DNA of 64,000 nt. Source: Saprospiraceae bacterium (GTDB taxonomy: Bacteria; Bacteroidota; Bacteroidia; Chitinophagales; Saprospiraceae). The translations under genes and the position numbers were made by a program. Below, one piece after another: positions 1-64,000 of the stretch. The DNA lies in the NCBI GenBank assembly GCA_016787525.1, contig JAEUUP010000027.1, forward strand, positions 3,058 through 67,057, in the 5' to 3' direction. The number at the start of each line of letters is the position of its first letter. Within the stretch, counting starts at the first letter, position 1. The notes below the pieces were generated by a model. The model worked only from the letters and a program-made list of their open reading frames with translations. It searched no databases and had not been told where the DNA came from.

Positions 1-119
1 ATTCATATCCGCATTGGCATATATTTTTGTCAACAGAGATATTTTGATAGAAATATTGCGTGATGGGTTACCTTGATATTGTCTGGTGAATGAACAATGG
101 TGATTAATGATTATATTTT

Positions 120-794
120 TTACTTCTCCAAAGGCACCCAAATTTGTTTATCCCAATCAAAACGTTCTTTATGATTGATGTTTTTCTTATAATCATATTT
201 TGACTTCTGAATGTAGGCATGACCTGGGTAGTGGTATTTTTTATCTTTTTTTATGCCATTTAAAATTTCACATAACAAGGTATAAGTACCTAAACTACGA
301 TTCATCTCATTGGGGTCATAAAAGGCAGTTGTACTGTACTGAAGGTTAGGCGTTACATCAAAAAAACTACATGCGATAAGCTTATCATGCTTGTATAAAC
401 ACAATTCATGCATCGGAAAAGGTGTACCATTGTCCGATACCCATACATAAAGGTCAGCAAATCGGTTGAAACGATTGATGTACCACTGGTCAAACAGCTC
501 CAATTTTTCCCATGTAATATGTGCTGGACGAATGATTTTGACGAGGTCATCGTTGCGACGTAGATTGATACGTTGGCTTTTTGTAAAATCAAATTGAGGT
601 GATAACTTATAACGCAAAGGCATCAATTCTAAAGGTGAAATAATTTCCACGCCATTTTGTATCGTCAAAATATACTCGAATCGCCGCCGAAAAAAGTTTT
701 CACCCACTCGATCCCAACCGTCAAGCAACAGTTGTTCCCAATCTATCAATGACATTCGCTCTCTGTCTAACCGCTGGTTGAAGTCTTGCACCAT
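120..794 (-). CDS. bpt: Arginyl/leucyl-tRNA--protein transferase family (Bpt/ATE-like aspartate/glutamate leucyltransferase)
   Basis: 224-aa ORF. The internal segment ...KLIACSFFDVTPNLQYSTTAFYDP... resembles the conserved '...SxVYTFYDP' core of the Bpt/ATE1 family, and the length fits bacterial Bpt. Confidence 0.5.
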   Translation of the reverse strand: MVQDFNQRLDRERMSLIDWEQLLLDGWDRVGENFFRRRFEYILTIQNGVEIISPLELMPLRYKLSPQFDFTKSQRINLRRNDDLVKIIRPAHITWEKLELFDQWYINRFNRFADLYVWVSDNGTPFPMHELCLYKHDKLIACSFFDVTPNLQYSTTAFYDPNEMNRSLGTYTLLCEILNGIKKDKKYHYPGHAYIQKSKYDYKKNINHKERFDWDKQIWVPLEK

Positions 795-942
795 ATCTAA
801 TGACCCACAATTGAATTAACACCTAACAATTTTTGTCTAAAAGCTATTTTTACTGAGGGGGCTATTTTGAGGACAAAAATAAGTCATAAAACACAAAAGC
901 CGTTGCAAACATTAAAGTTTACAACGGCTTTTTTCACTTTCG

Positions 943-1025
943 TACCTCGGGCGGGACTCGAACCCGCACGAGCTAATGCTCACAGGATTTTAAGTCCTGC
1001 GTGTCTACCATTCCACCACCAAGGC
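943..1025 (-). tRNA. tRNA-Leu (anticodon TAA), long variable arm
   Basis: Manual fold of the reverse complement: acceptor GCCTTGG/CCGAGGT with wobble pairs, anticodon loop CTTAAAA, long extra arm, T-arm GCGGGTTCGAGTCCCGC. About 83 nt; CCA is not encoded. Confidence 0.8.
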
Positions 1026-1123
1026 AATACGACAATGTTGTGCAAATGTATAAAAAGTCTCTTTCAAAACAAAAAAAAAGCCACCTTTTCAGATGGCTAT
1101 TTCTTTACTTTTCGCAGAAAGAG

Positions 1124-1196
1124 AGCGGAAAACGAGACTCGAACTCGCGACCCCAACCTTGGCAAGGTTGTGCTCTACCAACTGAGCTACTTCCGC
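1124..1196 (-). tRNA. tRNA-Gly (anticodon GCC)
   Basis: Reverse complement GCGGAAGTAGCTCAGTTGGTAGAGCACAACCTTGCCAAGGTTG...GCGAGTTCGAGTCTCGTTTTCCGCT. Canonical D-loop and T-loop, anticodon loop TTGCCAA, 73 nt. Confidence 0.8.
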
Positions 1197-1360
1197 TTTT
1201 TTTGATTTATCAATATCGCCTTTGCGAATTGCGATGCAAATATACAGCACTAATGTTTTGATAACCAAATTTTTTTAGAGTTTTTTTTCAAAAAAAACTT
1301 CACACTAATTCTAATCTATTAATTATCAATCATTTAAGTTAGAAAAAAAATCATTCACAC

Positions 1361-2830
1361 TTATTCTTTGAGAGCTTTACTCAATTCATCTTTATCGTCG
1401 AAAGGAAGCTTGACACCATTGATTTCTTGATATTTTTCATGACCTTTACCTGCCAAAAGTATAATATCTCCTTTCTGAGCCAATTTTACAGCAGTTCTAA
1501 TGGCTTGGCGGCGGTCAGCTATCTCAAGCACTTTACTCGCATCTTTTACAGCTATATCCACCTTCATTTGTTCGATGATACTGAGGGGGTCTTCCGAGCG
1601 AGGATTGTCGGAGGTCAGGATCAATGTATCACTCAATGTGACACCTATTTTACCCATGATACGCCTTTTGGCAGGGTCACGATCGCCCCCTGCGCCTGTC
1701 AGTGTGATAATTTTTTGAGTGCCTTTCCTAAAGTGTCGAATTGTCTCTAGTACATTTTCTAAAGCATCGGGCGTATGAGCATAATCTACAATACCAACAA
1801 TATCCCTTTGGATGTCATGAATGTAATCAAAACGGCCTTCTGCTCCTTTTAAATTAGACAAAATGGTCAGCACTTCTAGTTTGTCCGCACCCAATAAAAC
1901 TGCCGCAGAATAAACAGCTAAAAGATTATAAGCATTGAATTCGCCTATCATTCTGGCATAAAAATCATGCCCATCCATATCTAAATGCAATCCAAGTAAA
2001 CCATTTTCAATGATTTTCGCCTTAAAATCTGCTACTTTCCGCAGTGCATAGCTGTACTTTTGGGCTTTCGTATTCTGTAACATAAACCGTCCATTGCGAT
2101 CATCGTTATTGGTCAAAGCGAAAGCGTTTTTGGATAAACCATCAAAAAGTAATTTTTTGGCATCTCGATAGTTCTCAAAAGTTTTGTGGTAGTCCAAATG
2201 GTCATGAGTAATATTTGAAAAAATCGCTCCCGTAAACTGAATGCCTGAGACACGATTTTGTGCCAGTGCGTGGCTTGATACTTCCATAAATGCAAATTGG
2301 CACCCCTCAGTAACCATCTCACAAAACAACTGTTGCAAAGCAATTTGGTCAGGCGTAGTGTGTGTAGAAGGTAAAGTTCGACTTGCAACACGATATTCGA
2401 CCGTAGAAATCAAGCCGCATTTATAGCCTAAACCCGCAAACAAATCGTAAAGTAGAGTCGCAGTTGAGGTTTTGCCATTAGTCCCCGTCACGCCCACAAC
2501 TTTGAGGTTTTGAGTCGGATTGTCGTAAAAGTTTGCAGCTAAACTACCCAAAGCAGCCGAAGCATTTTCTACTTTTATAAATCTCGCAAGTGTATCAATA
2601 ACAGGAATCTCTTCACAAATAATAGCACTTGCACCGTTTTCAATGGCTTTTGAAATAAAATCATGTCCATCTACTTGAGTACCTCGCACAGCGACAAAAA
2701 GGCTATTCTGCACCACTTTGCGGCTATCAAAAGCAATTTTTGAGATATTGGTATCTGTATCACCATGACTATCGAGGATTTCTACCCCCCTCAGTATTTC
2801 TGATAATTTTTTCATTATTTTGATTGGCAT
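1361..2830 (-). CDS. murE: UDP-N-acetylmuramoyl-L-alanyl-D-glutamate--2,6-diaminopimelate ligase (MurE)
   Basis: 489 aa. Mur ligase P-loop VVGVTGTNGKTSTA, central and C-terminal Mur ligase domains, and position in the dcw cluster next to ftsI. Confidence 0.9.
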   Translation of the reverse strand: MPIKIMKKLSEILRGVEILDSHGDTDTNISKIAFDSRKVVQNSLFVAVRGTQVDGHDFISKAIENGASAIICEEIPVIDTLARFIKVENASAALGSLAANFYDNPTQNLKVVGVTGTNGKTSTATLLYDLFAGLGYKCGLISTVEYRVASRTLPSTHTTPDQIALQQLFCEMVTEGCQFAFMEVSSHALAQNRVSGIQFTGAIFSNITHDHLDYHKTFENYRDAKKLLFDGLSKNAFALTNNDDRNGRFMLQNTKAQKYSYALRKVADFKAKIIENGLLGLHLDMDGHDFYARMIGEFNAYNLLAVYSAAVLLGADKLEVLTILSNLKGAEGRFDYIHDIQRDIVGIVDYAHTPDALENVLETIRHFRKGTQKIITLTGAGGDRDPAKRRIMGKIGVTLSDTLILTSDNPRSEDPLSIIEQMKVDIAVKDASKVLEIADRRQAIRTAVKLAQKGDIILLAGKGHEKYQEINGVKLPFDDKDELSKALKE

Positions 2831-2916
2831 GTTTAAACACTATCATTGCAAGTTTTTGGTGGCTACAAAATCGTGTATATGACAAATCGTTACAGAAAGA
2901 ATTGTTTTTATATTGA

Positions 2917-2998
2917 ATTACTGTTTTAAAACTTAAAACGACAATTACTGACTGTTTTTCTGCTCCGAAGGAGTCCTTTGGACAAGCAGAAAAAAGCG
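2917..2998. repeat. Partial copy (left half) of a MITE/REP-like palindromic element, core TTTTTCTGCTCCGAAGGAGTCCTTTGGACAAGCAGAAAAAA
   Basis: Shares CTGTTTTAAAAC...ACTGTTTTTCTGCTCCGAAGGAGTCC(T)TTGGACAAGCAGAAAAAAGCG with the full element at 36851-37147 and the core at 15395-15440. It lies in the murE-ftsI intergenic space. Confidence 0.6.
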
Positions 2999-3068
2999 TA
3001 TAAAGAAGAAGTTTTATAGAGCGAATAATGTTGTCGCTATTACCTTACCACTGCATAATATCAGTGAA

Positions 3069-5195
3069 TTAATCTAATCTTATCGAAATAATATTGCCAG
3101 GATATGCTACACTACCTGGATTAAGAGACTGAGCAACTACTTTTCCATAACCACTGAACGACACACGAAGACCTCTATTTTCAAGTAAATAAAGGGCATC
3201 TTTCAAACCCATACCCACTACTGAGGGGACTTGTTTGAGATTACCGACGTTGCGGGTCATAACATTTAAAGTGTCACTTTTGGCACGTAGAACTGTCCAA
3301 TCCTCATTTTTTGAGGCTACTATTTCGTGCTTTAACTCTACATTTTGCAACATTTTGAGTAAATCACCTTTATAGCCTACGTCATCGGGCAATAAAGCAG
3401 GTGATGGTACGGGTTTACCTTTCTGGTTGATAGGGTCACTCAATGCTATATTAGAAGAAACTAACTTATCTGCAATTTCGCGAAAAACAGGAGCAGCGAC
3501 AGTTCCTCCATAATGTCCTGTTTTGGGTTTTGAAATGGCTATAATACACGAATAAACGGGATTTTCAGCAGGGAAATAACCTACGAATGAGCCTAAATAA
3601 CCTCCTGTATGTTTTTTACCTTTATCTTTTGAATAATTCAATTGTGCGGTCCCTGTTTTTCCAGCAAAGCGATACTGAGGGGTGCGTAGATGATAAGCTG
3701 TTCCTCCTGGTAGTTCTACGACTGACTCTAACAATTCTTTTGCTTGCGACAAAGCATCTTTTGACGCTATGCTTTTATTGATAATAGTCGGTTTAAATAG
3801 TTTCTGAGTTTCATTGAATCGGCGGATCTCGCTGACCAAATAAGGCTTCATCATCACCCCATCGTTTGCAACAGCATTGTAAAATGTCAATAACTGTAAA
3901 GGTGTGATTTCCAATTCATAACCCACACTCATCCAAGGCAAAGTAATACCACTCCATGTTGCATCATCCGCGTTTTTAATGTTTGGAGGTGTCTCTCCTT
4001 CAAGCTCAATGCCCGTCGGAATGGTTAGATTGAACTCTTGTAAGTGTTTGATAAATTTTTGGCGTTTATCATTAAAATAATTGTAAACCAGTTTTGAAAC
4101 GCCGACATTCGATGACGCTGAGAAGGCTTCTTTAACTGTCATAAGGTTTTTTTTAGCCCGTTCGTGGTCTTCCAAAACAACATCTGAGTATTGGTGTCTG
4201 CCGCCTTCTATATCCACAGTATCACTTAATCTGACTGCATTTTCTTCCAAAAGTGCCAGCATTGAAGCTAATTTAAATGTCGAACCTGGCTCTACTTTGA
4301 TGCCCACAGCATAATTATAGTCTTCCCACCAACCGTCTTTTGTTCGACTAACGTTAGAAATGGCTTTAATTTTACCTGTTTTCACCTCCATAACAATCGC
4401 TGTACCATGCTCGGCTTGGTAAGCATCGCAAGAACGAATCAGAGCTGTTTGGGTAATATCTTGAATATTTACATCGAGCGTTGTTACCAAGTCATTACCA
4501 TTTCGCGGTTCAATATCGGTCAGGTCTTGTAGCGGTATCCACACATCATTGCCCACGCGAATCATCGGTACATTTTCTTTCCCACCACTCAGTTCTTTGT
4601 CAAAACGCCCTTCTAACCCGATTTTTAAATCATCTTTTGTATAACCTAAAGTCCTAAGAGCCAGCATCTTAAAAGGATGTTCGCGACGATTGGTTCTGAC
4701 TGCTATAAACCCGTTTGAGCGACCTCCTCTGAAAACTGGAAAAGTTTTCAAAATACTCAATTCTTCAAAAGTAACATCTTTTTTTATGAGTTCATAACGA
4801 CTTTTGGCGTTGAAATGTGCCCACAGATAATTCCTCCATTCATCAATAGTTGTTTTTTCTGGTGTTAAATAAGTGGTCAAACTCCAAGCCAAGGAATCTA
4901 AACTTTTGACAAACTCCTCTTTGCTCAAACCATCTGCGCCAAAGTCCATACGAACTTCAAAAAAAGGGATAGAAGTAGCCAGCAGAGACCCATCTTCTGC
5001 CAAAATATTACCTCTTTCACCTGGAACTTCTCGGTTTTGAATATACCGTTTATCTGCTTCTTTGCGCCATCTATCCCCTTCTTTTGTGACCAGCACAAAC
5101 GCTTTAAAGAAGATAATGATAGCCACAAAAATGACGATACCTGTCACGATATAAACGCGTAATAAGACATTATCTCTTATATTTCCTATTGCCAT
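3069..5195 (-). CDS. ftsI: Peptidoglycan D,D-transpeptidase FtsI / penicillin-binding protein (class B PBP with C-terminal PASTA-like domain)
   Basis: 708 aa. N-terminal TM helix, PBP dimerisation domain, transpeptidase motifs (STFK-like 'GSTFKL', SxN, KTG 'KTGTA'), and dcw cluster context. Confidence 0.85.
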   Translation of the reverse strand: MAIGNIRDNVLLRVYIVTGIVIFVAIIIFFKAFVLVTKEGDRWRKEADKRYIQNREVPGERGNILAEDGSLLATSIPFFEVRMDFGADGLSKEEFVKSLDSLAWSLTTYLTPEKTTIDEWRNYLWAHFNAKSRYELIKKDVTFEELSILKTFPVFRGGRSNGFIAVRTNRREHPFKMLALRTLGYTKDDLKIGLEGRFDKELSGGKENVPMIRVGNDVWIPLQDLTDIEPRNGNDLVTTLDVNIQDITQTALIRSCDAYQAEHGTAIVMEVKTGKIKAISNVSRTKDGWWEDYNYAVGIKVEPGSTFKLASMLALLEENAVRLSDTVDIEGGRHQYSDVVLEDHERAKKNLMTVKEAFSASSNVGVSKLVYNYFNDKRQKFIKHLQEFNLTIPTGIELEGETPPNIKNADDATWSGITLPWMSVGYELEITPLQLLTFYNAVANDGVMMKPYLVSEIRRFNETQKLFKPTIINKSIASKDALSQAKELLESVVELPGGTAYHLRTPQYRFAGKTGTAQLNYSKDKGKKHTGGYLGSFVGYFPAENPVYSCIIAISKPKTGHYGGTVAAPVFREIADKLVSSNIALSDPINQKGKPVPSPALLPDDVGYKGDLLKMLQNVELKHEIVASKNEDWTVLRAKSDTLNVMTRNVGNLKQVPSVVGMGLKDALYLLENRGLRVSFSGYGKVVAQSLNPGSVAYPGNIISIRLD

Positions 5196-5314
5196 ATTTG
5201 ATAAAATATGAGGTATAAATTATGAAATAAGTAGTCATTGGTCACTGTTCTTAAGTCATTACTATTCAAATACTAAAACAATTCCCGATTATTTAAGTCG
5301 AACAACTTAATTAG

Positions 5315-5629
5315 TCATTTCACGACAATTCTTTTTGTTCTTTGGTTGGTTGCGCGCAAACCAAATGGCTCGACTCGTTTTTCGATTTCAGATTGTTTCG
5401 TCGAAAGCATAACATTGGCTTTGGCTTCGTTGTATCGCCATTTCAAGTCTTTGATTTCTTTTTCCAAGGCTTGAATTTGACGTACTTGTTTATCCGCAAA
5501 ATTGGAATTGGCAATATAGATCAAGCCTAAAAAGAAAATGAAAAACACAAATGGAATATTACCAAATATCCAATCAGACATCATAGTGCCGACGTGAGTG
5601 TAATCTTTGAGAGGACGTGCTAATGCCAT
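5315..5629 (-). CDS. ftsL: FtsL-like cell division membrane protein (true start possibly the internal Met of MMSDW...)
   Basis: Small single-TM protein with a coiled-coil periplasmic part, sitting between rsmH and ftsI as FtsL does in dcw clusters. Confidence 0.5.
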   Translation of the reverse strand: MALARPLKDYTHVGTMMSDWIFGNIPFVFFIFFLGLIYIANSNFADKQVRQIQALEKEIKDLKWRYNEAKANVMLSTKQSEIEKRVEPFGLRATNQRTKRIVVK

Positions 5630-5714
5630 TTTTTATTGAATTAAAGGTTTACATGTTAAAAAAATTAATGAAACTCTCGTTAAAATCTCCGTCTTTGTTC
5701 TTCAAATCAAAAAA

Positions 5715-6617
5715 TTATACTTTCTCTGCAACACGTAACTTTGCTGAGCGTGCACGTGGATTGTTCCGAATTTCTTCTTGTGTTGGCTCAATCGGTTTCT
5801 TTGTAATCACTTTAAATGGGCGATGGATGTTGCCATAAAAATCGGATTGTAATTCACCGTCGAAGTTAGCACTTTTCATAAAATTTTTCACTAAACGGTC
5901 TTCAATTGAATGAAAAGTAATAACTGCTAATCGTCCTCCTGTTGTCAAAACGTCTAAACTTTGTTGTAAAAAATCTTTTAATGCACCCACTTCGTCGTTT
6001 ACTTCCATACGCAAGGCTTGAAAAACTTGTGACCGATAGCGTATTTTATCACCCATACTGAGGGGGTCGCTGACAGCTAAAAGGTCGCTGATATTTTGAA
6101 AAATTTTTCCTGAACGAGCCGCGACTAAAGCTTGTGCCAAAGTTTTAGCATTGCGCACCTCGCCGTATTCACTCAAAATTTTTTGCAGATTTTCGGCAGT
6201 AAAACTGTTTAAGATATCCGCTGCCGTTTTACCTTCATTCTGATTCATTCGCATATCCAAAGGAGCATCGAAGCGGTATGAAAAACCTCGCTCTGCTTCA
6301 TCAAATTGATGCGATGACACACCCAAATCCGCCAAAATGCCATCTACACGTCGAATTGCCGAAAAACGTAACATACGCTTCAGTTCTCTAAAATTATGAT
6401 TCAAGAACATAAATCGCTTATCTTCAAGCATTTGCGAACGTACATCTTCGTCTTGATCGAAACCAATCAGCTTGCCATTTGTAGTCAAGCCCATCAGTAT
6501 CAAACGGCTATGACCGCCTCCACCGAAGGTCGCATCTACATACGTTCCATCGGGTCGTACATTCAAAGCTTCGACTGCCTCATTGAGTAAAACAGTTGTA
6601 TGATAAGTTGCAGACAT
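5715..6617 (-). CDS. rsmH: 16S rRNA (cytosine1402-N4)-methyltransferase RsmH (MraW)
   Basis: 300 aa. N-terminal ...YVDATFGGGGHS... SAM-binding motif, and conserved position after mraZ. Confidence 0.9.
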   Translation of the reverse strand: MSATYHTTVLLNEAVEALNVRPDGTYVDATFGGGGHSRLILMGLTTNGKLIGFDQDEDVRSQMLEDKRFMFLNHNFRELKRMLRFSAIRRVDGILADLGVSSHQFDEAERGFSYRFDAPLDMRMNQNEGKTAADILNSFTAENLQKILSEYGEVRNAKTLAQALVAARSGKIFQNISDLLAVSDPLSMGDKIRYRSQVFQALRMEVNDEVGALKDFLQQSLDVLTTGGRLAVITFHSIEDRLVKNFMKSANFDGELQSDFYGNIHRPFKVITKKPIEPTQEEIRNNPRARSAKLRVAEKV

Positions 6618-6848
6618 AGACTTATTGCTTATTTTAGGCGCAAGGTAGGTTTTTCCTAAAAAAAATTCTGGATTTTGACTGACAACTCGTTTAAGTAACC
6701 CATTGTCAACAAAATCCAGAATTAGTAAATTGATAAAAATGTAAGATATCGTGTTTCACAGTGTGAGGTGTGTACTCTAATGTGTGTGTGTGTGTAAGTA
6801 AAAAAAAACGATTTTGGTTTTGTGTGCAATAATTTTTGGTTCAAAGAA

Positions 6849-7301
6849 TTACTCGCTTCGGTTACCCAAAACTTTTTGGGCTAATTCTGCCATCGTCGTA
6901 TCACCACCATTCATCATAGTTTCATACTCAGTAGCATCCCAAATTTCAATTTTATTGCCATAGGCATTTAAAATAACTTCTTTTTCTAATCCAGCAAATT
7001 CACAGAGCCTTTTCGGAACGAGAATGCGCATTTGGTCGTCCATTTCAATATCCGTTGCGCCATTGTGAAATCTGCGCAGGAATTGTCGTGTATCGTTGTC
7101 GTACAAATTTAGTTTCTCAAACTCCTTTACCGTAGTCTCCCAAACTTCAATGGGATAAAGAGTTAAATGTTTTTCGAACCCTTTGTTCAGCACAAAATGA
7201 TATTCATTTCGCTCGCCTAACTTCTTCAAAAGAGACGAAGGCAATCGAATCCGCCCTTTGGCATCCATCGAACAATCATATTCGCCACGTAGGTTGAGCA
7301 T
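6849..7301 (-). CDS. mraZ: Transcriptional regulator MraZ
   Basis: 150 aa with a duplicated MraZ/SpoVT-AbrB-like fold ('DAKGRIRLP' ... 'DDQMRILVP'). First gene of the dcw cluster. Confidence 0.85.
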   Translation of the reverse strand: MLNLRGEYDCSMDAKGRIRLPSSLLKKLGERNEYHFVLNKGFEKHLTLYPIEVWETTVKEFEKLNLYDNDTRQFLRRFHNGATDIEMDDQMRILVPKRLCEFAGLEKEVILNAYGNKIEIWDATEYETMMNGGDTTMAELAQKVLGNRSE

Positions 7302-7765
7302 TTTTCATTCATTTTTCTGTCCGCTATTCGTCTCTCTTTTTCCTAAAAAAACTAGTTTGAATCGCTTATTGCTGTTTCATGGTTCAAAAGTAGTACCTTT
7401 TTTCCACATTCTCCCACTTTTTCCCACTTATTTTTCACAAAATATTTATCCACATTTCCACATTCTGAACAACATATTGACATCCAACATTTTACATGTA
7501 GGATATAAATTTTAATAGTGCAAAAATAATTTTCATTTTTTTTGACTGCTCCGAAGCATAGGAAGTGGTTATCTATCCAATCACCATTCCAATACTGAGG
7601 GGTATTTCTAAGTACTCAAAAACAGCAAAAAAAAAGGTAGTTTTCGCAAACTACCTCTAATAACCGAAGCCAATTAATAAGTTGGTGGTAAAATGTGGTT
7701 AATATGTATCATCTAGAACTTTAGATTAAACAAAAAAATATTGAAACCAATTAATCTATTTTTCA

Positions 7766-9616
7766 TCAGTCCTTAGTTGCTTTTAACACATGCTTCGTTA
7801 CCGAACGATTGTAAATATTGGTAAATGTCAACATATAGTTACCATCTTGAAATCTCGACAAATCTAATTTGATTTCCTTCACATCGGTCGAAATAGGCGT
7901 TTCATAAACCAATAATCCTTTACTGTTGAAGACGTGGAGTCGTTTATAACTATAAATAGACTCCCATTTCACACGAAAAATACCCGTTGAAGGATTAGGA
8001 AACACTCGAATGCCTTTTACTTCTGCATCAACCGAGCCACCGCTGTTGTCATCTTTTTTCTTAACAGTAACTGTCACTAAGTCACGCATAGAATAATATT
8101 TTGCTTGATTAGGATCCTTTATCAAGTAATCATCCTCCGACGAAAAGCGAAAAACATACGTTCCTGCTTCGCTACATTTTACTTTTGTTGCCCGTGATTT
8201 AGTATTTTCAAACGAAACATCGCCAACGCCTGACACTTTTTCCCATAAAACAGGTAGCGAGTCGTTGAGTACGCCATCCTTATACACCCGCCCCCTCAGT
8301 ATGACAGAGTCTAAAAGCACTTCTTTTTGGTCTTCACCTGCTTGAATATCGTATGTTTTTTTAAAAGAAAATGGGTTTTCAAATCCTGTCAGATGCTGAT
8401 GAAAAAAAGAATATCGTCCAAACCAGTACTCTTCGGGATAGTTATGCCCTATTTCTCGCAAATGCAACATTGTCGCTGCACCCAAGTATTGATTGTAGGC
8501 AGCAAAATGGGTAGCAGTAGGTGTCACATCGTCCTTATAACCCGTTTGAATCATCAAAGCCCCTTTGTAGCGTTTCAAAAAATAAACAGCATCGTGGTAT
8601 TTTGAGGCTATTTTCACTTTGTTCGTATCCATACCCAACGATGCACCTTGTATATTATAACGTGGAAAACCACTCGCTCGATGGTAGCGCGTACCTTGTT
8701 GCTCCGAGTTGGCTGGTGCTATGGCTAAAACAGCCTTCACCCGCTCATCCAAACCTGCCAAAGTGATAGATAAGCCACCACCCTGCGAATTACCACAAAG
8801 CCCCAAACTACCATTGAAATCGGGTCGAGATGCGACATAATCAATTGCCCTCAAACCACCTAAAACCATCCAACGGTTGTAAAACTTTGTTGGGTCAGTT
8901 AAATCATTAGGTTTGTAAGCATTTGAGTCTTCTTGGTTGGGAGGCGTGTTATGAACAGTCAGTTGGACGATTATTGACTTACATTTTTCAGCAAAATCGG
9001 TCACTACAAAGCCATCTGGTTCAAAAGGGACTGTACCAAAGGGAGGCAATTGGATAATCGCTGGAAACTTACCACTACCCGCAGGTATTGCTATATAACC
9101 ATTGACTGTCCGTCCGTCCACATTGTCTAATCGCAGGACATAGAGTTTTGAACCATTGGGCAATGTATTTTTTAAAGTGAGTTGTGGATTGATGGGAATC
9201 GCTTTGAGTTTTTCCTTTTCTTTTTTCCAAAAATCGTCAAAATCAGATGGCTCTGTTTCGATTGGCTGAATGTTATGTGGGTCGAATACGGCACTGACCC
9301 AAGCAACCTGTCCATTCTGTTCTGCCTTGAAAAAAATCGCTCCTGGATGAGGTAGATTGAACAGCACAACAGTGTCTGAGCGTCCTTGTTGAATCGTAAA
9401 ACTGCCTTTTTTAATCACTGAACTTTCGTCTCGAGGGTCATACCAAATAGAATAAGAGCCAGTTCCAAACACATTTGATGAAATACGAAATGCAGCCTTC
9501 TCACCTGCGGCATAAGTGGCTTTCACATTATCCATTGTGATTTTGACTTGACTTTTAAGGAAAAAGGGGGAAAACAATAGGTTGATGGCAACCAGAAATC
9601 GTTGGCAGTTCTTCAT
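7766..9616 (-). CDS. Secreted alpha/beta hydrolase (acetylxylan esterase / CE7-like, GNSQGG nucleophile motif) with C-terminal T9SS sorting domain
   Basis: 616 aa with a signal peptide. GNSQGGGLS matches GxSxG in AXE1-like context. The C-terminal ~80 aa (VFPNPSTGIF...YMLTFTN...) resembles a Por_Secre_tail. Confidence 0.5.
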   Translation of the reverse strand: MKNCQRFLVAINLLFSPFFLKSQVKITMDNVKATYAAGEKAAFRISSNVFGTGSYSIWYDPRDESSVIKKGSFTIQQGRSDTVVLFNLPHPGAIFFKAEQNGQVAWVSAVFDPHNIQPIETEPSDFDDFWKKEKEKLKAIPINPQLTLKNTLPNGSKLYVLRLDNVDGRTVNGYIAIPAGSGKFPAIIQLPPFGTVPFEPDGFVVTDFAEKCKSIIVQLTVHNTPPNQEDSNAYKPNDLTDPTKFYNRWMVLGGLRAIDYVASRPDFNGSLGLCGNSQGGGLSITLAGLDERVKAVLAIAPANSEQQGTRYHRASGFPRYNIQGASLGMDTNKVKIASKYHDAVYFLKRYKGALMIQTGYKDDVTPTATHFAAYNQYLGAATMLHLREIGHNYPEEYWFGRYSFFHQHLTGFENPFSFKKTYDIQAGEDQKEVLLDSVILRGRVYKDGVLNDSLPVLWEKVSGVGDVSFENTKSRATKVKCSEAGTYVFRFSSEDDYLIKDPNQAKYYSMRDLVTVTVKKKDDNSGGSVDAEVKGIRVFPNPSTGIFRVKWESIYSYKRLHVFNSKGLLVYETPISTDVKEIKLDLSRFQDGNYMLTFTNIYNRSVTKHVLKATKD

Positions 9617-9678
9617 AGTCGGTCAATTTTGTTTGTTTTTTGAAAAATAGAAACCCAATATTTCAAACGACAATCTTA

Positions 9679-10728
9679 TCATTTCATTGTCTTTATCCAT
9701 TCACGAATCAATTCGACCCCCTCAGTATGCACCAACGCGCGACCTACTTCGGGCATCATTTCGCCTGGATTTGTCGTAGCCATGCGATACAACAAGATAC
9801 TCTCAGCGGGTTTTTGAGGAAAAATATCGTATTTCAAATTGCCCGAACCACGTCCAGCCGCCACAGGTGTTTTATAGAAGCCATAAGCCGTTGAATCTTT
9901 TGTTTTCCAATCTAAAAACAAACCCGATGTCACGGCTGGGCCACTCAAATTGTGACAATGGGCGCAATTGATGTCCAAATATGCCCGCGCTTTAGCATCT
10001 AAGGATGCCGCTTTATCCTCCCAATTTGGAAATTTTGGGACAGCTGTAATGTCCGGAGGCAACCCCCTCAGTATGCCAATCTTTGACCAATGTAGTAATT
10101 GATTTTCTGCGCCCAAATCTCCATTCAATTGCCGTGCAGAAGGCCCGATAGGCGACATTTTATCACCGCGAATATGACACCCACGGCATTGATTAACATT
10201 AGGAATCAAATAGTCGAAAGATTGTTTTTTACCTTTCGCATCTTTGAAAACCACTTTTTTAGTATCACCAGCAGGTTCTAAAGTCGCTTCTGTTTGCTCA
10301 TCGTTCCAAACATAAGGCAAAGCTACCCAGCCACCATCATCATCTCTCAAAAGAACCCTCGTTTCTAAAATACGTCGCCCTTTTTTCTCATCTTTAAAGT
10401 CATTGGGATAGTAAAAAGTCTTAATTATTTTAGTGCCAATCGGAAATTGCAAGACGGAATCAGCATTATAATCTACTGTTTTGCCATCAGGTAACTGCAC
10501 AAAGCGCAATTTTTGAGCATAATCTGAAAACAAAGGCATATTTAAACCATAATTTACAACACCCTTTGCAGGCTTTTGTTCCGACATTTTGCCCTCAAAA
10601 AAACCGTATTCTGACAGATTATCTTTGATAGTTGATGGCATTACTGAGGGGATGTCATTTGGTGAAAACGACATCAAAATCACAATAAAAACAAATAGAC
10701 AAAAAGTAAATAGTTTAAATTTAAGCAT
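9679..10728 (-). CDS. Di-haem c-type cytochrome family protein (secreted)
   Basis: 349 aa with a signal peptide and two CxxCH haem-binding motifs (CRGCH, CAHCH). Confidence 0.5.
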   Translation of the reverse strand: MLKFKLFTFCLFVFIVILMSFSPNDIPSVMPSTIKDNLSEYGFFEGKMSEQKPAKGVVNYGLNMPLFSDYAQKLRFVQLPDGKTVDYNADSVLQFPIGTKIIKTFYYPNDFKDEKKGRRILETRVLLRDDDGGWVALPYVWNDEQTEATLEPAGDTKKVVFKDAKGKKQSFDYLIPNVNQCRGCHIRGDKMSPIGPSARQLNGDLGAENQLLHWSKIGILRGLPPDITAVPKFPNWEDKAASLDAKARAYLDINCAHCHNLSGPAVTSGLFLDWKTKDSTAYGFYKTPVAAGRGSGNLKYDIFPQKPAESILLYRMATTNPGEMMPEVGRALVHTEGVELIREWIKTMK

Positions 10729-10742
10729 CGTATTTTTAGTTT

Positions 10743-11081
10743 TTACTTCAATATTTTAGATTTCCCTTCCAATTCATCCACATACTGAACATCGCCCAGC
10801 CGAAATTTAAGCGGTAGTTTCTTATTCAAACCTATTTTGTATTCAATTTTGCAGAAAAAAGGGAGCGTTTCTACAGAAAAAACAGAAGGCACTTTTTGAG
10901 GTTTTTCACTCATATTTTGGGATGTCCCCGAGTTTTGCTGAGTTAGAATCGTTTTTCCCTTTTTTTTCAAGGCAGAATACTGAGGGGGTAGTTTTATTTG
11001 TTCGACAGACAACCCTACTGACTGCGCTTTGCCATATGCACAACCTAAACTGAGGACAAGTGAAAAAATGATTGAACGCAT
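10743..11081 (-). CDS. Small secreted hypothetical protein
   Basis: 112-aa ORF with an N-terminal signal peptide, immediately upstream of and co-oriented with the cytochrome gene. Confidence 0.35.
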   Translation of the reverse strand: MRSIIFSLVLSLGCAYGKAQSVGLSVEQIKLPPQYSALKKKGKTILTQQNSGTSQNMSEKPQKVPSVFSVETLPFFCKIEYKIGLNKKLPLKFRLGDVQYVDELEGKSKILK

Positions 11082-11164
11082 TTTTTTATAAATTTAGTGA
11101 GCCATTTTTGAGTCTAATTCCTCAAAAATGGCTCATTGGATTATTATTTTTCACAGAATCAACA

Positions 11165-12070
11165 CTAATTCGGTTCTTTTTTAAGCTTTTCTTGTATGTC
11201 TAATACAAACGCTTCCGTCACATGTGCAACTTTTGCTATGCTGTTAATCGGTAACAGACCTTCTTTGAGCAGTTCCTTGATAATTTCAATTTTACCTTCA
11301 ATTATGCCTTCAATTTTACCCTCAGTCTTGCTCTTAACGATTAACTTTTGTGTTTCTTCTTTTTCGCGTTCTATTTCAGCTTGATTCACGAGCCAATATT
11401 GATAAGCTCGATACCTATCGGGTGACAAAGTACGAATATCAAGCTCACCTATCGGAATTTTGAGCCAATCTTCTTCCCAAAATGCGGGTTTTTCTGCAAT
11501 TTCTGCCATGATATGTGCATTTTTGATAGTGAAAATTAATTTTTCTAAGTCCGACTTCACTTTATCAGCACTTAAACTAAACTTTTCTAACTCTACTGTG
11601 ACGTATTGTATGGTACTTGGATACGCTACACCATCTTGATTTTTCAACGAAATAATGTTGTGGTAGCTTTCTACTTCATGAATATTCGTCCCTAAGATGG
11701 CGATGCAGTAGATTTTCTCTTTGATATTGAAGTCAAATTTACCTTTTCTCACCAAAGTATCAAAACTTTGAAACGCATAAAATTGCATTCGGTTCAAAAA
11801 ATACTCTTTGGCTATGCCTTGCATTTCGACAATAAATGTGTTACCTATCTCGTCGGTACACAGTACATCGAAAATGCCACTGCGGCTGTCTTTGATAAGA
11901 CCATCAAACGTATTTTTCAAAAAAGTTATTTCTTCAATTTTATGAGGCAATTTGAGCAAGGCTTGTAAAGCTCGTTTTAAAAAAACTGTATTTTTTTCAT
12001 TGCCAAAAGTGACTTTAAAGCCATAATCGGATGTAAAAGGTATGAAATTCAGTTTTCCCAATTCGTTCAT
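11165..12070 (-). CDS. Rpn/YhgA-like PD-(D/E)XK nuclease family 'putative transposase'
   Basis: 301 aa. N-terminal ...DYGFKVTFG...FLKRALQALL...DVLCTDEIGNTFIVEMQ... matches the conserved PD-(D/E)XK core of the Rpn family common in Bacteroidota, followed by a coiled-coil C-terminus. Confidence 0.65.
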   Translation of the reverse strand: MNELGKLNFIPFTSDYGFKVTFGNEKNTVFLKRALQALLKLPHKIEEITFLKNTFDGLIKDSRSGIFDVLCTDEIGNTFIVEMQGIAKEYFLNRMQFYAFQSFDTLVRKGKFDFNIKEKIYCIAILGTNIHEVESYHNIISLKNQDGVAYPSTIQYVTVELEKFSLSADKVKSDLEKLIFTIKNAHIMAEIAEKPAFWEEDWLKIPIGELDIRTLSPDRYRAYQYWLVNQAEIEREKEETQKLIVKSKTEGKIEGIIEGKIEIIKELLKEGLLPINSIAKVAHVTEAFVLDIQEKLKKEPN

Positions 12071-12159
12071 AGTCGTTCGTTTTCTTTTGTATGTTTAAGG
12101 ATAGAAGTTTTTTTAGGTGCAGATTTACGGAACTTTTGAAAATTCCGTAAATCTGTATA

Positions 12160-13284
12160 TCAATACATTTCGAACTTTAGAAACCGACATTCTAACGCAC
12201 CGTTGTACAGGTGAATCTTGCGACGTGGACGTAAACCAATGAATTTGGCGGCTTCTAAATTACCCGATAAGACCCAAACAGTCCAACCTTTCCAATTTTT
12301 CTTCAAGGCATCGCCTATTTTTTTATGAAAATCAATGGCATCCTCCAATTGCAAACGCTCATCGTAAGGCGGATTTATAATCATAAGCCCCCCCTCAGTA
12401 TTTGCGGGAGCAGAGCGGGTAAAAAAGTCTGCCTTTTCCAATTTTATTTTCCGATTGAATCCAATAGCTTCGATATTGCGCTGTGCAGCACTCAAGGAAC
12501 GTCCACTAAAATCCGACCCCATAATCCGAGGTTTAAAATCTAAAACACGGTGGCTATCACTCTCGTCAACGACCTGTTCCCACAATGTTTTATCAAAATC
12601 TAACCAATTTTTACAACAAAAATAACTGCGCCGATACTGAGGGGGTATCCGATGCGCTATCAGAGCAGCTTCTGTCAACAGCGTACCAGAGCCACAAAAA
12701 GCATCAAAGAAACCTGTTTCGCCCGACCAATCTGCCAGTTTTATCATACCTGCTGCCAGCACTTCGTTCAAAGGTGCGGCGACGGTATCCTGACGATACC
12801 CACGCTTGTGTAACGACTCGCCCGAAGCATCCAACGAAATGGAAAACTCATCTTCGTGTACATGTACATTGATTTGAATATCGGGTCGCTCAACGTCCAC
12901 ACTTGGGCGGCGGTTCATTTTGTCGCGGAATTGGTCGGCGATAGCATCTTTTGTCTTCAACCCGACATAATGGGAGTGTGTGAAGACTTTGGAGCGTGCA
13001 ATGGCATCAATGGCAAAAGTATGGCGCAAGTCCATCAATCGCCACCATTCTATTTCGCGTACTTTTTTGTAAAAAGCATCTAAATTATTGGCTCGAAAGG
13101 TGTGAATCGGCTTTAAAATGCGCAAAGCAGTTCGCAATTCAAGATTCGAGCGATACAAAAGGCGTTGGTCGCCTTCGTAGATAACGCCTCGTTTGGTTGG
13201 TTCAATTTCAGTACCGCCCAAACTTTCAATTTCTTTTGCCAGCACTTCTTCAAGTCCAGCAAATGTTTTCGCAATTAATTTCAC
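12160..13284 (-). CDS. THUMP-domain class I SAM-dependent RNA methyltransferase (RlmL-N-terminal-like, COG0116)
   Basis: 374 aa. THUMP region, DAFCGSGT SAM-binding motif and NPPY catalytic motif (IINPPYDERL). Confidence 0.7.
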   Translation of the reverse strand: MKLIAKTFAGLEEVLAKEIESLGGTEIEPTKRGVIYEGDQRLLYRSNLELRTALRILKPIHTFRANNLDAFYKKVREIEWWRLMDLRHTFAIDAIARSKVFTHSHYVGLKTKDAIADQFRDKMNRRPSVDVERPDIQINVHVHEDEFSISLDASGESLHKRGYRQDTVAAPLNEVLAAGMIKLADWSGETGFFDAFCGSGTLLTEAALIAHRIPPQYRRSYFCCKNWLDFDKTLWEQVVDESDSHRVLDFKPRIMGSDFSGRSLSAAQRNIEAIGFNRKIKLEKADFFTRSAPANTEGGLMIINPPYDERLQLEDAIDFHKKIGDALKKNWKGWTVWVLSGNLEAAKFIGLRPRRKIHLYNGALECRFLKFEMY

Positions 13285-13299
13285 GTATTTTTTTTGTTC

Positions 13300-13761
13300 T
13301 TAAATGACAAAATCGGGATTGTACCAACCATAATAATTGCAAACAGCACTATCCAACTCAAAACCCGTGCGTGGATAGAGTTTGTTGCCAATTTCGTTGG
13401 TGATGTCGGTTTGCAAAACCACGCCAACTGCGCCTGTTTTGCGTGCCATGTCTTTCACATGTTCAATCAGAGCGATAGAAAAGCCTTTGCCTCGTGCTTC
13501 TGGCGATACAAAAAGGTCGTTCAATAACCACAAACGCCCCAAACGAATGGAACTATAAGTCGGATATAACTGCGTGAAACCAACAGCTTGCCCCCCCTCA
13601 GTATAGATGAGGTAAACGATGCTTTCTTGTTTCAAGATGCGCTCAGTCAGAAACTGTCGTGTTTTCAACTCATTGGCGGGTTTCTTGTACCACACACGGT
13701 AGGCTTCAAAAAGAGGAACAAGTTCGTCGAGGTGATTCAGTGTCGCTTGAATTATTTTCAT
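13300..13761 (-). CDS. GNAT family N-acetyltransferase
   Basis: 153 aa. The motif A-like segment ...VSPEARGKGFSIALIEH... resembles an acetyl-CoA binding loop. Confidence 0.7.
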   Translation of the reverse strand: MKIIQATLNHLDELVPLFEAYRVWYKKPANELKTRQFLTERILKQESIVYLIYTEGGQAVGFTQLYPTYSSIRLGRLWLLNDLFVSPEARGKGFSIALIEHVKDMARKTGAVGVVLQTDITNEIGNKLYPRTGFELDSAVCNYYGWYNPDFVI

Positions 13762-13970
13762 TTCAATAGTTTGATTTTCAATACATTATTCTAAAGCACA
13801 TTTGCCAGCATAACCTAAAACGATAAGCCAAACAATGCCTTTACCAAGAAAAAAAAGGAAGCCACCGATACCGATACGTTTGAACCAAAGTTTCGTTTTT
13901 TCATTCATTGTTTCAAAATTTTCGCAAAGAAACAACGAACTCCCCTTTAAGTTGGCTTTTCTATTAAATT

Positions 13971-14660
13971 TTAGACCGAAAATGCTGTCAAATATTTGTC
14001 AATATACACTTGTTTGGATTTTAGTTTGTACTGCATGATGAATCGAGGGTGTTCTAAAGCCACAATTTTTTTGAAAAAGCCCATTTTATCGTTTAATTTT
14101 TTCAAAAATTGCTCGTTTTTACCCGTTCCAAAACAAAAACAAATGTCTGTATGCACACCCATCGAAATTTGGGTTTCAATATTCCAAACCATAAAATCAT
14201 AGACAGCAGCAGTCAGTTCTCGACTGTCGTAGTAGTTGTAGTTCACCTCTTTTCCACCCTCTTTCAAGGCAGTAAACCCAAGCGGACAGACCGAATTGAT
14301 ATAAAAATGGCTGTAAAAAGCGGCAGCACCGCCATAAGCTGCAATCATGTCATAGACGTAAACCGAGGAAGGCTCGTAGGTATCCTTGCCTGTGTAGGGC
14401 AAGCCGCATTCATTTTTCAAACGATGCGAATCTGTGAATGGCACACCCGTCACACCTGCTCCAAAACGACCAGGATTGATGCCCAAAATCAGATGTCGAG
14501 GCTCATTGTCGTCATAGAATTTCTTATAAAAAGCAGAAGAAATGGTCAAAATATCAGGATTTTCCTTGAAAGGGTTCATAATTCTGATGCCTTCAGGCAA
14601 TGACCCTGTGAATGCTACACGCTCATTGAAAGCAATGATTTTATCTGCGAAAGTTGTCAT
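13971..14660 (-). CDS. Uracil-DNA glycosylase superfamily protein
   Basis: 229 aa. Motif A-like GINPGRFGAGVTGVPFTD and a C-terminal HP(R) motif B-like ...ALEHPRF... Confidence 0.45.
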   Translation of the reverse strand: MTTFADKIIAFNERVAFTGSLPEGIRIMNPFKENPDILTISSAFYKKFYDDNEPRHLILGINPGRFGAGVTGVPFTDSHRLKNECGLPYTGKDTYEPSSVYVYDMIAAYGGAAAFYSHFYINSVCPLGFTALKEGGKEVNYNYYDSRELTAAVYDFMVWNIETQISMGVHTDICFCFGTGKNEQFLKKLNDKMGFFKKIVALEHPRFIMQYKLKSKQVYIDKYLTAFSV

Positions 14661-14794
14661 TTTATTATTTTTAAGGCTGTAAAACTATTTCAAAGCCTTG
14701 TATTTTTCGGCATACTGAGGGGTCAAAATTTTGTTATTGAAAAAGGCTTTTCTACATTTGGGTTTTTATTTTTAAGCATTGACACAGTAATTTT

Positions 14795-15286
14795 ATGATT
14801 ATTTCAGCTATTGTAGCCACTGCCAAAAACGGTGTCATCGGCAAAGACAATGAAATTCCTTGGTATTTGCCCGCCGATTTTGCCTATTTCAAACGAACGA
14901 CTTTGAATCACCACATCATCATGGGGCGCAACTGCTTTGAAAGCATCGGACGACCTTTGCCTAAGCGCACCAATATTGTGATTACACGCAATCCGTTCTA
15001 TATCGCTTCAGGTTGCTTGATGGTTCACTCGATTACTGAGGGGGTGAAAATGGCGAAAAAAAATGGCGAAACGGAGGCTTTTATCATCGGTGGCGGCGAA
15101 ATTTATGCTCAATCTATTGACCTTTGGGATAAATTGTATTTGACAGAAGTGGATTTGGATACTGAGGGGGATGTTTTTTTCCCAGAATTGGATATGTCAG
15201 AATGGCGTTTGGTGTCGGAGGAATACCATACGAAAGATGAGAAAAACGAATACGATTATTGTTTTAAGGTTTATGAACGGATTTGA
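14795..15286 (+). CDS. folA: Dihydrofolate reductase
   Basis: 163 aa. MIISAIVATAKNGVIGKDNEIPWYLPADFAYFKRTT... is a canonical DHFR N-terminus. Confidence 0.85.
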   Translation: MIISAIVATAKNGVIGKDNEIPWYLPADFAYFKRTTLNHHIIMGRNCFESIGRPLPKRTNIVITRNPFYIASGCLMVHSITEGVKMAKKNGETEAFIIGGGEIYAQSIDLWDKLYLTEVDLDTEGDVFFPELDMSEWRLVSEEYHTKDEKNEYDYCFKVYERI

Positions 15287-15379
15287 ACTTGAATCTAAAG
15301 ATTTACGAATTGATAGTTTGTAAATTCTATAAAAAATAGATAAGCTCTGCTTGTCATAAGTAACGCGCTAAGAATAAAC

Positions 15380-15575
15380 GACACCATTACACACTGTTTT
15401 TTCGCTCCGAAGGAGTCCCTGTGGACAAGCGAAAAAAATGTGCTTTTAAAATATTTCTTTCGGATTGAAGCTAAAAATTGAGGCAAAAGCCTCAATTTTT
15501 AGCTTCAATCCATAAAAAAACTTTTTGCACGCCTTTAGTGCGTAGCACGAAACAGTGAGTGATGGTGTCGTTTGT
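15380..15575. mobile_element. MITE-like element with ~21-bp terminal inverted repeats containing the REP-like core and a 21-bp perfect hairpin
   Basis: Terminal IRs: CGACACCATTACACACTGTTT (15380) and its near-complement AAACAGTGAGTGATGGTGTCG (15555). Core CTGTTTTTTCGCTCCGAAGGAGTCCCTGTGGACAAGCGAAAAAAA at 15395-15440. Perfect palindrome GGATTGAAGCTAAAAATTGAGG-caaaag-CCTCAATTTTTAGCTTCAATCC at 15462-15511. Lies directly 3' of folA. Confidence 0.55.
15462..15511. terminator. Perfect 22-bp-stem hairpin; probable bidirectional terminator downstream of folA
   Basis: GGATTGAAGCTAAAAATTGAGG caaaag CCTCAATTTTTAGCTTCAATCC, followed by an A/T run. Confidence 0.5.
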
Positions 15576-15625
15576 TTTTTTTGTCGTTACTAAATCTTTG
15601 TACTTAGAATTTAAAAACATACGCT

Positions 15626-16921
15626 ATGCGAGAAGACTTTTTACATTTCCTTTGGCGGACACGCCGATTCGACCTGTCAAATTTGACCACAACCGATGGG
15701 CAAACACTCGAAATCTTAGACTTTGGAGATTATAATGCCTTGGATGCGGGTGCAGATTTTCAGAATGTGAAAATCAAAATAGGCGATATTATTTGGTGTG
15801 GTACGGTCGAGATGCACGTCAAATCGTCGGATTGGTGGCAGCATGGGCATCAAAAAAACGCTGCTTATAATAATGTGATTTTGCATGTGGTTTATGAAGA
15901 AGATGAGCCGATTGAGCAAAATACTGAGGGGGGGCATTTGCCATGTTTAGTGTTAAAAAATCGCATTCCTGAAGGTATTTTTCAAAAATATTGGTCAATT
16001 CTGCACAATGAACATTGGATTCCTTGTCAGCACCATTTTTACACAGTTTCTGAAATAACAAAAGATATGTGGCTCGAAAGGCTTTTAGTTGAGCGTTTGG
16101 AGCGTAAAACAGAAGCGATTGCGGTGGCATTTGAGCGCAACAAAGGCGATTGGGAAGAGACATTTTGGCAATTCATCGCCCGCTATTTTGGCTCAAAAGT
16201 GAATAGTGACCCAATGGAAATGATGGCTCAGCGTGTACCGCATTTGGTGTTGGCAAAACATAAAAATCAGTTGTTCCAGATTGAAGCCTTGTTGTTTGGG
16301 CAAGCGGGTTTGTTGGCAGATAATTTCGTGGATGAATATCCACAAAAATTGCAGAAAGAGTACCAGTTTTTACAAAAAAAACACAGCCTCTCAGCCCCCC
16401 TCAGTAAAACAACTTGGAAATTCTCGCGTATGCGTCCGCAAAGTTTTCCGACTATCCGTTTGGCACAGTTAGCCGCTTTGATTCATCGCAGCAGTCATTT
16501 GTTCTCGAAAGTGATTGATAATATGTCTATTATAGATTTGAAAAAACTATTTGAAATAGAAACGAGTGACTATTGGCACACACATTTTGTGTTTGATACC
16601 CCCTCAGTAAAATCCTCAAAATCGGTGCATAAATTGGGGTCAGAGACAATTGACTTGCTGCTGATAAATGTGGTCGCGCCATTTTTATTTTTTTATGGTA
16701 CATCGCGAAAAGATGACATCATGAAAGAACGTGCATTGATATTATTAGACAACTTGAAGGCAGAAAAAAACGTTGTTATGGATGGGTGGAAATCATTAGG
16801 ATTAGATACAAAAAGTGCTGCTCGTTCTCAAGCCCTTATTCAACTGAAAACAACTTACTGTGAAACCAAAAACTGTGTAAATTGTGCCGTGGGTGTCGCT
16901 ATTTTGAAAAATATGACATAA
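15626..16921 (+). CDS. Conserved hypothetical protein (DUF2851-like, Bacteroidota)
   Basis: 431-aa ORF with protein-like composition. The product is unknown; the DUF assignment is from memory only. Confidence 0.45.
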   Translation: MREDFLHFLWRTRRFDLSNLTTTDGQTLEILDFGDYNALDAGADFQNVKIKIGDIIWCGTVEMHVKSSDWWQHGHQKNAAYNNVILHVVYEEDEPIEQNTEGGHLPCLVLKNRIPEGIFQKYWSILHNEHWIPCQHHFYTVSEITKDMWLERLLVERLERKTEAIAVAFERNKGDWEETFWQFIARYFGSKVNSDPMEMMAQRVPHLVLAKHKNQLFQIEALLFGQAGLLADNFVDEYPQKLQKEYQFLQKKHSLSAPLSKTTWKFSRMRPQSFPTIRLAQLAALIHRSSHLFSKVIDNMSIIDLKKLFEIETSDYWHTHFVFDTPSVKSSKSVHKLGSETIDLLLINVVAPFLFFYGTSRKDDIMKERALILLDNLKAEKNVVMDGWKSLGLDTKSAARSQALIQLKTTYCETKNCVNCAVGVAILKNMT

Positions 16922-17021
16922 AAAAGACACAGTCAAAGTGAATTATTTATGCTTCTTAATTTTTTTATATAATTTTGAAGCAGATTCGCAATTACTTTTT
17001 AATATTTTAAAGACACACGAT

Positions 17022-18233
17022 ATGAAGCAATTATTCACTCTCCTAGCATTCGTAACATTCATGTCAACTTTGGCAGTATCTCAAATAACAATTTATCGAG
17101 CTGACTACACGGTTTCGGGTGTTGTAAGCGACAATTCCATATATCGAGACATTGGCACCATAGGGTTAAATATACCCCAGAGAGGTGCAGGGCGTATTTA
17201 TGATTACACATCTATAAAAGATACTATCACCACCACTAATCAGGTCAATACGCCTGCTGCTGCTGCTTCGTTGCCCGCTCTTTTTAAAGATGCAACTTTT
17301 TTATTCAGACCAAGACCTACATTTGGACCATACTCAATGATTGATTCTCAGTTTTTAAAGCTTGATACAACAGGTTATTATCTTTTAGGATATTCGAGAG
17401 CTTCAACCCAAGTGAGCATTTCAGCACAGACGGGAAGTACGGGAGATAGTTTAGAGTTTTTGCCACGAACCAAACGGTTTACAAACCCTCCTTTTTTAAT
17501 AAAATTTCCAATGATGTCAACAACTGTATCTAAAATTTTGACCATTGATACTGTTCCATACAAGATAAAGTGGGTTTCAGCAGGCTATCCGACGGCTACC
17601 CCAGCAACTCATGTGCGCAGGTTAGAATATACAACAGAAGTGATTGGATGGGGGACTTTGCGCATGAGAAGTTCTATTGTTGGTAATCCTAATTTGGAAT
17701 TTGGGGTGCTTTTTGAGCGTTATGCGGAGCTGCGTTTAGATAGCTTTTTCATCAATAATACACCTATGCCAAAGCGGATTTTAGATTCATTTCGTTTAGT
17801 TCAGGCAGCTAAAGATACAGCGATAACATATAATTTGAGAGGTATTGGCTTTAAAAGAGGAATTTTACAGTTTCGTATGAGTAAAGAAGAAGCTTTTATC
17901 ACGGGAGCTAATCGCGTAATTGAACCTTCGATGAATTTGCTATCTGATACAAAAGATTTGGTGAGCAATGACGTTGTTTTAACTATTTTTCCGAACCCAA
18001 TTACTGAGGGGGTCAATTTAGAGTTTGAAAAAAAATCGAACGAAGATTGGCAAGCAGTCATTTTCAATGAAGTGGGTCAAATCATTGATATTCAAACAAT
18101 TACATCAAGTCAAGGTAAGGTAGTTCATAGTGTAGCATTAAATAAATCATTGCCCACTGGCACTTATTTTGTCAATATTTTAGATGAGAGAAGTTTGATT
18201 CGATCAAAAGGAAAATTTGTAAAAGTCAATTGA
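17022..18233 (+). CDS. Secreted protein with C-terminal T9SS sorting domain
   Basis: Signal peptide MKQLFTLLAFVTFMSTLAVSQ. The C-terminal ~80 aa (VVLTIFPNPITEGVNLEF...TGTYFVNILDE...KFVKVN) resembles Por_Secre_tail. Confidence 0.55.
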   Translation: MKQLFTLLAFVTFMSTLAVSQITIYRADYTVSGVVSDNSIYRDIGTIGLNIPQRGAGRIYDYTSIKDTITTTNQVNTPAAAASLPALFKDATFLFRPRPTFGPYSMIDSQFLKLDTTGYYLLGYSRASTQVSISAQTGSTGDSLEFLPRTKRFTNPPFLIKFPMMSTTVSKILTIDTVPYKIKWVSAGYPTATPATHVRRLEYTTEVIGWGTLRMRSSIVGNPNLEFGVLFERYAELRLDSFFINNTPMPKRILDSFRLVQAAKDTAITYNLRGIGFKRGILQFRMSKEEAFITGANRVIEPSMNLLSDTKDLVSNDVVLTIFPNPITEGVNLEFEKKSNEDWQAVIFNEVGQIIDIQTITSSQGKVVHSVALNKSLPTGTYFVNILDERSLIRSKGKFVKVN

Positions 18234-18388
18234 TAAATTCTTGTCAAGAAAAAACAAAAGGTTGGTAGTGTGCAGATACGCGCTACCAAGCTTTTAAATT
18301 ATAAATCAATGTTTTACAATTTAAAGAAAATAAATTTTATAAAAAATTGTAAACAAAACACCTAAAGACCAAATGCCGTTCACTACCT

Positions 18389-19870
18389 TTGCACATGGAA
18401 ACGGTAAAAACAGTCTCAGACAAATTTCTCGGGGAAGCCCTTACTTACGACGACGTTCTGCTCGTCCCTGCTTATTCTCAAGTCCTGCCACGCGAAGTTG
18501 ATATTTCAACAAAACTGACTCGCGAAATCACTTTAAATGCGCCTTTAGTCTCTGCTGCTATGGACACTGTCACTGAAAAACAGTTGGCAATCGCTATTGC
18601 ACGACAAGGTGGCATTGGCATCATCCACAAAAACATGACGATTGAACAGCAAGCCGAACAGGTGCGCGCTGTCAAACGCTCCGAAAGTGGGATGATTATT
18701 GACCCCGTGACACTTGCGCCTTCGTCGAAAGTCAGCGACGCTCATGCTTTGATGCGTCAGCACAGCATCGGCGGCATTCCTGTTACTGAGGGGGGTAAGT
18801 TGATTGGTATTTTGACCAATCGCGATTTGCGTTTTGAGAAAAATGGCAACCGCCTTGTGAGCGAATTGATGACTGCTAACAATCTCATCACAGCACCCAA
18901 AGGCACGAATCTCGAACAAGCTAAAGAAATCTTGCAGCGCAACAAAATCGAAAAACTGCCTGTTGTGGATGATTATGGCAATTTGGTCGGGCTTATCACC
19001 TACAAAGACATTATGAAAGTGCAGGATTACCCTCATTCTTGTAAAGATTCGTTGGGTCGTTTGGTGGTTGGTGCGGCATTGGGTGTCACACGCGATTTGT
19101 TCGACCGTGTGGATGCACTTGTCGCAGTAGGCGTTGATGTAGTGATTGTGGATACGGCACATGGGCACTCAGAAGGTGTACTTTGGGCGGTAAAACAGGT
19201 CAAAGAACGCCATAAAAACCTGCAAGTTATCGGTGGTAATGTGGCAACTGCCGAAGGAGCAAAAGCTCTTGCGGATGCAGGTGCAGATGCTGTGAAAGTG
19301 GGTGTTGGACCCGGTTCAATTTGCACGACTCGTATTGTGGCAGGCGTGGGTGTGCCGCAATTGACGGCGGTTTACAATGCTGCTCAAGGACTGAGGGGTA
19401 CGGATGTGCCAATCATCGCGGATGGTGGTGTGCGTTATACAGGTGATATTCCGAAAGCCATAGCTGCAGGTGCAGCAACGGTGATGGCGGGTTCACTATT
19501 TGCAGGTGTGGATGAATCACCCGGTGAGACGATTATCCTTGATGGTCGGAAATTTAAAGTATATCGTGGTATGGGTTCGTTGGGCGCGATGCAGCAAGGC
19601 TCAAAAGACCGCTACTTCCAAGATGTGGAAGAAGATATTAAGAAACTTGTACCCGAAGGTATCGAAGGGCGGATTCCGTTCAAAGGTACTTTGGCAGAAG
19701 TGATGGTGCAATATATTGGCGGCTTACGAGCAAGTATGGGCTACTGTGGCGCAAGAACAATTAGTGATATGCAGAACGCAAGGTTTGTGAGAATAACAGG
19801 AGCAGGTATAGTCGAAAGTCACCCGCACAATATTACGATTACGAAAGAGTCGCCGAATTACTCTAGATAA
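18389..19870 (+). CDS. guaB: IMP dehydrogenase
   Basis: 493 aa. N-terminal ...[10 protein letters not shown]..., tandem CBS domains, active-site loop [11 protein letters not shown], and C-terminal GG(L/I)RASMGYCG. Confidence 0.9.
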
Positions 19871-19959
19871 CTAAGAATAAAGACATTAAGTACAAAGACA
19901 AAAACTCTTTACTGAGGGGGTCTAATAATCTTTGTACTTAATGTCTTTTGACTTAACTA

Positions 19960-22605
19960 TCAATATTTAAACACTAATTTAGCGAAAAACATACGACCAT
20001 TTGAACCCATTTGGACAGCATCAAAAGTGCCACCCGTCTCTGTTTCACGGTCTTGATACATACGTTGACCTCCTGATTTGTAGCCAGGATAGACATCAAA
20101 TATATTTGACGAACCGAGGAAAATATTCACACCTTTAGGCAGTTGATAACCCAAAGTCAGGTCTGTAATAGTTGCAGCATCGTACTTGTCAATCTGTCCA
20201 ACAAAGTCTTCTAATTCAATTTCTCCGAAATGAACAAAACGCAAATTGGCATTGAATTTACCAATGCGGTAATCTGTCGTCAAGTTGATTTTGCGAGGAG
20301 GCGCAGAGGCATACATGAATAGTTTTTCTCTATTGCCAAAATATGTGGATTCTTTACCTTTGAGTTTTGGACTCGTTTTGATGTCAGATTCTTTGATTTC
20401 AGACATTTTATTGAAGTTACCCGCCAATGAAACCAATAATTTACCATCTCCGACCTGTGTTGAATACGTAGTGATTGCGTCCAAACCTATTGTTGTTGTA
20501 TTGACAGCGTTTGTAAAAAATTGTGCCGCACTTACTCCCAACGCTTTCAAATCTGCGCCTATATCTGGGTCTGAGTCATAGAAAACGCCTGTCAAAACGG
20601 CTCTATCCTTCACTTTTACTTGATAAGCATCTACCGAAATATTCAAACCATCAATTGGTCGTGCTGTAAAGCCGACACTGAGGTGCTGTGAACGTTCTTG
20701 ATTTAGAGTAGGAATGCCTAATTTACGTGTGATAGGGCTGTTGTTTTTTGCCAAAATTTGGTCAAATGGTACGCCTGAAATAAAGTTGGTGATGGTTGAG
20801 TTGAAATAAATTTGAGCCAATGAAGGTGCACGGAAACCCGTACTTGCTGCTGCACGAACTAAGATTTTAGGGTTTACTTTGTAGCGTGAAGCAATTTTAT
20901 AGTTCAAAGTATTACCAAAATCACTATAATTTTCGTAACGCAAAGCACCTGAAACCAAAAACTCAGGCGTGATATCGAACTCTGAGTCAATGTAGAGACC
21001 CAAATTTGACCTAAACTCATTCAGTTCATTTTCGGGCCTGAAACCTGGGAAGCCTTGAGAACCACTCGGGCGATTGAGTTTATTGAATTGAACCACTTTG
21101 TTGTTGATGACTGTGTCAATTACACCATAGTTGCGATATGACCCTTCTTCACCACTAAAAATGTGGTAGTTTTCAACGCGATATTCAGCACCAAATGCCA
21201 AGTTTGCACCCGACAATACTGAGGGGTAGCTGCGAGAAAAGTTCAGGCTCGTGGTATTTTGGCTTGCACCAAATCCACCTGCGTCGAAACGAGTGGGAGA
21301 TTCTGCTAAAAGAGAGGCATTTAATGTTTTATCAACATAATAATGGAAAAGGTTTGAGCCATAAGTATTGTTGAAATCAACATCTAGGTTTTTCAATTTG
21401 CCCTTCACACCAGCAGACAGTGAACGGTCGAAAATAGAGGATTGTATATGTGGCGTAAAGCCATTAGGATAAATGGCTTTGACGTTGCGTTCGCTGTCGG
21501 CATCTCTATCCCACGCATAAGCATCCGTACCACGATAGCTGTAGCCACCAAAAGCATAAAAGTCGAAACCACTTTTAGTTGGAATACGGCTATTGAAAAA
21601 CGACGTAAACCCTTTCATTGAGCCATCGCCAAAATTATTACGATACAATGCCGAGTCTGCAATCGCACGATTGGTTTTGTCACGCGAAGTAAACTCAGCA
21701 GTAACGTTTACATAGCCTTCATTACCAATTTTAAAACCATAGTTGGTATTGACTTGATACATCGTGCCATCAAAATTGCCATTGTCAGAATCTATGTATT
21801 TTTTGGCATTCCGTTGATAAACGCTTGTATTCAAGTTAGTCATATTGCCTTCGTTATTAGACTTCAAAACAATATTGATAACCCCTGCAATCGCATCTGA
21901 ACCGTACTGAGCGGAAGCACCATCGCGCAAAATCTCAATACGTTCGATAGCTGCAGTCGGAATGGCATTCATATCTGTACCTGTGTTGCCACGACCACGC
22001 GTTCCGAAAATATTGAGTAACGATGATTGGTGGCGACGCTTACCATTGATAAGCACTAGAGTTTGGTCAGGTCCCAACCCCCTCAGTGAAGCAGGGTCAA
22101 TATGATCGGCACCATCCGCACCCGATTGACGAGAAGCATTGAAAGAAGGTGCGACAAATTGCAAAAACTGATTAACATCGAGTTGACCTACTTGTTGTAA
22201 AACGGAAGATACAGGAATGACATCAACTGGTACAGGCGTTTCGAGTTTGGTACGGGTTTCATTTCGTGAACCAATAACTGTGATATTTTCAAGTTCGACA
22301 CCTTGCTCCAATTCAATATTGATACTCGTCGTAGAGCCATTGAATTTGATGGTTTGCGAGGTAAAACCCGTAAAACTCGCTACAATAGTACATTCTCCAC
22401 TCGGAACGCGTAAGTAGAAATTGCCTTCATTGTCAGATACTGTGTTGTTATTATTCTCTTTTACATAGACGTTTGCACCTACAATTGGTTCCTTAGTGCC
22501 TTTCACAGTCACTTTACCTGAAATAAATTGTTGTGCAAAACTTGAAGCGGCAAAAAGAAAAAAGAATAGCGTAGCTGCTGAGAGCTTTTGGACGTAGATT
22601 CTCAT
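19960..22605 (-). CDS. TonB-dependent outer-membrane receptor with N-terminal carboxypeptidase-regulatory-like domain
   Basis: 881 aa with a signal peptide. CarbopepD_reg-like segment (GKVTVKGTKEPIVGANVYVK), plug domain, and a long beta-barrel ending in an aromatic residue. Confidence 0.8.
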   Translation of the reverse strand: MRIYVQKLSAATLFFFLFAASSFAQQFISGKVTVKGTKEPIVGANVYVKENNNNTVSDNEGNFYLRVPSGECTIVASFTGFTSQTIKFNGSTTSINIELEQGVELENITVIGSRNETRTKLETPVPVDVIPVSSVLQQVGQLDVNQFLQFVAPSFNASRQSGADGADHIDPASLRGLGPDQTLVLINGKRRHQSSLLNIFGTRGRGNTGTDMNAIPTAAIERIEILRDGASAQYGSDAIAGVINIVLKSNNEGNMTNLNTSVYQRNAKKYIDSDNGNFDGTMYQVNTNYGFKIGNEGYVNVTAEFTSRDKTNRAIADSALYRNNFGDGSMKGFTSFFNSRIPTKSGFDFYAFGGYSYRGTDAYAWDRDADSERNVKAIYPNGFTPHIQSSIFDRSLSAGVKGKLKNLDVDFNNTYGSNLFHYYVDKTLNASLLAESPTRFDAGGFGASQNTTSLNFSRSYPSVLSGANLAFGAEYRVENYHIFSGEEGSYRNYGVIDTVINNKVVQFNKLNRPSGSQGFPGFRPENELNEFRSNLGLYIDSEFDITPEFLVSGALRYENYSDFGNTLNYKIASRYKVNPKILVRAAASTGFRAPSLAQIYFNSTITNFISGVPFDQILAKNNSPITRKLGIPTLNQERSQHLSVGFTARPIDGLNISVDAYQVKVKDRAVLTGVFYDSDPDIGADLKALGVSAAQFFTNAVNTTTIGLDAITTYSTQVGDGKLLVSLAGNFNKMSEIKESDIKTSPKLKGKESTYFGNREKLFMYASAPPRKINLTTDYRIGKFNANLRFVHFGEIELEDFVGQIDKYDAATITDLTLGYQLPKGVNIFLGSSNIFDVYPGYKSGGQRMYQDRETETGGTFDAVQMGSNGRMFFAKLVFKY

Positions 22606-23182
22606 AAAGTAGATTTTTACTTTAAAGTTTTGGAAATAGTGGTTCTATGTTTGTGTAATAAATGTCCCTCAATGATACTGAAGGGTGGTTATTAAAGGCA
22701 AAAATAAAACGCCTTTTAGGAATATGTATGTTTTGTAAATTAAAAATATGAATATCTGTGCATTTTTATTTTTTTATGTTAAAAAACGCATAGGGACAAA
22801 ATATTGTCAAATGTGTAAAAGAAATACCTGAACCATCAAAAACAGTAAAAATCTACTGATTTTTCAATTAAAATTCTAATTTTAGAGCGTTTTTAAAAAT
22901 TTAATTCTCCAAAATGTTAAAATTATCGCTGCAAATACTAACTAAATAAGGGTGATTTGGTTAAATATTCGTTAAAACCAAAAAAAAATGGAATAAGCCT
23001 GTTGCATCACTCGAAAATTTGGCTTTATCTTTGGGGCATAATAGAACGAAAGTCATCCTTTCCATTTTCTCGAAACTTTAATTTCATAACTTAAATTACA
23101 TTGCCTATAGATAGTAGCTTCTACATTTAAATAATCTGATTTCATTCAGTTTTCATTCACAAGTCTGAAAAATATTTAGAGT

Positions 23183-23773
23183 ATGCAAGCTACGCAAACA
23201 GCACAACTCGCAGATCAAGAGTTGATAGACCTTTACCTCAACGGCAATGAGAAAGCATTCGAAATTTTACTTCGCCGCCACAAAGCACGTATCTATACGT
23301 CTATTTACATCTTCTGCAAAGACGCGCAGTTAGCCGAAGATATTTTCCAAGAAGTTTTCATCAAAATCATCAACACTCTCCGTTCGGGTCGCTACAACCA
23401 TGAAGGCAAGTTCCTCCAATGGGCTTTACGTATTTCGCACAATCTATGTGTGGACTATTTTCGCCGCGACAAACGTCGTCCAACGATGGGTCAAACTGAT
23501 GAATATGATATTTTCAACGTCATTGGCTTGTCGGACGAAAGTCCTGAGCAAAATATCATGCGTAGCCAAACACACGAGCGTATCCGTCATTTGGTTGATT
23601 CATTGCCTATTGAACAACGTGAAGTTGTCGTTTTGAGACACTATGCTGATATGAGTTTTAAGGAAATCGCGTCGTTGACACGTGTGAGCATCAATACTGC
23701 TTTGGGTCGTATGCGCTACGCTCTCATAAACATGCGCCGTATGGTTGAGGAAAAAGATTTGATATTGCAATAA
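23183..23773 (+). CDS. ECF-type sigma-70 family RNA polymerase sigma factor
   Basis: 196 aa. Region 2 (...FQEVFIKIINTL...) and region 4 HTH (SFKEIASLTRVSINTALGRMRYAL). Confidence 0.75.
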   Translation: MQATQTAQLADQELIDLYLNGNEKAFEILLRRHKARIYTSIYIFCKDAQLAEDIFQEVFIKIINTLRSGRYNHEGKFLQWALRISHNLCVDYFRRDKRRPTMGQTDEYDIFNVIGLSDESPEQNIMRSQTHERIRHLVDSLPIEQREVVVLRHYADMSFKEIASLTRVSINTALGRMRYALINMRRMVEEKDLILQ

Positions 23774-23802
23774 ATTTAATTTTCATACATTCTGAGTTGG
23801 AA

Positions 23803-23844
23803 TACTGAGGGGTCATACTTTCACACGAAAGCGACCCCTCAGTT
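23803..23844. terminator. Hairpin built from an inverted pair of the TACTGAGGGG motif, downstream of the ECF sigma gene
   Basis: TACTGAGGGGTC-atactttcacacgaaagc-GACCCCTCAGT, an 11-bp stem. Confidence 0.5.
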
Positions 23845-23989
23845 GTTTCTATTCTTAATGAAAAATGTAGCTAACCTTCTTCATATTCATCACGAATTCC
23901 GACTAATCTTGAATAGACCATTCGTCGATTTTCTCAAAAACATCATACTTTTAAGCATAAAACCAATAAAAGCCAACTTTTAGGCTCTA

Positions 23990-25663
23990 TCAAAGTTTTG
24001 ATTCTACGATTTTAAGAACATCGCTCTCCCATCGCTCAGCCTGTAAAATCATATCGTTGGCTTCTGCTAAAACTGTCTCAACATAATCTTTTTCTTCAAA
24101 ACCTGAAGCATTGATTTTTACATTCAGATATGCGCCACGCACAGCCGCTCGTGCGCACAAAGCCCCAACGCCCGCATCGGATACAGAGTTTGGATTGCCG
24201 ATGTCTGCCATTCTTTGTATGATATTGAAACTTTCTAAAGCCAAACGCATTGTACTGAGGGGTACTTCGATGGCTAATTTTGTCGCCGCATTCAATGCTT
24301 CTTTTCGTGCTTTTTTCTCATTGTCCGTAGCTTTGGGCAACGACATTGCCGACATGATGGCATTGAAAGCCATTGTATCTTCATCTACTTTGTGTAGCAG
24401 TGCGTCTTTGAGGCGTTGCCCTTCCTCAGCCACTTCGCTAAACGTTTCCCAGCGGTCGTCCCAGCCTTTTTTATGGCTGCTCAGATTCGCCACCATTGTC
24501 GCCAACGATGCACCGAGCGAACCGACATAAGCAGCAATAGAACCACCACCTGGTGCAGGACTTTCCGATGCTGTTTCATCGGCGAATATTTTGAGCGACA
24601 TTTTACTGAGGGGGGCGTTTTTATCGTCTTCGAGCAGATATTCGATGACTCGTTGCTTGGGATCAAAAGGCGATAATTCATCTAAACCGAATGTTTTGAC
24701 CGCAATTTTTATCAACTCCGCTTCCGAAACGCCTGCTGAACGTTTTTGTTTCTTCAAAAAATACTTACCTGCGTCTATCAAAACCTGTTTGGGTACGAGT
24801 CCAACAAGCTCTGAGCCTGTCACTCGCAAACCTCGACGGTCAGCCGATTTGCAACATTCTTCAAAGGCGATGTGCAACGGTGTATCGCGCAAATTGGTCA
24901 AATTCATCGAAACTTGGGCAATGCCATATTCCTCAATAAACCAACCGATACCTTTGACTGATTGGCAAGCACCGACTATGCGCTTAGGTTCGCCCGATTC
25001 GTCCAATACTTTTTTACCTTTTTCATCCAAAACGATGCGCCCTTGTTCACGTACATCGAAAGCCACTGAATTGGCGCGACGCACACTTGTCGTGTTCAAA
25101 TTGACATTATAAGCCACTAAAAAATCTCTTGCACCTATGACAGTCGCACCAGCTCTGGCATTAAACTCAGCTGGACCGAAATCTGGCTGCCAATCTGGGT
25201 TCTTGAGTTTTTCTTTCAAGCCCTCGTATTCACCTGCTCGGATGGTGGCTAAGTTGCGTCTTTCGGGTCGAGTTGCCGCCGCTTCGTACAAAAACACGGG
25301 AATACTGAGGGGGTCTCCTACCTTTTCAGCGAGTCTCTTTGCCCACTCGGCTGTTTCTTCCATCGAAATATGGGCAATTGGCACAAGCGGACACACATCG
25401 GTTGCACCCATGCGCGGGTGTTCGCCTGTGTGTTTGGACATATCAATCACTTCTGCGGCTTTTTTAATGGCTCTAAAAGCCGCTTCAATCACTGCCACAG
25501 GCTCGCCAACAAAGGTCACAACAGTGCGATTAGTGGCTTTACCTGGGTCAACATTGAGCAGTTGCACGCCTTCTACGGCTTCGATTTCGTCTGTGATTTG
25601 CTTGATTACTGAGGGGTCGCGTCCTTCGCTAAAATTGGGAACGCACTCGATGAGCTGTTTCAT
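23990..25663 (-). CDS. ftcD: Bifunctional glutamate formimidoyltransferase / formimidoyltetrahydrofolate cyclodeaminase
   Basis: 557 aa. N-terminal MKQLIECVPNFSEGRD... is the formiminotransferase domain, and the C-terminal ~200 aa is helical cyclodeaminase-like. Confidence 0.8.
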   Translation of the reverse strand: MKQLIECVPNFSEGRDPSVIKQITDEIEAVEGVQLLNVDPGKATNRTVVTFVGEPVAVIEAAFRAIKKAAEVIDMSKHTGEHPRMGATDVCPLVPIAHISMEETAEWAKRLAEKVGDPLSIPVFLYEAAATRPERRNLATIRAGEYEGLKEKLKNPDWQPDFGPAEFNARAGATVIGARDFLVAYNVNLNTTSVRRANSVAFDVREQGRIVLDEKGKKVLDESGEPKRIVGACQSVKGIGWFIEEYGIAQVSMNLTNLRDTPLHIAFEECCKSADRRGLRVTGSELVGLVPKQVLIDAGKYFLKKQKRSAGVSEAELIKIAVKTFGLDELSPFDPKQRVIEYLLEDDKNAPLSKMSLKIFADETASESPAPGGGSIAAYVGSLGASLATMVANLSSHKKGWDDRWETFSEVAEEGQRLKDALLHKVDEDTMAFNAIMSAMSLPKATDNEKKARKEALNAATKLAIEVPLSTMRLALESFNIIQRMADIGNPNSVSDAGVGALCARAAVRGAYLNVKINASGFEEKDYVETVLAEANDMILQAERWESDVLKIVESKL

Positions 25664-25758
25664 ACCTTAAAATTTGGTTGTTGATATTTGGAAAAAAATA
25701 AGCAGATGATGGGCTATCACCTGCTCTTTATTACGGATCGTATTGTCCTTTGTTGACT

Positions 25759-26067
25759 TCAATTGACGGAAAAGTGTGGTACTTGAGTGGCTAAAATATT
25801 GTAAAATGTCAATGGGCAAATCACGTATTGCATGAAGCGAGTTAGAGGTAAGGCTCGAATCAATGCCAACACCTCCGCTTCCGAATCGGCATTGAACACA
25901 GCCCATACTTTAGCACTTTCTAAAGAAACGGCATAAGTGACCAATTTGCCTTCCGAAAAGTAATCATTGACCATAGCCCGTTGCTCCGGAATTCGGCTAG
26001 TGAAACGCTCAGACAATTGGGTGGGTAGCGTAAAATCTACCATATATTGTTGTGTGTCGCTTGGCAT
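25759..26067 (-). CDS. Hypothetical small protein
   Basis: 102-aa ORF with protein-like composition, upstream of and co-oriented with ftcD. No recognisable motif. Confidence 0.35.
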   Translation of the reverse strand: MPSDTQQYMVDFTLPTQLSERFTSRIPEQRAMVNDYFSEGKLVTYAVSLESAKVWAVFNADSEAEVLALIRALPLTRFMQYVICPLTFYNILATQVPHFSVN

Positions 26068-26272
26068 TTTAAATCACTGGTTTTACTGAATCGAAAACAA
26101 ATAAAACTTCTGAATATAGCACAAAGTTACAGGTTTTTATATGATTCATAGGGCATAATGAGCGGTGAATTTCAAAAAAATACTGTTAATTTGTCCCATT
26201 CTTCAACTAATTTTAAACAAGTGCGACGAAAGGCATACTTCACGCTTTCGTTCACCTAAAATCAACAACAAA

Positions 26273-26689
26273 ATGACACTCTTGTTCAATTTAATGGGCA
26301 ACGTAGGCAGTTTTACACTTGTCAAAATGCTCGTTCCTGCTTTTATGGCCATTCTCTTTTTGCAAGCTGGATTCGATAAAGTATTGAATTACAAAGGCAA
26401 TCTTGATTATTTTACCGATTATTTTAAAAACAGCCCCCTCTGTAAAACAGTAGGCTTATTGATGCCAACGATCACGCTCTTGGAAGTAGCTGCGGGCATC
26501 CTTTCGGCCATCGGTACAGTAGCTCTGCTTTTAGGCAATGAAATCTTGGCTTATGTCGGTTTGATGCTCTCCGCTACATCTATTCTTTGTCTGTTTTTTG
26601 GACAACGCATGGCAAAAGATTATGGCGCATCTGCTTCCATGACGGGCTACTTTATTGCGGCTTTAGTTGGTTTATTGATGTTGGCGTGA
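26273..26689 (+). CDS. DoxX-like integral membrane protein
   Basis: Four predicted TM helices. ...MLVPAFMAILFLQAGFDKV... resembles the DoxX family. Confidence 0.4.
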   Translation: MTLLFNLMGNVGSFTLVKMLVPAFMAILFLQAGFDKVLNYKGNLDYFTDYFKNSPLCKTVGLLMPTITLLEVAAGILSAIGTVALLLGNEILAYVGLMLSATSILCLFFGQRMAKDYGASASMTGYFIAALVGLLMLA

Positions 26690-26730
26690 GGCGTTTAAAG
26701 GATACCCTTCAGTAAGCCATCTGTATATTC

Positions 26731-27114
26731 TTACTGAGGGGTGTCTTTCAAGTTTTGAATTTGAGCCAATAAGTCTGCTTTTTGGGCTTCGTAGATGGCT
26801 TTTTGCTCTTCATAAAATTTGGCTTTATTTTTAGTTTGAAAAATATCAAACCCCCATATAGCAAGCATGAGTATTCCACTAAGCAACCCTCCATTACCAA
26901 TAAATGACATAAAATATAAACAAATAATAGTCATACAGGCAAAAATCCAAAAGCCAATTTGTACGTCAGTACTATCTAATTTTGGAATAAAATCTTGTCC
27001 TCGCCCTACTACTTTAAAACCATCCTGCCGCCGCAGCCATTGTGCCTCCAATTCTGCGAGGGCTTTTTCTAATTTTAGAATATCTATTTGCGTTTGTGGA
27101 TTCATTTTTTCCAA
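26731..27114 (-). CDS. Hypothetical membrane protein with flanking coiled-coil segments
   Basis: 127 aa with two central TM helices. It overlaps the upstream gene end by 13 nt, which suggests an operon. Confidence 0.4.
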   Translation of the reverse strand: MEKMNPQTQIDILKLEKALAELEAQWLRRQDGFKVVGRGQDFIPKLDSTDVQIGFWIFACMTIICLYFMSFIGNGGLLSGILMLAIWGFDIFQTKNKAKFYEEQKAIYEAQKADLLAQIQNLKDTPQ

Positions 27115-28358
27115 TATTGATTTTTAAAATCGTCTCTTAAAAAAGGTTCAACAACTTTGTAGGGAATAAAAACGGGACTGACATACCAACCATGATTACC
27201 TTTCCCAACCATGTAAAAACCTTTGGAAGTGAAGCCGTTTGACATGTTAAGCAGTAATTCTCTTTTACCTTTATCGTCATATCGTGCCTCCAAATTAAAA
27301 TAGTTATCTATTGCTTCTGCAAATTTTTCTTCGTCGTAACTTTTCTTAAAAACCTCTTTTTCTGTTAGTTTTCTTTTTCTTTTTATGTCATACGTTTCAA
27401 AACTCACCCCAGCACCACCATAAGTATCCAATTCTGTATTTGACCAAAAGAGTTTGAATATAACAACTAAATCGTCATTATTCCAATAAATACTGTTCCT
27501 CGCAACCACTGAATATTCGCTATTTCTCAAATGCTCATCTTCTTCTAAATCTTTCAAAGCCACGTCAATCGCCTTAGTACCTTCGATGATAAATGAGTCA
27601 CAATGTATTTCACAATTACTATTGAGTTTTAAATGATTATTTAAAAAAAACAAAACATCTTTTTTATTGGCGGGTTTAGCAATAGGTAAACTTGAAGTGT
27701 AAACAATACTCATCTTTCTATCTTCTTTGAGTAATTTCTTTGTGTCTATGTATGGCTTATTGACAAAACACTCTGATAAATCAAATTGAGTCACCCCCTC
27801 AGTATTTGTCTCTTGAAATTCAAAAACACCCTGTATCAATGTCTTGTTATCCAAAATTAAACCTTTCAAAACATTTTTATCGCCAAAACTACCGAGCATC
27901 GTAAATAAATTATCAAAATTTGCTTCTGCTTTATCACTCACATAGAAATCAAGAAACTTCGCTGTATCTGATTTAACACCCCAAACTTCATAGGCTCGTA
28001 CTTTTGATGGAATGAAAACAGTACCCGCAAAAGCCCATTTACCATCATACGTTAAATGTGCAAAATTCAAGTTTAAAATGGCAGAATCACCATTGAAAAC
28101 GCCTACCATGTGTTTGTAGAAAGGACGGTTGAGCTTATTTAAGTTCATGGTAGGCACATTGGGAGTCATGATTTTTAAAACCGAATCTGTCAAACGTTCC
28201 CTTAGTTTATATTCAGAATCCAAAAGATTCATTTCGGGAATAGAATCTTTCTTTTCTTCAATTTGAGTGAGGTTTGCTTCTGGTTGTTTAGCGACTTTAT
28301 CGTGGCAACAAAAAAAGATGAATGTTGTGAAAACAGTAAGTAAAAAATTGATTTTCAT
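27102..28358 (-). CDS. Hypothetical lipoprotein/secreted protein (start chosen at MKINFLL; the ORF track extends to 28508)
   Basis: Signal peptide MKINFLLTVFTTFIFFCC. A terminator-like hairpin at 28446-28492 separates it from the upstream 76-aa ORF, which supports the shorter start. Confidence 0.45.
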   Translation of the reverse strand: MKINFLLTVFTTFIFFCCHDKVAKQPEANLTQIEEKKDSIPEMNLLDSEYKLRERLTDSVLKIMTPNVPTMNLNKLNRPFYKHMVGVFNGDSAILNLNFAHLTYDGKWAFAGTVFIPSKVRAYEVWGVKSDTAKFLDFYVSDKAEANFDNLFTMLGSFGDKNVLKGLILDNKTLIQGVFEFQETNTEGVTQFDLSECFVNKPYIDTKKLLKEDRKMSIVYTSSLPIAKPANKKDVLFFLNNHLKLNSNCEIHCDSFIIEGTKAIDVALKDLEEDEHLRNSEYSVVARNSIYWNNDDLVVIFKLFWSNTELDTYGGAGVSFETYDIKRKRKLTEKEVFKKSYDEEKFAEAIDNYFNLEARYDDKGKRELLLNMSNGFTSKGFYMVGKGNHGWYVSPVFIPYKVVEPFLRDDFKNQYWKK

Positions 28359-28509
28359 AAATTTAGTTTTAAAAACGGGTGGCGTAAAAATATAAACGTA
28401 AAAGTTTCGGAAACGATACGAACACCGAAAACGCTGCTGTTTACTCCCCTCAGTAAAACAGCCTTTGCACGGGTGTGCAAAGGCTGTTTTAATTAAAGAA
28501 TTCATCAAA

Positions 28510-28740
28510 TTAAGCGGCTTGTTTCAACTCAAACTGAACATCAATTTCAGCCAAAAGCGTTATTAACTCGGTGACGAGTTGCGCTTTCATCCTTTGCTTT
28601 GATTCAATCAAATACGCAGGGGCATCCATCGAAAGAGCTTGTTTGATGCCTGTGCTGTACATCTTTATCAATTCGACAGTGCGAGTGATGCGCGTCAAAA
28701 GTTCATCTTGATGGGTCGGATCATTTTGTATTGTTACCAT
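28510..28740 (-). CDS. Small hypothetical protein, partner of the upstream minimal nucleotidyltransferase
   Basis: 76 aa, helical composition. Its start is 5 nt after the stop of the MNT-like gene. No HEPN Rx4-6H motif is evident. Confidence 0.4.
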   Translation of the reverse strand: MVTIQNDPTHQDELLTRITRTVELIKMYSTGIKQALSMDAPAYLIESKQRMKAQLVTELITLLAEIDVQFELKQAA

Positions 28741-28744
28741 ATTT

Positions 28745-29188
28745 TTAAAAATTGAGTTGAATAATACCTTTTGGCTTGCCTAACCTATCACTTCCGTACA
28801 ATTCCAATTTTTCATTTTTACTGTAAATTGTAATGTATTGTTTAAAATCCTTTTCAGGATAAACGGGAACTGTGTAAGAATCAATATTTCGCCATCGAAA
28901 CTCATGTTCCCAATTTCTGATTCGATTTTCAAATTTACGGTAAAATTCCCAATCGACAAAATTTACAAGGTCTAAATCATTCGGAAAAGGCTTTTTTGTT
29001 ACAAAACTACCATCAAGCCATTGATAAAAATGTCCACAAGGCGCATTTTGAAACGCTTTCACCAGTTCAAGATATTGGTTAAAAATACGTTCCCGATGCT
29101 CATTAAAAACAAAGTGCGTTTTGAACGTTTCAAGTGTTGTCGGTATTACTTCATAAGGTATAAGATGACCGTTGTTGTCGAATAGCAT
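28745..29188 (-). CDS. Minimal nucleotidyltransferase (MNT, pol-beta fold) domain protein
   Basis: 147 aa. ...WLDGSFVTKKPFPNDLDLVNFVD... fits the GS-x9-DxD nucleotidyltransferase signature. Confidence 0.5.
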   Translation of the reverse strand: MLFDNNGHLIPYEVIPTTLETFKTHFVFNEHRERIFNQYLELVKAFQNAPCGHFYQWLDGSFVTKKPFPNDLDLVNFVDWEFYRKFENRIRNWEHEFRWRNIDSYTVPVYPEKDFKQYITIYSKNEKLELYGSDRLGKPKGIIQLNF

Positions 29189-29453
29189 GTTTTTTGATGT
29201 TTGTTTTAGAATAAAAAAATTGAGTCAAGGACAAATTTACATTTAACAATGATATTTAAGCGTTTTTGGGTACAATAGTCACATTTTTTACACAATATAC
29301 ATTGATTGAAAAAGAGCTTTCTAAAAAGACATTGTCTTGGCGTATTTCCCTAATTATCACAGAACTTATACGGAATATGCCGTGTCTTGATGTTTACCCT
29401 CAGTAAAAGAGCCTTTGCGTGGATATTGGGGGTATTAGCATTAAAATGCTTCA

Positions 29454-29912
29454 TTTTGCAAGTTGCAACGCACTTTTGCAAGTTGCAACGGACTTTTGCA
29501 ACTTGCAAAGGACTTTTGCAAATTGCAACGCACTTTTGTAAGTTGCAAAGGACTTTTGCAAGCTGCAACGCACTTTTGCAAATTGCAACGCACTTTTGCA
29601 AGCTGCAAAACACTTTTGCAAATTGCAACGCACTTTTGTAAGTTGCAAAGGACTTTTGCAAGCTGCAAAGGACTTTTGCAAGTTGCAACGCACTTTTGCA
29701 AGTTGCAACGCACTTTTGCAAGTTGCAACGGACTTTTCCAAGTTGCAAAGGACTTTTGCAAGTTGCAAAGGACTTTTCCAAGCTGCAACGCACTTTTGCA
29801 AGCTGCAACGCACTTTTGCAGCTTGCAACGCACTTTTGCAAATTGCAACGCACTTTTGCAAGCTGCAAAACACTTTTGCAAATTGCAAAAACCTTTTGCA
29901 CGCTGCAAAAAC
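29454..29912. repeat. Tandem array of ~23 units of a 20-bp repeat TTGCAAGTTGCAACGCACTT (variants GCAAAGGACTT / GCAACGGACTT / TTGCAAGCTG / TTGCAAATTG)
   Basis: Directly visible periodicity. Each unit carries the palindromic hexamer TTGCAA twice (GTTGCAAC is also self-complementary). All six reading frames are open across the array, which is a non-coding hallmark. Confidence 0.9.
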
Positions 29913-30141
29913 CGCTATAAGTGGGTAAAATGACTAAATGACCTGCGGCAAACCCTTTGGGCATGAATATGAGTTCAATTAAATGCTATCGTTAAGCTAA
30001 AAACGGACGTGTCTGAAGGACTCTTTTGGAGAAATACAGAAATCAGAGACCCCTCAGTATTAGAGAAACCAAACTCCAAAATAGTCCTTTGGATAGTGTC
30101 GTTCGTTTGTGTCAGCGGGATAAGCACATTGTATAATTAAC

Positions 30142-31191
30142 TTACTCATTGATATGGTTAGTATAAAATATCGCAAAGCCAATAAACATCGATAGAATCA
30201 TAAAAAATCGAAAACCAACTCCATCTTCTGCATAAGCATGTCCACCGCTGTTGATATATTCTGATAATGTGTAATAAACGGTTTTCGAAGTTGTTTTTTC
30301 TATTTGACAAGGTTCGATAAATTCATATTTATCAAAAAAATCTTTCCACGTAGGCTTAACTGTTTGAGCGATTTTATAATTGAAATCTCTTTTAGTAATC
30401 ATCAAACGCAAGGAATCGCGTAAGATGATTGGGTCGTTTTTTAAATTTTTATTCGATAAAGCTTTGAACGCAGCACCGTCAATAGTAAACCTAAAATCGG
30501 CATATTGGGCTAATTTCAAATCGTACCAATGAGAGTTTTTATTGCGTCTTTCCATAAATTCAGATACTGTACCAACAATAGCTACAACATTGTTATTGTT
30601 AAGCGGAGGTTCGGGTTTATAATCAGAATTGATAATAAAGTTAAAAATCAGTAACAAAAGGCTTGATAAGGCAATGCCAATGCCTAATTTACGATAATTT
30701 CGACGAGAAAATATATTTGTACAATTAACATCCTGTTTTGCAAAGTGTGTAATTAATTCTGAAATAGTTTTAAACTCATCATGAGATGAACAACTTTCTG
30801 ATGACATTTGAAAGTATTGGTTATCAACTGTTTGACAATTTAAAATATACCAAGTGCCGTTTTTCCCTTTATGAATATCAATGTCGTAGTTGATAATGTC
30901 TTTATATAGAATTTGGGTTCTTTTGCTTCTAAATCGTTTATAGCTAATTAGAAAAGTATCATAAAAATCGAAACAATCTTTTTGAAAATAACGCCATAAA
31001 AAATAAGACATAATAATAATACAGGAGCAATTGAAAGACACAAAAGTCAAATTAGGATACTTTGTCGTTAATATATAAAATGCTAAAATAAAAAGCCCCA
31101 AAATCCCAGAACCTAAAAGTATAGGTGCTATTAAAGATGGTCTATAATGGAATTTTGATATTTCAGATAATGATTTAGAAGATTCAGACAT
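30142..31191 (-). CDS. Hypothetical multi-pass membrane protein
   Basis: 349-aa ORF with several hydrophobic helices and no recognisable catalytic motif. Confidence 0.35.
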   Translation of the reverse strand: MSESSKSLSEISKFHYRPSLIAPILLGSGILGLFILAFYILTTKYPNLTFVSFNCSCIIIMSYFLWRYFQKDCFDFYDTFLISYKRFRSKRTQILYKDIINYDIDIHKGKNGTWYILNCQTVDNQYFQMSSESCSSHDEFKTISELITHFAKQDVNCTNIFSRRNYRKLGIGIALSSLLLLIFNFIINSDYKPEPPLNNNNVVAIVGTVSEFMERRNKNSHWYDLKLAQYADFRFTIDGAAFKALSNKNLKNDPIILRDSLRLMITKRDFNYKIAQTVKPTWKDFFDKYEFIEPCQIEKTTSKTVYYTLSEYINSGGHAYAEDGVGFRFFMILSMFIGFAIFYTNHINE

Positions 31192-31227
31192 ACTTGTTTT
31201 GATGATTAAAATTTAAGAAAAAGAGTG

Positions 31228-31647
31228 TCAAATGCTTTTAAAACATTTGACTATTTCAAAAAAACTTTGTACCATAAGATAAGCAGGATAATAAATGACT
31301 TTAAGGAAAATTAAAGTGCGATTGAAATCATCTGAATATCGAAATGGATGGTCAATCATACCACCCAATAAGCCGATATTGTCGTATCGTGGTTTAGCGT
31401 CAAAAATATAGCCAATTAGTAGATAAACAAGAAAGAATCCCAATCCTACAATGACATACTTAATCTTTACTGCTTGAAGATCCTGTTTGCTAAACTCAAA
31501 AATATAGTAAACACATACCCAAAAACAAATTTGTCCTAAAATGAGGATGAGAAAATTAATGGGTTCATTGGGTTTATTTTCTCGTACTTTAACGCTTCCT
31601 GTCGGATGTGTTTTTTTAGCTTCCCATAGCCATTCAATTACACTCAT
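31228..31647 (-). CDS. Hypothetical small membrane protein
   Basis: 139 aa with 3-4 predicted TM helices. Confidence 0.35.
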   Translation of the reverse strand: MSVIEWLWEAKKTHPTGSVKVRENKPNEPINFLILILGQICFWVCVYYIFEFSKQDLQAVKIKYVIVGLGFFLVYLLIGYIFDAKPRYDNIGLLGGMIDHPFRYSDDFNRTLIFLKVIYYPAYLMVQSFFEIVKCFKSI

Positions 31648-31742
31648 TTCGCAATAGTTGGTTAGAAATTATGTGATTGTGATACGAAATGTATAAGTTC
31701 GGGAAACTTAAAATTTCCCGAACTTATGACACCCCTCAGTAT

Positions 31743-33614
31743 TTACGCCTCAGGCAACTCCTTCTTATCCTTACCCCAAGACTCCAACAACTTCAAACCG
31801 AGTAAATCTAAGACGCTGCCGCCCCCCTCAGTACCACCGCCTGCGATAAGCACATCGGGTATGATTTTGACACCTTCTTTACCGATGGTTTCGGTGACTT
31901 TCATCTTCACAAAGCCGTCGGCACCGATGCTTTTCACTTGCAATTCGTAGGCTTCGGCGTTGGATTTACCGATGGCAAGGATTTTAGCGGCTTCGGCTTC
32001 ACCTGTGGCGCGGGTTCTTTCGGCTTCGGCGTTACCCATCATGCGGAGTTTCTCGGCTTCGGCATTGGCGATGAGTTTCACACGTTGCGATTCGGCTTCG
32101 GCTTGTACTTTTGTGCTGGTCGCTTCACCATTCGCTTTTTTCACCGCTGCATCTGCCACCCGTTCAGCGATTTGTACGCCTTGTTGGGCTTGCACGATTT
32201 GCTTTTGCATATCCGCCACAGCTGTTTCTTTTTCGAGTGTTTGGCGGGTTTCTTGCGCCATGCGTTGAGTCTCGTAAGTGACTTTTTGCTCTTCGGCAAT
32301 TTTACGGTCAGTCAATGTTTTCATCAATGATTCAGGCGGCACGATGTCGCCAATCAAGGTGTCCACGCCATTGACATTGTATTGTTCCAACACTTCGCTG
32401 ATGTGCTTTTTGGCGGAGTCTTGGCGTTCTTTACGTTGAGTCAAGAACGAAATCACATCTGCTGTTTGCGCCGAGTTACGGAAATAGTTACCAATCGTTG
32501 GCTCAAGCACTTGACTGACTAAGTTGAGCATTGTACCAAATCGCGCAATCACTTTGGGTGCTTCATAACTTGGAATGTGAATGATCTGCGAAACGTCCAA
32601 ATTGAATGGGAAACCATCGCGAGAACGCACTGTTATCGTTGACAAATGTCTGTCGAGATTGTGGCTTTCGTTGCGTGCTGTTGCCCAGTTCAACACCAAG
32701 TTAGTAGTCGGCACAAGTTCAACTTTCATAATGTACGGATTCAGAGGATATTTGCCTGGCCCGAGTGGCTCGTTCCACACGCCTTTGTGACCTTTGCCAA
32801 CAATATTACCATGTTTGAAATCTTCGCCACTGACATCCGTACCGTCGGGACCAACATAAGAGTTGACAACGCCCACTGTACCAATCGGAATCAAAACCAT
32901 ATCTACTTGTTCGATTTGCACAAACCATGGGTTGAAGGTGTACATACCAGCCAAGACAATTTGTTGTTGCAAACCTCTGCGCCCACCGTTTTTCAAGAAC
33001 ACATCGGCATCTTGGAAATTGTTATGTCCTTTGATGTCGTGTCCTGCGATTTGCCCTGCATCGAGTGGGTCGCCGTCGAGTGTGGTAATGATACCGACTT
33101 TGTTTTCCCCAATTTTGGTCATTTCGGTCAAAACGATTTCAAACAAGAAGGTATTGATACGATACGTACCTGCGGTGATGATGGCCGCTTGGCGACCTTT
33201 TTGACCACCATTTTTCAGGAACATTTCGGCATCTTGAAAGGAATCGGAAGGAACAGATTGGGCCAAAACGCGACCTTTAGGTAATTCGGCACCATCTTTT
33301 GCCACAATCAGACCAATTTGTCCCGAAGGAATAATCATCAGAGGTTGCAAAGTGATTTCGTATTGCCAAATCCACATACCAAAGTGCAAACCCGGCGGCA
33401 ATGTCTGAGCTTGATAACCTGCCTCCCCCTCAGTAGCAATGATGCGGCCTGCGGGCAATTCTTTTTTATCGCCAAAAAGGACGAATTTTTTTGTTACAAG
33501 ACCGATTTTATCCTCTGGAACAATCACTAAACCGAGTAATTGGAAGATATAACGGCGCAAGAGAATGAGGATGACCAATGCAGGTATCCACCAGAAATTC
33601 AATAAATTATCCAT
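31743..33614 (-). CDS. Flotillin-like SPFH/band-7 domain protein
   Basis: 623 aa. N-terminal TM, tandem SPFH regions, and a C-terminal Ala/Glu-rich coiled coil (AEAESQRVKLIANAEAEKLRMMGNAEAERTRATGEAEAAKILA) typical of flotillin/YqiK. Confidence 0.75.
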   Translation of the reverse strand: MDNLLNFWWIPALVILILLRRYIFQLLGLVIVPEDKIGLVTKKFVLFGDKKELPAGRIIATEGEAGYQAQTLPPGLHFGMWIWQYEITLQPLMIIPSGQIGLIVAKDGAELPKGRVLAQSVPSDSFQDAEMFLKNGGQKGRQAAIITAGTYRINTFLFEIVLTEMTKIGENKVGIITTLDGDPLDAGQIAGHDIKGHNNFQDADVFLKNGGRRGLQQQIVLAGMYTFNPWFVQIEQVDMVLIPIGTVGVVNSYVGPDGTDVSGEDFKHGNIVGKGHKGVWNEPLGPGKYPLNPYIMKVELVPTTNLVLNWATARNESHNLDRHLSTITVRSRDGFPFNLDVSQIIHIPSYEAPKVIARFGTMLNLVSQVLEPTIGNYFRNSAQTADVISFLTQRKERQDSAKKHISEVLEQYNVNGVDTLIGDIVPPESLMKTLTDRKIAEEQKVTYETQRMAQETRQTLEKETAVADMQKQIVQAQQGVQIAERVADAAVKKANGEATSTKVQAEAESQRVKLIANAEAEKLRMMGNAEAERTRATGEAEAAKILAIGKSNAEAYELQVKSIGADGFVKMKVTETIGKEGVKIIPDVLIAGGGTEGGGSVLDLLGLKLLESWGKDKKELPEA

Positions 33615-34040
33615 GATTTTTTTTGTTTTTTAAAGTTTTTGAAAATGGTTAGTCGTTAGTTATTGATTCGCTTATGGTGAATAATAACGGATATACGAAT
33701 CAAACAACAGGCGGCGGGTGGTCGAGCGGCAGTTGCAGGTGAAATAAAGGAATGATGGACATTTGGGTTGTTTTAGTTTGTGAATGAAACTGTGTCAAAA
33801 TTGTGCTTCTATTAATTTTTCATAAAGATAGCAAGACAACCAATCCATGTTTTATTAAATTCCCTGCTGCCGACGAAAGAGCAGTTATTAACGACTAAAT
33901 GAAGTATAAATCGGTCAGATGTGAATTTTTTGTTAAAAAGAGACAAAACATACTGAGGGGGGTATTTTTGAAGAATGAACTTTTTTAATTGGGTTGTGCT
34001 TCTTTGTGAAAATCATTATTCACTTTAAAAAACGATAATT

Positions 34041-34712
34041 ATGAAAAAAAGCACCTTGTTTTCCTTAATTCTATTCTTAGCCTCTCAATCACTCGTTTTT
34101 GCACAAGATGTGTGCGAAGAAATGATGAAATTCAATGATTATGCAAAAAATCACAACCGCACTTCCCGAATGACAATGACTATGTCTCCTATGGGTCAAA
34201 CACAGATTACAGAATCCGACGGCAAAGGCAGATTTCACATGACCATGGCGATGGAAACACCTATGCAATTGAAAATGGAAAGTGTGCTTACGGGCAATCA
34301 GCTGTACACCAAAAAAGATGATGAAGATTGGAAAGCACAAGATTTGGATAGTGTGCAAATCGCAAGTATGAAACAAAAGTGGCAAAACAACCAGCTTCAG
34401 TTTTTCAAAAATTGCAAAAAACTGGACAATGAAACCATTGGTGGACAAGAATATCGTGTCTATTCAGGCGATTTTGATTACGAAAAAATGCGTGATTACA
34501 TGGGGCAAAACAATGAAGCACAACAAAGTTTAGCCATGTTGCAAAATATGGATATAAAAATGACTTTTTATGTCAACAAGAAAGATGATTTGGAAAGAGC
34601 CAAAATGAAAATGAATGTGCAAGGTATGAGTATTGATGCAGATATGGTTTATGAATATGATTTGCCCATTGTCATTAATATTCCGCCACCGCCAGCACCC
34701 AAAAAAGACTAA
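34041..34712 (+). CDS. Secreted Met-rich hypothetical protein
   Basis: Signal peptide. MTMTMSPM, HMTMAMETPM and similar Met-rich motifs. Confidence 0.4.
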   Translation: MKKSTLFSLILFLASQSLVFAQDVCEEMMKFNDYAKNHNRTSRMTMTMSPMGQTQITESDGKGRFHMTMAMETPMQLKMESVLTGNQLYTKKDDEDWKAQDLDSVQIASMKQKWQNNQLQFFKNCKKLDNETIGGQEYRVYSGDFDYEKMRDYMGQNNEAQQSLAMLQNMDIKMTFYVNKKDDLERAKMKMNVQGMSIDADMVYEYDLPIVINIPPPPAPKKD

Positions 34713-34784
34713 AAAGATGGAGATACTGAGGGGGTAAAACAAAAAAGGCAGCTTGCAAATGAATGCAAACTGCCTTTTGTTGTG

Positions 34785-35173
34785 TGGAGCTGGAGGGCAT
34801 CGAACCCTCGTCCGGTCAAAGCATCAGAGAGCTTTCTACATGTTTAGTCGCCATATTTGTTTTTTCGAGCTGTGGGGAGGTTGGGCGACACACCCAGACC
34901 GCAGCCTTATCTCTTTGGATTTCGCCAACAGCCAGAGCGCTCTGTTAACTATTCTGATTAGGGATGATACGCCGCACGGCAGAAATCAGACAATCTGCGA
35001 AGACCACGTAGGTCGTGTGCTGAGCGCAAAGGCATTCTAACTCCTAGAATTAGGCTGCCATGGCATATTGATAGTTGCCAGCTGTAGTTTAAAGTACCGT
35101 TTTACGGGAGGTAACATCATAGCCCGACATGCTTACTAACCAATTCACTTTCCCGTCGAATCCAGTCAGCCCC
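34785..35173 (-). ncRNA. ssrA: tmRNA (SsrA), predicted tag approximately A-GNYQYAMAA
   Basis: Reverse complement starts GGGGCTGACTGGATTCGACGGG and ends GGACGAGGGTTCGATGCCCTCCAGCTCCA, which are the canonical tmRNA 5' end and tRNA-like 3' end. The internal reading frame GCT GGC AAC TAT CAA TAT GCC ATG GCA GCC TAA follows an in-frame stop. Confidence 0.85.
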
Positions 35174-35416
35174 ATTTTTTAAAGAACTTTTCCCTAAAAA
35201 GGGACACAAAGATAACAGTTTTTGAAAAATAAAGGTTCATTTTTTATTTTGAAAACCAAGAATCTTCAAGACATTTTAAAATCCGAAATACTAAAGGGGT
35301 TAAATAACTGTTAAAAGACGAGTTAATGGGCGTTTTGTTTTTATTTTTGTTCAAAATTCTAAAAAATTGTATCAACAGTTTTTTTATATCAAAAATAGTT
35401 GCTCAATCCACAGAAC

Positions 35417-36850
35417 ATGAATCAAAAAGCAATTTGGGTTATCATTGGGTTAATGTCGTTGGCGGTTATCGGGGTACTGTCATTGCAGATGAGTTTTATC
35501 AACAACAGCCGTCGGTTGAACGAAGAACAGTTCGATAAACACATCTCTGCCAGTATGCGAACAGTTGCCAAACGGCTTGAAAATGTGGAGAACATCCAAG
35601 TTACGAACTTTGCTAATGGCTTCTCCATCAAGCACTTAGAGGTAGATACATCCAATGGTAGTTTTCGCTATCAACAACGAACTATGATGTCGAATGACCC
35701 CTCAGTATTGCGCCAAACGATGGATGCCGTTCAGTTGAAACAAGAAATGTTCAATACTCCCATCGAAGAGCGCATTGATGTGGTGCAACTCGACCATTTT
35801 TTGAAAGAAGAATTGGGCAGTGATATTCCATTCAGCTACGGTGTCTGGTCGAATGGTGACAACTGTTTTGTCATTTTCAATAACCAATATATCGTTCCGA
35901 CTCAAAATCAAGTTGACTACCGCTATTTGAAATCCTCGGAATACAAAACCAATCTGTTTCCCACTGATATCAATAACCCTGGTACGTTACATGTTTTTTT
36001 TCCTACCAAATCCGCCGTTGTTTGGGGGCGTTTGTGGCTCGATTTGCTGATGTCTCTTTTGTTTGCTGCCATCATTTTGGGTTCTTTTGCCTACACGATT
36101 AATGTCATTTTGCAACAGAAAAAGTTATCTGAAATGAAAAATGACTTTATCAACAATATGACACACGAGTTCAAAACGCCGATTGCAACTATTTCCTTAG
36201 CTTCTGACTCCATCACCAACCCCTCAGTCATCAACAATCCTGACAAAGTCAAACGTTTTGCCGACATCATTCGCCAAGAAAATAAACGAATGCACGGTCA
36301 GGTCGAAAAAGTGTTGCAAATGGCACTGGTAGAACGAGGTAAAATTAAGTTGAACTTCACAGAGGTTAATTTACATCAAGTTATCGAGCAAGCTGTCGGC
36401 AATATGAGCCTACAAGTTGAACGCAAAGATGGCACTGTTGCAGCCGAACTTCGAGCAGACAAACATTATATTGAAGGTGATTTAAATCATATTTCAAATG
36501 TGATCAACAATCTTTTGGACAACGCTAATAAATATTCGCCCGAAAAACCAGAGATAATCGTCTCTACCCGCAATGTTGCCAATGGTATCGAGGTCACCGT
36601 GTCGGATAAAGGCATTGGTATGTCGAAAGAAGCGAAAAAGCGTATTTTCGAGAAGTTTTACCGTGTCCATACAGGCAATTTGCACGATGTCAAAGGTTTT
36701 GGTTTGGGTTTGGCTTACGTCAAAGCGATGGTGACAGCGCACAAAGGTTCAATTGATGTCAAATCGGAATTGGGTAAAGGTTCAAGTTTTATCCTACTTT
36801 TCCCTTTCAAAGTTGGTCAAGACTCCGTTGAACATGAGGAAGAGGGCTGA
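35417..36850 (+). CDS. Sensor histidine kinase (two TM, HisKA + HATPase_c)
   Basis: H-box MTHEFKTPIATI, N-box NLLDNANKYS, G-boxes DKGIGM and GFGLGL. Confidence 0.75.
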   Translation: MNQKAIWVIIGLMSLAVIGVLSLQMSFINNSRRLNEEQFDKHISASMRTVAKRLENVENIQVTNFANGFSIKHLEVDTSNGSFRYQQRTMMSNDPSVLRQTMDAVQLKQEMFNTPIEERIDVVQLDHFLKEELGSDIPFSYGVWSNGDNCFVIFNNQYIVPTQNQVDYRYLKSSEYKTNLFPTDINNPGTLHVFFPTKSAVVWGRLWLDLLMSLLFAAIILGSFAYTINVILQQKKLSEMKNDFINNMTHEFKTPIATISLASDSITNPSVINNPDKVKRFADIIRQENKRMHGQVEKVLQMALVERGKIKLNFTEVNLHQVIEQAVGNMSLQVERKDGTVAAELRADKHYIEGDLNHISNVINNLLDNANKYSPEKPEIIVSTRNVANGIEVTVSDKGIGMSKEAKKRIFEKFYRVHTGNLHDVKGFGLGLAYVKAMVTAHKGSIDVKSELGKGSSFILLFPFKVGQDSVEHEEEG

Positions 36851-37147
36851 AGAAAAAGCTCCCTCAGAAGCTGTTTTAAAACCTATAAACACTATTTTTG
36901 ACTGTTTTTCTGCTCCGAAGGAGTCCCTTTGGACAAGCAGAAAAAAGCGTGCTTTGTTATATTTCCTTCGGAGCGAAGCTATTTTTTGATGTTTTTCGCA
37001 AGCGAAAAACATCAAAAAATAGCTTCGCTCCATAAAAGACCATTCTTGTACGCTTTTTTTCGCTTGTCCAAAGGACTCCTTCGGAGCGAAAAAACAGTGC
37101 GTGATTGTTCGATTAGGTTTTAAAATAGCTTCTGAGGGAGCTTTTTC
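36851..37147. mobile_element. ~300-bp nested-palindrome MITE-like element (full copy)
   Basis: Outer 32-bp IRs GAAAAAGCTCCCTCAGAAGCTGTTTTAAAACC (36851) and GGTTTTAAAATAGCTTCTGAGGGAGCTTTTTCC (37115). Inside is the REP-like core forward (36901-36950) and reverse (37051-37099), flanking a perfect 31-bp-arm central hairpin (CGGAGCGAAGCTATTTTTTGATGTTTTTCGC | GCGAAAAACATCAAAAAATAGCTTCGCTCCG). The element begins at the histidine kinase stop codon. Confidence 0.6.
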
Positions 37148-37290
37148 CATATTTCATAACTCATATTTGATTTATACCACCCCCTCAGTATTTTGCCCGT
37201 TTTAAAAGATAAAATGGGCGAACACCTGTATTTTATCGTATTTTTGCCCTTTCAAAAACTTATTTACATGACATCAATTTCACAACACTC

Positions 37291-38364
37291 ATGAGGAAAC
37301 CACCATTTCTATTGGCTTTCGCACTATTAGCATTCGTTGCCTGTGTTCCTGTAAAAAAACCTGAAGACGACATAAAACCTGAAGACGCTGTTTGGCAAAT
37401 GGTTGCTGATATAAACGCTTCTGACAGTCAAATTAGGTCTATCTATGCCACACCATTTGAAATCTATTTTGCATCCGATAGTTACCTTTTTCGATTAGAT
37501 ACCGCTTTCAAATTGCTCGAAAAAAGGATTCTAACGCCTATTGACCGTTCGCCCTATCGTCGAGTTATTATGAGTGACAACACGTTCACACGACTCTATC
37601 AAGGTGCGTCGGGTGCTTATACATTAGAGTTTAGGCACACCCGTAATTCCAATGTAATCAAACGTTTTACAACAACTGAATTGGTGGACACTGCCAGAAG
37701 GGAAACTTTCGATATGGAAACCAATATCCGTCAATATGGCTGCTACAACAGCGATGGCACTAAATTCATGCTGCCAGGTCGCCTTTTGCCCGCCAATAAG
37801 CCTTATGTGCTGCTTTTAGATGTCAATTTGACTTTTTTGCAGGATGACATAGCAAGTGTCAAAGTCGCCAAACGAGTCGAGTTGCCTAATTTGAATATTG
37901 ATAAATTTGAATCTTTCCGCTATTTGAATGGCAATTTTTATATCGCCACTTATGAAGGCGGTTTTCGTATCACGCCTGATGGGCAAGTACGCAAATTGTT
38001 CAATAATTGGGTCAAAGACTTCTTTGCCATTGGCGACAAACTCTATGTGACTGGCGGCGGTGACTACGATTTTCAAACATCCACCGACAATGGTTTGACA
38101 TGGAAACGTTCTCTGCCCAGTTCTTTAAAATACATCGAAACAGCCAATAACAAGGTTTTCTCACATGCTTTGACGGGTTTACCTTTTGGTTTGGCAGATT
38201 CTTCGTTGACAAAAGTTCAACCTTTGAAATACAATACCGATATGACTTTTGGCAATGTTTCGGACTTTGATATTGCTTATTTCAAAGGACGTTATTTCAC
38301 TAATTCAAAATTAGGTAAAAATGAAGTGCATGTTTTTCTAACTAAAATATTGCAAACCAAATAA
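37291..38364 (+). CDS. Hypothetical lipoprotein
   Basis: 357 aa. Signal peptide with Cys (LAFVAC). Confidence 0.4.
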   Translation: MRKPPFLLAFALLAFVACVPVKKPEDDIKPEDAVWQMVADINASDSQIRSIYATPFEIYFASDSYLFRLDTAFKLLEKRILTPIDRSPYRRVIMSDNTFTRLYQGASGAYTLEFRHTRNSNVIKRFTTTELVDTARRETFDMETNIRQYGCYNSDGTKFMLPGRLLPANKPYVLLLDVNLTFLQDDIASVKVAKRVELPNLNIDKFESFRYLNGNFYIATYEGGFRITPDGQVRKLFNNWVKDFFAIGDKLYVTGGGDYDFQTSTDNGLTWKRSLPSSLKYIETANNKVFSHALTGLPFGLADSSLTKVQPLKYNTDMTFGNVSDFDIAYFKGRYFTNSKLGKNEVHVFLTKILQTK

Positions 38365-38380
38365 TTAGAGAAAAACTTTA

Positions 38381-38432
38381 CCCCTCAGTAAAAAAGCCTT
38401 CGCAAGCCTGTGAAGGCTTTTTTCATTTGTAG
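38381..38432. terminator. Motif-plus-hairpin terminator element (CCCCTCAGTAAAAAAGCCTTCGCAAGCCTGTGAAGGCTTTTTT)
   Basis: Uptake-like motif followed by a GC stem (AGCCTTCGCA...TGTGAAGGCT) and a T-run, immediately 3' of the + strand gene ending at 38364. Confidence 0.5.
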
Positions 38433-38642
38433 CACCATTGGTTTATTGCTCAAAAAAGAACGCTCAAAAGAAGAATTTGCCCTAAAAATTACTTTTGGTT
38501 TAAAAATTATGACCATTAGTTGAAGAGAATTGGCTCTAAAAGCCCGTTGCTGCACCTTTGTATCACAAAACAGCCAAACAAATTATGTGCGCTGTTTGCG
38601 ATAGTATCTTAAATTTCTAAATTTTCAAAAAACGTCTTTACG

Positions 38643-39539
38643 ATGAAAACAATCAAGCAACTCGCGCTGATGAGCGCAGCACTTTTCTATTGCCTTATGC
38701 TCCATGCAGCTACACCGAACAACACAATCGCACCCAATGCCGTTGACCCTAAACTATTGGCGCAATCTGCGACTACCGCCAGCAGTATCGCCGATTTGAT
38801 ACTCGAAGCCATTATGAATTTTACGCCGACCAATTACCCCACCAAGCCTGTGACATTGGGCACTTGCCCTGTCGTCACACTCACGCCGAGTGGCACGAGC
38901 AATCCATTTCCATGCAGCATCAAGATTGATTTTGGTGCAGGCTGCACGACACGTTCGGGTGCTTATGCCGAAGGTTCTGCCACCGCTACGTTTACGAATC
39001 GGGTGAGTATTCCGAATGCACAAGTCAATTGCACGTTCACCAATTTCAAATACAATGGTATATTGACCTCTGGGGCAATTAGCTTTACGATGGAAGGCAA
39101 TGATTTTGTTGCCTATCAAAACATCAAAATTGTTGCAACAGACTTGTACATGCGCGTTGGTTTGCAATCTGTTACATACAAAACACTCGAAATGCGCCGC
39201 AAACAAGTCGGCGGTTTGGAAACGATTCCATCGTATCAAGGCAATTTTGAATGGATAAAAGACGATGTGTATGAAACAGAAATCACAAAAGGAGAATGCG
39301 TGTTTTTGGGCGAAAAAACCAGTAATGTGGCTGTCGAAGCGACCGTCGTAACAACTAAAAACTTGACAAAAGCCTACACCTGTCAATATCCTTCATCGGG
39401 CATTCTGAAACTGACTGGCACAGAAAAAGATTCTTATGCCACCGTTGATTTTGGCAATGGCACATGCGACAATACGATAATCATTAAAATGGGTGACAAT
39501 CCAAGAGGACTCGAAGTACCACTACCTGCACGTCCTTAG
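38643..39539 (+). CDS. Hypothetical secreted protein
   Basis: 298-aa ORF with a signal peptide. Confidence 0.4.
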   Translation: MKTIKQLALMSAALFYCLMLHAATPNNTIAPNAVDPKLLAQSATTASSIADLILEAIMNFTPTNYPTKPVTLGTCPVVTLTPSGTSNPFPCSIKIDFGAGCTTRSGAYAEGSATATFTNRVSIPNAQVNCTFTNFKYNGILTSGAISFTMEGNDFVAYQNIKIVATDLYMRVGLQSVTYKTLEMRRKQVGGLETIPSYQGNFEWIKDDVYETEITKGECVFLGEKTSNVAVEATVVTTKNLTKAYTCQYPSSGILKLTGTEKDSYATVDFGNGTCDNTIIIKMGDNPRGLEVPLPARP

Positions 39540-39558
39540 TGAGCAATAAAGTAATGTA

Positions 39559-39611
39559 CCTCTCAGTAAAAAAGCCTTTGCGATGTTGCGAAGGCTTTTT
39601 TACTGAGGGGT
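39559..39611. terminator. Hairpin flanked by inverted motif copies (CTCAGTAAAAAAGCCTTTGCGATGTTGCGAAGGCTTTTTTACTGAGGGGT)
   Basis: Near-perfect palindrome with an A/T stretch, 20 nt after the stop of the + strand gene. Confidence 0.5.
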
Positions 39612-39680
39612 ATGTATCTTAAAAAAGAAGGCAAGAATAGGGAAGTCTAATGTCAAACTAAAAATAAGCAACTTTCAATT

Positions 39681-40271
39681 TCAAAGAATGACCTTTCTAA
39701 AAGTCAATGAAACGCGGCGTTTCCGTTGAAAAACTTGATTTTCAAACACATCTTTTTGTCTTGCAGGTATCGAATGAGTCCATTCATAACGACTTTCGCC
39801 TTTCAGAATGACGGCACTACGAGGTTCAAGTAGGATAGGAATTTTAATATTGTTTCTACAAAATTCCATAACGGCGGTTGAATTGAGTGAAATAGACACA
39901 ATTGTATCTTCAAAACAAGGTTCACAATCAATATGTGGGCTGATACCTTGTCCAGGCTCATATTCATTGACGATAACTTGGTCTGGTATATCCTCAAATA
40001 CCCCCTCAGTATAAAGGCGTTTTGCGATGTTTTCTAAACAACTTGGCAACGTCCCTATTTTCATAGACACATCAATGCGTCGCGCTCGGTAGTCGTATTT
40101 GTACCCATAATGTTGCACTCGGCGTTTTAAATCCAAAAGCCAATTTTGAGCATCAATTTGGGTAAATAAAAATGCTTCCTCTTCCTGCGAGATATAATTT
40201 GGATGATAAGACAGCCCCGCAATAGGGTTTGAATACACTTCTTTTTGAAACAGATTGAGTTGATTGGACAT
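39681..40271 (-). CDS. alkB: AlkB-like Fe(II)/2-oxoglutarate-dependent dioxygenase (DNA/RNA alkylation repair)
   Basis: 196 aa. HxD...H triad context (GISPHIDCE ... H) and C-terminal RVSLTFR, which carries the 2OG-binding Arg. Confidence 0.65.
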   Translation of the reverse strand: MSNQLNLFQKEVYSNPIAGLSYHPNYISQEEEAFLFTQIDAQNWLLDLKRRVQHYGYKYDYRARRIDVSMKIGTLPSCLENIAKRLYTEGVFEDIPDQVIVNEYEPGQGISPHIDCEPCFEDTIVSISLNSTAVMEFCRNNIKIPILLEPRSAVILKGESRYEWTHSIPARQKDVFENQVFQRKRRVSLTFRKVIL

Positions 40272-40353
40272 TTTTTAGGGCAAAAATACACTTTTTGTGT
40301 GTTATTATGAAGCTGAAAATTTGATTAAAGCAATACAATTGAAAACAAAATTG

Positions 40354-41058
40354 TTAATTTTTACCTGTACTCAAACTATCAATACCATAATGAATGCCAT
40401 TTTTTCTGAAAAAATCTTTGAACAAATCATAAAGTTCAGGGCATTCATCAATTTGACTCAAATAACCTAAATTATCAGGAGTATAACAGCGGTATTGACC
40501 GCATTCAAAGCAAATTTCAAAATTCATTATTGGTTTATTTTGTTTATCAAAGAATACAATAGCATTCCGTGGTCGGTAGCAGCATGAAATACTTCTCGAA
40601 CCATGTATAAGGCGATAATTAGTTGTATAATTTTCACAGAAATAACTCAACGAATCTATTTGTGTTTCATTTAATTCCAATTTCTCATAAACAGAATAGA
40701 CTTTTCCTAAAACTTTTATAGTATCTAAAATCGGGCGAGTTATTTTTACAGGAATGTCTTTTCCCATCAAATTTCTTTTCCTTTCCAATTTTTCTCCCTC
40801 AGGCGAAACAATCGTATCCGTATAGGTTCTTATATCGTTTTCCCAAATTTCATAATCAGGAAACGACACCAACACAATTTTAGCCGCTTCATTAAACGGG
40901 TATATTTTACGACATTCATCTACAGTTTTTTTACCATACCAACCACAATGAATTTTCCCTTGCTCGTGCAAACGTTGTTCTTTTTTGAATGTATATTTTT
41001 GACAGCTTACTAAAAATATAAGGGCTGATGTGATGATTATTAACTTATTCATATTCAA
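40354..41058 (-). CDS. Hypothetical lipoprotein (Cys-rich)
   Basis: 234 aa. Signal peptide plus lipobox-like LVSC. Confidence 0.35.
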   Translation of the reverse strand: MNMNKLIIITSALIFLVSCQKYTFKKEQRLHEQGKIHCGWYGKKTVDECRKIYPFNEAAKIVLVSFPDYEIWENDIRTYTDTIVSPEGEKLERKRNLMGKDIPVKITRPILDTIKVLGKVYSVYEKLELNETQIDSLSYFCENYTTNYRLIHGSRSISCCYRPRNAIVFFDKQNKPIMNFEICFECGQYRCYTPDNLGYLSQIDECPELYDLFKDFFRKNGIHYGIDSLSTGKN

Positions 41059-41145
41059 CGGTTTATTTGATATGGTTTGTAAAACAAAAAGCCGATACCC
41101 CTCAGTATATCGGCTTTTGTTTCATTTCAGATATTTGAAAATCAA

Positions 41146-43794
41146 TTACTTAATCAACTCTTTTGCCTTTTCCAACGCGCTACCTAACCCCTCAGTATCC
41201 GTACCACCCGCCGTTGCAAAATGCGCTTGACCGCCGCCACCACCTTTGATTTCTTTTGCCAATTCACGAATCCACGCGCCAGCGTTCCACGCTTTGGCTT
41301 TTGCCAAATCGGGACTGATGCTGATGGTCAATTGCGGTTTGTCGTCCTTGACTGAGCCGAATACGATGACTGCATTGCCAACCTCCTTGTCGAGATTTGC
41401 CGCCAATGTTTTGATCGCACTGGCATCGCTCAAACTGATTTGTTTGATAAGCACATTCACCCCCTCAGTTGCCGCGCCGTTGCTCGCAATGACTTGGAAC
41501 TCAGCACGCAAGCTGCGTTGCAAGGAAGCCGCTTGCTCAAGGTGCATCGCTTCGATTTGTTTCCGCAAAGCCTTGTTTTCATCTTGCAAATCAGCAACAC
41601 GTTGCGCTGTGTTTTTTGGATTTTTGAAAATATCGCGAATCGCATTCAATTCAGCCACTTCTGTATTCAGATACGCTTCTGCGGCATCTGCTGTGACCGC
41701 CTCGATGCGGCGCACACCCGCTGCAACCGCAGATTCTGAAACAATTTTGAACAAACCGATTTCACCCGTAGCGGCTACGTGCGTACCACCGCATAACTCT
41801 TGACTGAAATCTTTGTCAAACGTAATCACACGCACTGTTTCGCCATATTTTTCACCAAAAAGCATCATAGCACCCGTTTTTCGAGCATCTTCGATGGGCA
41901 TATTGCGGACTTCGTGGAGAGCAATGTTCTCGCGAATCTTTTTATTCACCATCAATTCAATCGCGGCAAGTTCGTTTTTCGACACTGCACCCGGGTTTTG
42001 GAAGTCAAAACGCAGACGATTGGCATCCACACTTTGTCCTTTTTGCGTCGCTTGTTTGCCCAAAATGTTGTGCAAAGCGGCGTGCATCAAGTGCGTTGCG
42101 GTGTGATTTTTAGAAATAGCGGCTCGTTTGTCGCGGTCAACTTGACAACGCACACGCTCATCGTGGATATTTTCGGGCAAATTGGCAACGACATGAATAA
42201 TCAAGTCATTTTCTTTTTTGGTATCTATCACTTCAATTTTTTCGCCGTCGAAATACATTGCGCCAGTATCGCCCACTTGACCACCACTTTCAGCGTAAAA
42301 AGGTGTGCGATTGACCACAATTTGATATTGCAAGCCTTTTTTGTCTTGTACTGCGCGATATTTCATCACTTTAGTATTCTCAACTTTCAATTGGTCGTAG
42401 CCAACAAACTCAACACCCGGCGTATCGTCCAATACAATCCAGTCGCCGACTTGCTTTTCAGCATCTTTTTTCGAGCGTTGTTTTTGTTCTTGCAGGCATT
42501 TTTCAAACCCCTCAGTATCCACGCTCAAACCTTTTTCAGAAGCAATCAATTGCGTCAAGTCAACAGGAAAACCATAGGTATCGAACAATTCAAATGCCTC
42601 AGAACCAACGATGACCGACCCCTCAGTACGCAAGGTTTCAAAACGTTTCAAACCATTTTCCAAAGTGCGTAAAAAAGACTTTTCCTCTTCCAAAATGACT
42701 TTTTGCACAAAAGCCTCTTGTGCTTTCAATTCAGGAAACACATCGGCAAATTCTGATGCCAAAAGTGGAATCAATTTGTTCAAAAGCGGGTCTTTGACAT
42801 CCAAAAATGAATAAGCATAGCGCACAGCCCGACGCAAAATGCGGCGAATAACATAGCCCGCACCATTCGACGAAGGCAATTGTCCGTCGGCAATCGTAAA
42901 CGCAACGGCACGAATATGGTCAACGATGACCCGCATCGCCACGTCCGATTTGGCGGTGCGTTCGTAGCTGCCTGTGTAGGTTTTGCCACATTCTTTCTCG
43001 ACCAAAGCGATGAAAGGTGTGAAAATATCGGTGTCGTAAGTGTATTTTTTGCCTTGCATCACCATACAAAGGCGTTCAAAACCCATCCCTGTATCCACAT
43101 GTTGCGCTGGCAAAACGACCAAAGAAGCGTCTGCTTTGCGCTCAAATTGCATAAAGACGTTGTTCCAAATCTCCACTACTGAGGGGTCGTCCATATTCAC
43201 CAATTTTTCGCCGGGAACTTTCGCACGTTCTTCGTCGCTGCGGAAATCGAAGTGAATTTCGGAACAAGGACCACACGGCCCTTGTGCGCCCATTTCCCAG
43301 AAATTATCTTTTTTATTGCCGTCCAAAATGTGGTTGTCGGGCAGATATTGTCGCCAATAGTTGCGGGCTTCTTCGTCACTTGCCAAACCTTCTTTTTCGT
43401 CGCCACCGAACACGGTTGCATACAAACGGTCTTTTGGCAAGCCCAAAGTACCTGTCAAAAACTCCCATGACCACTCAATGGCTTCTTTTTTGAAATAATC
43501 GCCAAACGACCAGTTGCCCAACATCTCGAACATGGTGTGGTGTGTGCCGTCGAAGCCCACATCTTCCAAGTCGTTGTGTTTACCCGACACCCGCAGACAT
43601 TTTTGCGTGTCGGCGATGCGTACTGAGGGGGGCGTTCCGTTGCCCAAAAAGAAATCTTTGAACTGAACCATACCCGAATTGGTAAACATCAAAGTCGGGT
43701 CGTTTTTAAGTACCAAGGGTGCAGAAGGCACGATTTTATGCTGTTTCGATTTGAAAAAATCGAGAAATGATTGGCGGATTTCGCGTGATGTCAT
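41146..43794 (-). CDS. alaS: Alanine--tRNA ligase
   Basis: 882 aa. N-terminal MTSREIRQSFLDFFKSKQHKIVPSAPLV..., class II motifs, editing domain, and C-terminal DHHA1-like region. Confidence 0.9.
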   Translation of the reverse strand: MTSREIRQSFLDFFKSKQHKIVPSAPLVLKNDPTLMFTNSGMVQFKDFFLGNGTPPSVRIADTQKCLRVSGKHNDLEDVGFDGTHHTMFEMLGNWSFGDYFKKEAIEWSWEFLTGTLGLPKDRLYATVFGGDEKEGLASDEEARNYWRQYLPDNHILDGNKKDNFWEMGAQGPCGPCSEIHFDFRSDEERAKVPGEKLVNMDDPSVVEIWNNVFMQFERKADASLVVLPAQHVDTGMGFERLCMVMQGKKYTYDTDIFTPFIALVEKECGKTYTGSYERTAKSDVAMRVIVDHIRAVAFTIADGQLPSSNGAGYVIRRILRRAVRYAYSFLDVKDPLLNKLIPLLASEFADVFPELKAQEAFVQKVILEEEKSFLRTLENGLKRFETLRTEGSVIVGSEAFELFDTYGFPVDLTQLIASEKGLSVDTEGFEKCLQEQKQRSKKDAEKQVGDWIVLDDTPGVEFVGYDQLKVENTKVMKYRAVQDKKGLQYQIVVNRTPFYAESGGQVGDTGAMYFDGEKIEVIDTKKENDLIIHVVANLPENIHDERVRCQVDRDKRAAISKNHTATHLMHAALHNILGKQATQKGQSVDANRLRFDFQNPGAVSKNELAAIELMVNKKIRENIALHEVRNMPIEDARKTGAMMLFGEKYGETVRVITFDKDFSQELCGGTHVAATGEIGLFKIVSESAVAAGVRRIEAVTADAAEAYLNTEVAELNAIRDIFKNPKNTAQRVADLQDENKALRKQIEAMHLEQAASLQRSLRAEFQVIASNGAATEGVNVLIKQISLSDASAIKTLAANLDKEVGNAVIVFGSVKDDKPQLTISISPDLAKAKAWNAGAWIRELAKEIKGGGGGQAHFATAGGTDTEGLGSALEKAKELIK

Positions 43795-43821
43795 ATTTTT
43801 AAGTAATTGATTTTAAACAAT

Positions 43822-44685
43822 TTATCGTGGTTTTGAAAAAAGAAAAACTATTTCATGTTCTTTATCAACAACTTGACCACATTTATAATAGATATTCCAT
43901 TTTGGAATAAGTTTAACTTGCCGTAAGGCTTCTTGCTTCCAAACTTCTTCACCTTCAGGTTTTATTGTACCATACCAATTTCTATTTTTTACAGGTATTG
44001 CACTAATAATTTTGCCTTCATCATCAGTTGTAATTTTTATTGTTACTTGTCTTTCTACGGCAATATCTGGGAGGTGTTTCCAATCTGTATTTTTAGCAAT
44101 ATCTTCTTCTGAAATTTGTCCAGAAATATTGATATATTCTGTTTTATCCTTAAACTCCCCTTTGTCAATGACTTTACCGTCTTTTATGGTAAAACATAGT
44201 TGAGTATTATAGTCAGAAAATCCATATTCTGTATAATGATGTGCTGCAATTTGATAATTTATCTCTTTTCCAAAAACACGTCCATTAACACATCTTTCTT
44301 TAAACTCTTTTTGTAAATCAAGTAAGCCTAAAGAATCTCTATCCTCAGCGAAATGGTTTCTATCTAAAAGTATTTCTATCAAAAATAAACTATCATTTTC
44401 GATTTGCCAAGTTGGTAAAAAACTACCTCCTAAGCATGTTTTGAATTCCATATCTTCAAAAATGGATGTCATTTTGAGGCTATAATCAAGAAGTTTTTCA
44501 GGCATAATCAAGGTGTCTTTCCCATTAATTAGTAAGGCTTGAAATAAGACTTGACTGTAAGTCATTGATAGAAACCCCAATACGAAAACAGGTAAAATGA
44601 TGATTTTTTTTTTGAAATTCATTGGACTAAGATTTAAGTGTTTCAAAAATTTCGCAAAACTACAAAAAACAAAAAGCATCACCAA
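43822..44685 (-). CDS. Hypothetical secreted protein (start possibly at the internal MNFKKKII...)
   Basis: 287-aa ORF. A signal peptide follows the internal Met. Confidence 0.35.
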   Translation of the reverse strand: MVMLFVFCSFAKFLKHLNLSPMNFKKKIIILPVFVLGFLSMTYSQVLFQALLINGKDTLIMPEKLLDYSLKMTSIFEDMEFKTCLGGSFLPTWQIENDSLFLIEILLDRNHFAEDRDSLGLLDLQKEFKERCVNGRVFGKEINYQIAAHHYTEYGFSDYNTQLCFTIKDGKVIDKGEFKDKTEYINISGQISEEDIAKNTDWKHLPDIAVERQVTIKITTDDEGKIISAIPVKNRNWYGTIKPEGEEVWKQEALRQVKLIPKWNIYYKCGQVVDKEHEIVFLFSKPR

Positions 44686-44726
44686 CGAAAACCGTAAGCA
44701 ATGCTTTTTTAGAAAGACAAAAAATC

Positions 44727-45194
44727 CTAATTTTTAGCTGACGAGCCTTCATAGAGTGTAGTGCCTTTGGCATCTTCGAGCATGTACATGCCTTTCCATT
44801 GTTTGAGCGTCAAATTGGCGTTTTTCCAGACACCAGCACTTTCTTTTTTCTCTTTTTTCAAAATCACTGTGCCTTTTTGGCTGGGCATGTAGATTTCGGC
44901 TTGTGCATCGTCAGTGTCGGATTTAAAAACGACGAAGGCGGACAAGGTTTGGTCGAGATTCGCCGCTTTGGGATTGAGGCGGATGCCGACTTCAAAGGTG
45001 CGGATACATTCGTTGCGGACTGTTGACCATGTGTAGCCTGCCGAGCCGATACAGCCATGCTCGTCTCTGTCGCCGCCTGTCATGGCGGGGGCAGGTGGTG
45101 GTGGCGGCGGAGGCGTTTGTTCTTTTTGACTTTTCATGTTGCTGCATGAGGCGAGGAATAAAACGGCACTCGCCAATAAGATTCTGATAGACAT
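44727..45194 (-). CDS. Hypothetical lipoprotein with poly-Pro linker
   Basis: 155 aa. Signal peptide plus LASCS lipobox, then a PPPPPPPAPA linker. Confidence 0.4.
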   Translation of the reverse strand: MSIRILLASAVLFLASCSNMKSQKEQTPPPPPPPAPAMTGGDRDEHGCIGSAGYTWSTVRNECIRTFEVGIRLNPKAANLDQTLSAFVVFKSDTDDAQAEIYMPSQKGTVILKKEKKESAGVWKNANLTLKQWKGMYMLEDAKGTTLYEGSSAKN

Positions 45195-45234
45195 AATTAG
45201 GTAATCTGGTTGAAAATGGTGAAATAATAACTGT

Positions 45235-46125
45235 TTATCCTAAGAAATCGGGTTGCGCAAATTCTGGATTGGGGTATTTGTAGAAGCCTTCGCCTGTTTT
45301 TAGTCCGAGTTTGCCTTCGTCCACATATTCCTTCAACAAGGCGGCGAAGCGAACGCTGCGGCTATCGCTGCGTGTCTTCACAACGTGCCAAGCGGTCTCC
45401 AAACCGATGGTGTCTAAGATGCCGAATGGGCCCATATTGGATTTAAAATTGCCCATCCACGAACGGTCAATGTCTTGAATGGAGGCGATGTCACGTGTGC
45501 GCAAGTCGCCCGCAGCACCGAGTATCGCCATCAGCATTTGGTTGAACAGATAGCCGGGGTTTTCCTTTTTTATCAGAACTGGAATCTGGTGAATCGCTTT
45601 ACTCAAGTCCATCAAAAGGTCAATAACGGCCCCCTCAGTATCGGGGTGTGGCATGATGTCCACCACATTCATCGTGAAAACGTCGTGAAAATGCCAAGCG
45701 CAGAACAGATGTGGTCGCCCCGTGTCCTCAGCAATCAGTGAAGGGAGCAAGTACGATGTGTTGGTCGTCAAAATCGTCCCTTTTTCCCACAGAGGGGCAA
45801 AGTCTTGATACACTTTTTTCTTCAAAGTGAGGTCTTCAGTCACTGATTCGCTCACAAAATCTATATTTTTGACCGCTTCTACCCTATCGGTGGTCGTGGT
45901 CAGACGGCTGATGGCCGCGTCGGCATCCCCCTCAGTCATCCACCCTTTTTTGACGAAGCTGCGCAGTAGTTTGTCTTGCACAGACCTTGCTTTTTGGAGC
46001 GAATCGGCTGAAATATCGTACATCCGCACATTGAATCCGTCCATCGCACAACGCAAACCAATGCGCAAGCCCAAAGTACCACAACCAATGATGAGAATGT
46101 TTTTTATGTCTTTTAATTCTTTCAT
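45235..46125 (-). CDS. 3-hydroxyacyl-CoA (3-hydroxybutyryl-CoA) dehydrogenase
   Basis: 296 aa. N-terminal Rossmann NILIIGCGTLGLRIGL and a C-terminal 3HCDH domain. Confidence 0.8.
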   Translation of the reverse strand: MKELKDIKNILIIGCGTLGLRIGLRCAMDGFNVRMYDISADSLQKARSVQDKLLRSFVKKGWMTEGDADAAISRLTTTTDRVEAVKNIDFVSESVTEDLTLKKKVYQDFAPLWEKGTILTTNTSYLLPSLIAEDTGRPHLFCAWHFHDVFTMNVVDIMPHPDTEGAVIDLLMDLSKAIHQIPVLIKKENPGYLFNQMLMAILGAAGDLRTRDIASIQDIDRSWMGNFKSNMGPFGILDTIGLETAWHVVKTRSDSRSVRFAALLKEYVDEGKLGLKTGEGFYKYPNPEFAQPDFLG

Positions 46126-46353
46126 AAATTCGATTGATTGATAAAGTTATTACACCTTCAAAGATGAGGTTTTGTCTTATTTTTCATACATGATTTCAAT
46201 TATTTTTTTGAAAACCCTTCCGCAACATGCGTTTAAGCTGTTTAAAAAACTAATTTTGCCCTCTAAAAAATCATTATCTATTCTGGATTTGTGGTTGACC
46301 CATGCGCTCAATCCAAAATCATAAATCCGAAATCCAAAATCATTTTCTTTTCT

Positions 46354-47223
46354 ATGCAACTACTTGATGGAAAATTACTTGCCGAAACGATTAAATCTGA
46401 AATCAAAGAAAAAGTGGACCGCATCAAAGCCATCCATGGCAAAGTGCCTCATTTGGCGGCTGTTTTAGTGGGCAACAACCCTGCCAGCGAGGCTTATGTG
46501 GGCAACAAAATCCGTTCTTGCGAGCAAGTTGGCTTCAAATCAACCCTCATTCGCCGCGATGGCAGTGTGACGCAAGCGGAGTTGTTGGAGATTGTTAAAG
46601 ATTTGAACGAAGACCCTGATGTGGATGGCTTTATCGTTCAGTTGCCTTTGCCCAAACACATTGACGAGCAGGTTGTCACCCTCGCGATTGACCCCGCTAA
46701 GGATGTGGACGGCTTTCATCCGACGAATTTTGGGCGTATGACGCAAGGTTTGCCTGCGTTTTTACCTGCTACGCCTTCGGGCATTCTCGAAATGTTGAAA
46801 CGTTACCGCATCGAAACGGCGGGTAAGGAATGTGTGATTATTGGTCGCTCCAATATCGTGGGGACCCCCCTCAGTATTTTGCTCTCGCGCAAGGGTTGGG
46901 ATGCAACGGTGACTTTGGCACACTCTCGAACCAAGGATTTGAAAGAGGTCTGCCTACGGGCGGATATTTTGGTGGCGGCTATCGGTGTGGCGCACTTCGT
47001 GACAGCGGATATGGTGAAAGAAGGAGCGGTGGTGATTGATGTCGGCATGAATCGCATCGAGGATTTGACGAAGAAAAGCGGCACGCGCCTTGTGGGTGAC
47101 GTTGATTTTGATGCGGTTGCACCTAAAACGAGCTTTATCACGCCTGTGCCGGGTGGTGTCGGGCAATTGACGGTGGCTTCTTTGATGCTGAATACTTTGC
47201 GGGCGGTGCAAAGTCGGACTTGA
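46354..47223 (+). CDS. folD: Bifunctional methylenetetrahydrofolate dehydrogenase / methenyl-THF cyclohydrolase
   Basis: [14 protein letters not shown]...[28 protein letters not shown]... is a canonical FolD N-terminus. Confidence 0.85.
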
Positions 47224-47233
47224 GGGTTGTATT

Positions 47234-47344
47234 ACTGAGGTTTGGGAGCGTTCTACTGAGGGGGTGATAAGTTCTACTGAGGTTTGAGAGCGTTCTACTG
47301 AGGGGGTGATTTGAAATCACCCCCTCAGTAGAACCATTTTCGAG
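47234..47344. repeat. Cluster of five TACTGAGG-family motif copies: two 40-bp direct repeats plus a 19-bp-stem perfect hairpin
   Basis: GTTCTACTGAGGTTTGrGAGCGTTCTACTGAGGGGGTGAT repeated twice, then GTTCTACTGAGGGGGTGAT-ttgaa-ATCACCCCCTCAGTAGAAC. Lies immediately 3' of folD. Confidence 0.85.
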
Positions 47345-47345
47345 G

Positions 47346-47722
47346 TTACTTGCTCCAATTTTGAGCTTGCTTGCTCAATTTTTGAGCTTGCTTGCTCCAA
47401 TTTTGAGCTTGCTTGCTCCAATTTTGAGCTTGCTTGCTCCAATTTTGAGCTTACTTGCTCAATTTTTGAGGTTGCTTGCTCAATTTTTGAGCTTGCTTGC
47501 TCAATTTTTGAGCTTGCTTGCTCCAATTTTGAGCTTACTTGCTCAATTTTTGAGGTTGCTTGCTCAATTTTTGAGCTTACTTGCTCAATTTTTGAGGTTG
47601 CTTGCTCAATTTTTGAGCTTACTTGCTCAATTTTTGAGCTTGCTTGCTCAATTTTTGAGCTTGCTTGCTCCGATTTTGAGCTTGCTTGCTCAATTTTTGA
47701 GCATCTCTCCTCCATTTTTGAG
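47346..47722. repeat. ~18 tandem copies of a 21-bp repeat TTGCTCAATTTTTGAGCTTGC; the minus-strand frame encodes the heptad (SSKIEQA)n
   Basis: Visible 21-nt periodicity. Variants alter only I/L and A/V/T positions of the heptad. The ORF track shows a 132-aa minus-strand ORF (47317..47715) and a 131-aa plus-strand ORF over the same repeats. Confidence 0.85.
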
Positions 47723-47760
47723 GCGCATTAAACGTGTCAACAACTTTTCAATATAAAAAA

Positions 47761-48612
47761 ATGAATTATTACGAAGTAGAAATAACGCCGATGCTCGATG
47801 GCGAGTCAATGGGGCAGTATGTGGAGGAGAAAATCGAGATTTTGATTGCGGTTTTGAGCGATTTGCCTTTCGATACGTTCGAGGAAATGACAACAAGCCT
47901 CAAAGCGTTTATGCGTGAGGAGGATTGGAATGAGTCGGTGGTCGAACAACTCGATGAATTGAGCTTGGCGTTTCATTTTTCTTATAAAACAACGCATGTG
48001 CCGTATCAAAACTGGAATGAAGTGTGGGAATCTAATTTTCAGCCCATCAAAGTGGATGATTTTGTGGGTTTGCGAGCGGATTTTCACCCTGATACTGAGG
48101 GGGTCGTCTTTGATTTGGTTATCAATCCGAAGATGGCTTTTGGGACGGGGCATCACGAGACGACTTATATGATGATGCAGTTGATGCGCGACCTCGATTT
48201 TGAGGGTCAAAAGGTGCTGGACTATGGGTGTGGCACAGGTGTTTTGGCGATTTTGGCTTCAAAATTGGGTGCAACGGTACTCGAAGCGGTGGACATCGAA
48301 GTGGCGAGTTACGACAACACCATCGAAAATTGCGCCATCAATGGTGTCGAGAACGTCGCGACTTTTTGCGGCACGTTGGATGCTGTGCCGTCGTCCGATT
48401 TTGACATTATTTTAGCCAATATCAACCGCAATGTGATTTTATATTCTCTAAATGATTTGAAAAATCGTTTAAAAAAGGGCGGCATCATTCTGTTTTCGGG
48501 CTTTTTGAAACAAGATGAAAACATCCTACTCGAAGCAACCCGCAAGGAAGGTTTCAGTCATTTGGAGACCAAACAGCGGGGCAACTGGATTAGTATGAAG
48601 TATAAATTATAA
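47761..48612 (+). CDS. prmA: Ribosomal protein L11 methyltransferase
   Basis: ...INPKMAFGTGHHETTYMMMQ..., then the SAM-binding VLDYGCGTGVLAI. Confidence 0.8.
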   Translation: MNYYEVEITPMLDGESMGQYVEEKIEILIAVLSDLPFDTFEEMTTSLKAFMREEDWNESVVEQLDELSLAFHFSYKTTHVPYQNWNEVWESNFQPIKVDDFVGLRADFHPDTEGVVFDLVINPKMAFGTGHHETTYMMMQLMRDLDFEGQKVLDYGCGTGVLAILASKLGATVLEAVDIEVASYDNTIENCAINGVENVATFCGTLDAVPSSDFDIILANINRNVILYSLNDLKNRLKKGGIILFSGFLKQDENILLEATRKEGFSHLETKQRGNWISMKYKL

Positions 48613-48886
48613 GGTCAAGAATCTTGTATCATTTCAAGGTTGTTGAGTGTGCATCTATAAAAAATGAGGCTTACGAAATCCTAATATTTCGTAAGCCTCC
48701 TACTTTAAGCCCCCCCTCAGTAAAAACCGAGAAAGCCTGTTAATATTCGTATCAACAAATAATTTCACAAGAGCATTTATCGTTTTTTAACCTTCAAAGA
48801 TTGACTATTCATTGAATCTTACGCATATTTGTTTGATTGACTGTTTAACTCATCGTCCATTTACTCAATATTTAATGTCTGACAGC

Positions 48887-51800
48887 ATGAAGAAGTTTAT
48901 ATTATTCTCTCTTTTTTTGGCATTTTCTTTCTCAAAATCTTTGTCCCAATCGTCAACGACAAAGCCTGCGGCGGCGGCGGTTACAAAGCCCGCTTTGACG
49001 GAAACACCCGCGGAGTTTTTGAAAAAGTTGGAGACTTACGTGACATACAGCCAGCAGCAACAATCTATTTCGACCTTCAAAGCCTTTGAGACGAAGTTCA
49101 AAGGTGGTGCTTTTACGGACGAAGAGCAGACTCGACTGATGACGATTTGTAATGATATGCTGACTTTGAAATTGAACTCAACACCTTATTTTACGGACTT
49201 CTTGCACAGTGCAACGGCGGTGGAGTCAGGCGGTAAGGAATCGCGTTTCGAGAAATGGTTGACGGTGTTAGAACCCATGATAGCCGATGCGATGCAGATA
49301 CGGAAGTTCGAGCCGATAAGACGCTTTTTGGAGTTTTCGACTGATTTCTTCGACCACAATGCCTTGTTCTACGGCACGAATAGCATCAACTGGTATGTGG
49401 ACAATCGCGACTATGTTTGGAAATCGAACAAGGGTATCCCCTCAGTATCGTGGGACAAATTGACAATCAAGGCGGTCTATAAAAAGGATTCGATAGAGAT
49501 AAAAAATACAAAAGGGACGTTTTTCCCAGTGTCGAACCAATGGGAAGGAAGTGGCGCGATAGTGAATTGGGAGCGATTCAAGAACAATGAAATTGAATGC
49601 AAGCTGGGCGATTATTCGATAGATGTGTCGAAAGGTTTTTACAGGGCGGAAAAAGCGTTGTTGAAGTATCCTGCTTTGTTTCCCGACAAAGATATAGAAG
49701 GCGTGTTTGAAGACAAAGTGAACTTCGGCAATGCGACAGTTGAAAACACCTATCCGCGATTCGAATCGTATGAAAAGCGTTTGAAATTGAGCAGTATTGG
49801 TAAAAACATCCAATATCAAGGGGGCTTTCGACTCTATGGCATGACGGTTTTTGGCTACGGTACAAAGGACGAAAAAGCGAATTTGATGATTAACGACAGC
49901 AAGAAAGGTCATCGCGCATTCCGCTCGACCTCAGAGCTTTATGTGATTCGCAAAGGCGAAAGCATTTTGTCCGAAAGCTCCGAAGCGGTCATCTACTTTG
50001 GTTCGGATTCAATTTACCACCCCTCAGTAAATTTGAAGATGAATGTGGCTGAGAACATTTTGATGCTCGACAGAGGCGAGCGAGCGAGCCAACGCAACCC
50101 GTTCTTCAATTCGTATCACCAAGTGAATATGGTGATGAGCAAGATAAAATGGTATATTGACAAGGACTCCATCATTTTGGGCGACAAACAACCGGGTTAT
50201 GGCATCAACAGCAATAATGCTTTGTTTGAATCTCTAAAGTTTTTCAGCGAACCCGACTTCCGCAAGTTTCAGAATATTTCGACACGCAATCCCGTTTCAG
50301 TCTTGAAGATGTACAGCGACCAAGTGCAGAAGCGCATTCTGAATGCCGACGATGCTGTTCGCCAAATCAACCCGAAGATGGACGCGGGCATGGTTCAAAG
50401 TCTTTTATACGAGTTAGTATCCAATGGTTTTGTGAATTACGATGCTGAAAAGAACATTTTGGAACTCAAAGACAAGGTTTTCCACTATTCGTTAGCCAAT
50501 CAGAAAAAAGTAGATTACGATGTACTTAGGGTTTCATCCGAAACCATCAAAGAAAATTCCAATTTCTTTTTGTTGGACACCACAATCCGCATCAACGGTG
50601 TCAAAGGAGTCGAATTGAGTAACAAACAGAAAATCAGAGTTGTCCCACGCAACGAAGAAGTGATCTTGAAACGCAATCGCGACTTCGACTTCGATGGTCG
50701 GATGCACGCAGGCTTTTCAATTTTTTACGGCAAGAAATTCCATTTCAACTACGACCATTTCGATGTGACGATAGACTCAGTGCGGTATCTCGACTTGTAT
50801 CTTAAAACAGGTGAAGACCAGTACAAACGACCGATAGCGTCGGCCATCAATTCCCGCTTGGAGCATCTCAGTGGTGTGCTGTTGATAGATGCGCCGAACA
50901 ACAAATCGGGACGAGAAGATGTGAAAATTATGCCTTCGTTTCAGTCCAAAAACCACAGTTATGTCTTCTACGATGCACCTGAAAACCAAGATGGGGTTTA
51001 CAAAAGAGATTCATTTTATTTCAAGTTGGACAAATTCAATCTCGACGGTTTGGACAGCTTGGACAGAAAGCAATTGAATTTTAAGGGGACGATGGTTTCG
51101 ACGAATATCTTTCCTGATTTTAGAGAGACACTGATGTTGCAACCCGATTCATCGCTGGGTTTCATAACGCCTTCGCCTACTGAGGGGTATCCTTTGTACA
51201 GTGCAAAAGGTAATTTCAAAGGTGACATAATGTTGAACAATAAAGGTTTTTTTGGCAAAGGCTCTGTCAAATACCTCGATGCCACTATTGAGTCACAAGA
51301 CGTTGTTTTCAGACCCAAACAGATGGGTGCCAGTGCGAAAAGCTTTTTCTTAGCAGAGAACCGCCCCAAAAACACACCTCAAGTGGTGGCTCCAGGTGTT
51401 GAAATTGACTGGCGACCCAGTCGTGACTCGATGTATCTGACTTCAAAGGATTCCGCGTTTAAGATATACCCCGAAGGCAATTATTCGATGCGCAACACCA
51501 TTATCTTAACGCCAAGTGGTGTGAAAGGCATAGGCACTTTTGAATGGGAAAAGGGCTATTTGAAGTCGAAGCTGTTCTCTTTTGGCGCGCACTCGGTTGC
51601 AGCCGATACGATGTCGCTCAGTATCCGAGCTTTATCGAATGTATCGGACCAGTTGGCGTTGGACACACGTAATGTCAGAGGCAAAATTGATTTTGACAAG
51701 CAAATCGGTAATTTCAAATCCAATTCGGAGGATGTGATGACCTATATGCCAGGTATCAAATACAAAACAACCATCAACGAGTTCGATTGGGATTTGCAGA

Positions 51801-53431
51801 CCGAGAATATTGATTTCCACTCCGACGGCAAACCTGCTTACTTTTTGAGTGTGGACAAAGAGCAAGACTCACTGTATTTCTTCGGATTGAAAGCCTCTTA
51901 CGACTTGAAATCTAATATTTTGAAAGTGCGTGGCGTTGACCATATCAAAACCTGCGATGCATTTGTCTATCCCGACTCCAACAAGACCCAAGTCGAATTG
52001 GGCGGCAAGATGTCCACTCTGATGAATGCCCGCATCGTTTGCGATACCTTGACGAAGCATCACGTCATCAACCGCGCCACAGTCAATATAAAAGGACGCA
52101 AAGACTACACCGCCAACGGCTTTTATGAATACAACGTGGCTGGCAAAAATCAAGAAATCAAGTTCGACAATATTATTGGTCAGCCAGTTGGCACAGGTTA
52201 TCGCTACCAAAAGCGGACTGAAACCTCTGCCACAGGTACAGTCAAAGCTGAAGATGATTTTTTGATAGACAACAAAACGACGTTTAAAGGGACAATCGCT
52301 CTGTCATCGGGTTCAAAGAATCTGCGGTTCGAGGGTTTTGCGCGGTTCGAGCATGAAAACTTGCCAAACCGCCAGTGGTTCAGTATCAACTCCTATGCCG
52401 ACAAATCTGACTTGGCTTTGCGCTACAATGTACCGAAAAACGAAGAAGGGACACCGCTCTACACAGGCATCTACATCAGCAAAGAGAACGCGCAAGCTTA
52501 TCCACGCGCCATGATGTCTTTGTCTTTTGCCAAAGACCGCCCTGTGATAGAGGTGAAAGGTATCTTTAAGTACAACGCAGGTACAGATCAAATCACATTT
52601 GGCGACTCACTCAAAGTGCGAGGTTCGTCGTTGCAAGGCAACAAAATGATTTATGACAACCGCACAGGCGTTGTCAACTGTGAAGGCAAGTTTTCAATCG
52701 GCGCAGGTCTGCAACACATCAAAGTCACTGCTGCAGGAACCGCTCGCACCAAATTCCTATCGCCCAGCGAAGAACAAAGAGACTCAAACGGCATCAAAGG
52801 CAGCCCCCTCAGTATAGAAGTGATGGCAGCACTCCAAATGTACATCCCCGACAAACTCTTGAAAATCATGGCTGCTGACATACAAGCAGGTACATTCGAT
52901 GCACCTGACACCGATTACAAAAAAGATGATTTTGCCGAAAAAGCGTTGGCAGAGTTTATTACTGACGAAAAGGATTATAAAAAAATCGTGACCGAAATGA
53001 AAGAAAAAACATTGGATTTGCCCGACAAATACAATAAAAACAGCTTTTTCTTCAGTCGCATGTCCATGCGTTGGAACTCCGAACTACAAAGTTTTGTCAG
53101 CTACGGTTCAAAAGCAGACTTGAACAGCGTTTTAGGTATTCCTATCAACAAAAAAGTAACAGCTTGGGTTGAATTCAAACAGCCATCCAACAACGACGAC
53201 CGCGTCTATGTCTATATCAAAACAGCCAACGACTTTTTCTACTTCTTTGGCTATCAAAAAGGCGTATTAGGCATGGCTTCGACCAACCCGAAAATGGAAG
53301 AAGAGTTCAACAAAATCAAACCCAAAGAGCGCATTGCCAAAACAGAAACTGGCACAATCGAACTTCAATGGGAAGATGCTGGCAAAGGCGAGATGTTTGT
53401 GCGTCGCGTACAAGGGGCACAAGGCAAATAG
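48887..53431 (+). CDS. Very large (~1515 aa) secreted/outer-membrane-associated hypothetical protein, possibly AsmA/TamB-like
   Basis: Uninterrupted 4.5-kb ORF with an N-terminal signal/anchor (MKKFILFSLFLAFSFS) and beta-rich composition. The family assignment is a guess. Confidence 0.45.
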   Translation: MKKFILFSLFLAFSFSKSLSQSSTTKPAAAAVTKPALTETPAEFLKKLETYVTYSQQQQSISTFKAFETKFKGGAFTDEEQTRLMTICNDMLTLKLNSTPYFTDFLHSATAVESGGKESRFEKWLTVLEPMIADAMQIRKFEPIRRFLEFSTDFFDHNALFYGTNSINWYVDNRDYVWKSNKGIPSVSWDKLTIKAVYKKDSIEIKNTKGTFFPVSNQWEGSGAIVNWERFKNNEIECKLGDYSIDVSKGFYRAEKALLKYPALFPDKDIEGVFEDKVNFGNATVENTYPRFESYEKRLKLSSIGKNIQYQGGFRLYGMTVFGYGTKDEKANLMINDSKKGHRAFRSTSELYVIRKGESILSESSEAVIYFGSDSIYHPSVNLKMNVAENILMLDRGERASQRNPFFNSYHQVNMVMSKIKWYIDKDSIILGDKQPGYGINSNNALFESLKFFSEPDFRKFQNISTRNPVSVLKMYSDQVQKRILNADDAVRQINPKMDAGMVQSLLYELVSNGFVNYDAEKNILELKDKVFHYSLANQKKVDYDVLRVSSETIKENSNFFLLDTTIRINGVKGVELSNKQKIRVVPRNEEVILKRNRDFDFDGRMHAGFSIFYGKKFHFNYDHFDVTIDSVRYLDLYLKTGEDQYKRPIASAINSRLEHLSGVLLIDAPNNKSGREDVKIMPSFQSKNHSYVFYDAPENQDGVYKRDSFYFKLDKFNLDGLDSLDRKQLNFKGTMVSTNIFPDFRETLMLQPDSSLGFITPSPTEGYPLYSAKGNFKGDIMLNNKGFFGKGSVKYLDATIESQDVVFRPKQMGASAKSFFLAENRPKNTPQVVAPGVEIDWRPSRDSMYLTSKDSAFKIYPEGNYSMRNTIILTPSGVKGIGTFEWEKGYLKSKLFSFGAHSVAADTMSLSIRALSNVSDQLALDTRNVRGKIDFDKQIGNFKSNSEDVMTYMPGIKYKTTINEFDWDLQTENIDFHSDGKPAYFLSVDKEQDSLYFFGLKASYDLKSNILKVRGVDHIKTCDAFVYPDSNKTQVELGGKMSTLMNARIVCDTLTKHHVINRATVNIKGRKDYTANGFYEYNVAGKNQEIKFDNIIGQPVGTGYRYQKRTETSATGTVKAEDDFLIDNKTTFKGTIALSSGSKNLRFEGFARFEHENLPNRQWFSINSYADKSDLALRYNVPKNEEGTPLYTGIYISKENAQAYPRAMMSLSFAKDRPVIEVKGIFKYNAGTDQITFGDSLKVRGSSLQGNKMIYDNRTGVVNCEGKFSIGAGLQHIKVTAAGTARTKFLSPSEEQRDSNGIKGSPLSIEVMAALQMYIPDKLLKIMAADIQAGTFDAPDTDYKKDDFAEKALAEFITDEKDYKKIVTEMKEKTLDLPDKYNKNSFFFSRMSMRWNSELQSFVSYGSKADLNSVLGIPINKKVTAWVEFKQPSNNDDRVYVYIKTANDFFYFFGYQKGVLGMASTNPKMEEEFNKIKPKERIAKTETGTIELQWEDAGKGEMFVRRVQGAQGK

Positions 53432-53442
53432 AATAGTGCTTT

Positions 53443-53474
53443 TACTGAGGGGTGGATTAATCTACCCCTCAGTA
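53443..53474. terminator. Inverted motif pair hairpin (TACTGAGGGGTGGA-ttaa-TCTACCCCTCAGTA) 12 nt after the stop of the large ORF
   Basis: Directly visible palindrome. Confidence 0.5.
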
Positions 53475-53482
53475 TATCAAAA

Positions 53483-54103
53483 TCACTGAATCGGATAACA
53501 CGTATATTCCCCTCGTTCTTCGGCTTCGTGTGAAGAAAGGTCAAATGAGATGTACTGACCATAGCCAAAACTCAAACCTTGTTTTTCCCATTTTTCCCTA
53601 TCAGGACACACCGAAGCCGCCAATCTCAAGTTCCGTGTATCTAAAGGAGTCATATAAATCAGCTTATTCTGTTCAAAACGCATCTCCGTTTCGTACCTCG
53701 CTTCGTGGACGGGTTTTCGATTTTTCAGGTCATAAATAAGCAGCGAACGACCATTCGGTCCAGTGCCATTGTCCACAAACATCAAATTGTCTTTGATGCC
53801 ATAAAAATGGTGTGCATCAATATTCTCAATCCAAAAGGTATCTTTCACCCCCTCAGTAAAAACATAAATTTCCTCGCCAACACCTTCTTCTGAAAGCACT
53901 GTTTTTATTTTATGTTTGGCATAACTATAATTTCGCCCCGTCGTTGTTTCTTCGCATTTAGCTGATTCGCAACCTTTTATGCCCACAAGCGTATCGCGTT
54001 GAGCCGTTGCTACCGAAGACTTAGATGACGCTGTTTGACTTTTATTTTGACCGCAAGCGGAAATAAAAAGCGTGGACAAAAACAGTAAGATTAGATTTTT
54101 CAT
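53483..54103 (-). CDS. Hypothetical lipoprotein
   Basis: 206 aa. Signal peptide plus ISACG lipobox. Confidence 0.4.
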   Translation of the reverse strand: MKNLILLFLSTLFISACGQNKSQTASSKSSVATAQRDTLVGIKGCESAKCEETTTGRNYSYAKHKIKTVLSEEGVGEEIYVFTEGVKDTFWIENIDAHHFYGIKDNLMFVDNGTGPNGRSLLIYDLKNRKPVHEARYETEMRFEQNKLIYMTPLDTRNLRLAASVCPDREKWEKQGLSFGYGQYISFDLSSHEAEERGEYTCYPIQ

Positions 54104-54299
54104 ACGATTGAATTATGCAATGAATGTATAATGAATGGACAAAATAAACGAACCATCCAGAAACAAACGACCATTCTGCTCTTTAAATGTAAAAAAAGTC
54201 TGAGTTTTTTGATTTTGCGGCACGATATTCTTGCTTGAAAGATAATTTTTTTATTATTGCAAATTCATAAAAGAGATAAAGACAGCACAACTAAATTTT

Positions 54300-56423
54300 A
54301 TGCAAAAGGAAACAGAAGAACAATTAGCTATCAACGAAATAGAAGAAATTCACACAATACCTTTTATCCAAAGAGATAGAAGTTGGTTGAGCTTCAATCA
54401 TCGTGTTTTGCAAGAAGCCAAAGACCCGATTGTGCCATTGATGGAAAAAATCAAGTTTTTGGCGATATACTCATCCAATCTCGATGAGTTTTTCCGCGTC
54501 AGAGTGGCTCAACACCGCAGTTTGATTCGTCTTTCTAAAAAAACGAAAAAGGAATTGGACTACAATCCTAAAAAAACACTCAAGTCACTTCTGCGTATTG
54601 TGAACGAACAACAAATGGAGTTCAGCCGTATTTTTATGGAAGAAATCATCCCCGGCTTGCGCGAACACAATATTTTCCTGATGCGTCGGCTCGATTTGAG
54701 CAAAGAACAAAATGCCTTCGTCGAGTCTTATTTTCAAGAGAATCTACTGCCGTTTGTTCAGCCCGTTATACTTGTCAAAGACAAAATTCGCTTTTTTTTG
54801 AACAATGCGGCTTTGTATTTGGCCGTTGCTTTGGTTTCAAAAGACAGTTATACATCCAAAACGGAATACGCTATTGTCAAAATCCCAAGCGATTTTTTAC
54901 CGCGATTCATCGAATTGCCCTCGAAAAGTGGGCGACATGAGGTGATGATGCTCGACGACATCGTGCGTCATTCTGTTGCTTGGTTATTTCCTGGCTACGA
55001 CATCATTGACACCTATTCCATCAAGTTGACACGCGATGCAGAACTCTATATTGACGATGAATTTACAGGTAACTTGATTCAAAAAGTGAAATCGAGTCTC
55101 CAAAAACGGAATGTCGGTCCCGCCTCTCGATTCGTTTATGACCGCACCATTCCGCAACAATTTCTCGATTTTTTGAGCAATACTTTTGACCTCGAAAAGA
55201 CCGATATGTTGCCCGAAGGTCGCTACCACAACAATTTCGACTTTTTCAAATTTCCCGATTTCGGTTTATCGCAACTCAAATACAAATCCCTGCCACCGCA
55301 GAAATACCCTGCTTTGGAAGATGCAGAAGACTTTTTCAACGTCTTTTCGGAACGCGACCACTTGTTGCATTTCCCTTACCAAAGTTATGAGTCCGTCATC
55401 CGTTTCTTTGAAGCCGCCGCAGAGGACCCCTCAGTATCGCACATCAAAATTGTGCAATATCGGGTTGCCAAAAAAAGTCGCATCATGCGTGCTTTGATGA
55501 AAGCAGTTGAAAATGGCAAACAAGTCTCCGTTTTCATTGAAGTAAAAGCGCGATTTGACGAAGAAGCCAATATAAAATGGGGCGAAGCTCTGCAAAAAGC
55601 GGGTGTTGCGGTCTATTATTCGATGCCAGGCATCAAAGTTCACTCAAAATTGGCTTTGGTGAGTCGCAAAGAAGGTCGAAAAGAAAAACTCTACGCCTAC
55701 CTCGGCACGGGCAACTTCAATGAAGATACCGCTAAGGTTTATTCCGATTTGTGCATTTTCACCACCGACGAACGTTTGACTAAGGAAATTGCCCGCGTTT
55801 TCCGCTATTTAGAAACGGCCAACAAAGAAGGCATACAACCTTTCAAACATCTTTTAGTCGGACAATTCAATCTGCGGGAAGGTTTGGTTGCAAAAATTGA
55901 CCGCGAAATCGCCTTTGCCAAAGCAGGAAAGCCCGCTTCGATGATATTGAAAATGAACAGTTTATCCGATACGGATATGATTACAAAACTCTACGAAGCT
56001 TCTCAGGCAGGCGTTAAAATCAAAATCATCACGCGTGGTATTTGCTCGCTTGTACCGAACGTCAAAGGTTTTAGCGAAAACATAGAAATCATCAGTATTG
56101 TAGATAGATTTTTGGAACATGCCCGCGTTTTCATTTTCAATAACGGTGGCAAAGAAGAAATTTACCTATCCAGTGCCGATTGGATGACTCGAAATTTGTC
56201 GCATCGCGTTGAAACGTCTTTTCCGATTTATGATGCAAAATTGCGGCAAATCATCAGACAAGTCATTGATTATCAACTCAATGATAATGTAAAAGCCCGC
56301 ATCCTCAATGAAGAACAAGACAATTCTTATCGCAAAGACGAAAGTGAAATCGCTGTACGAGCGCAAATTGAAACTTATTATTATTTCATGCGACTCAACA
56401 GTGCAACCCTACCCCCTCAGTAA
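54300..56423 (+). CDS. ppk: Polyphosphate kinase 1
   Basis: 707 aa. ...RDRSWLSFNHRVLQEA...AIYSSNLDEFFRVRV... is the PPK1 N-domain, and two PLD-like C-terminal domains follow. Confidence 0.85.
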   Translation: MQKETEEQLAINEIEEIHTIPFIQRDRSWLSFNHRVLQEAKDPIVPLMEKIKFLAIYSSNLDEFFRVRVAQHRSLIRLSKKTKKELDYNPKKTLKSLLRIVNEQQMEFSRIFMEEIIPGLREHNIFLMRRLDLSKEQNAFVESYFQENLLPFVQPVILVKDKIRFFLNNAALYLAVALVSKDSYTSKTEYAIVKIPSDFLPRFIELPSKSGRHEVMMLDDIVRHSVAWLFPGYDIIDTYSIKLTRDAELYIDDEFTGNLIQKVKSSLQKRNVGPASRFVYDRTIPQQFLDFLSNTFDLEKTDMLPEGRYHNNFDFFKFPDFGLSQLKYKSLPPQKYPALEDAEDFFNVFSERDHLLHFPYQSYESVIRFFEAAAEDPSVSHIKIVQYRVAKKSRIMRALMKAVENGKQVSVFIEVKARFDEEANIKWGEALQKAGVAVYYSMPGIKVHSKLALVSRKEGRKEKLYAYLGTGNFNEDTAKVYSDLCIFTTDERLTKEIARVFRYLETANKEGIQPFKHLLVGQFNLREGLVAKIDREIAFAKAGKPASMILKMNSLSDTDMITKLYEASQAGVKIKIITRGICSLVPNVKGFSENIEIISIVDRFLEHARVFIFNNGGKEEIYLSSADWMTRNLSHRVETSFPIYDAKLRQIIRQVIDYQLNDNVKARILNEEQDNSYRKDESEIAVRAQIETYYYFMRLNSATLPPQ

Positions 56424-56512
56424 AAACCGCTGAAAACGAATATGAGCGCCATCCCACATCGCCGTGAGATGGCTCATATTCATTTATTCGAGGTGAAATA
56501 CCGTTTATTTTT

Positions 56513-59089
56513 CTACATTTTCACCAATTTCAAAGGCATTTTCTCTTTCTGAACAATGAAATAAATGCCTTTGGGCAATTGCCTCACGTCAAAAAACAGT
56601 TGATTTTTCCCCATTTCCAATCTGCGATTTTCGGAGTAAACAGCTTTGCCAAAAGAGTCGGTAATGGTGAAAAGCGTATTTTGCGCGACGACACTTTCCA
56701 CCTCCATTTGAACAAAATCTGTACTGGGATTAGGTGTCAAACGTTGCGGCGAAAAAGATACAGGATAGACCGAAACTGTCGCACTATTGTTCGATTCAAT
56801 CAAATCTGCTGGCGTTGAAGCCAACAATTTGGTCGTACCTACAAGCGGCGGTGTCAAATTGAGTACAAAAATAGGCACTGTCAGAGTCGCCGTCCCACGG
56901 GCTGCCAAAGTCGGAATACTCCACGTAAAACAAGGTACACCACCAGCACACCATTCGCTCCACGTTCCTACTGAGGGGGTCGCTGTGCCACCGTTTGCCG
57001 TAAATTCGGGGTATTTAAACATTATTCTCACATCGCTAAAAGGCTGATTTCCTGCATTTTTTGCGGTAATGATAAAGTCAATATTTTTATACGGTTGATA
57101 GTGCGATGGCGTTGTCGCTATACTCAAAACAATGTCAGGCGCATCAAAATTCGGGTCTTGCAACACCCGCACCGTAAACCCACACGTCGAAGCATTGCGT
57201 GCCAAGTCATAGGCTGTCACCGTCACATCCGTTGCGCCCACAGGCAATTTTATGTCGGGCAAAACATTTTCCCCATTTGGCAAAGCATAAATAAGTGTGA
57301 TGTGTTCACAAGCATCGCTGACTGAGGGGGTCGGCAACGTGACCAAAGCAGAGTCTTGACTGGTTGGTATTGTCACAATCAAGTTGGCGGGGCAGGTGAT
57401 CCTGGGCTTGGTCGTGTCATTTTCGCAAGGGTCAACTCCTGCGATGATGTTGATGGCATAATCTTCCACTTCGCCCTTATCGAAGGTCTCGCAGGCTGTG
57501 GGATAGCTGCCATTTTTCAAACTGACACGCATTAGAGTTGTGCCAAGTCCAGCTGTATTGGGTATAAATACATTGGTTGTCAATGGATTAGCATTGTTTT
57601 GTTCCAATACTTTTTCGCTGTCTTCAAAAATTCGGTTTTGATTAAAATCAATCCATACTCGACAGTAAGCGTTGGGCAAATTGCCTATCCAACTCAAAGC
57701 AGGCGTGATACTGAGGGGGTAAGTCCGATTGGTCGCAATCGTCGTCGAAAGGTTGGTATAGTCCGAATAACCCAGCGTAGCAAAGTCTTTAAACTTGTCG
57801 CTCGAATTGTTGATGCTGTCAAAACGCACGTTTGCAATCCACAATTCCCAAGGCGTATTGCTTTTAGAGGGGCAATATTTTTCGGTCAAGGTCGGAAATT
57901 TGTTCCTATAAAAATAAATGGTATTGCCTGAGCCACCCACCATCGCAAAACCGCCATTGAGGGTTTCCATCATATTGGTCGCTTGCGTCAAACCTGTTTG
58001 TTCTGGCACAACGATACTGTCCAATTGCGCGCCTGTGCGACCACTCAATTTGCGTACAATCGTCCCTTTTTGAGTTTCGACCAAAACATTGCCGTCGCGT
58101 TGCATCGTTATTGCGCCTGCATACTGCAATTTAGTCCCATTGCATAGTTGCCCTTTGCGCTCAAAAGTCCACAAAGTATCACCAAAAGCATTGAATTTAA
58201 ATACTTTATAACTGGCTTCCTCACACGCAGCTGTTTTTGAAACATACGTCAACAGCACCAATAAATTGCCATTTTCGGCGGGGTAAACATTGTGGTATTG
58301 GCCTTCTGTCGCACTCGATAGGCTGGCTTTGTGCCACAGATAATTACCATTTGTATCCAAACGTACCACCACCGCGCCGTCTCCATTGCCCATACCGCAG
58401 TTTGTTGCGGGTTCTTTCGTTGTGTATTCAAAATAGTAGCCGCCATCGGTTGTTTGCCATATTTTATTGACTGGGATACGTTTATTGATGACAAAATCGC
58501 TACAATCGGAGCTATTTGAGCGTCTGATTTTGCTGTAAATCATGCCTTGGCTGACTACTTTTTGCCATTGTAAATTGCCCAACGAGTCCGTTTTTATCAA
58601 TTGCACTTTGTAAGTCGTGTCATTAGCGACCTGCGTTTCGCCGACAATCATAAAACCTTTGTCGCGAGTAGGCAAAACATAATTCCCAACATTGTCCATA
58701 CTGAGGGGGTATGTTTTTGACCAAATAGTGGTGTTGGTACGGCTTATTTTACTCAAAGTAATATCGCGGTTGGGTTCTGAACCTGTGGCACTGGTGATGG
58801 CATAGTAAATTGAATCGTAGCGATAACGCCCGCAACTGCCCACAAAATCGGTTTCTGCATTGAGAAAATTGCCTTGTGCATCTGTCCACACATAGGTGGC
58901 TTGGCTGTTGGCACTTGTGCAAGTATTGATAAGAAAATTTGCTCCGTTATTGAACTCACCCATCGCCGAAGTTTGGGCGGGAAAATTATAGGTTTTAAAA
59001 ATACCTGTGTTCTGAGCATACAAAAAGAAAGGAAAAATGGCGAGCATACTGAGGGGTACTCTGAAATAGACTAAACGTGAGAGACTCAT
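56513..59089 (-). CDS. Large secreted GEVED-domain protein with T9SS C-terminal sorting domain
   Basis: Signal peptide after the internal Met. CETFDKGEVEDYAINI motif. The C-terminal ~80 aa (…GIYFIVQKE…KLVKM) resembles Por_Secre_tail. Confidence 0.55.
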   Translation of the reverse strand: MSLSRLVYFRVPLSMLAIFPFFLYAQNTGIFKTYNFPAQTSAMGEFNNGANFLINTCTSANSQATYVWTDAQGNFLNAETDFVGSCGRYRYDSIYYAITSATGSEPNRDITLSKISRTNTTIWSKTYPLSMDNVGNYVLPTRDKGFMIVGETQVANDTTYKVQLIKTDSLGNLQWQKVVSQGMIYSKIRRSNSSDCSDFVINKRIPVNKIWQTTDGGYYFEYTTKEPATNCGMGNGDGAVVVRLDTNGNYLWHKASLSSATEGQYHNVYPAENGNLLVLLTYVSKTAACEEASYKVFKFNAFGDTLWTFERKGQLCNGTKLQYAGAITMQRDGNVLVETQKGTIVRKLSGRTGAQLDSIVVPEQTGLTQATNMMETLNGGFAMVGGSGNTIYFYRNKFPTLTEKYCPSKSNTPWELWIANVRFDSINNSSDKFKDFATLGYSDYTNLSTTIATNRTYPLSITPALSWIGNLPNAYCRVWIDFNQNRIFEDSEKVLEQNNANPLTTNVFIPNTAGLGTTLMRVSLKNGSYPTACETFDKGEVEDYAINIIAGVDPCENDTTKPRITCPANLIVTIPTSQDSALVTLPTPSVSDACEHITLIYALPNGENVLPDIKLPVGATDVTVTAYDLARNASTCGFTVRVLQDPNFDAPDIVLSIATTPSHYQPYKNIDFIITAKNAGNQPFSDVRIMFKYPEFTANGGTATPSVGTWSEWCAGGVPCFTWSIPTLAARGTATLTVPIFVLNLTPPLVGTTKLLASTPADLIESNNSATVSVYPVSFSPQRLTPNPSTDFVQMEVESVVAQNTLFTITDSFGKAVYSENRRLEMGKNQLFFDVRQLPKGIYFIVQKEKMPLKLVKM

Positions 59090-59371
59090 TTCGTTCGTTT
59101 TAAAAGTGAATGCTAATCGGTTTGTTTTAATACAAAAAATCAAAACACTTGATAAGCTACTGTTTATCAAATGTTTGCATCAATAAAATGAGTTTTTTGT
59201 TTGTACTAAAAATGTGATAAAAGTCTGTCTGTCGTTGATTCTATTTCTAATAGTGGCGCAAAATTATAAAATTCCGACTTGTTTGTATGACGAAAAAACA
59301 GGAAAATGTAACCCCAGAATATAATGCTGTGATATTTTCTTACTTTTGTTTTTTTACTAAAAAATCAAATC

Positions 59372-60445
59372 ATGACAATGCGAATCTTACCACTGCTCGT
59401 TATGCTCGTTCTCAGTTTTACAGCCTTGTCCCAAACAATGGGTAATGCCAACCAGCAAGTTTACAATACGTCCACTGCGGCAAATGTCCACAATCAGAAC
59501 CCAGTTAGCAATAATACGAATAACAATAAAAGAGTGGAGCTGCCCATCAATCTCTATCACAGCAACGTCAATCTGCAAGCGGAAATACTGTACAATGCTA
59601 AACCTTCGACCTATTTAGCCATTTTTGCGACTACACAAGAGGGTGAAAAAGCCGAAGATGTGGATAGAAACATGAATCAACGCATCGAAACTTTCAAGCG
59701 GGGTTTGACGGAAGCAGGTATTTCATCGAGTCAGGTTTTTGTGGATTTTATCAGTCTGATGCCCAAATACGAAATGCAAGTTGAGAAAAAGCGTTTTTCA
59801 AAAACAGCAAATGAAGTGCCGATTGGTTTTCAGTTGAAGAAGAACATTCATATCTCGTTCACTGATGGTAAGGTTTTGGACAAAATCATTTCGGCAGCTA
59901 CGGCAGCGGAAATCTATGATTTGGCAAAAGTAGAAGTGAGTATGAGTGACTCGAAAAAAGCCTTAGCTGAGTGCCGCGAAGAAGCAATGAAAATCATAAA
60001 AGAAAAAACAAAAGTGTTCGCAGATTTGGGTATCAAAACGACACCCCTCAGTATTGGGGATAATTTTGAGACTTACTATCCAAGCGAAAACTACGAATCA
60101 TATGTTGCGGCGGCATATGATTATAGTCAAGTCCAAAGCCAACAACAGTTCAAAGTAGGCAAAATAGCTGTGAAATATGCCAATAAAGACCGCACAGTGT
60201 TCTACTCTCGCTTGCCTTATGACCAGTTCGATACTGTCATCAATCCCGATTTTATAGAGCCTCCGATTCAGATTCACTACAAATTGATGGTACAATATCA
60301 AATTGAAAATATCGAACTCAAAACCAAGCGCGATGCAGACGAAGAACGTAACCGTCAACACAATGAGGTAGTCAGAAAAGATGAATTACGCATTCGAGAA
60401 CTCCAAGCTCAGAATCCGCCAAAAACGTGCTGCGATAAGAATTAG
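59372..60445 (+). CDS. Hypothetical secreted protein
   Basis: 357 aa. Signal peptide, Asn/Gln-rich N-terminus, and a C-terminal CC motif. Confidence 0.4.
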   Translation: MTMRILPLLVMLVLSFTALSQTMGNANQQVYNTSTAANVHNQNPVSNNTNNNKRVELPINLYHSNVNLQAEILYNAKPSTYLAIFATTQEGEKAEDVDRNMNQRIETFKRGLTEAGISSSQVFVDFISLMPKYEMQVEKKRFSKTANEVPIGFQLKKNIHISFTDGKVLDKIISAATAAEIYDLAKVEVSMSDSKKALAECREEAMKIIKEKTKVFADLGIKTTPLSIGDNFETYYPSENYESYVAAAYDYSQVQSQQQFKVGKIAVKYANKDRTVFYSRLPYDQFDTVINPDFIEPPIQIHYKLMVQYQIENIELKTKRDADEERNRQHNEVVRKDELRIRELQAQNPPKTCCDKN

Positions 60446-60503
60446 GGTAAAAAAGAGTGGATTTATAGTCTTACACACATAAACCCACTCCTTTTAGAAA
60501 AGC

Positions 60504-63500
60504 CTAAAACTTAAGAAATTTCGTCGGCACATTCAGCCCTTTGCCTGCATCAGTTTGAATAAAATAGATGCCTTGTGGTAAGTCAAACAGGTCGAAGTTC
60601 AAGTGATTTGAGCCTTTTTGAAGGACTCTTGTTGCCGATTGCAGCTCTTTTCCGTTGATGTTATAAAAACCAAACTGCACTGTTTGGTCTATCAAACTCT
60701 CCAATTCGACCACAACCTCCCCCTCAGTAACGGTTGGATGGATGGATTGAATGACGACAGGCACGAGTTGCGTAGGCTTTTGGCGTATCGAGGCTTGCAA
60801 CGGTGCGGCTGAGTTGATGGACAGCGTGGCGATGTTGTTCGAAAGATTGGCATCGGTGGGCGTAGAACTCAATAGCTTTGCCGTTGCCATAATTGGCGAA
60901 GTCGGATTCAGCACGTATAAAGGCACTTGCAAGGTAGCTGTTGCGTCAACGGCTAAATTTGGAATCGCCCATTGAAAACATTGAACGCTGCCTGCACACC
61001 ATTCTCGCCATATCCCTACTGAGGCGACTGCTGCACCGCCATTTGTTGTGCCTATTGGGAATTTAAACTCGACTATAACATTCGTAAAGGCTTGATTGCC
61101 TGTGTTTTTAGCTGTGATGATGACATTCAAAGGGCTAAATTTGGTAAAGACGGAAGGGTTGACGGTCATACTCATTGCCATATCTGCACTGCTTTCATTA
61201 CTGATGACTGAAAATTGGGTTGCTGACACTAAAATATTATTGTTTTCATTGCTTTCCACTACTTGATTGTCGGCATCCACTTTCAAAATCAAATAATAAC
61301 GACCTATTGCTAAAGTCGCAGGGAGGGTCGAAGCACCATTAACTTGTGATACAGAAAACCCAGAATTGAAATTACCAGTTGGGATAATACCATCTTGTAC
61401 GTCATCAGCACTCAATACACTGTCAGTTGACACATAGGCTTTAACAGCAAAGTTGCCAGGAGCGTTGGCAGTGCCGATGTTTTTAATATCTACCTTCCAA
61501 TTCAAAATCTGACCCCGTTGTACTGAGGGGGTCGGTAGAGTCAAAGTCGCAAGAGTCAAATCGGGTTGTGGCATAGGAGTATTGCCACAATCGGGATTCC
61601 AAGCCCATAAAATACCATTTCTTGAACCTAAAACCAGACATGTGGTGTCGCCTGTACGCACAATATGGTCGTATGGCACGAACAGAATGTTCTTGACGTG
61701 CGTGGGTACAGTAAGCGCATTGTCCAAAAAACGGACTTCTAACCTTGTGAAATTATTGTAACCGACACGCGGGTCGCCTGCGAAATTGGCACTCAGGCGG
61801 TAAGCTGTGTCACGCAACGACGGACGATAGTAGTAACTGTATGTCCGATATTGCCCGTAGTAGTCCGTACTACCCTGCCCTACTTCGCGCAGAGTCAATG
61901 GAATAAGGCTGTCTGTGTTGAAAAGAGTGGTCAGAGTACCTGAAAAACTGCCTTTTTGTCCGTAACGACTGCCATTAATGGAAAAAATTAAGTGGTTGCC
62001 GCAAGCAGCTACAATCATTGGCGTTTGTGGTGCACCAATACCTAAATTGCTTGCTTTGAGGCGTTGTAGGTTGTTGTTTGTTTTCTGATATTTCACTAAA
62101 TTGTGGTTGCTCACCGTCAATAAGCCCACAACACCATAGCCATAGCTCAACAAAAACTGATTATTGGGCAGTAAAAACAGTTGATAGCAGGTGTCAAAGG
62201 GCACATTGTAAGGGCCTTGGTTGCGTGCTTCGACGGTGTGGTCGAGGTAGTTGAGTTGGGCATCGGTGGTGACTAAAACCAAAGAGTCTCGGTTGTTAGG
62301 CGGATAGGTTGGGTCGTAAAATTTTTGAAAACCTGCTAAAACAAATGTGCCATCGCCCATTTCGAGGGCGGCATCAATCTTTGGTAGGCGGCTCAATACT
62401 GAGGGGGCGATGTTTTTGGTGTAAGCAAGTGTGCCATTGACTAATTTTTTGATAACTTGATTGTTTCTAACCAAAATACTGTCTTTTTGAGCCGTGCCGA
62501 GCGTCGAACTGCTGATGGGTTGACCGTTTTTATCTACCTGTTTTTGAATCAGATTGTTGCCATCACTCACAATCAAGGTCGTCGAACCGTCTGTGTTGGG
62601 CGAATAGCACAACAATTGGGTGTTGCCTAAGCTGTTGCTGCACGTCGGAATCGTCGGCAGGGTGACGTTGATGGCAATCGAGCCGTTATTATTCGCCGTG
62701 TTGGTCTCGTTACTGAGGGGGGCGACTCGGATGATGAAATAGGGATTCGTGTGAGTCCATGTGGGCGGGATTTCGATTTGATGATTTTTCAAAACACTCT
62801 CATTTGTCGCCAACGAAGCAGTATAATCGGAACTCACCAGTATATCGTCGCTTGAATATTGATTGTCTGAAGACAAATAAACATAACTGAAAATAGCCGA
62901 TGCCGTCGCCACATTGCTCGCATTACGAATATAATAACCCAAATTATGTCCAACACCTACTTCAAAGACGCTGGCAGCCGATATGTTTTCCAATACCAAG
63001 TCTGGTGCAGCCGTTTGCCCCCCCTCAGTAATTTGGACGGTGTAGTCTTCCACTTCGCCTCGGTCAAACGTTTCGCAGGCTGTCGGATATGCGTTGTATT
63101 TCATCGCGATACGCATTCGTGTATTGCCCAAAGCGGCTGTCGCAGGCACTGTAAAAGCATTTTCGTTGTCAAAAAACAGTTGGTTTTGATAGACTACTTG
63201 GCGATTGATGACTTGCTCGTCGGCATCCGCAAAGTCACCGTCCTTGTTGAAATCAATCCACACACGCCAAAACAGAGACGCGTGCCGAGGGTCGCCCATC
63301 CAGCTTGCTTGAGGTTCGATTGTCACCAAATTGCCATTGTTGCGGAGCATGGGCGCAGGTGCGAGGTTGGTGAAGTTTCCGTATCCTTCTTTTTGTGTGG
63401 CGGGAAACGAGGTGCTGCCCAAAGCATTAGACACATGCACACGTCCCAACCACGCCTCCCACGGGGCTGTGGCTTTTGCGGTGCAATACGTTTGTGCCTG

Positions 63501-63569
63501 AGAAAAAGTACCCACCAATAGGAAAATACTGAGGGGTATGTGTTTCCACGAAATCAGTGCTTTTTTCAT
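60504..63569 (-). CDS. Large secreted GEVED-domain protein with T9SS C-terminal sorting domain (paralog of 56513..59089)
   Basis: Signal peptide MKKALISWKHIPLSIFLLVGTFSQAQ. CETFDRGEVEDYTVQI motif. The C-terminal ~80 aa (…GIYFIQTD…KFLKF) resembles Por_Secre_tail. The N-terminal domain (…WRVWIDFN…) is shared with the other gene. Confidence 0.55.
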   Translation of the reverse strand: MKKALISWKHIPLSIFLLVGTFSQAQTYCTAKATAPWEAWLGRVHVSNALGSTSFPATQKEGYGNFTNLAPAPMLRNNGNLVTIEPQASWMGDPRHASLFWRVWIDFNKDGDFADADEQVINRQVVYQNQLFFDNENAFTVPATAALGNTRMRIAMKYNAYPTACETFDRGEVEDYTVQITEGGQTAAPDLVLENISAASVFEVGVGHNLGYYIRNASNVATASAIFSYVYLSSDNQYSSDDILVSSDYTASLATNESVLKNHQIEIPPTWTHTNPYFIIRVAPLSNETNTANNNGSIAINVTLPTIPTCSNSLGNTQLLCYSPNTDGSTTLIVSDGNNLIQKQVDKNGQPISSSTLGTAQKDSILVRNNQVIKKLVNGTLAYTKNIAPSVLSRLPKIDAALEMGDGTFVLAGFQKFYDPTYPPNNRDSLVLVTTDAQLNYLDHTVEARNQGPYNVPFDTCYQLFLLPNNQFLLSYGYGVVGLLTVSNHNLVKYQKTNNNLQRLKASNLGIGAPQTPMIVAACGNHLIFSINGSRYGQKGSFSGTLTTLFNTDSLIPLTLREVGQGSTDYYGQYRTYSYYYRPSLRDTAYRLSANFAGDPRVGYNNFTRLEVRFLDNALTVPTHVKNILFVPYDHIVRTGDTTCLVLGSRNGILWAWNPDCGNTPMPQPDLTLATLTLPTPSVQRGQILNWKVDIKNIGTANAPGNFAVKAYVSTDSVLSADDVQDGIIPTGNFNSGFSVSQVNGASTLPATLAIGRYYLILKVDADNQVVESNENNNILVSATQFSVISNESSADMAMSMTVNPSVFTKFSPLNVIITAKNTGNQAFTNVIVEFKFPIGTTNGGAAVASVGIWREWCAGSVQCFQWAIPNLAVDATATLQVPLYVLNPTSPIMATAKLLSSTPTDANLSNNIATLSINSAAPLQASIRQKPTQLVPVVIQSIHPTVTEGEVVVELESLIDQTVQFGFYNINGKELQSATRVLQKGSNHLNFDLFDLPQGIYFIQTDAGKGLNVPTKFLKF

Positions 63570-64000
63570 CTTGTTTGCTTTTAAAAAGTCAGATAATGCT
63601 TGTTTAATTGCGCTGCATACAGAGAAATACCTAAGCCATAGCTTCACGCCTACTGTCTGCACTGCCTCTCTTTGACCTTCAAACATACAAATTCCTGACC
63701 AATCCGTCAATGATTGTCGTCAGCTTTAAAAGAAACTAAGATGGTGTGGGAAGTGTCGAAATGTGTGTTCATTTGTCCTTCTTGTCAGTCCTTTTGAAGG
63801 ACTGACAAGACCTCTTAAAGGACTTAGAAGACCTCTTATAAGGTCTTAGAAGACCTTTCAAAGGGGAATGTTCAAAAAAGTGTGTCAAGGAGTAAAAATA
63901 TTAAAAAATAAAATTTCCCACATTTTACAGACGTTAGCCAACAATGTTTTAGTGGCTGGGTCTGCCTTATCCACATTTCAATGCTTTGACAAATTTTAAA

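Follow-up and report, generated by a model that had tools for sequence, protein, structure and literature searches.

What does a tandem array of 20-bp units do between two genes of an uncultured Saprospiraceae bacterium, and to which kind of element does it belong? The DNA analysed here, called the window throughout, is a 64-kb chromosomal piece of a Saprospiraceae MAG. The array in question is referred to as array 1. Coordinates count from the first letter of the window, units are counted in register from 29452, and the plus strand is the one carrying the T runs. The features around array 1 are the following.

28510..29188, minus strand: two-gene cassette of DUF6932 (147 aa) and p76, given as context and lying outside the element
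29231..29238, minus strand: predicted −7 box TAAATTTG, a perfect match to TAnnTTTG, 43 bp before the DUF6932 ATG
29396..29405, plus strand: ACCCTCAGTA, a copy of an abundant 10-mer family, 46 bp from array 1
29452..29911, plus strand: array 1, 23 tandem 20-bp units of 15 types with consensus ACTTTTGCAAGTTGCAACGC
29492-29511, plus strand: unit 3 of array 1, with an inverted consensus core
29812..29831, plus strand: unit 19 of array 1, whose 13-nt core, TTGCAGCTTGCAA, exactly matches the reverse-complemented core of units 6, 8, 11, 18, and 21
29872..29911, plus strand: two degenerate terminal units, ACTTTTGCAAATTGCAAAAA and CCTTTTGCACGCTGCAAAAA, at the end of array 1
30048..30070, minus strand: terminator-like hairpin with T-rich tail downstream of p349, containing the abundant 10-mer
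30050..30059, plus strand: second 10-mer, CCCCTCAGTA, in the right flank of array 1

Layout and Coding Potential of the Array

The existence of a 23-copy, 20-bp array, as described in the initial annotation, is borne out by two approaches. TRF reports a period of 20 over 29454-29888 (21.8 copies, 87% matches, 0% indels, score 618). Laid out by register, the array covers 29452-29911 on the plus strand as 23 head-to-tail units in perfect register, with 0 indels and no spacers, 23 being the copy number as assembled in the MAG. Its described position, between two minus-strand genes and 265 bp from the ATG of the downstream one, is confirmed as well; these genes are p349 (30142-31191) and the DUF6932 gene (28745-29188). 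The −7 promoter consensus of Bacteroidota is reportedly TAnnTTTG. With a hairpin downstream of p349 on one side and the −7 box before DUF6932 on the other, array 1 fills the gap between a terminator and a promoter. All copies are in one orientation, and the unit is nearly confined to the array: allowing up to three mismatches, the window contains 29 occurrences of the 16-mer TTTTGCAAGTTGCAAC where 2.35 are expected, 28 of them being within array 1, and CTTTTGCAAG is found nowhere in the window outside it. Two familiar classes of bacterial repeats are ruled out by this layout. A CRISPR array does not apply, as the units abut without unique spacers, and neither does a REP/BIME element, as the unit is missing from the rest of the window and has a single orientation.

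The order of the units is ABCDEFDGDEHIIBJKLFMDGNO, i.e., 15 distinct types among 23 units. Positions 3-6, 9, and 13-17 are invariant, while positions 11, 12, and 18-20 are variable. The self-complementary hexamer TTGCAA had been described as present twice in each unit. Both hexamers are intact in 12 of the 23 units and this description fails for the remainder; the dyad TTGCA-N3-TGCAA is better kept (19/23). The 8-bp palindrome GTTGCAAC, presented as a general feature of the unit, is restricted to 5 of the 23 units. The array can be called quasi-palindromic and satellite-like, as had been proposed, but a cruciform-prone structure is not supported: a single unit folds as a weak DNA hairpin of −3.1 kcal/mol, which is no better than shuffled sequence.

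The claim that differences between units are patterned rather than random holds: variants are common to several units in differing combinations, those at positions 11-12 and 18-20 occur in many combinations across the units, and short runs of unit types recur (DE, DG, and F-D-G). Such shuffled variants and recurring runs are the pattern expected from unequal exchange within the array. Unit 19 would require three simultaneous substitutions if it had not been inverted. From the sequence of their cores we infer that units 3 and 19 are products of template switching at the quasi-palindrome.

Array 1 is, as the initial annotation had supposed, non-coding. The protein of p349 is 100% identical to NCBI JNL70_06025 and the DUF6932 gene is JNL70_06020; these are neighbouring tags with consecutive protein accessions, so the NCBI pipeline called no gene in array 1. 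Five of the seven array-spanning ORFs of at least 50 aa were looked up in a collection of 15 billion proteins and none was present. Moreover, a 20-bp unit under translation would give a period of 60 bp, or three units. The identity between units is 0.864 at an offset of one unit, 0.860 at two, and 0.850 at three, without decay with distance, and this flat profile shows no 60-bp coding periodicity. Openness in all six reading frames, on which part of the original argument rested, applies to the consensus unit and to the three minus-strand frames, but not to two of the plus-strand frames, each of which contains a TAA (at 29539 and 29639) stemming from TTGTAA variant units. This openness is in any case uninformative, because 6% of random 20-mers and 13% of those sampled from the window give a stop-free unit.

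A Homologous Array in an Unrelated Context

Exact scans with two-unit patterns of genome, metagenome, and viral contig collections gave no match, and neither did BLAST searches of plasmids and phages with the complete intergenic sequence. Since gene callers sometimes call ORFs in stop-free arrays, the plus-strand translation of array 1 was used as a protein query. It matched one protein, P0019 (E 1e-16, 70% identity), the C-terminus of which is a translated array. P0019 is an ORF called across an array of 15 units of 20 bp at 1436-1735 of a 13.8-kb contig (L110; JGI 3300079869), for which TRF gives 14.4 copies, 92% matches, and the consensus TTTTGCAAGTTGCAACAGAC. One unit type, ACTTTTGCAAGTTGCAACGG, is identical in both arrays. 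In addition, both arrays start with GTTGCAACG(C/G) units and both finish with an A-rich unit ending in CTGCAAAA (ACTTTTGCAAACTGCAAAAT in L110). Having the same start and end units, the two arrays are homologous lengthwise and have the same polarity.

The surroundings of the second array are different. In L110, a divergent ABC-transporter ATPase gene lies 520 bp away and a gene for a 239-aa protein starts 75 bp downstream, followed by SusC/SusD. These neighbours are unrelated to those in the window, and the flanks of both arrays have only the abundant 10-mer in common. That 10-mer occurs in 8 copies per 11.6 kb in L110, whereas only 2 were counted in 980 kb from other Bacteroidota loci; this density assigns L110 to the same clade as the window. 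An L110 array in an unrelated context makes array 1 one copy of a dispersed, clade-restricted family. This family comprises two known loci in two genomes, and the 64 kb of the source MAG that form the window contain one copy. The only comparison of copy number within the family involves L110 and a contig with the same locus from a second sample (L111): the array has 15 units in both samples and is identical, while the neighbouring gene differs by 9 SNPs.

Beyond these loci the family quickly fades. The sequence CTTTTGCAANNNGCAA is present in none of 111 other loci, ~1 Mb in total. An exhaustive phmmer search yielded 423 matches, many of which are 20-aa-periodic translations of other 20-bp arrays, and one of which is a fungal protein. 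Two contigs among these, L113 (537-2594) and L114 (424-720), contain 20-bp arrays whose palindromic units, TCTTTGCAAATTGCAAAGAC and CATCACTGCAAGTTGCAACC, respectively, show a striking similarity. Both contigs are GC-rich and either repeat-dense or eukaryote-like. For this reason, and because of the fungal match, the phmmer matches were rejected as evidence of a wider family. With 1.8 billion proteins searched, the likeness of the L113 and L114 units probably arose by convergence or chance. They do illustrate how often stop-free 20-bp arrays are mistaken for proteins.

Positions 11-13 and 18-20 are those that vary in both arrays of the family, against (almost) no variation at positions 3-10 and 14-17. 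The variable positions of array 1 and the L110 array overlap (P = 0.03), and the events in L110 fall at positions that vary in the window (P = 0.008). If only alleles that are new in L110 are considered, P = 0.24, so that shared ancestry may explain the pattern of conserved and variable positions. The joint conservation could otherwise reflect selection on a binding site or a hairpin.

On balance, and with modest confidence, array 1 is best regarded as a non-coding minisatellite that is one copy of a clade-restricted, dispersed 20-bp family with core ACTTTTGCAAG..GCAA. Such an array would grow, shrink, and be shuffled through slipped-strand mispairing and unequal recombination between units, and template switching at its quasi-palindromic TTGCA-N3-TGCAA core would add further changes. 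Copies of the family would also spread to new sites, as is suggested by same-polarity arrays at two non-homologous loci. Array 1 would have no sequence-specific task in the control of the DUF6932 operon, and any effect on neighbouring genes, e.g., through spacing or through hairpin-prone DNA or RNA, would be incidental. Some observations do not fit easily. The same positions are conserved and varied in both arrays, at the P-values of 0.03 and 0.008 given above. A very unstable array predicts a change in copy number between L110 and L111, yet this number is equal despite 9 SNPs. No terminal inverted repeats (TIRs), leader, tail, or target-site duplication point to a mechanism of dispersal. Lastly, the family consists of only two known loci, and no second genome covering the site of array 1 was found.

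Precedents for this kind of element exist. BrickBuilt of Porphyromonas gingivalis is a minisatellite/MITE of 23-nt imperfect direct repeats with up to 22.8 copies; it is intergenic and species-restricted, displays dyad symmetry, occupies 19 loci per genome and differs in copy number between strains (Klein et al., 2015; PMC4596501). Array 1 resembles BrickBuilt in being a Bacteroidota array of spacer-less direct repeats (20 vs. 23 nt), in up to ~23 copies, with imperfect units, fixed conserved and variable positions, an always intergenic location and a presence in a narrow clade only. The array 1 family additionally shares with BrickBuilt a dyad symmetry with predicted long stem-loops, an occurrence at non-homologous loci, and the lack of an Rfam match. 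However, BrickBuilt has a conserved leader and tail, IS5-like TIRs, and 19 copies, whereas array 1 has no leader, tail, or TIRs, its family counts one copy per sampled stretch, and the unit sequences of both are unrelated. MITEPgRS/MITE464, another element of P. gingivalis, contains 41-nt internal tandem repeats and is dispersed (PMC4596501). It is a second dispersed minisatellite in Bacteroidota, but its 41-nt unit, repetitive flanks, and TIRs are unseen in array 1. Array 1 also shares its intergenic position and its head-to-tail units of tens of bp with bacterial VNTR loci such as the MIRU-VNTR of Mycobacterium tuberculosis, in which slippage and recombination drive evolution. Array 1 is best classed as a new representative of the general kind of dispersed bacterial intergenic minisatellites, not a relative of BrickBuilt.

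Other Explanations and the Neighbouring Genes

The likeness to BrickBuilt raises the possibility, which we consider unlikely, that array 1 belongs, as an internal minisatellite, to a non-autonomous mobile element of the BrickBuilt/PgRS type, with a transposase encoded elsewhere acting in trans. The presence of same-polarity arrays of one family at two non-homologous intergenic loci is in line with this, and BrickBuilt offers a precedent within the Bacteroidota, some of its copies consisting of repeats only (PMC4596501). Moreover, the unit junctions TGCAAAGGACT and TGCAACGGACT resemble at ~10 of 12 positions the IS5-family ends TGCAAAGGTCTC and TGCAACGGTCTC, which are terminal repeats tabulated for P. 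gingivalis (PMC4596501), although this comparison was made post hoc. Nevertheless, there is no inverted repeat of at least 9 nt between the window flanks, nor between the L110 flanks, and the two loci have no leader or tail in common and no target-site duplication. No transposase was present in the parts examined, i.e., the genes flanking array 1 (Pfam), the N-termini of the other ORFs of the window, and L110 (precomputed Pfam). The flanks of array 1 do not recur elsewhere in the window apart from the 10-mer, the ACCCTCAGTA copy being the only part of the left flank that does. The plus-strand translation did give a match to PF13586 (IS5-type DDE_Tnp_1_2, E 1e-7). It was rejected because no single stretch passes, making it an artefact of summing over repeats; the translation of a second array in the window, array 2, likewise 'matches' 116 Pfam families.

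Alternatively, array 1 might provide sites for a clade-specific DNA-binding protein, as an operator, iteron, centromere-like site, or decoy. With one site per 20 bp, or about two helical turns, the bound proteins would align along the DNA. In support of this explanation, which we rate as improbable, the core of ACTTTTGCAA and GCAA is (nearly) invariant in 38 units from two independent loci, the variation is limited to positions 11-13 and 18-20 in both arrays, and the dyad TTGCA-N3-TGCAA is present in 19 of the 23 units of array 1. A period of about two helical turns is moreover typical of iterons, those of R6K measuring 22 bp. Known plasmid arrays of this type (R6K, F sopC, and R1 parC) similarly consist of direct repeats that recur about every two helical turns and contain a short conserved core, but they adjoin their own rep or par genes on the replicon, whereas array 1 is chromosomal and has no such genes, and its family has two copies in unrelated contexts. 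A gene for an HTH, RHH, ParA/ParB, or Rep protein is found beside neither array, the two arrays do not have any neighbouring gene in common, and none of the six window neighbours (by Pfam and PADLOC) or the L110 neighbours is of the Rep/ParB/ParR type. Single-copy sites are absent from the window and from ~1 Mb of loci; the only dyad that the window has outside array 1 is located within a large gene. Among the 15 L110 units, 5 have a broken dyad, and the conservation loses its significance once the test is confined to alleles that are new in L110 (P = 0.24). For lack of a nearby regulator, par or rep gene, and of single-copy sites, the transcription-factor or partition-protein array of the initial annotation has no positive support, and only the core positions conserved in both arrays leave it a small probability. 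Inspection by eye also led to the rejection of a Sigma-54 promoter and of a full Bacteroidota promoter geometry in the unit, as the spacings do not fit.

One of the earlier proposals invoked the neighbouring 'MNT operon', a label that does not stand. The protein in question matches DUF6932 (PF22014, E 6e-28), while its match to NTP_transf_2 remains under the Pfam cut-off; it also matches the PADLOC candidate PDC-M63A. The neighbours p139, p349, DUF6932, p76, p468, and p127 are mostly without Pfam families. Together with its 76-aa partner p76, the nucleotidyltransferase-like DUF6932 protein forms a portable two-gene cassette that is found in at least three other contexts in related contigs. On metagenome contigs L104-L106, the pair is present at ~85% nucleotide identity, with differing DNA up- and downstream. 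No array precedes the cassette in the 226, 15, and 98 bp of upstream sequence present on these short contigs, and L104 has its own TAAATTTG octamer upstream of it. As the upstream DNA available for the cassettes of the relatives contains no array, the cassette has its own −7 box, and the L110 array stands beside unrelated genes, a role of array 1 tied to this operon is not upheld. The predicted behaviour of the cassette itself is toxin-antitoxin-like or defence-like.

The cassette and array 1 are situated in a labile part of the chromosome. L001 and L002, the closest GTDB relatives (flotillin 93-94% identical in amino acids, 85% in nucleotides), miss the proteins encoded at 28510-31740, and an orthologous-locus comparison anchored on flotillin found both relatives without the island. 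The block p468 - p76 - DUF6932 - array - p349 - p139 (27267-31740) is absent or replaced in L001 and L002. The 97%-identical prmA contigs L107 and L108 stem from two sequencing runs, one of which also gave the Logan contig L109. This contig matches the window at 97% identity across 26453-27267, and its similarity ends inside p468. The absence in L001 and L002 and the break of L109 in p468 delimit a small hypervariable island from the flotillin gene to p127. Near this island, a gene for a lipoprotein-like protein of 223 aa (34041-34712), between the tmRNA (34782-35173) and the flotillin gene, is missing in L002, where the tmRNA region directly abuts the upstream region of flotillin; it may be a small insertion next to ssrA. 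Elsewhere in the window, a 301-aa ORF at 11165-12070 has an N-terminus containing FIPFTSDYGFKVTFG, which presumably resembles the Rpn/YhgA-type PD-(D/E)XK 'transposase-like' nuclease family.

The variable and possibly defence-related nature of this island (PDC-M63A), with a tandem repeat upstream of an operon, is what speaks for array 1 as a contingency locus in which slipped-strand changes in copy number would adjust how strongly the DUF6932 operon is transcribed. We nonetheless hold this proposal of the initial annotation to be very improbable. Being intergenic, with 265 bp to the ATG and 214 bp to the predicted −7 box, the array does not reach into the core promoter. With 15 types among its 23 units and 87% matches it is heterogeneous, the upstream DNA available for the cassettes of relatives contains no array, and the copy number of the L110 array is equal in two samples.

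Lastly, it is highly doubtful that array 1 is transcribed into a functional RNA, such as a multi-hairpin sponge or structured ncRNA, or translated: the whole minus-strand RNA has a more stable fold than shuffled sequence (z = −5.0) and the three minus-strand frames are all open, but the RNA ensemble is ill-defined (MFE frequency 0, with a differing centroid structure), unit hairpins are no more stable than shuffled ones, Rfam contains no family matching at gathering score and a permissive search gives only sub-threshold microRNA-like hairpins, and besides the missing three-unit periodicity and annotated gene, no homologues of the minus-strand translation were found.

Other Repeats of the Window and Their Meaning

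Array 1 is not the only array of its size class in the window. Three others, with a period of 21 bp, are the following.

47336-47722: array 2, 18.4 copies of 21 bp with unit ATTTTTGAGCTTGCTTGCTCA, in the folD-prmA spacer
47233-47303: small array, 3.4 copies of 21 bp, consisting of the duplicated left arm of the folD terminator hairpin, each with the abundant 10-mer
63790-63864: small array, 3.5 copies of 21 bp, short hairpin units upstream of a 1060-aa gene

The unit ATTTTTGAGCTTGCTTGCTCA of array 2 forms a 5-6 bp hairpin with a T5 run, and the array ends 39 bp before the prmA ATG. An ORF has probably been annotated in it, as the accessions skip one number between FolD (MBL7814557) and PrmA (MBL7814559). 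Two Logan contigs with an identical PrmA are 97.5% identical to the window over 47740-53920 and lose homology at 47740, just past array 2, which is thus missing from this conspecific strain; in a distant relative, folD and prmA are only 15 bp apart. In a wedge model with Bolshoy-Trifonov parameters, the values of which are relative only, array 2 is predicted to be extremely curved (end-to-end/contour 0.04-0.10). Array 1, in contrast, reaches 0.95 and is straighter than 631 of 636 window segments, and phased T-tract curvature was consequently rejected as a property common to the arrays. Neither are the units of the four 20-21-bp arrays of the window significantly related (P = 0.14-0.78). In ~1 Mb of related loci, no array with at least five copies and a period of at least 19 was found. 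Together with the loss of array 2, this indicates that such arrays are unusually dense and labile in this species. An apparent enrichment of period 21 among the TRF matches in these 1 Mb of loci was rejected, as these are mostly two-copy matches near the score threshold.

Besides arrays, the window is filled with a short dispersed oligomer. The 10-mer CCCCTCAGTA, or 11-mer (C/A)CCCCTCAGTA, is hyper-abundant at ~1 per 850 bp. Its 9-mer core occurs 79 times in 64 kb versus 0.15 expected (~1 per 810 bp), with 38 copies on the plus and 41 on the minus strand; 59 of the 79 copies are inside genes, in several frames, and there is no extended consensus. Inverted pairs of the 10-mer form terminator-like hairpins, and further example sites lie at 47292-47334. 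In same-clade loci, the 10-mer is present at ~1 per kb, compared with 2 copies in 980 kb of other Bacteroidota. No literature was found on CCCCTCAGTA. Its pattern is the signature of a putative DNA uptake sequence or another architecture-imparting oligomer. To our knowledge, DNA uptake sequences are so far described from Neisseriaceae and Pasteurellaceae. The 10-mer may hold more interest than array 1 itself. Given a genome saturated with this 10-mer and the other 20-21-bp arrays, arrays might be gained and lost in connection with frequent uptake and recombination of DNA.

If array 1 is a dispersed minisatellite, as favoured here, it has little meaning for the biology of the cell. It then serves as an indicator of rapid intergenic turnover in an uncultured lineage of Saprospiraceae. 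It is also a concern in practice, as such arrays break short-read assemblies and yield spurious ORFs, e.g., P0019. A more far-reaching but improbable interpretation is that the arrays either form an unrecognised repeat system that propagates itself and lacks TIRs, leader, and tail, or are docking arrays for a clade-specific DNA-binding protein. As a self-propagating system, and this too we consider a long shot, whole arrays would keep their polarity and end units while moving to new intergenic sites. The family would carry greater weight if it were indeed mobile without the usual transposon ends, or if it served as a protein-docking array.

Follow-up and report, generated by a model that had tools for sequence, protein, structure and literature searches.

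The interval 36851-37147 of the window, i.e., of the whole 64,000-nt stretch of Saprospiraceae bacterium DNA analyzed here, is a nested palindrome of 297 nt: its outer arms measure 34 nt, two core modules lie inverted to each other, and the hairpin at its center has perfect arms of 30 nt. It would represent a full-length member (copy 1) of a lineage-specific, non-coding family of intergenic repeats that are palindromic over their whole length. The reading that joins the evidence presented below, which we hold with moderate confidence, is that the element was gained after the split from relatives of about 83% protein identity, that its nesting arose when a 20-nt unit inserted at TTG^A in hairpin loops, and that its mobility may proceed via single-stranded DNA and be driven by a Y1 enzyme. 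The palindrome and its further copies had been noticed in a first-pass annotation of the same DNA and are present in the sequence as described there, apart from small corrections to lengths and boundaries.

Copy 1 consists of two half-units placed head to head and is flanked by the stop codon of a histidine-kinase gene and the remnant of a heptamer array; it had been said to begin at this stop codon, and begins one base after the TGA (36848-36850). The left outer inverted repeat (module A, 36852-36885, plus strand) pairs with the right one (module A', 37114-37147, minus strand) at 97% complementarity, the arms being 34 nt long and not 32 nt as first annotated. Both outer repeats yield terminator-like matches, the left one reading outward. 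Module A includes AGCTCCCTCAGAAGCT, which forms a small hairpin, and CTGTTTTAAAACCTA, a family motif that also occurs in copy 2 and in an element found in relatives (see below). The suggested kinship of the outer repeat (CCCTCAGAAG) with the abundant motif CCCCTCAGTA involves only 7 common bases. The core-bearing arms (36901-36950 and 37050-37098) are 90-92% complementary, and their B modules form an inverted pair. The left B hairpin (36905-36945, minus strand; DNA fold -13 kcal/mol, z -3.65) has the stem TTTTTCTG/CAGAAAAA, a minus-strand CTTG loop and the double mini-hairpin of the core following TTG; its core insert (36913-36933, minus strand) reads TCCAAAGGGACTCCTTCGGAG on the minus strand and measures 21 nt because of one extra G. 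The right B hairpin (37055-37094, plus strand) has the stem TTTTTTCG/CGAAAAAA, which is compensatory with respect to the left-arm stem, and the same CTTG loop with the 20-nt core insert TCCAAAGGACTCCTTCGGAG after TTG (37067-37086, plus strand). Each of the B-stem variants in the window, CTG/CAG and TCG/CGA, is compensated internally. The central hairpin (module C, 36970-37031) was correctly described as perfect, with arms (36970-36999 and 37002-37031) of 30 nt rather than 31 nt that are 100% complementary and begin with GGAGCGAAGC; it folds at -33.9 kcal/mol (z -12.9), and both copy 3 and the relatives' element have a homologous hairpin at their center. The modules of the family are the hairpins A, B and C, and the linkers between them are unconserved. 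Over 296-300 nt the two halves of copy 1 are 79% complementary, and the RNA fold of 36845-37155 reaches -184 kcal/mol, as compared with -70 +/- 5.6 kcal/mol for shuffled sequences (z = -20.5).

None of the three open reading frames across the palindrome matched a Pfam family, in agreement with their previous designation as artefacts. In Rfam 15, whether searched with the gathering cutoffs or permissively, the only matches were to generic long-hairpin (microRNA precursor) models, all scoring far below threshold. An exact look-up of the 357-aa protein encoded downstream found nothing on record.

Copy 2 (2917-3045, plus strand) had been placed at 2917-2998; its location stands, and the alignment extends to approximately 2917-3045, with 2921-3025 being 80-98% identical to portions of copy 1. 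It represents one half-unit, composed of a partial module A, a linker, a B hairpin (2955-2994) with its core insert (2963-2982, minus strand) and a degenerate left half of module C, and has one end only, the second terminal repeat being missing. It lies in the ftsI-murE spacer (2816-3068, minus strand), which comprises 253 nt from the ftsI stop (3069-3071) to the likely true murE start, an ATG at 2815-2813 (MKKLSEILRG). The identities of MurE, the class B PBP (FtsI-type), RsmH, MraZ and DHFR were confirmed. A second assembly, L001, which is independent of the first, contains the sequence of copy 2 with 99.4% identity. The label 'Paludibacter' given to L001 clashes with the histidine kinase and MurE of the window, which are 100% identical to proteins of a Saprospiraceae metagenome-assembled genome, and L001 is probably a mis-binned contig.

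Copy 3 (15370-15579) is palindromic and has, as reported, inverted repeats of its own; the boundaries (formerly 15380-15575) and the arm length (30 nt at 87% rather than 21 nt) required revision. It also has its own central hairpin (15448-15525). The core is present in the left arm only, as a variant with the loop ACAG (15405-15425, minus strand) within a B hairpin (15397-15437) of stem TTTTTTCG/CGAAAAAA, and the right arm shows the B position without core. Among the four B modules, the stem variant and the extra C are distributed reticulately. No B hairpin in the 'empty' state was found elsewhere in the window, in which CTCCNNNGGAG occurs 4 times compared to 0.17 expected. A core fragment announced for about position 7550, upstream of mraZ, corresponds to TTTTTGACTG+CTCCGAAG at 7539-7556 (plus strand); it matches copy 1 once 8 nt are deleted and is a plausible relic of a left B edge, although weakly supported, as BLAST at E<1 did not recover it.

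Two orthologous sites could be examined in relatives of about 83% protein identity, and the element is missing at both. Locus L130 has the same flanking genes without an element after the kinase, homology ending by window position 36822 and restarting at 37145; downstream of the histidine kinase, the relatives carry a (TATTTCA)n array in its place. The ftsI-murE junction of L131, L133 and L134 reads TAA-AAA-ATG and comprises 3 nt, as opposed to the 253 nt of the window, which bears out the earlier remark that a copy in this spacer is unusual. Overall, three loci in the 64 kb of the window compare with none in about 100 kb of relatives, and the core unit was likewise not found in about 100 kb of close relatives. 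L133 and L134 harbor, at a different locus (14021-14346), a homologous nested palindrome of 326 bp, which has terminal inverted repeats of 40 nt (98%), the motif CTGTTTTAAAACCTA, a GGAGCGA central hairpin and B hairpins without the core, and which is missing from the same site in L131 and L135. An ancient regulatory structure, present at all orthologous sites, had been named as the alternative to a mobile element; because the sites in L130, L131, L133 and L134 are empty, the family is one of gain and loss rather than an ancient fixed structure. Given these empty sites and the polymorphism of the L133 element itself, the repeats are mobile or indel-polymorphic and nearer to REPIN, BIME and ERIC sequences than to a classical MITE.

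The REP-like core described in the first-pass annotation is real, yet it is more than the middle of a palindrome, being an independent module found across Bacteroidota. It is a discrete 20-nt unit, TCCAAAGGAC+TCCTTCGGAG, which forms two 4-bp mini-hairpins and is framed by G...G. Its 21-mer is carried by more than 120 metagenome contigs, including Sphingobacteriaceae, Cyclobacteriaceae and Saprospiraceae, and probably also occurs in Ignavibacteriota. Most copies (104 of 127) lie outside any open reading frame of at least 120 codons. The flanks are T (75%) and T (60%) before and A (68%) after the unit. Regarding neighboring genes, 27 of 94 that present their 3' end are situated within 60 nt of the core, compared to 6 of 65 that present their 5' end, and both orientations relative to these genes were found. 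Stem variants (TGCC/GGCA, TCCC/GGGA and GCCC/GGGC) are compensatory, whereas the loops are conserved, remaining A-rich and then T-rich; all 8 of 8 pairs are formed in 15 of the 16 variants, a covariation that is partly a product of the search design, because the core sequence was held constant in the search of metagenomes and a pattern requiring perfect stems supplied several of the variants. These base pairs were counted by script, as MAFFT mis-registered structural variants. A 26-nt genome scan yielded three loci only, a small number because it also required the closing bases specific to the window. Viral contigs did not contain the core; plasmids yielded three weak partial matches (20-24 nt, E 0.3-0.9), none in a matching context, and when the literature was searched for the literal sequences of the core and of its neighboring hairpins, only chance primer matches came up.

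When filled and empty sites are compared, the two states differ by exactly the unit, and the point of insertion is precisely TTG^A, within a hairpin loop or a heptamer array. In L022, the filled site AAACGGTT[core]AAACCGTT (2986-3040) is accompanied by the empty site AAACGGTTGAAACCGTT (3755-3773). Near-identical strains differ by the unit, L137 reading AACCAATGGCTTC[CCCGAAAGGGTCCTATGGAC]AGCC where L138-140 read AACCAATGGCTTCAGCC; on the opposite strand the insertion in L137 is CTG^[TCCATAGGACCCTTTCGGGG]^AAG. In the heptamer arrays, the phase of the repeat is restored only by removing exactly 20 nt (0.72, as compared with at most 0.36 for 15-25 nt). L042 contains a tRNA-Ser pseudo-copy with the core in its anticodon loop and, 300 nt away, an intact copy without it, and in L025 one unit sits within the loop of another. 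The nesting of the 297-nt palindrome is best explained by this insertion of the core into hairpin loops. That the core might be an RNA three-way junction whose closing stem covaries was considered and rejected (a stem of at least 5 bp was present in 27% of copies, compared to 17% in controls); the filled and empty site pairs identify the core as an insertion instead.

Transcribed as RNA, copy 1 would fold with extreme stability, and it is set in an A5...T5 frame with terminator-like outer hairpins (3 found, 0.7 expected), so that an inherited and selected cis-acting RNA has to be considered, either a bidirectional terminator or an mRNA-stabilizing 3' hairpin in which the core serves as a protein- or RNase-binding motif. 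The preference of the core for gene 3' ends and its conservation across orders with compensatory stems would fit such a function. We nevertheless regard it as unlikely, given that the orthologous sites of close relatives lack the element and that the unit is polymorphic among near-identical strains, sits in a tRNA pseudogene loop and in heptamer arrays, and runs in both directions relative to neighboring genes. The bidirectional terminator suggested earlier agrees with the outer hairpins of copy 1 but not with copies 2 and 3, which have no terminator-like site, and at copy 2, given its position within an operon, a terminator would do harm. Nor did the Rfam search reveal a match, and the B hairpins, with a T-run before and an A-run after, show the reverse of the intrinsic-terminator layout.

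Somewhat less probable is a classical MITE, i.e., a DDE-type insertion sequence that has undergone internal deletion but kept its terminal inverted repeats, moves by cut-and-paste and leaves a fixed target-site duplication. The long terminal repeats of copy 1, the size of about 300 bp, the non-coding intergenic character and the variable presence among relatives are what such an element would show, and the term 'MITE-like' had been used for them. In the strict sense this term does not apply: the element is palindromic across its whole length with conserved internal hairpin modules between unconserved linkers, and copy 2, a half-unit, lacks the second terminal repeat. Duplications are missing around copy 1 (GCTGAA / CATATT) and copy 2, no consistent one was detected across the copies, and the large element has no sharply defined ends; a possible CTAA, which flanks only copy 3 and the L133 element, leaves some room for transposition with target-site duplication. 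An insertion sequence with matching ends was seen neither in the window nor in about 135 kb of the relatives' loci, and a cognate transposase, which had been expected for a non-autonomous element, was found neither in the window by a six-frame motif scan for Y1/RAYT-type enzymes nor in the relatives' loci.

We give the same low probability to an origin without any dedicated enzyme, in which replication template switching, or fold-back synthesis together with slippage at hairpins, would create the palindromes and gene conversion between copies would spread them. Perfect central hairpins beside diverged linkers, the reticulate traits of the four B modules, a 137-nt unit of varying copy number in hairpin arrays (see below) and heptamer slippage arrays at the same sites all resemble products of these processes. 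The identical 20-mer, however, occurs in unrelated contexts and in different bacterial orders, with exact junctions and a TTG^A flank preference, and local template switching is a poor fit for the core because there is no template for such a sequence.

That the core is a double-stranded binding site for a regulator or nucleoid protein, consisting of two TCC-N3-GGA palindromes 10 bp apart, is very unlikely. The two palindromic half-site pairs are indeed one helical turn apart and the copies are intergenic, but stems that vary in compensation while loops are conserved are the signature of a folded strand and not of a duplex, and the patchy spread (with none in about 100 kb of close relatives), the insertion polymorphism and the bias toward gene 3' ends instead of promoters are also at odds with such a site. 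A fold-back chimera introduced during assembly of the metagenome-assembled genome, conceivable because copy 1 is known from one assembly only and palindromes are a known source of assembly errors, is extremely improbable, since the arms are just 79% complementary and their linkers unrelated, an independent assembly reproduces copy 2, and two independent assemblies (L133 and L134) contain the L133 element.

For the preferred reading, a family built and spread by loop insertions, a candidate mobilizing enzyme may be found among the Y1 transposases. Single-copy, IS200-like Y1_Tnp genes (Pfam PF01797, motif Y---Q--HH) of subclass 1.2 are located 270-950 nt from the core in 4 independent cases among about 110 core-selected loci. 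According to Quentin et al. 2018 (PMC6006769), subclass 1.2 proteins are low-copy, have no IS ends, are limited to Cyanobacteria and Bacteroidetes, and have no REPs reported for them. All five Y1 loci that were picked independently of the core (5 of 5) lie within arrays of hairpin modules with TGAA or TTCA in their loops, and in these arrays the 137-nt unit varies in copy number. The double mini-hairpin occurs in only one of the five, and the co-occurrence of Y1 gene and core could therefore reflect the many suitable hairpin loops nearby. A further argument against the link is that the guide and cleavage sequences of known IS200/IS605 or REP systems would hardly fit into 20 nt. The RAYT-type motif HUH...YIxxNP gave nothing real in the window and loci, and the REPs of the Bacteroidetes RAYT subclass 2.6 in the list of Quentin et al. 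bear no resemblance to the core.

The large element and the core resemble different known systems. The ERIC/IRU and YPAL repeats of enterobacteria are imperfect palindromes of 100-300 bp that are situated in transcribed intergenic regions, also inside operons, form size variants through internal insertions at fixed positions and differ in presence among related species; no transposase is known for them. These traits match the 297-nt element, although sequence and host lineage are unrelated and the modules are here separable hairpins, one of which is an independently distributed 20-nt unit. The SDR units of cyanobacteria reportedly form hairpins and occur nested in one another, and no enzyme is known for them. 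Like the core, SDR4, SDR5 and SDR6 of the Nostocaceae are short (21-27 nt), apparently mobile, patchily distributed and precisely inserted at a defined short sequence (Elhai et al. 2008, Genome Res 18:1484). SDR5 is cited in PMC4390886 as inserting between the third and fourth bases of HIP1, and SDRs are mentioned in PMC5861425 as reported in Nostocaceae only. By analogy, these 21-27-nt elements may be the closest precedent for the core, the sequences not having been compared directly; the core comes from a different phylum, differs in sequence and has its own target, TTG^A in hairpin loops and heptamer arrays.

REP, BIME and REPIN sequences with their RAYT proteins (Bertels & Rainey 2011, PMC3116915; Di Nocera et al. 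2013, PMC3733652; Quentin et al. 2018, PMC6006769) share with the core that they are short, mostly intergenic palindromes without coding capacity, with REP units of 20-40 nt that occur singly, as inverted doublets folding into long hairpins, or in mosaics with other conserved motifs. REPs inserted within other palindromes have been described, and the candidate enzyme would likewise be encoded by a single-copy, vertically inherited Y1 gene amid arrays of its hairpins. In contrast to REPs, the core has neither a GTAG nor a CGTC tag but is flanked by TT and A, consists of a pair of 4-bp mini-hairpins of 20 nt in total, and is common to different orders and probably phyla, whereas a REP family is confined to one species or genus; moreover, the Y1 genes near the core are of subclass 1.2, not of the RAYT subclasses 2.x, and none is located in the window. 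Bacterial MITEs, such as the Correia elements of Neisseria and the MITE of P. gingivalis (PMC4596501), are likewise small, non-coding, intergenic and strain-polymorphic with terminal inverted repeats, but the present repeats lack a consistent target-site duplication, a parent insertion sequence was not seen, the palindrome spans the whole length and half-units occur. IS200/IS605 elements and PATEs move by single-strand 'peel and paste' without target-site duplication and insert 3' of a short specific sequence, as proposed for the core, and hairpins serve them as recognition elements and hairpin loops as targets; REP loops are given as the target of IS1397 by reference 41 in PMC3116915. Known elements of this kind require subterminal hairpins plus guide and cleavage sequences over tens of bases, whereas the entire core unit measures 20 nt.

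Taken together, the proposed course of events is that the element after the kinase gene and the half-unit between ftsI and murE would have been gained after the split from the relatives of about 83% identity. The core would land at TTG^A of single-stranded hairpin loops, here in the CTTG loop of every B hairpin, and would have spread with its compensatory variants over Bacteroidota and probably Ignavibacteriota. Units and hairpin modules may travel as single-stranded DNA without target duplication; a host-encoded, single-copy Y1 HUH protein of subclass 1.2 may mobilize them in trans, which is also the role supposed for RAYTs with respect to REPs. Consequences for transcripts would be by-products, for example the giant hairpin in the 3'-UTR of the kinase gene and the structured spacer within the dcw operon. 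A bolder version can be offered only tentatively: the double mini-hairpin and its variants might be among the smallest site-specific mobile DNAs, inserted as single strands at TTG^A in hairpin loops and heptamer arrays and mobilized by the 'orphan' single-copy subclass 1.2 Y1 HUH proteins common to Bacteroidota, Ignavibacteriota and Cyanobacteria, and loop-into-loop insertion might be a general builder of nested palindromes.

Bacterial genomes commonly contain short palindromic repeats, but their mode of assembly and dissemination has been established for very few lineages and, within Bacteroidota, for essentially none. The present case offers a testable rule (a 20-nt unit, a TTG^A target, hairpin loops as landing sites and no duplication), a way for nested palindromes to grow, and a possible role for a subclass of Y1 HUH proteins to which none is currently assigned. 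For annotation, the element accounts for spurious open reading frames and contig breaks in metagenome-assembled genomes of Bacteroidota. Because it splits the ftsI-murE junction, which normally measures 3 nt, it raises the question of how expression of a cell-division operon is maintained. If true, loop-into-loop insertion would link nested palindromic repeats mechanistically to the unexplained SDR elements of Nostoc.

The nested palindrome at 36851-37147, described as such in the first-pass annotation, was confirmed by inspection, a repeat finder and BLAST. This copy (copy 1) comprises four nested inverted pairs, i.e., outer arms at 36852-36885 and 37114-37147 (34 nt, 97%), two overlapping pairs of core modules at 36901-36950 and 37050-37098 (90-92%), and a perfect central hairpin at 36970-36999 and 37002-37031 (30 nt). 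Overall complementarity between its halves is 79%, and the single-strand fold of the region yielded -184 kcal/mol (z = -20.5 relative to shuffles). Copy 1 has its start one base downstream of a PhoR-like histidine kinase gene (stop codon TGA); the three ORFs across it had no Pfam match. Local BLAST detected two further loci in the window, at 2921-3025 and 15375-15536, belonging to copy 2 (2917-3045, in the ftsI/murE spacer) and copy 3 (15370-15579, after folA). A fragment at 7539-7556 is a plausible but weak candidate for a relic of the element.

Alignment of both copy 1 halves, copy 2 and both copy 3 halves defined a half-unit of approximately 150 nt with four parts: an outer arm A (GAAAAAGCTCCCTCAGAAGCT plus GTTTTAAAACCTA), a linker with the 3' terminus CACTG, a hairpin B carrying the core, and the left half of the central hairpin (starting GGAGCGAAGC). 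Copy 1 is a head-to-head pair of half-units, copy 2 a single half-unit, and copy 3 consists of two half-units, the right arm being without the core. Between arms the hairpin modules are conserved but the linkers are not, and variants of B show compensated changes within their own stems (TTTTTCTG/CAGAAAAA vs. TTTTTTCG/CGAAAAAA). Copy 2 is present again in an independent assembly, a 1.7-kb contig (L001, JAYRXP010000275.1) which is the sole GTDB contig matching the window at 99.4% identity. It has been assigned to a 'Paludibacter sp.' MAG, probably by mis-binning, because the histidine kinase and MurE of the window are 100% identical to proteins from a Saprospiraceae MAG, encoded there on a contig of 67 kb. 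More distant homologues carry the names Saprospiraceae, Lewinellaceae and Flavilitoribacter.

In a relative (L130) whose kinase is 83% identical, the same 357-aa gene follows downstream, but at a distance of 196 nt as compared to 441 nt in the window. The sequence after its kinase stop codon reads atgccgta(TATTTCA)x11 tatttgatttctaccaccccctcag; homology to the window is lost by 36822, a position still just within the kinase gene at its 3' end, and picks up at 37145, the 297-bp element lying wholly inside this gap. The empty orthologous site (5428-5500 in L130) holds approximately 11 tandem TATTTCA heptamers, and only degenerate heptamer remnants (TATTTCA TAACTCA TATTTGA) are found directly after the element, at 37149-37172. 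In other contigs, heptamer arrays with TGAA or TGAT likewise serve the 20-nt core as landing sites; compare the heptamer repeats of MacGregor 2015 (PMC4679880). At the ftsI/murE junction, three relatives (L131, L133 and L134; MurE 83-84% identical) show TAA-AAA-ATG, and in the window 253 nt separate the ftsI TAA from the ATG that aligns with the murE start of the relatives. Because of this alignment (MKKLSEILRG vs. MKNLTQILRG), murE probably starts at 2815 rather than at the longest-ORF ATG at 2830.

L133 and L134 contain a homologous 326-bp nested palindrome at a different site (14021-14346), with 40-nt arms (98%) containing CTGTTTTAAAACCTA, a central hairpin starting GGAGCGAGCC, and B-like hairpins without the core, one of which is TTTTTTC-TGAA-GGAAAAA; in L131 and L135, alignment showed this palindrome to be missing from the site. 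These empty and filled orthologous sites indicate that the palindrome family comes and goes over the time in which species diverge. The core was added to the family secondarily. No consistent target-site duplication was found at the copies of the large palindrome. Elsewhere in the relatives, a LAGLIDADG homing-endonuclease ORF (2761-3165 in L124-L126, 2659-3063 in L130) lies just past the region aligning with the tmRNA gene of the window (34782-35173, minus strand), which has a lipoprotein-like ORF at this place.

The core, a double mini-hairpin of 20 nt here termed the unit, is an insertion in its own right. A 26-nt pattern matched three GTDB genomes from different lineages and with different flanks; a 21-nt pattern had more than 120 metagenome contigs among the matches listed; there was no match in viral contigs and no convincing match in plasmids. 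Among the matches listed, 104 of 127 copies lie outside any ORF of at least 120 codons; the copies as a whole occur in either orientation with a preference for gene 3' ends, and are preceded by T (60%) and T (75%) and followed by A (68%). A 280-nt repeat in L022 exists as a filled copy (AAACGGTT[G TCCAAAGGACTCCTTCGGAG A]AACCGTT) and an empty one (AAACGGTTGAAACCGTT), and at one locus of near-identical strains (L137 vs. L138-140) a 20-nt variant unit differs (CTG^[TCCATAGGACCCTTTCGGGG]^AAG), as does a 22-nt hairpin insert in the neighboring hairpin. Such filled/empty comparisons fix the boundaries of the unit. Tandem arrays with a period of 7-8 nt are interrupted by it in L096, L026, L109, L046 and L037, and their repeat phase is restored only by removal of exactly 20 nt (0.72 vs. 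at most 0.36). In L042, a partial tRNA-Ser copy adjoining an intact tRNA-Ser holds it in the anticodon loop; at 7850-8350 of this contig, a small GIY-YIG-like ORF has the intact gene, tRNA-Ser(GGA), on one side and two partial copies of the tRNA 5' part on the other.

Each unit in the window lies in a B-hairpin loop (CTTG), after the TTG. A single long hairpin would pair 6-9 of 10 positions, whereas the two-hairpin model pairs 8/8 in 15 of 16 variants. The variants keep two 4-bp stems by compensatory changes (GTCC/GGAC, TCCC/GGGA, TGCC/GGCA, GCCC/GGGC, CCCT/GGGG), a pattern that is partly a consequence of the search patterns used; loop 1 is A-rich and loop 2 T-rich throughout. In L025 one unit has a second one nested in its loop 2, where the insert likewise follows TTG, so that insertion of hairpins into hairpin loops explains the nested architecture; the palindrome would have grown in this way. 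A further hairpin, (G)ATCCTGAAACAAGTTCAGGAT(GAC), is shared by many contigs, either empty or loop-filled (L011 6270-6345; core flanks in L007, L010, L079 and L087). Its loop is filled by the 20-nt unit, placed after CCTG, or by a longer double hairpin in the case of L011, and it appears to be one more widespread hairpin that hosts insertions in its loop.

At 90% identity, housekeeping proteins from contigs with the core cluster with those of Mucilaginibacter, Pedobacter, Sphingobacterium and Pelobium. Counting a Cyclobacteriaceae contig (L002) and the Saprospiraceae window, the unit occurs in at least three Bacteroidota orders. Another group of loci (L005, L022, L062 and others), which have in common AAACCGTT[core]AAACGGTT, TTAACCCACGACTTAAGTCGTGGGTTAA and AAACCGTTTTAACGGTTT, is probably from Ignavibacteriota; the relatives of the Y1 protein (IS200-like, HUH) beside them are named Ignavibacteriae and Melioribacteraceae. 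The unit is absent from approximately 100 kb of close relatives of the window. Its distribution is wide but patchy.

When the ORFs up to 3 kb from the unit were clustered, one recurrent small protein emerged (in L011, L022, L062 and L084/L106), which matches Pfam Y1_Tnp (E = 1e-20 to 1e-24) and has the motif Y-x3-Q-x2-HH, the signature of Y1 subclass 1.2, described as low-copy, without IS200 ends, without REPs and confined to Cyanobacteria and Bacteroidetes (Quentin et al. 2018, PMC6006769). Four Y1 genes were observed near the unit, as compared to an estimated chance expectation of at most approximately 0.3 in 700 kb. Five more Y1 loci were collected by protein identity, without the core as a criterion. 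Each of these genes has a single fixed chromosomal place, with hairpin-module arrays on both sides whose loops contain TGAA or TTCA; a 137-nt unit of the arrays is polymorphic in copy number, and the double mini-hairpin is found at only one of the five loci. Approximately 330 nt upstream of the Y1 gene in L142-L150, the 137-nt composite unit occurs once or twice, depending on the sample, and in the Y1 flanks of L137-L140 the loop of CCAACGGATAAATCCGTTGG either does or does not contain the 22-nt hairpin CCTGCCTGCCGGCAAAGGCAGG. By six-frame motif scanning, the 64-kb window contains no subclass 1.2 Y1 gene. The association of Y1 and unit is suggestive and could be indirect, and we infer an enzymatic mechanism for the movement of unit and hairpins only tentatively.

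Regarding other repeats, the whole window has 93 matches to the 10-mer CCCCTCAGTA (reverse complement TACTGAGGGG) at up to one mismatch (approximately one expected), i.e., about once per 700 bp, on both strands, in genic and intergenic positions and partly as inverted pairs (e.g., 37181-37190, 47254-47330, 39559-39610 and 2787-2796); the abundance of this 10-mer resembles that of an uptake signal or a HIP1-like hyper-abundant word. At 29455-29910 there is a tandem array of approximately 450 bp (period 20 nt, TTGCAAGYTGCAAMGSACTT...), internally palindromic and overlapping ORFs of both strands (29350-29964).

A role as terminator or mRNA stabilizer had also been considered. Only the outer hairpins of copy 1 are terminator-like, copies 2 and 3 showing nothing of this kind; in the B hairpins a T-run precedes and an A-run follows, the reverse of a terminator, and copy 2 lies inside an operon. 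We therefore regard effects on transcripts as by-products and not as the reason for the existence of the element.

Judged by description, the nearest known counterparts of the unit are the 21-27-nt small dispersed repeats of Nostocaceae, reportedly described by Elhai et al. in 2008; to our knowledge, no enzyme is known for them. Their precise insertion at defined short sequences is cited in PMC4390886. The large element behaves more like the palindromic mosaics of the REPIN/BIME/ERIC type than like a DDE-type MITE. The original interpretation is supported in part. REPs within other palindromes were noted earlier by Di Nocera et al. (PMC3733652). Neither the 20-nt unit nor an array of hairpins surrounding subclass 1.2 genes was found described in the searchable literature. 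The descriptive reading, a polymorphic family of palindromic repeats plus insertion of a 20-nt unit at TTG^A within hairpin loops, is well supported and very probably correct.
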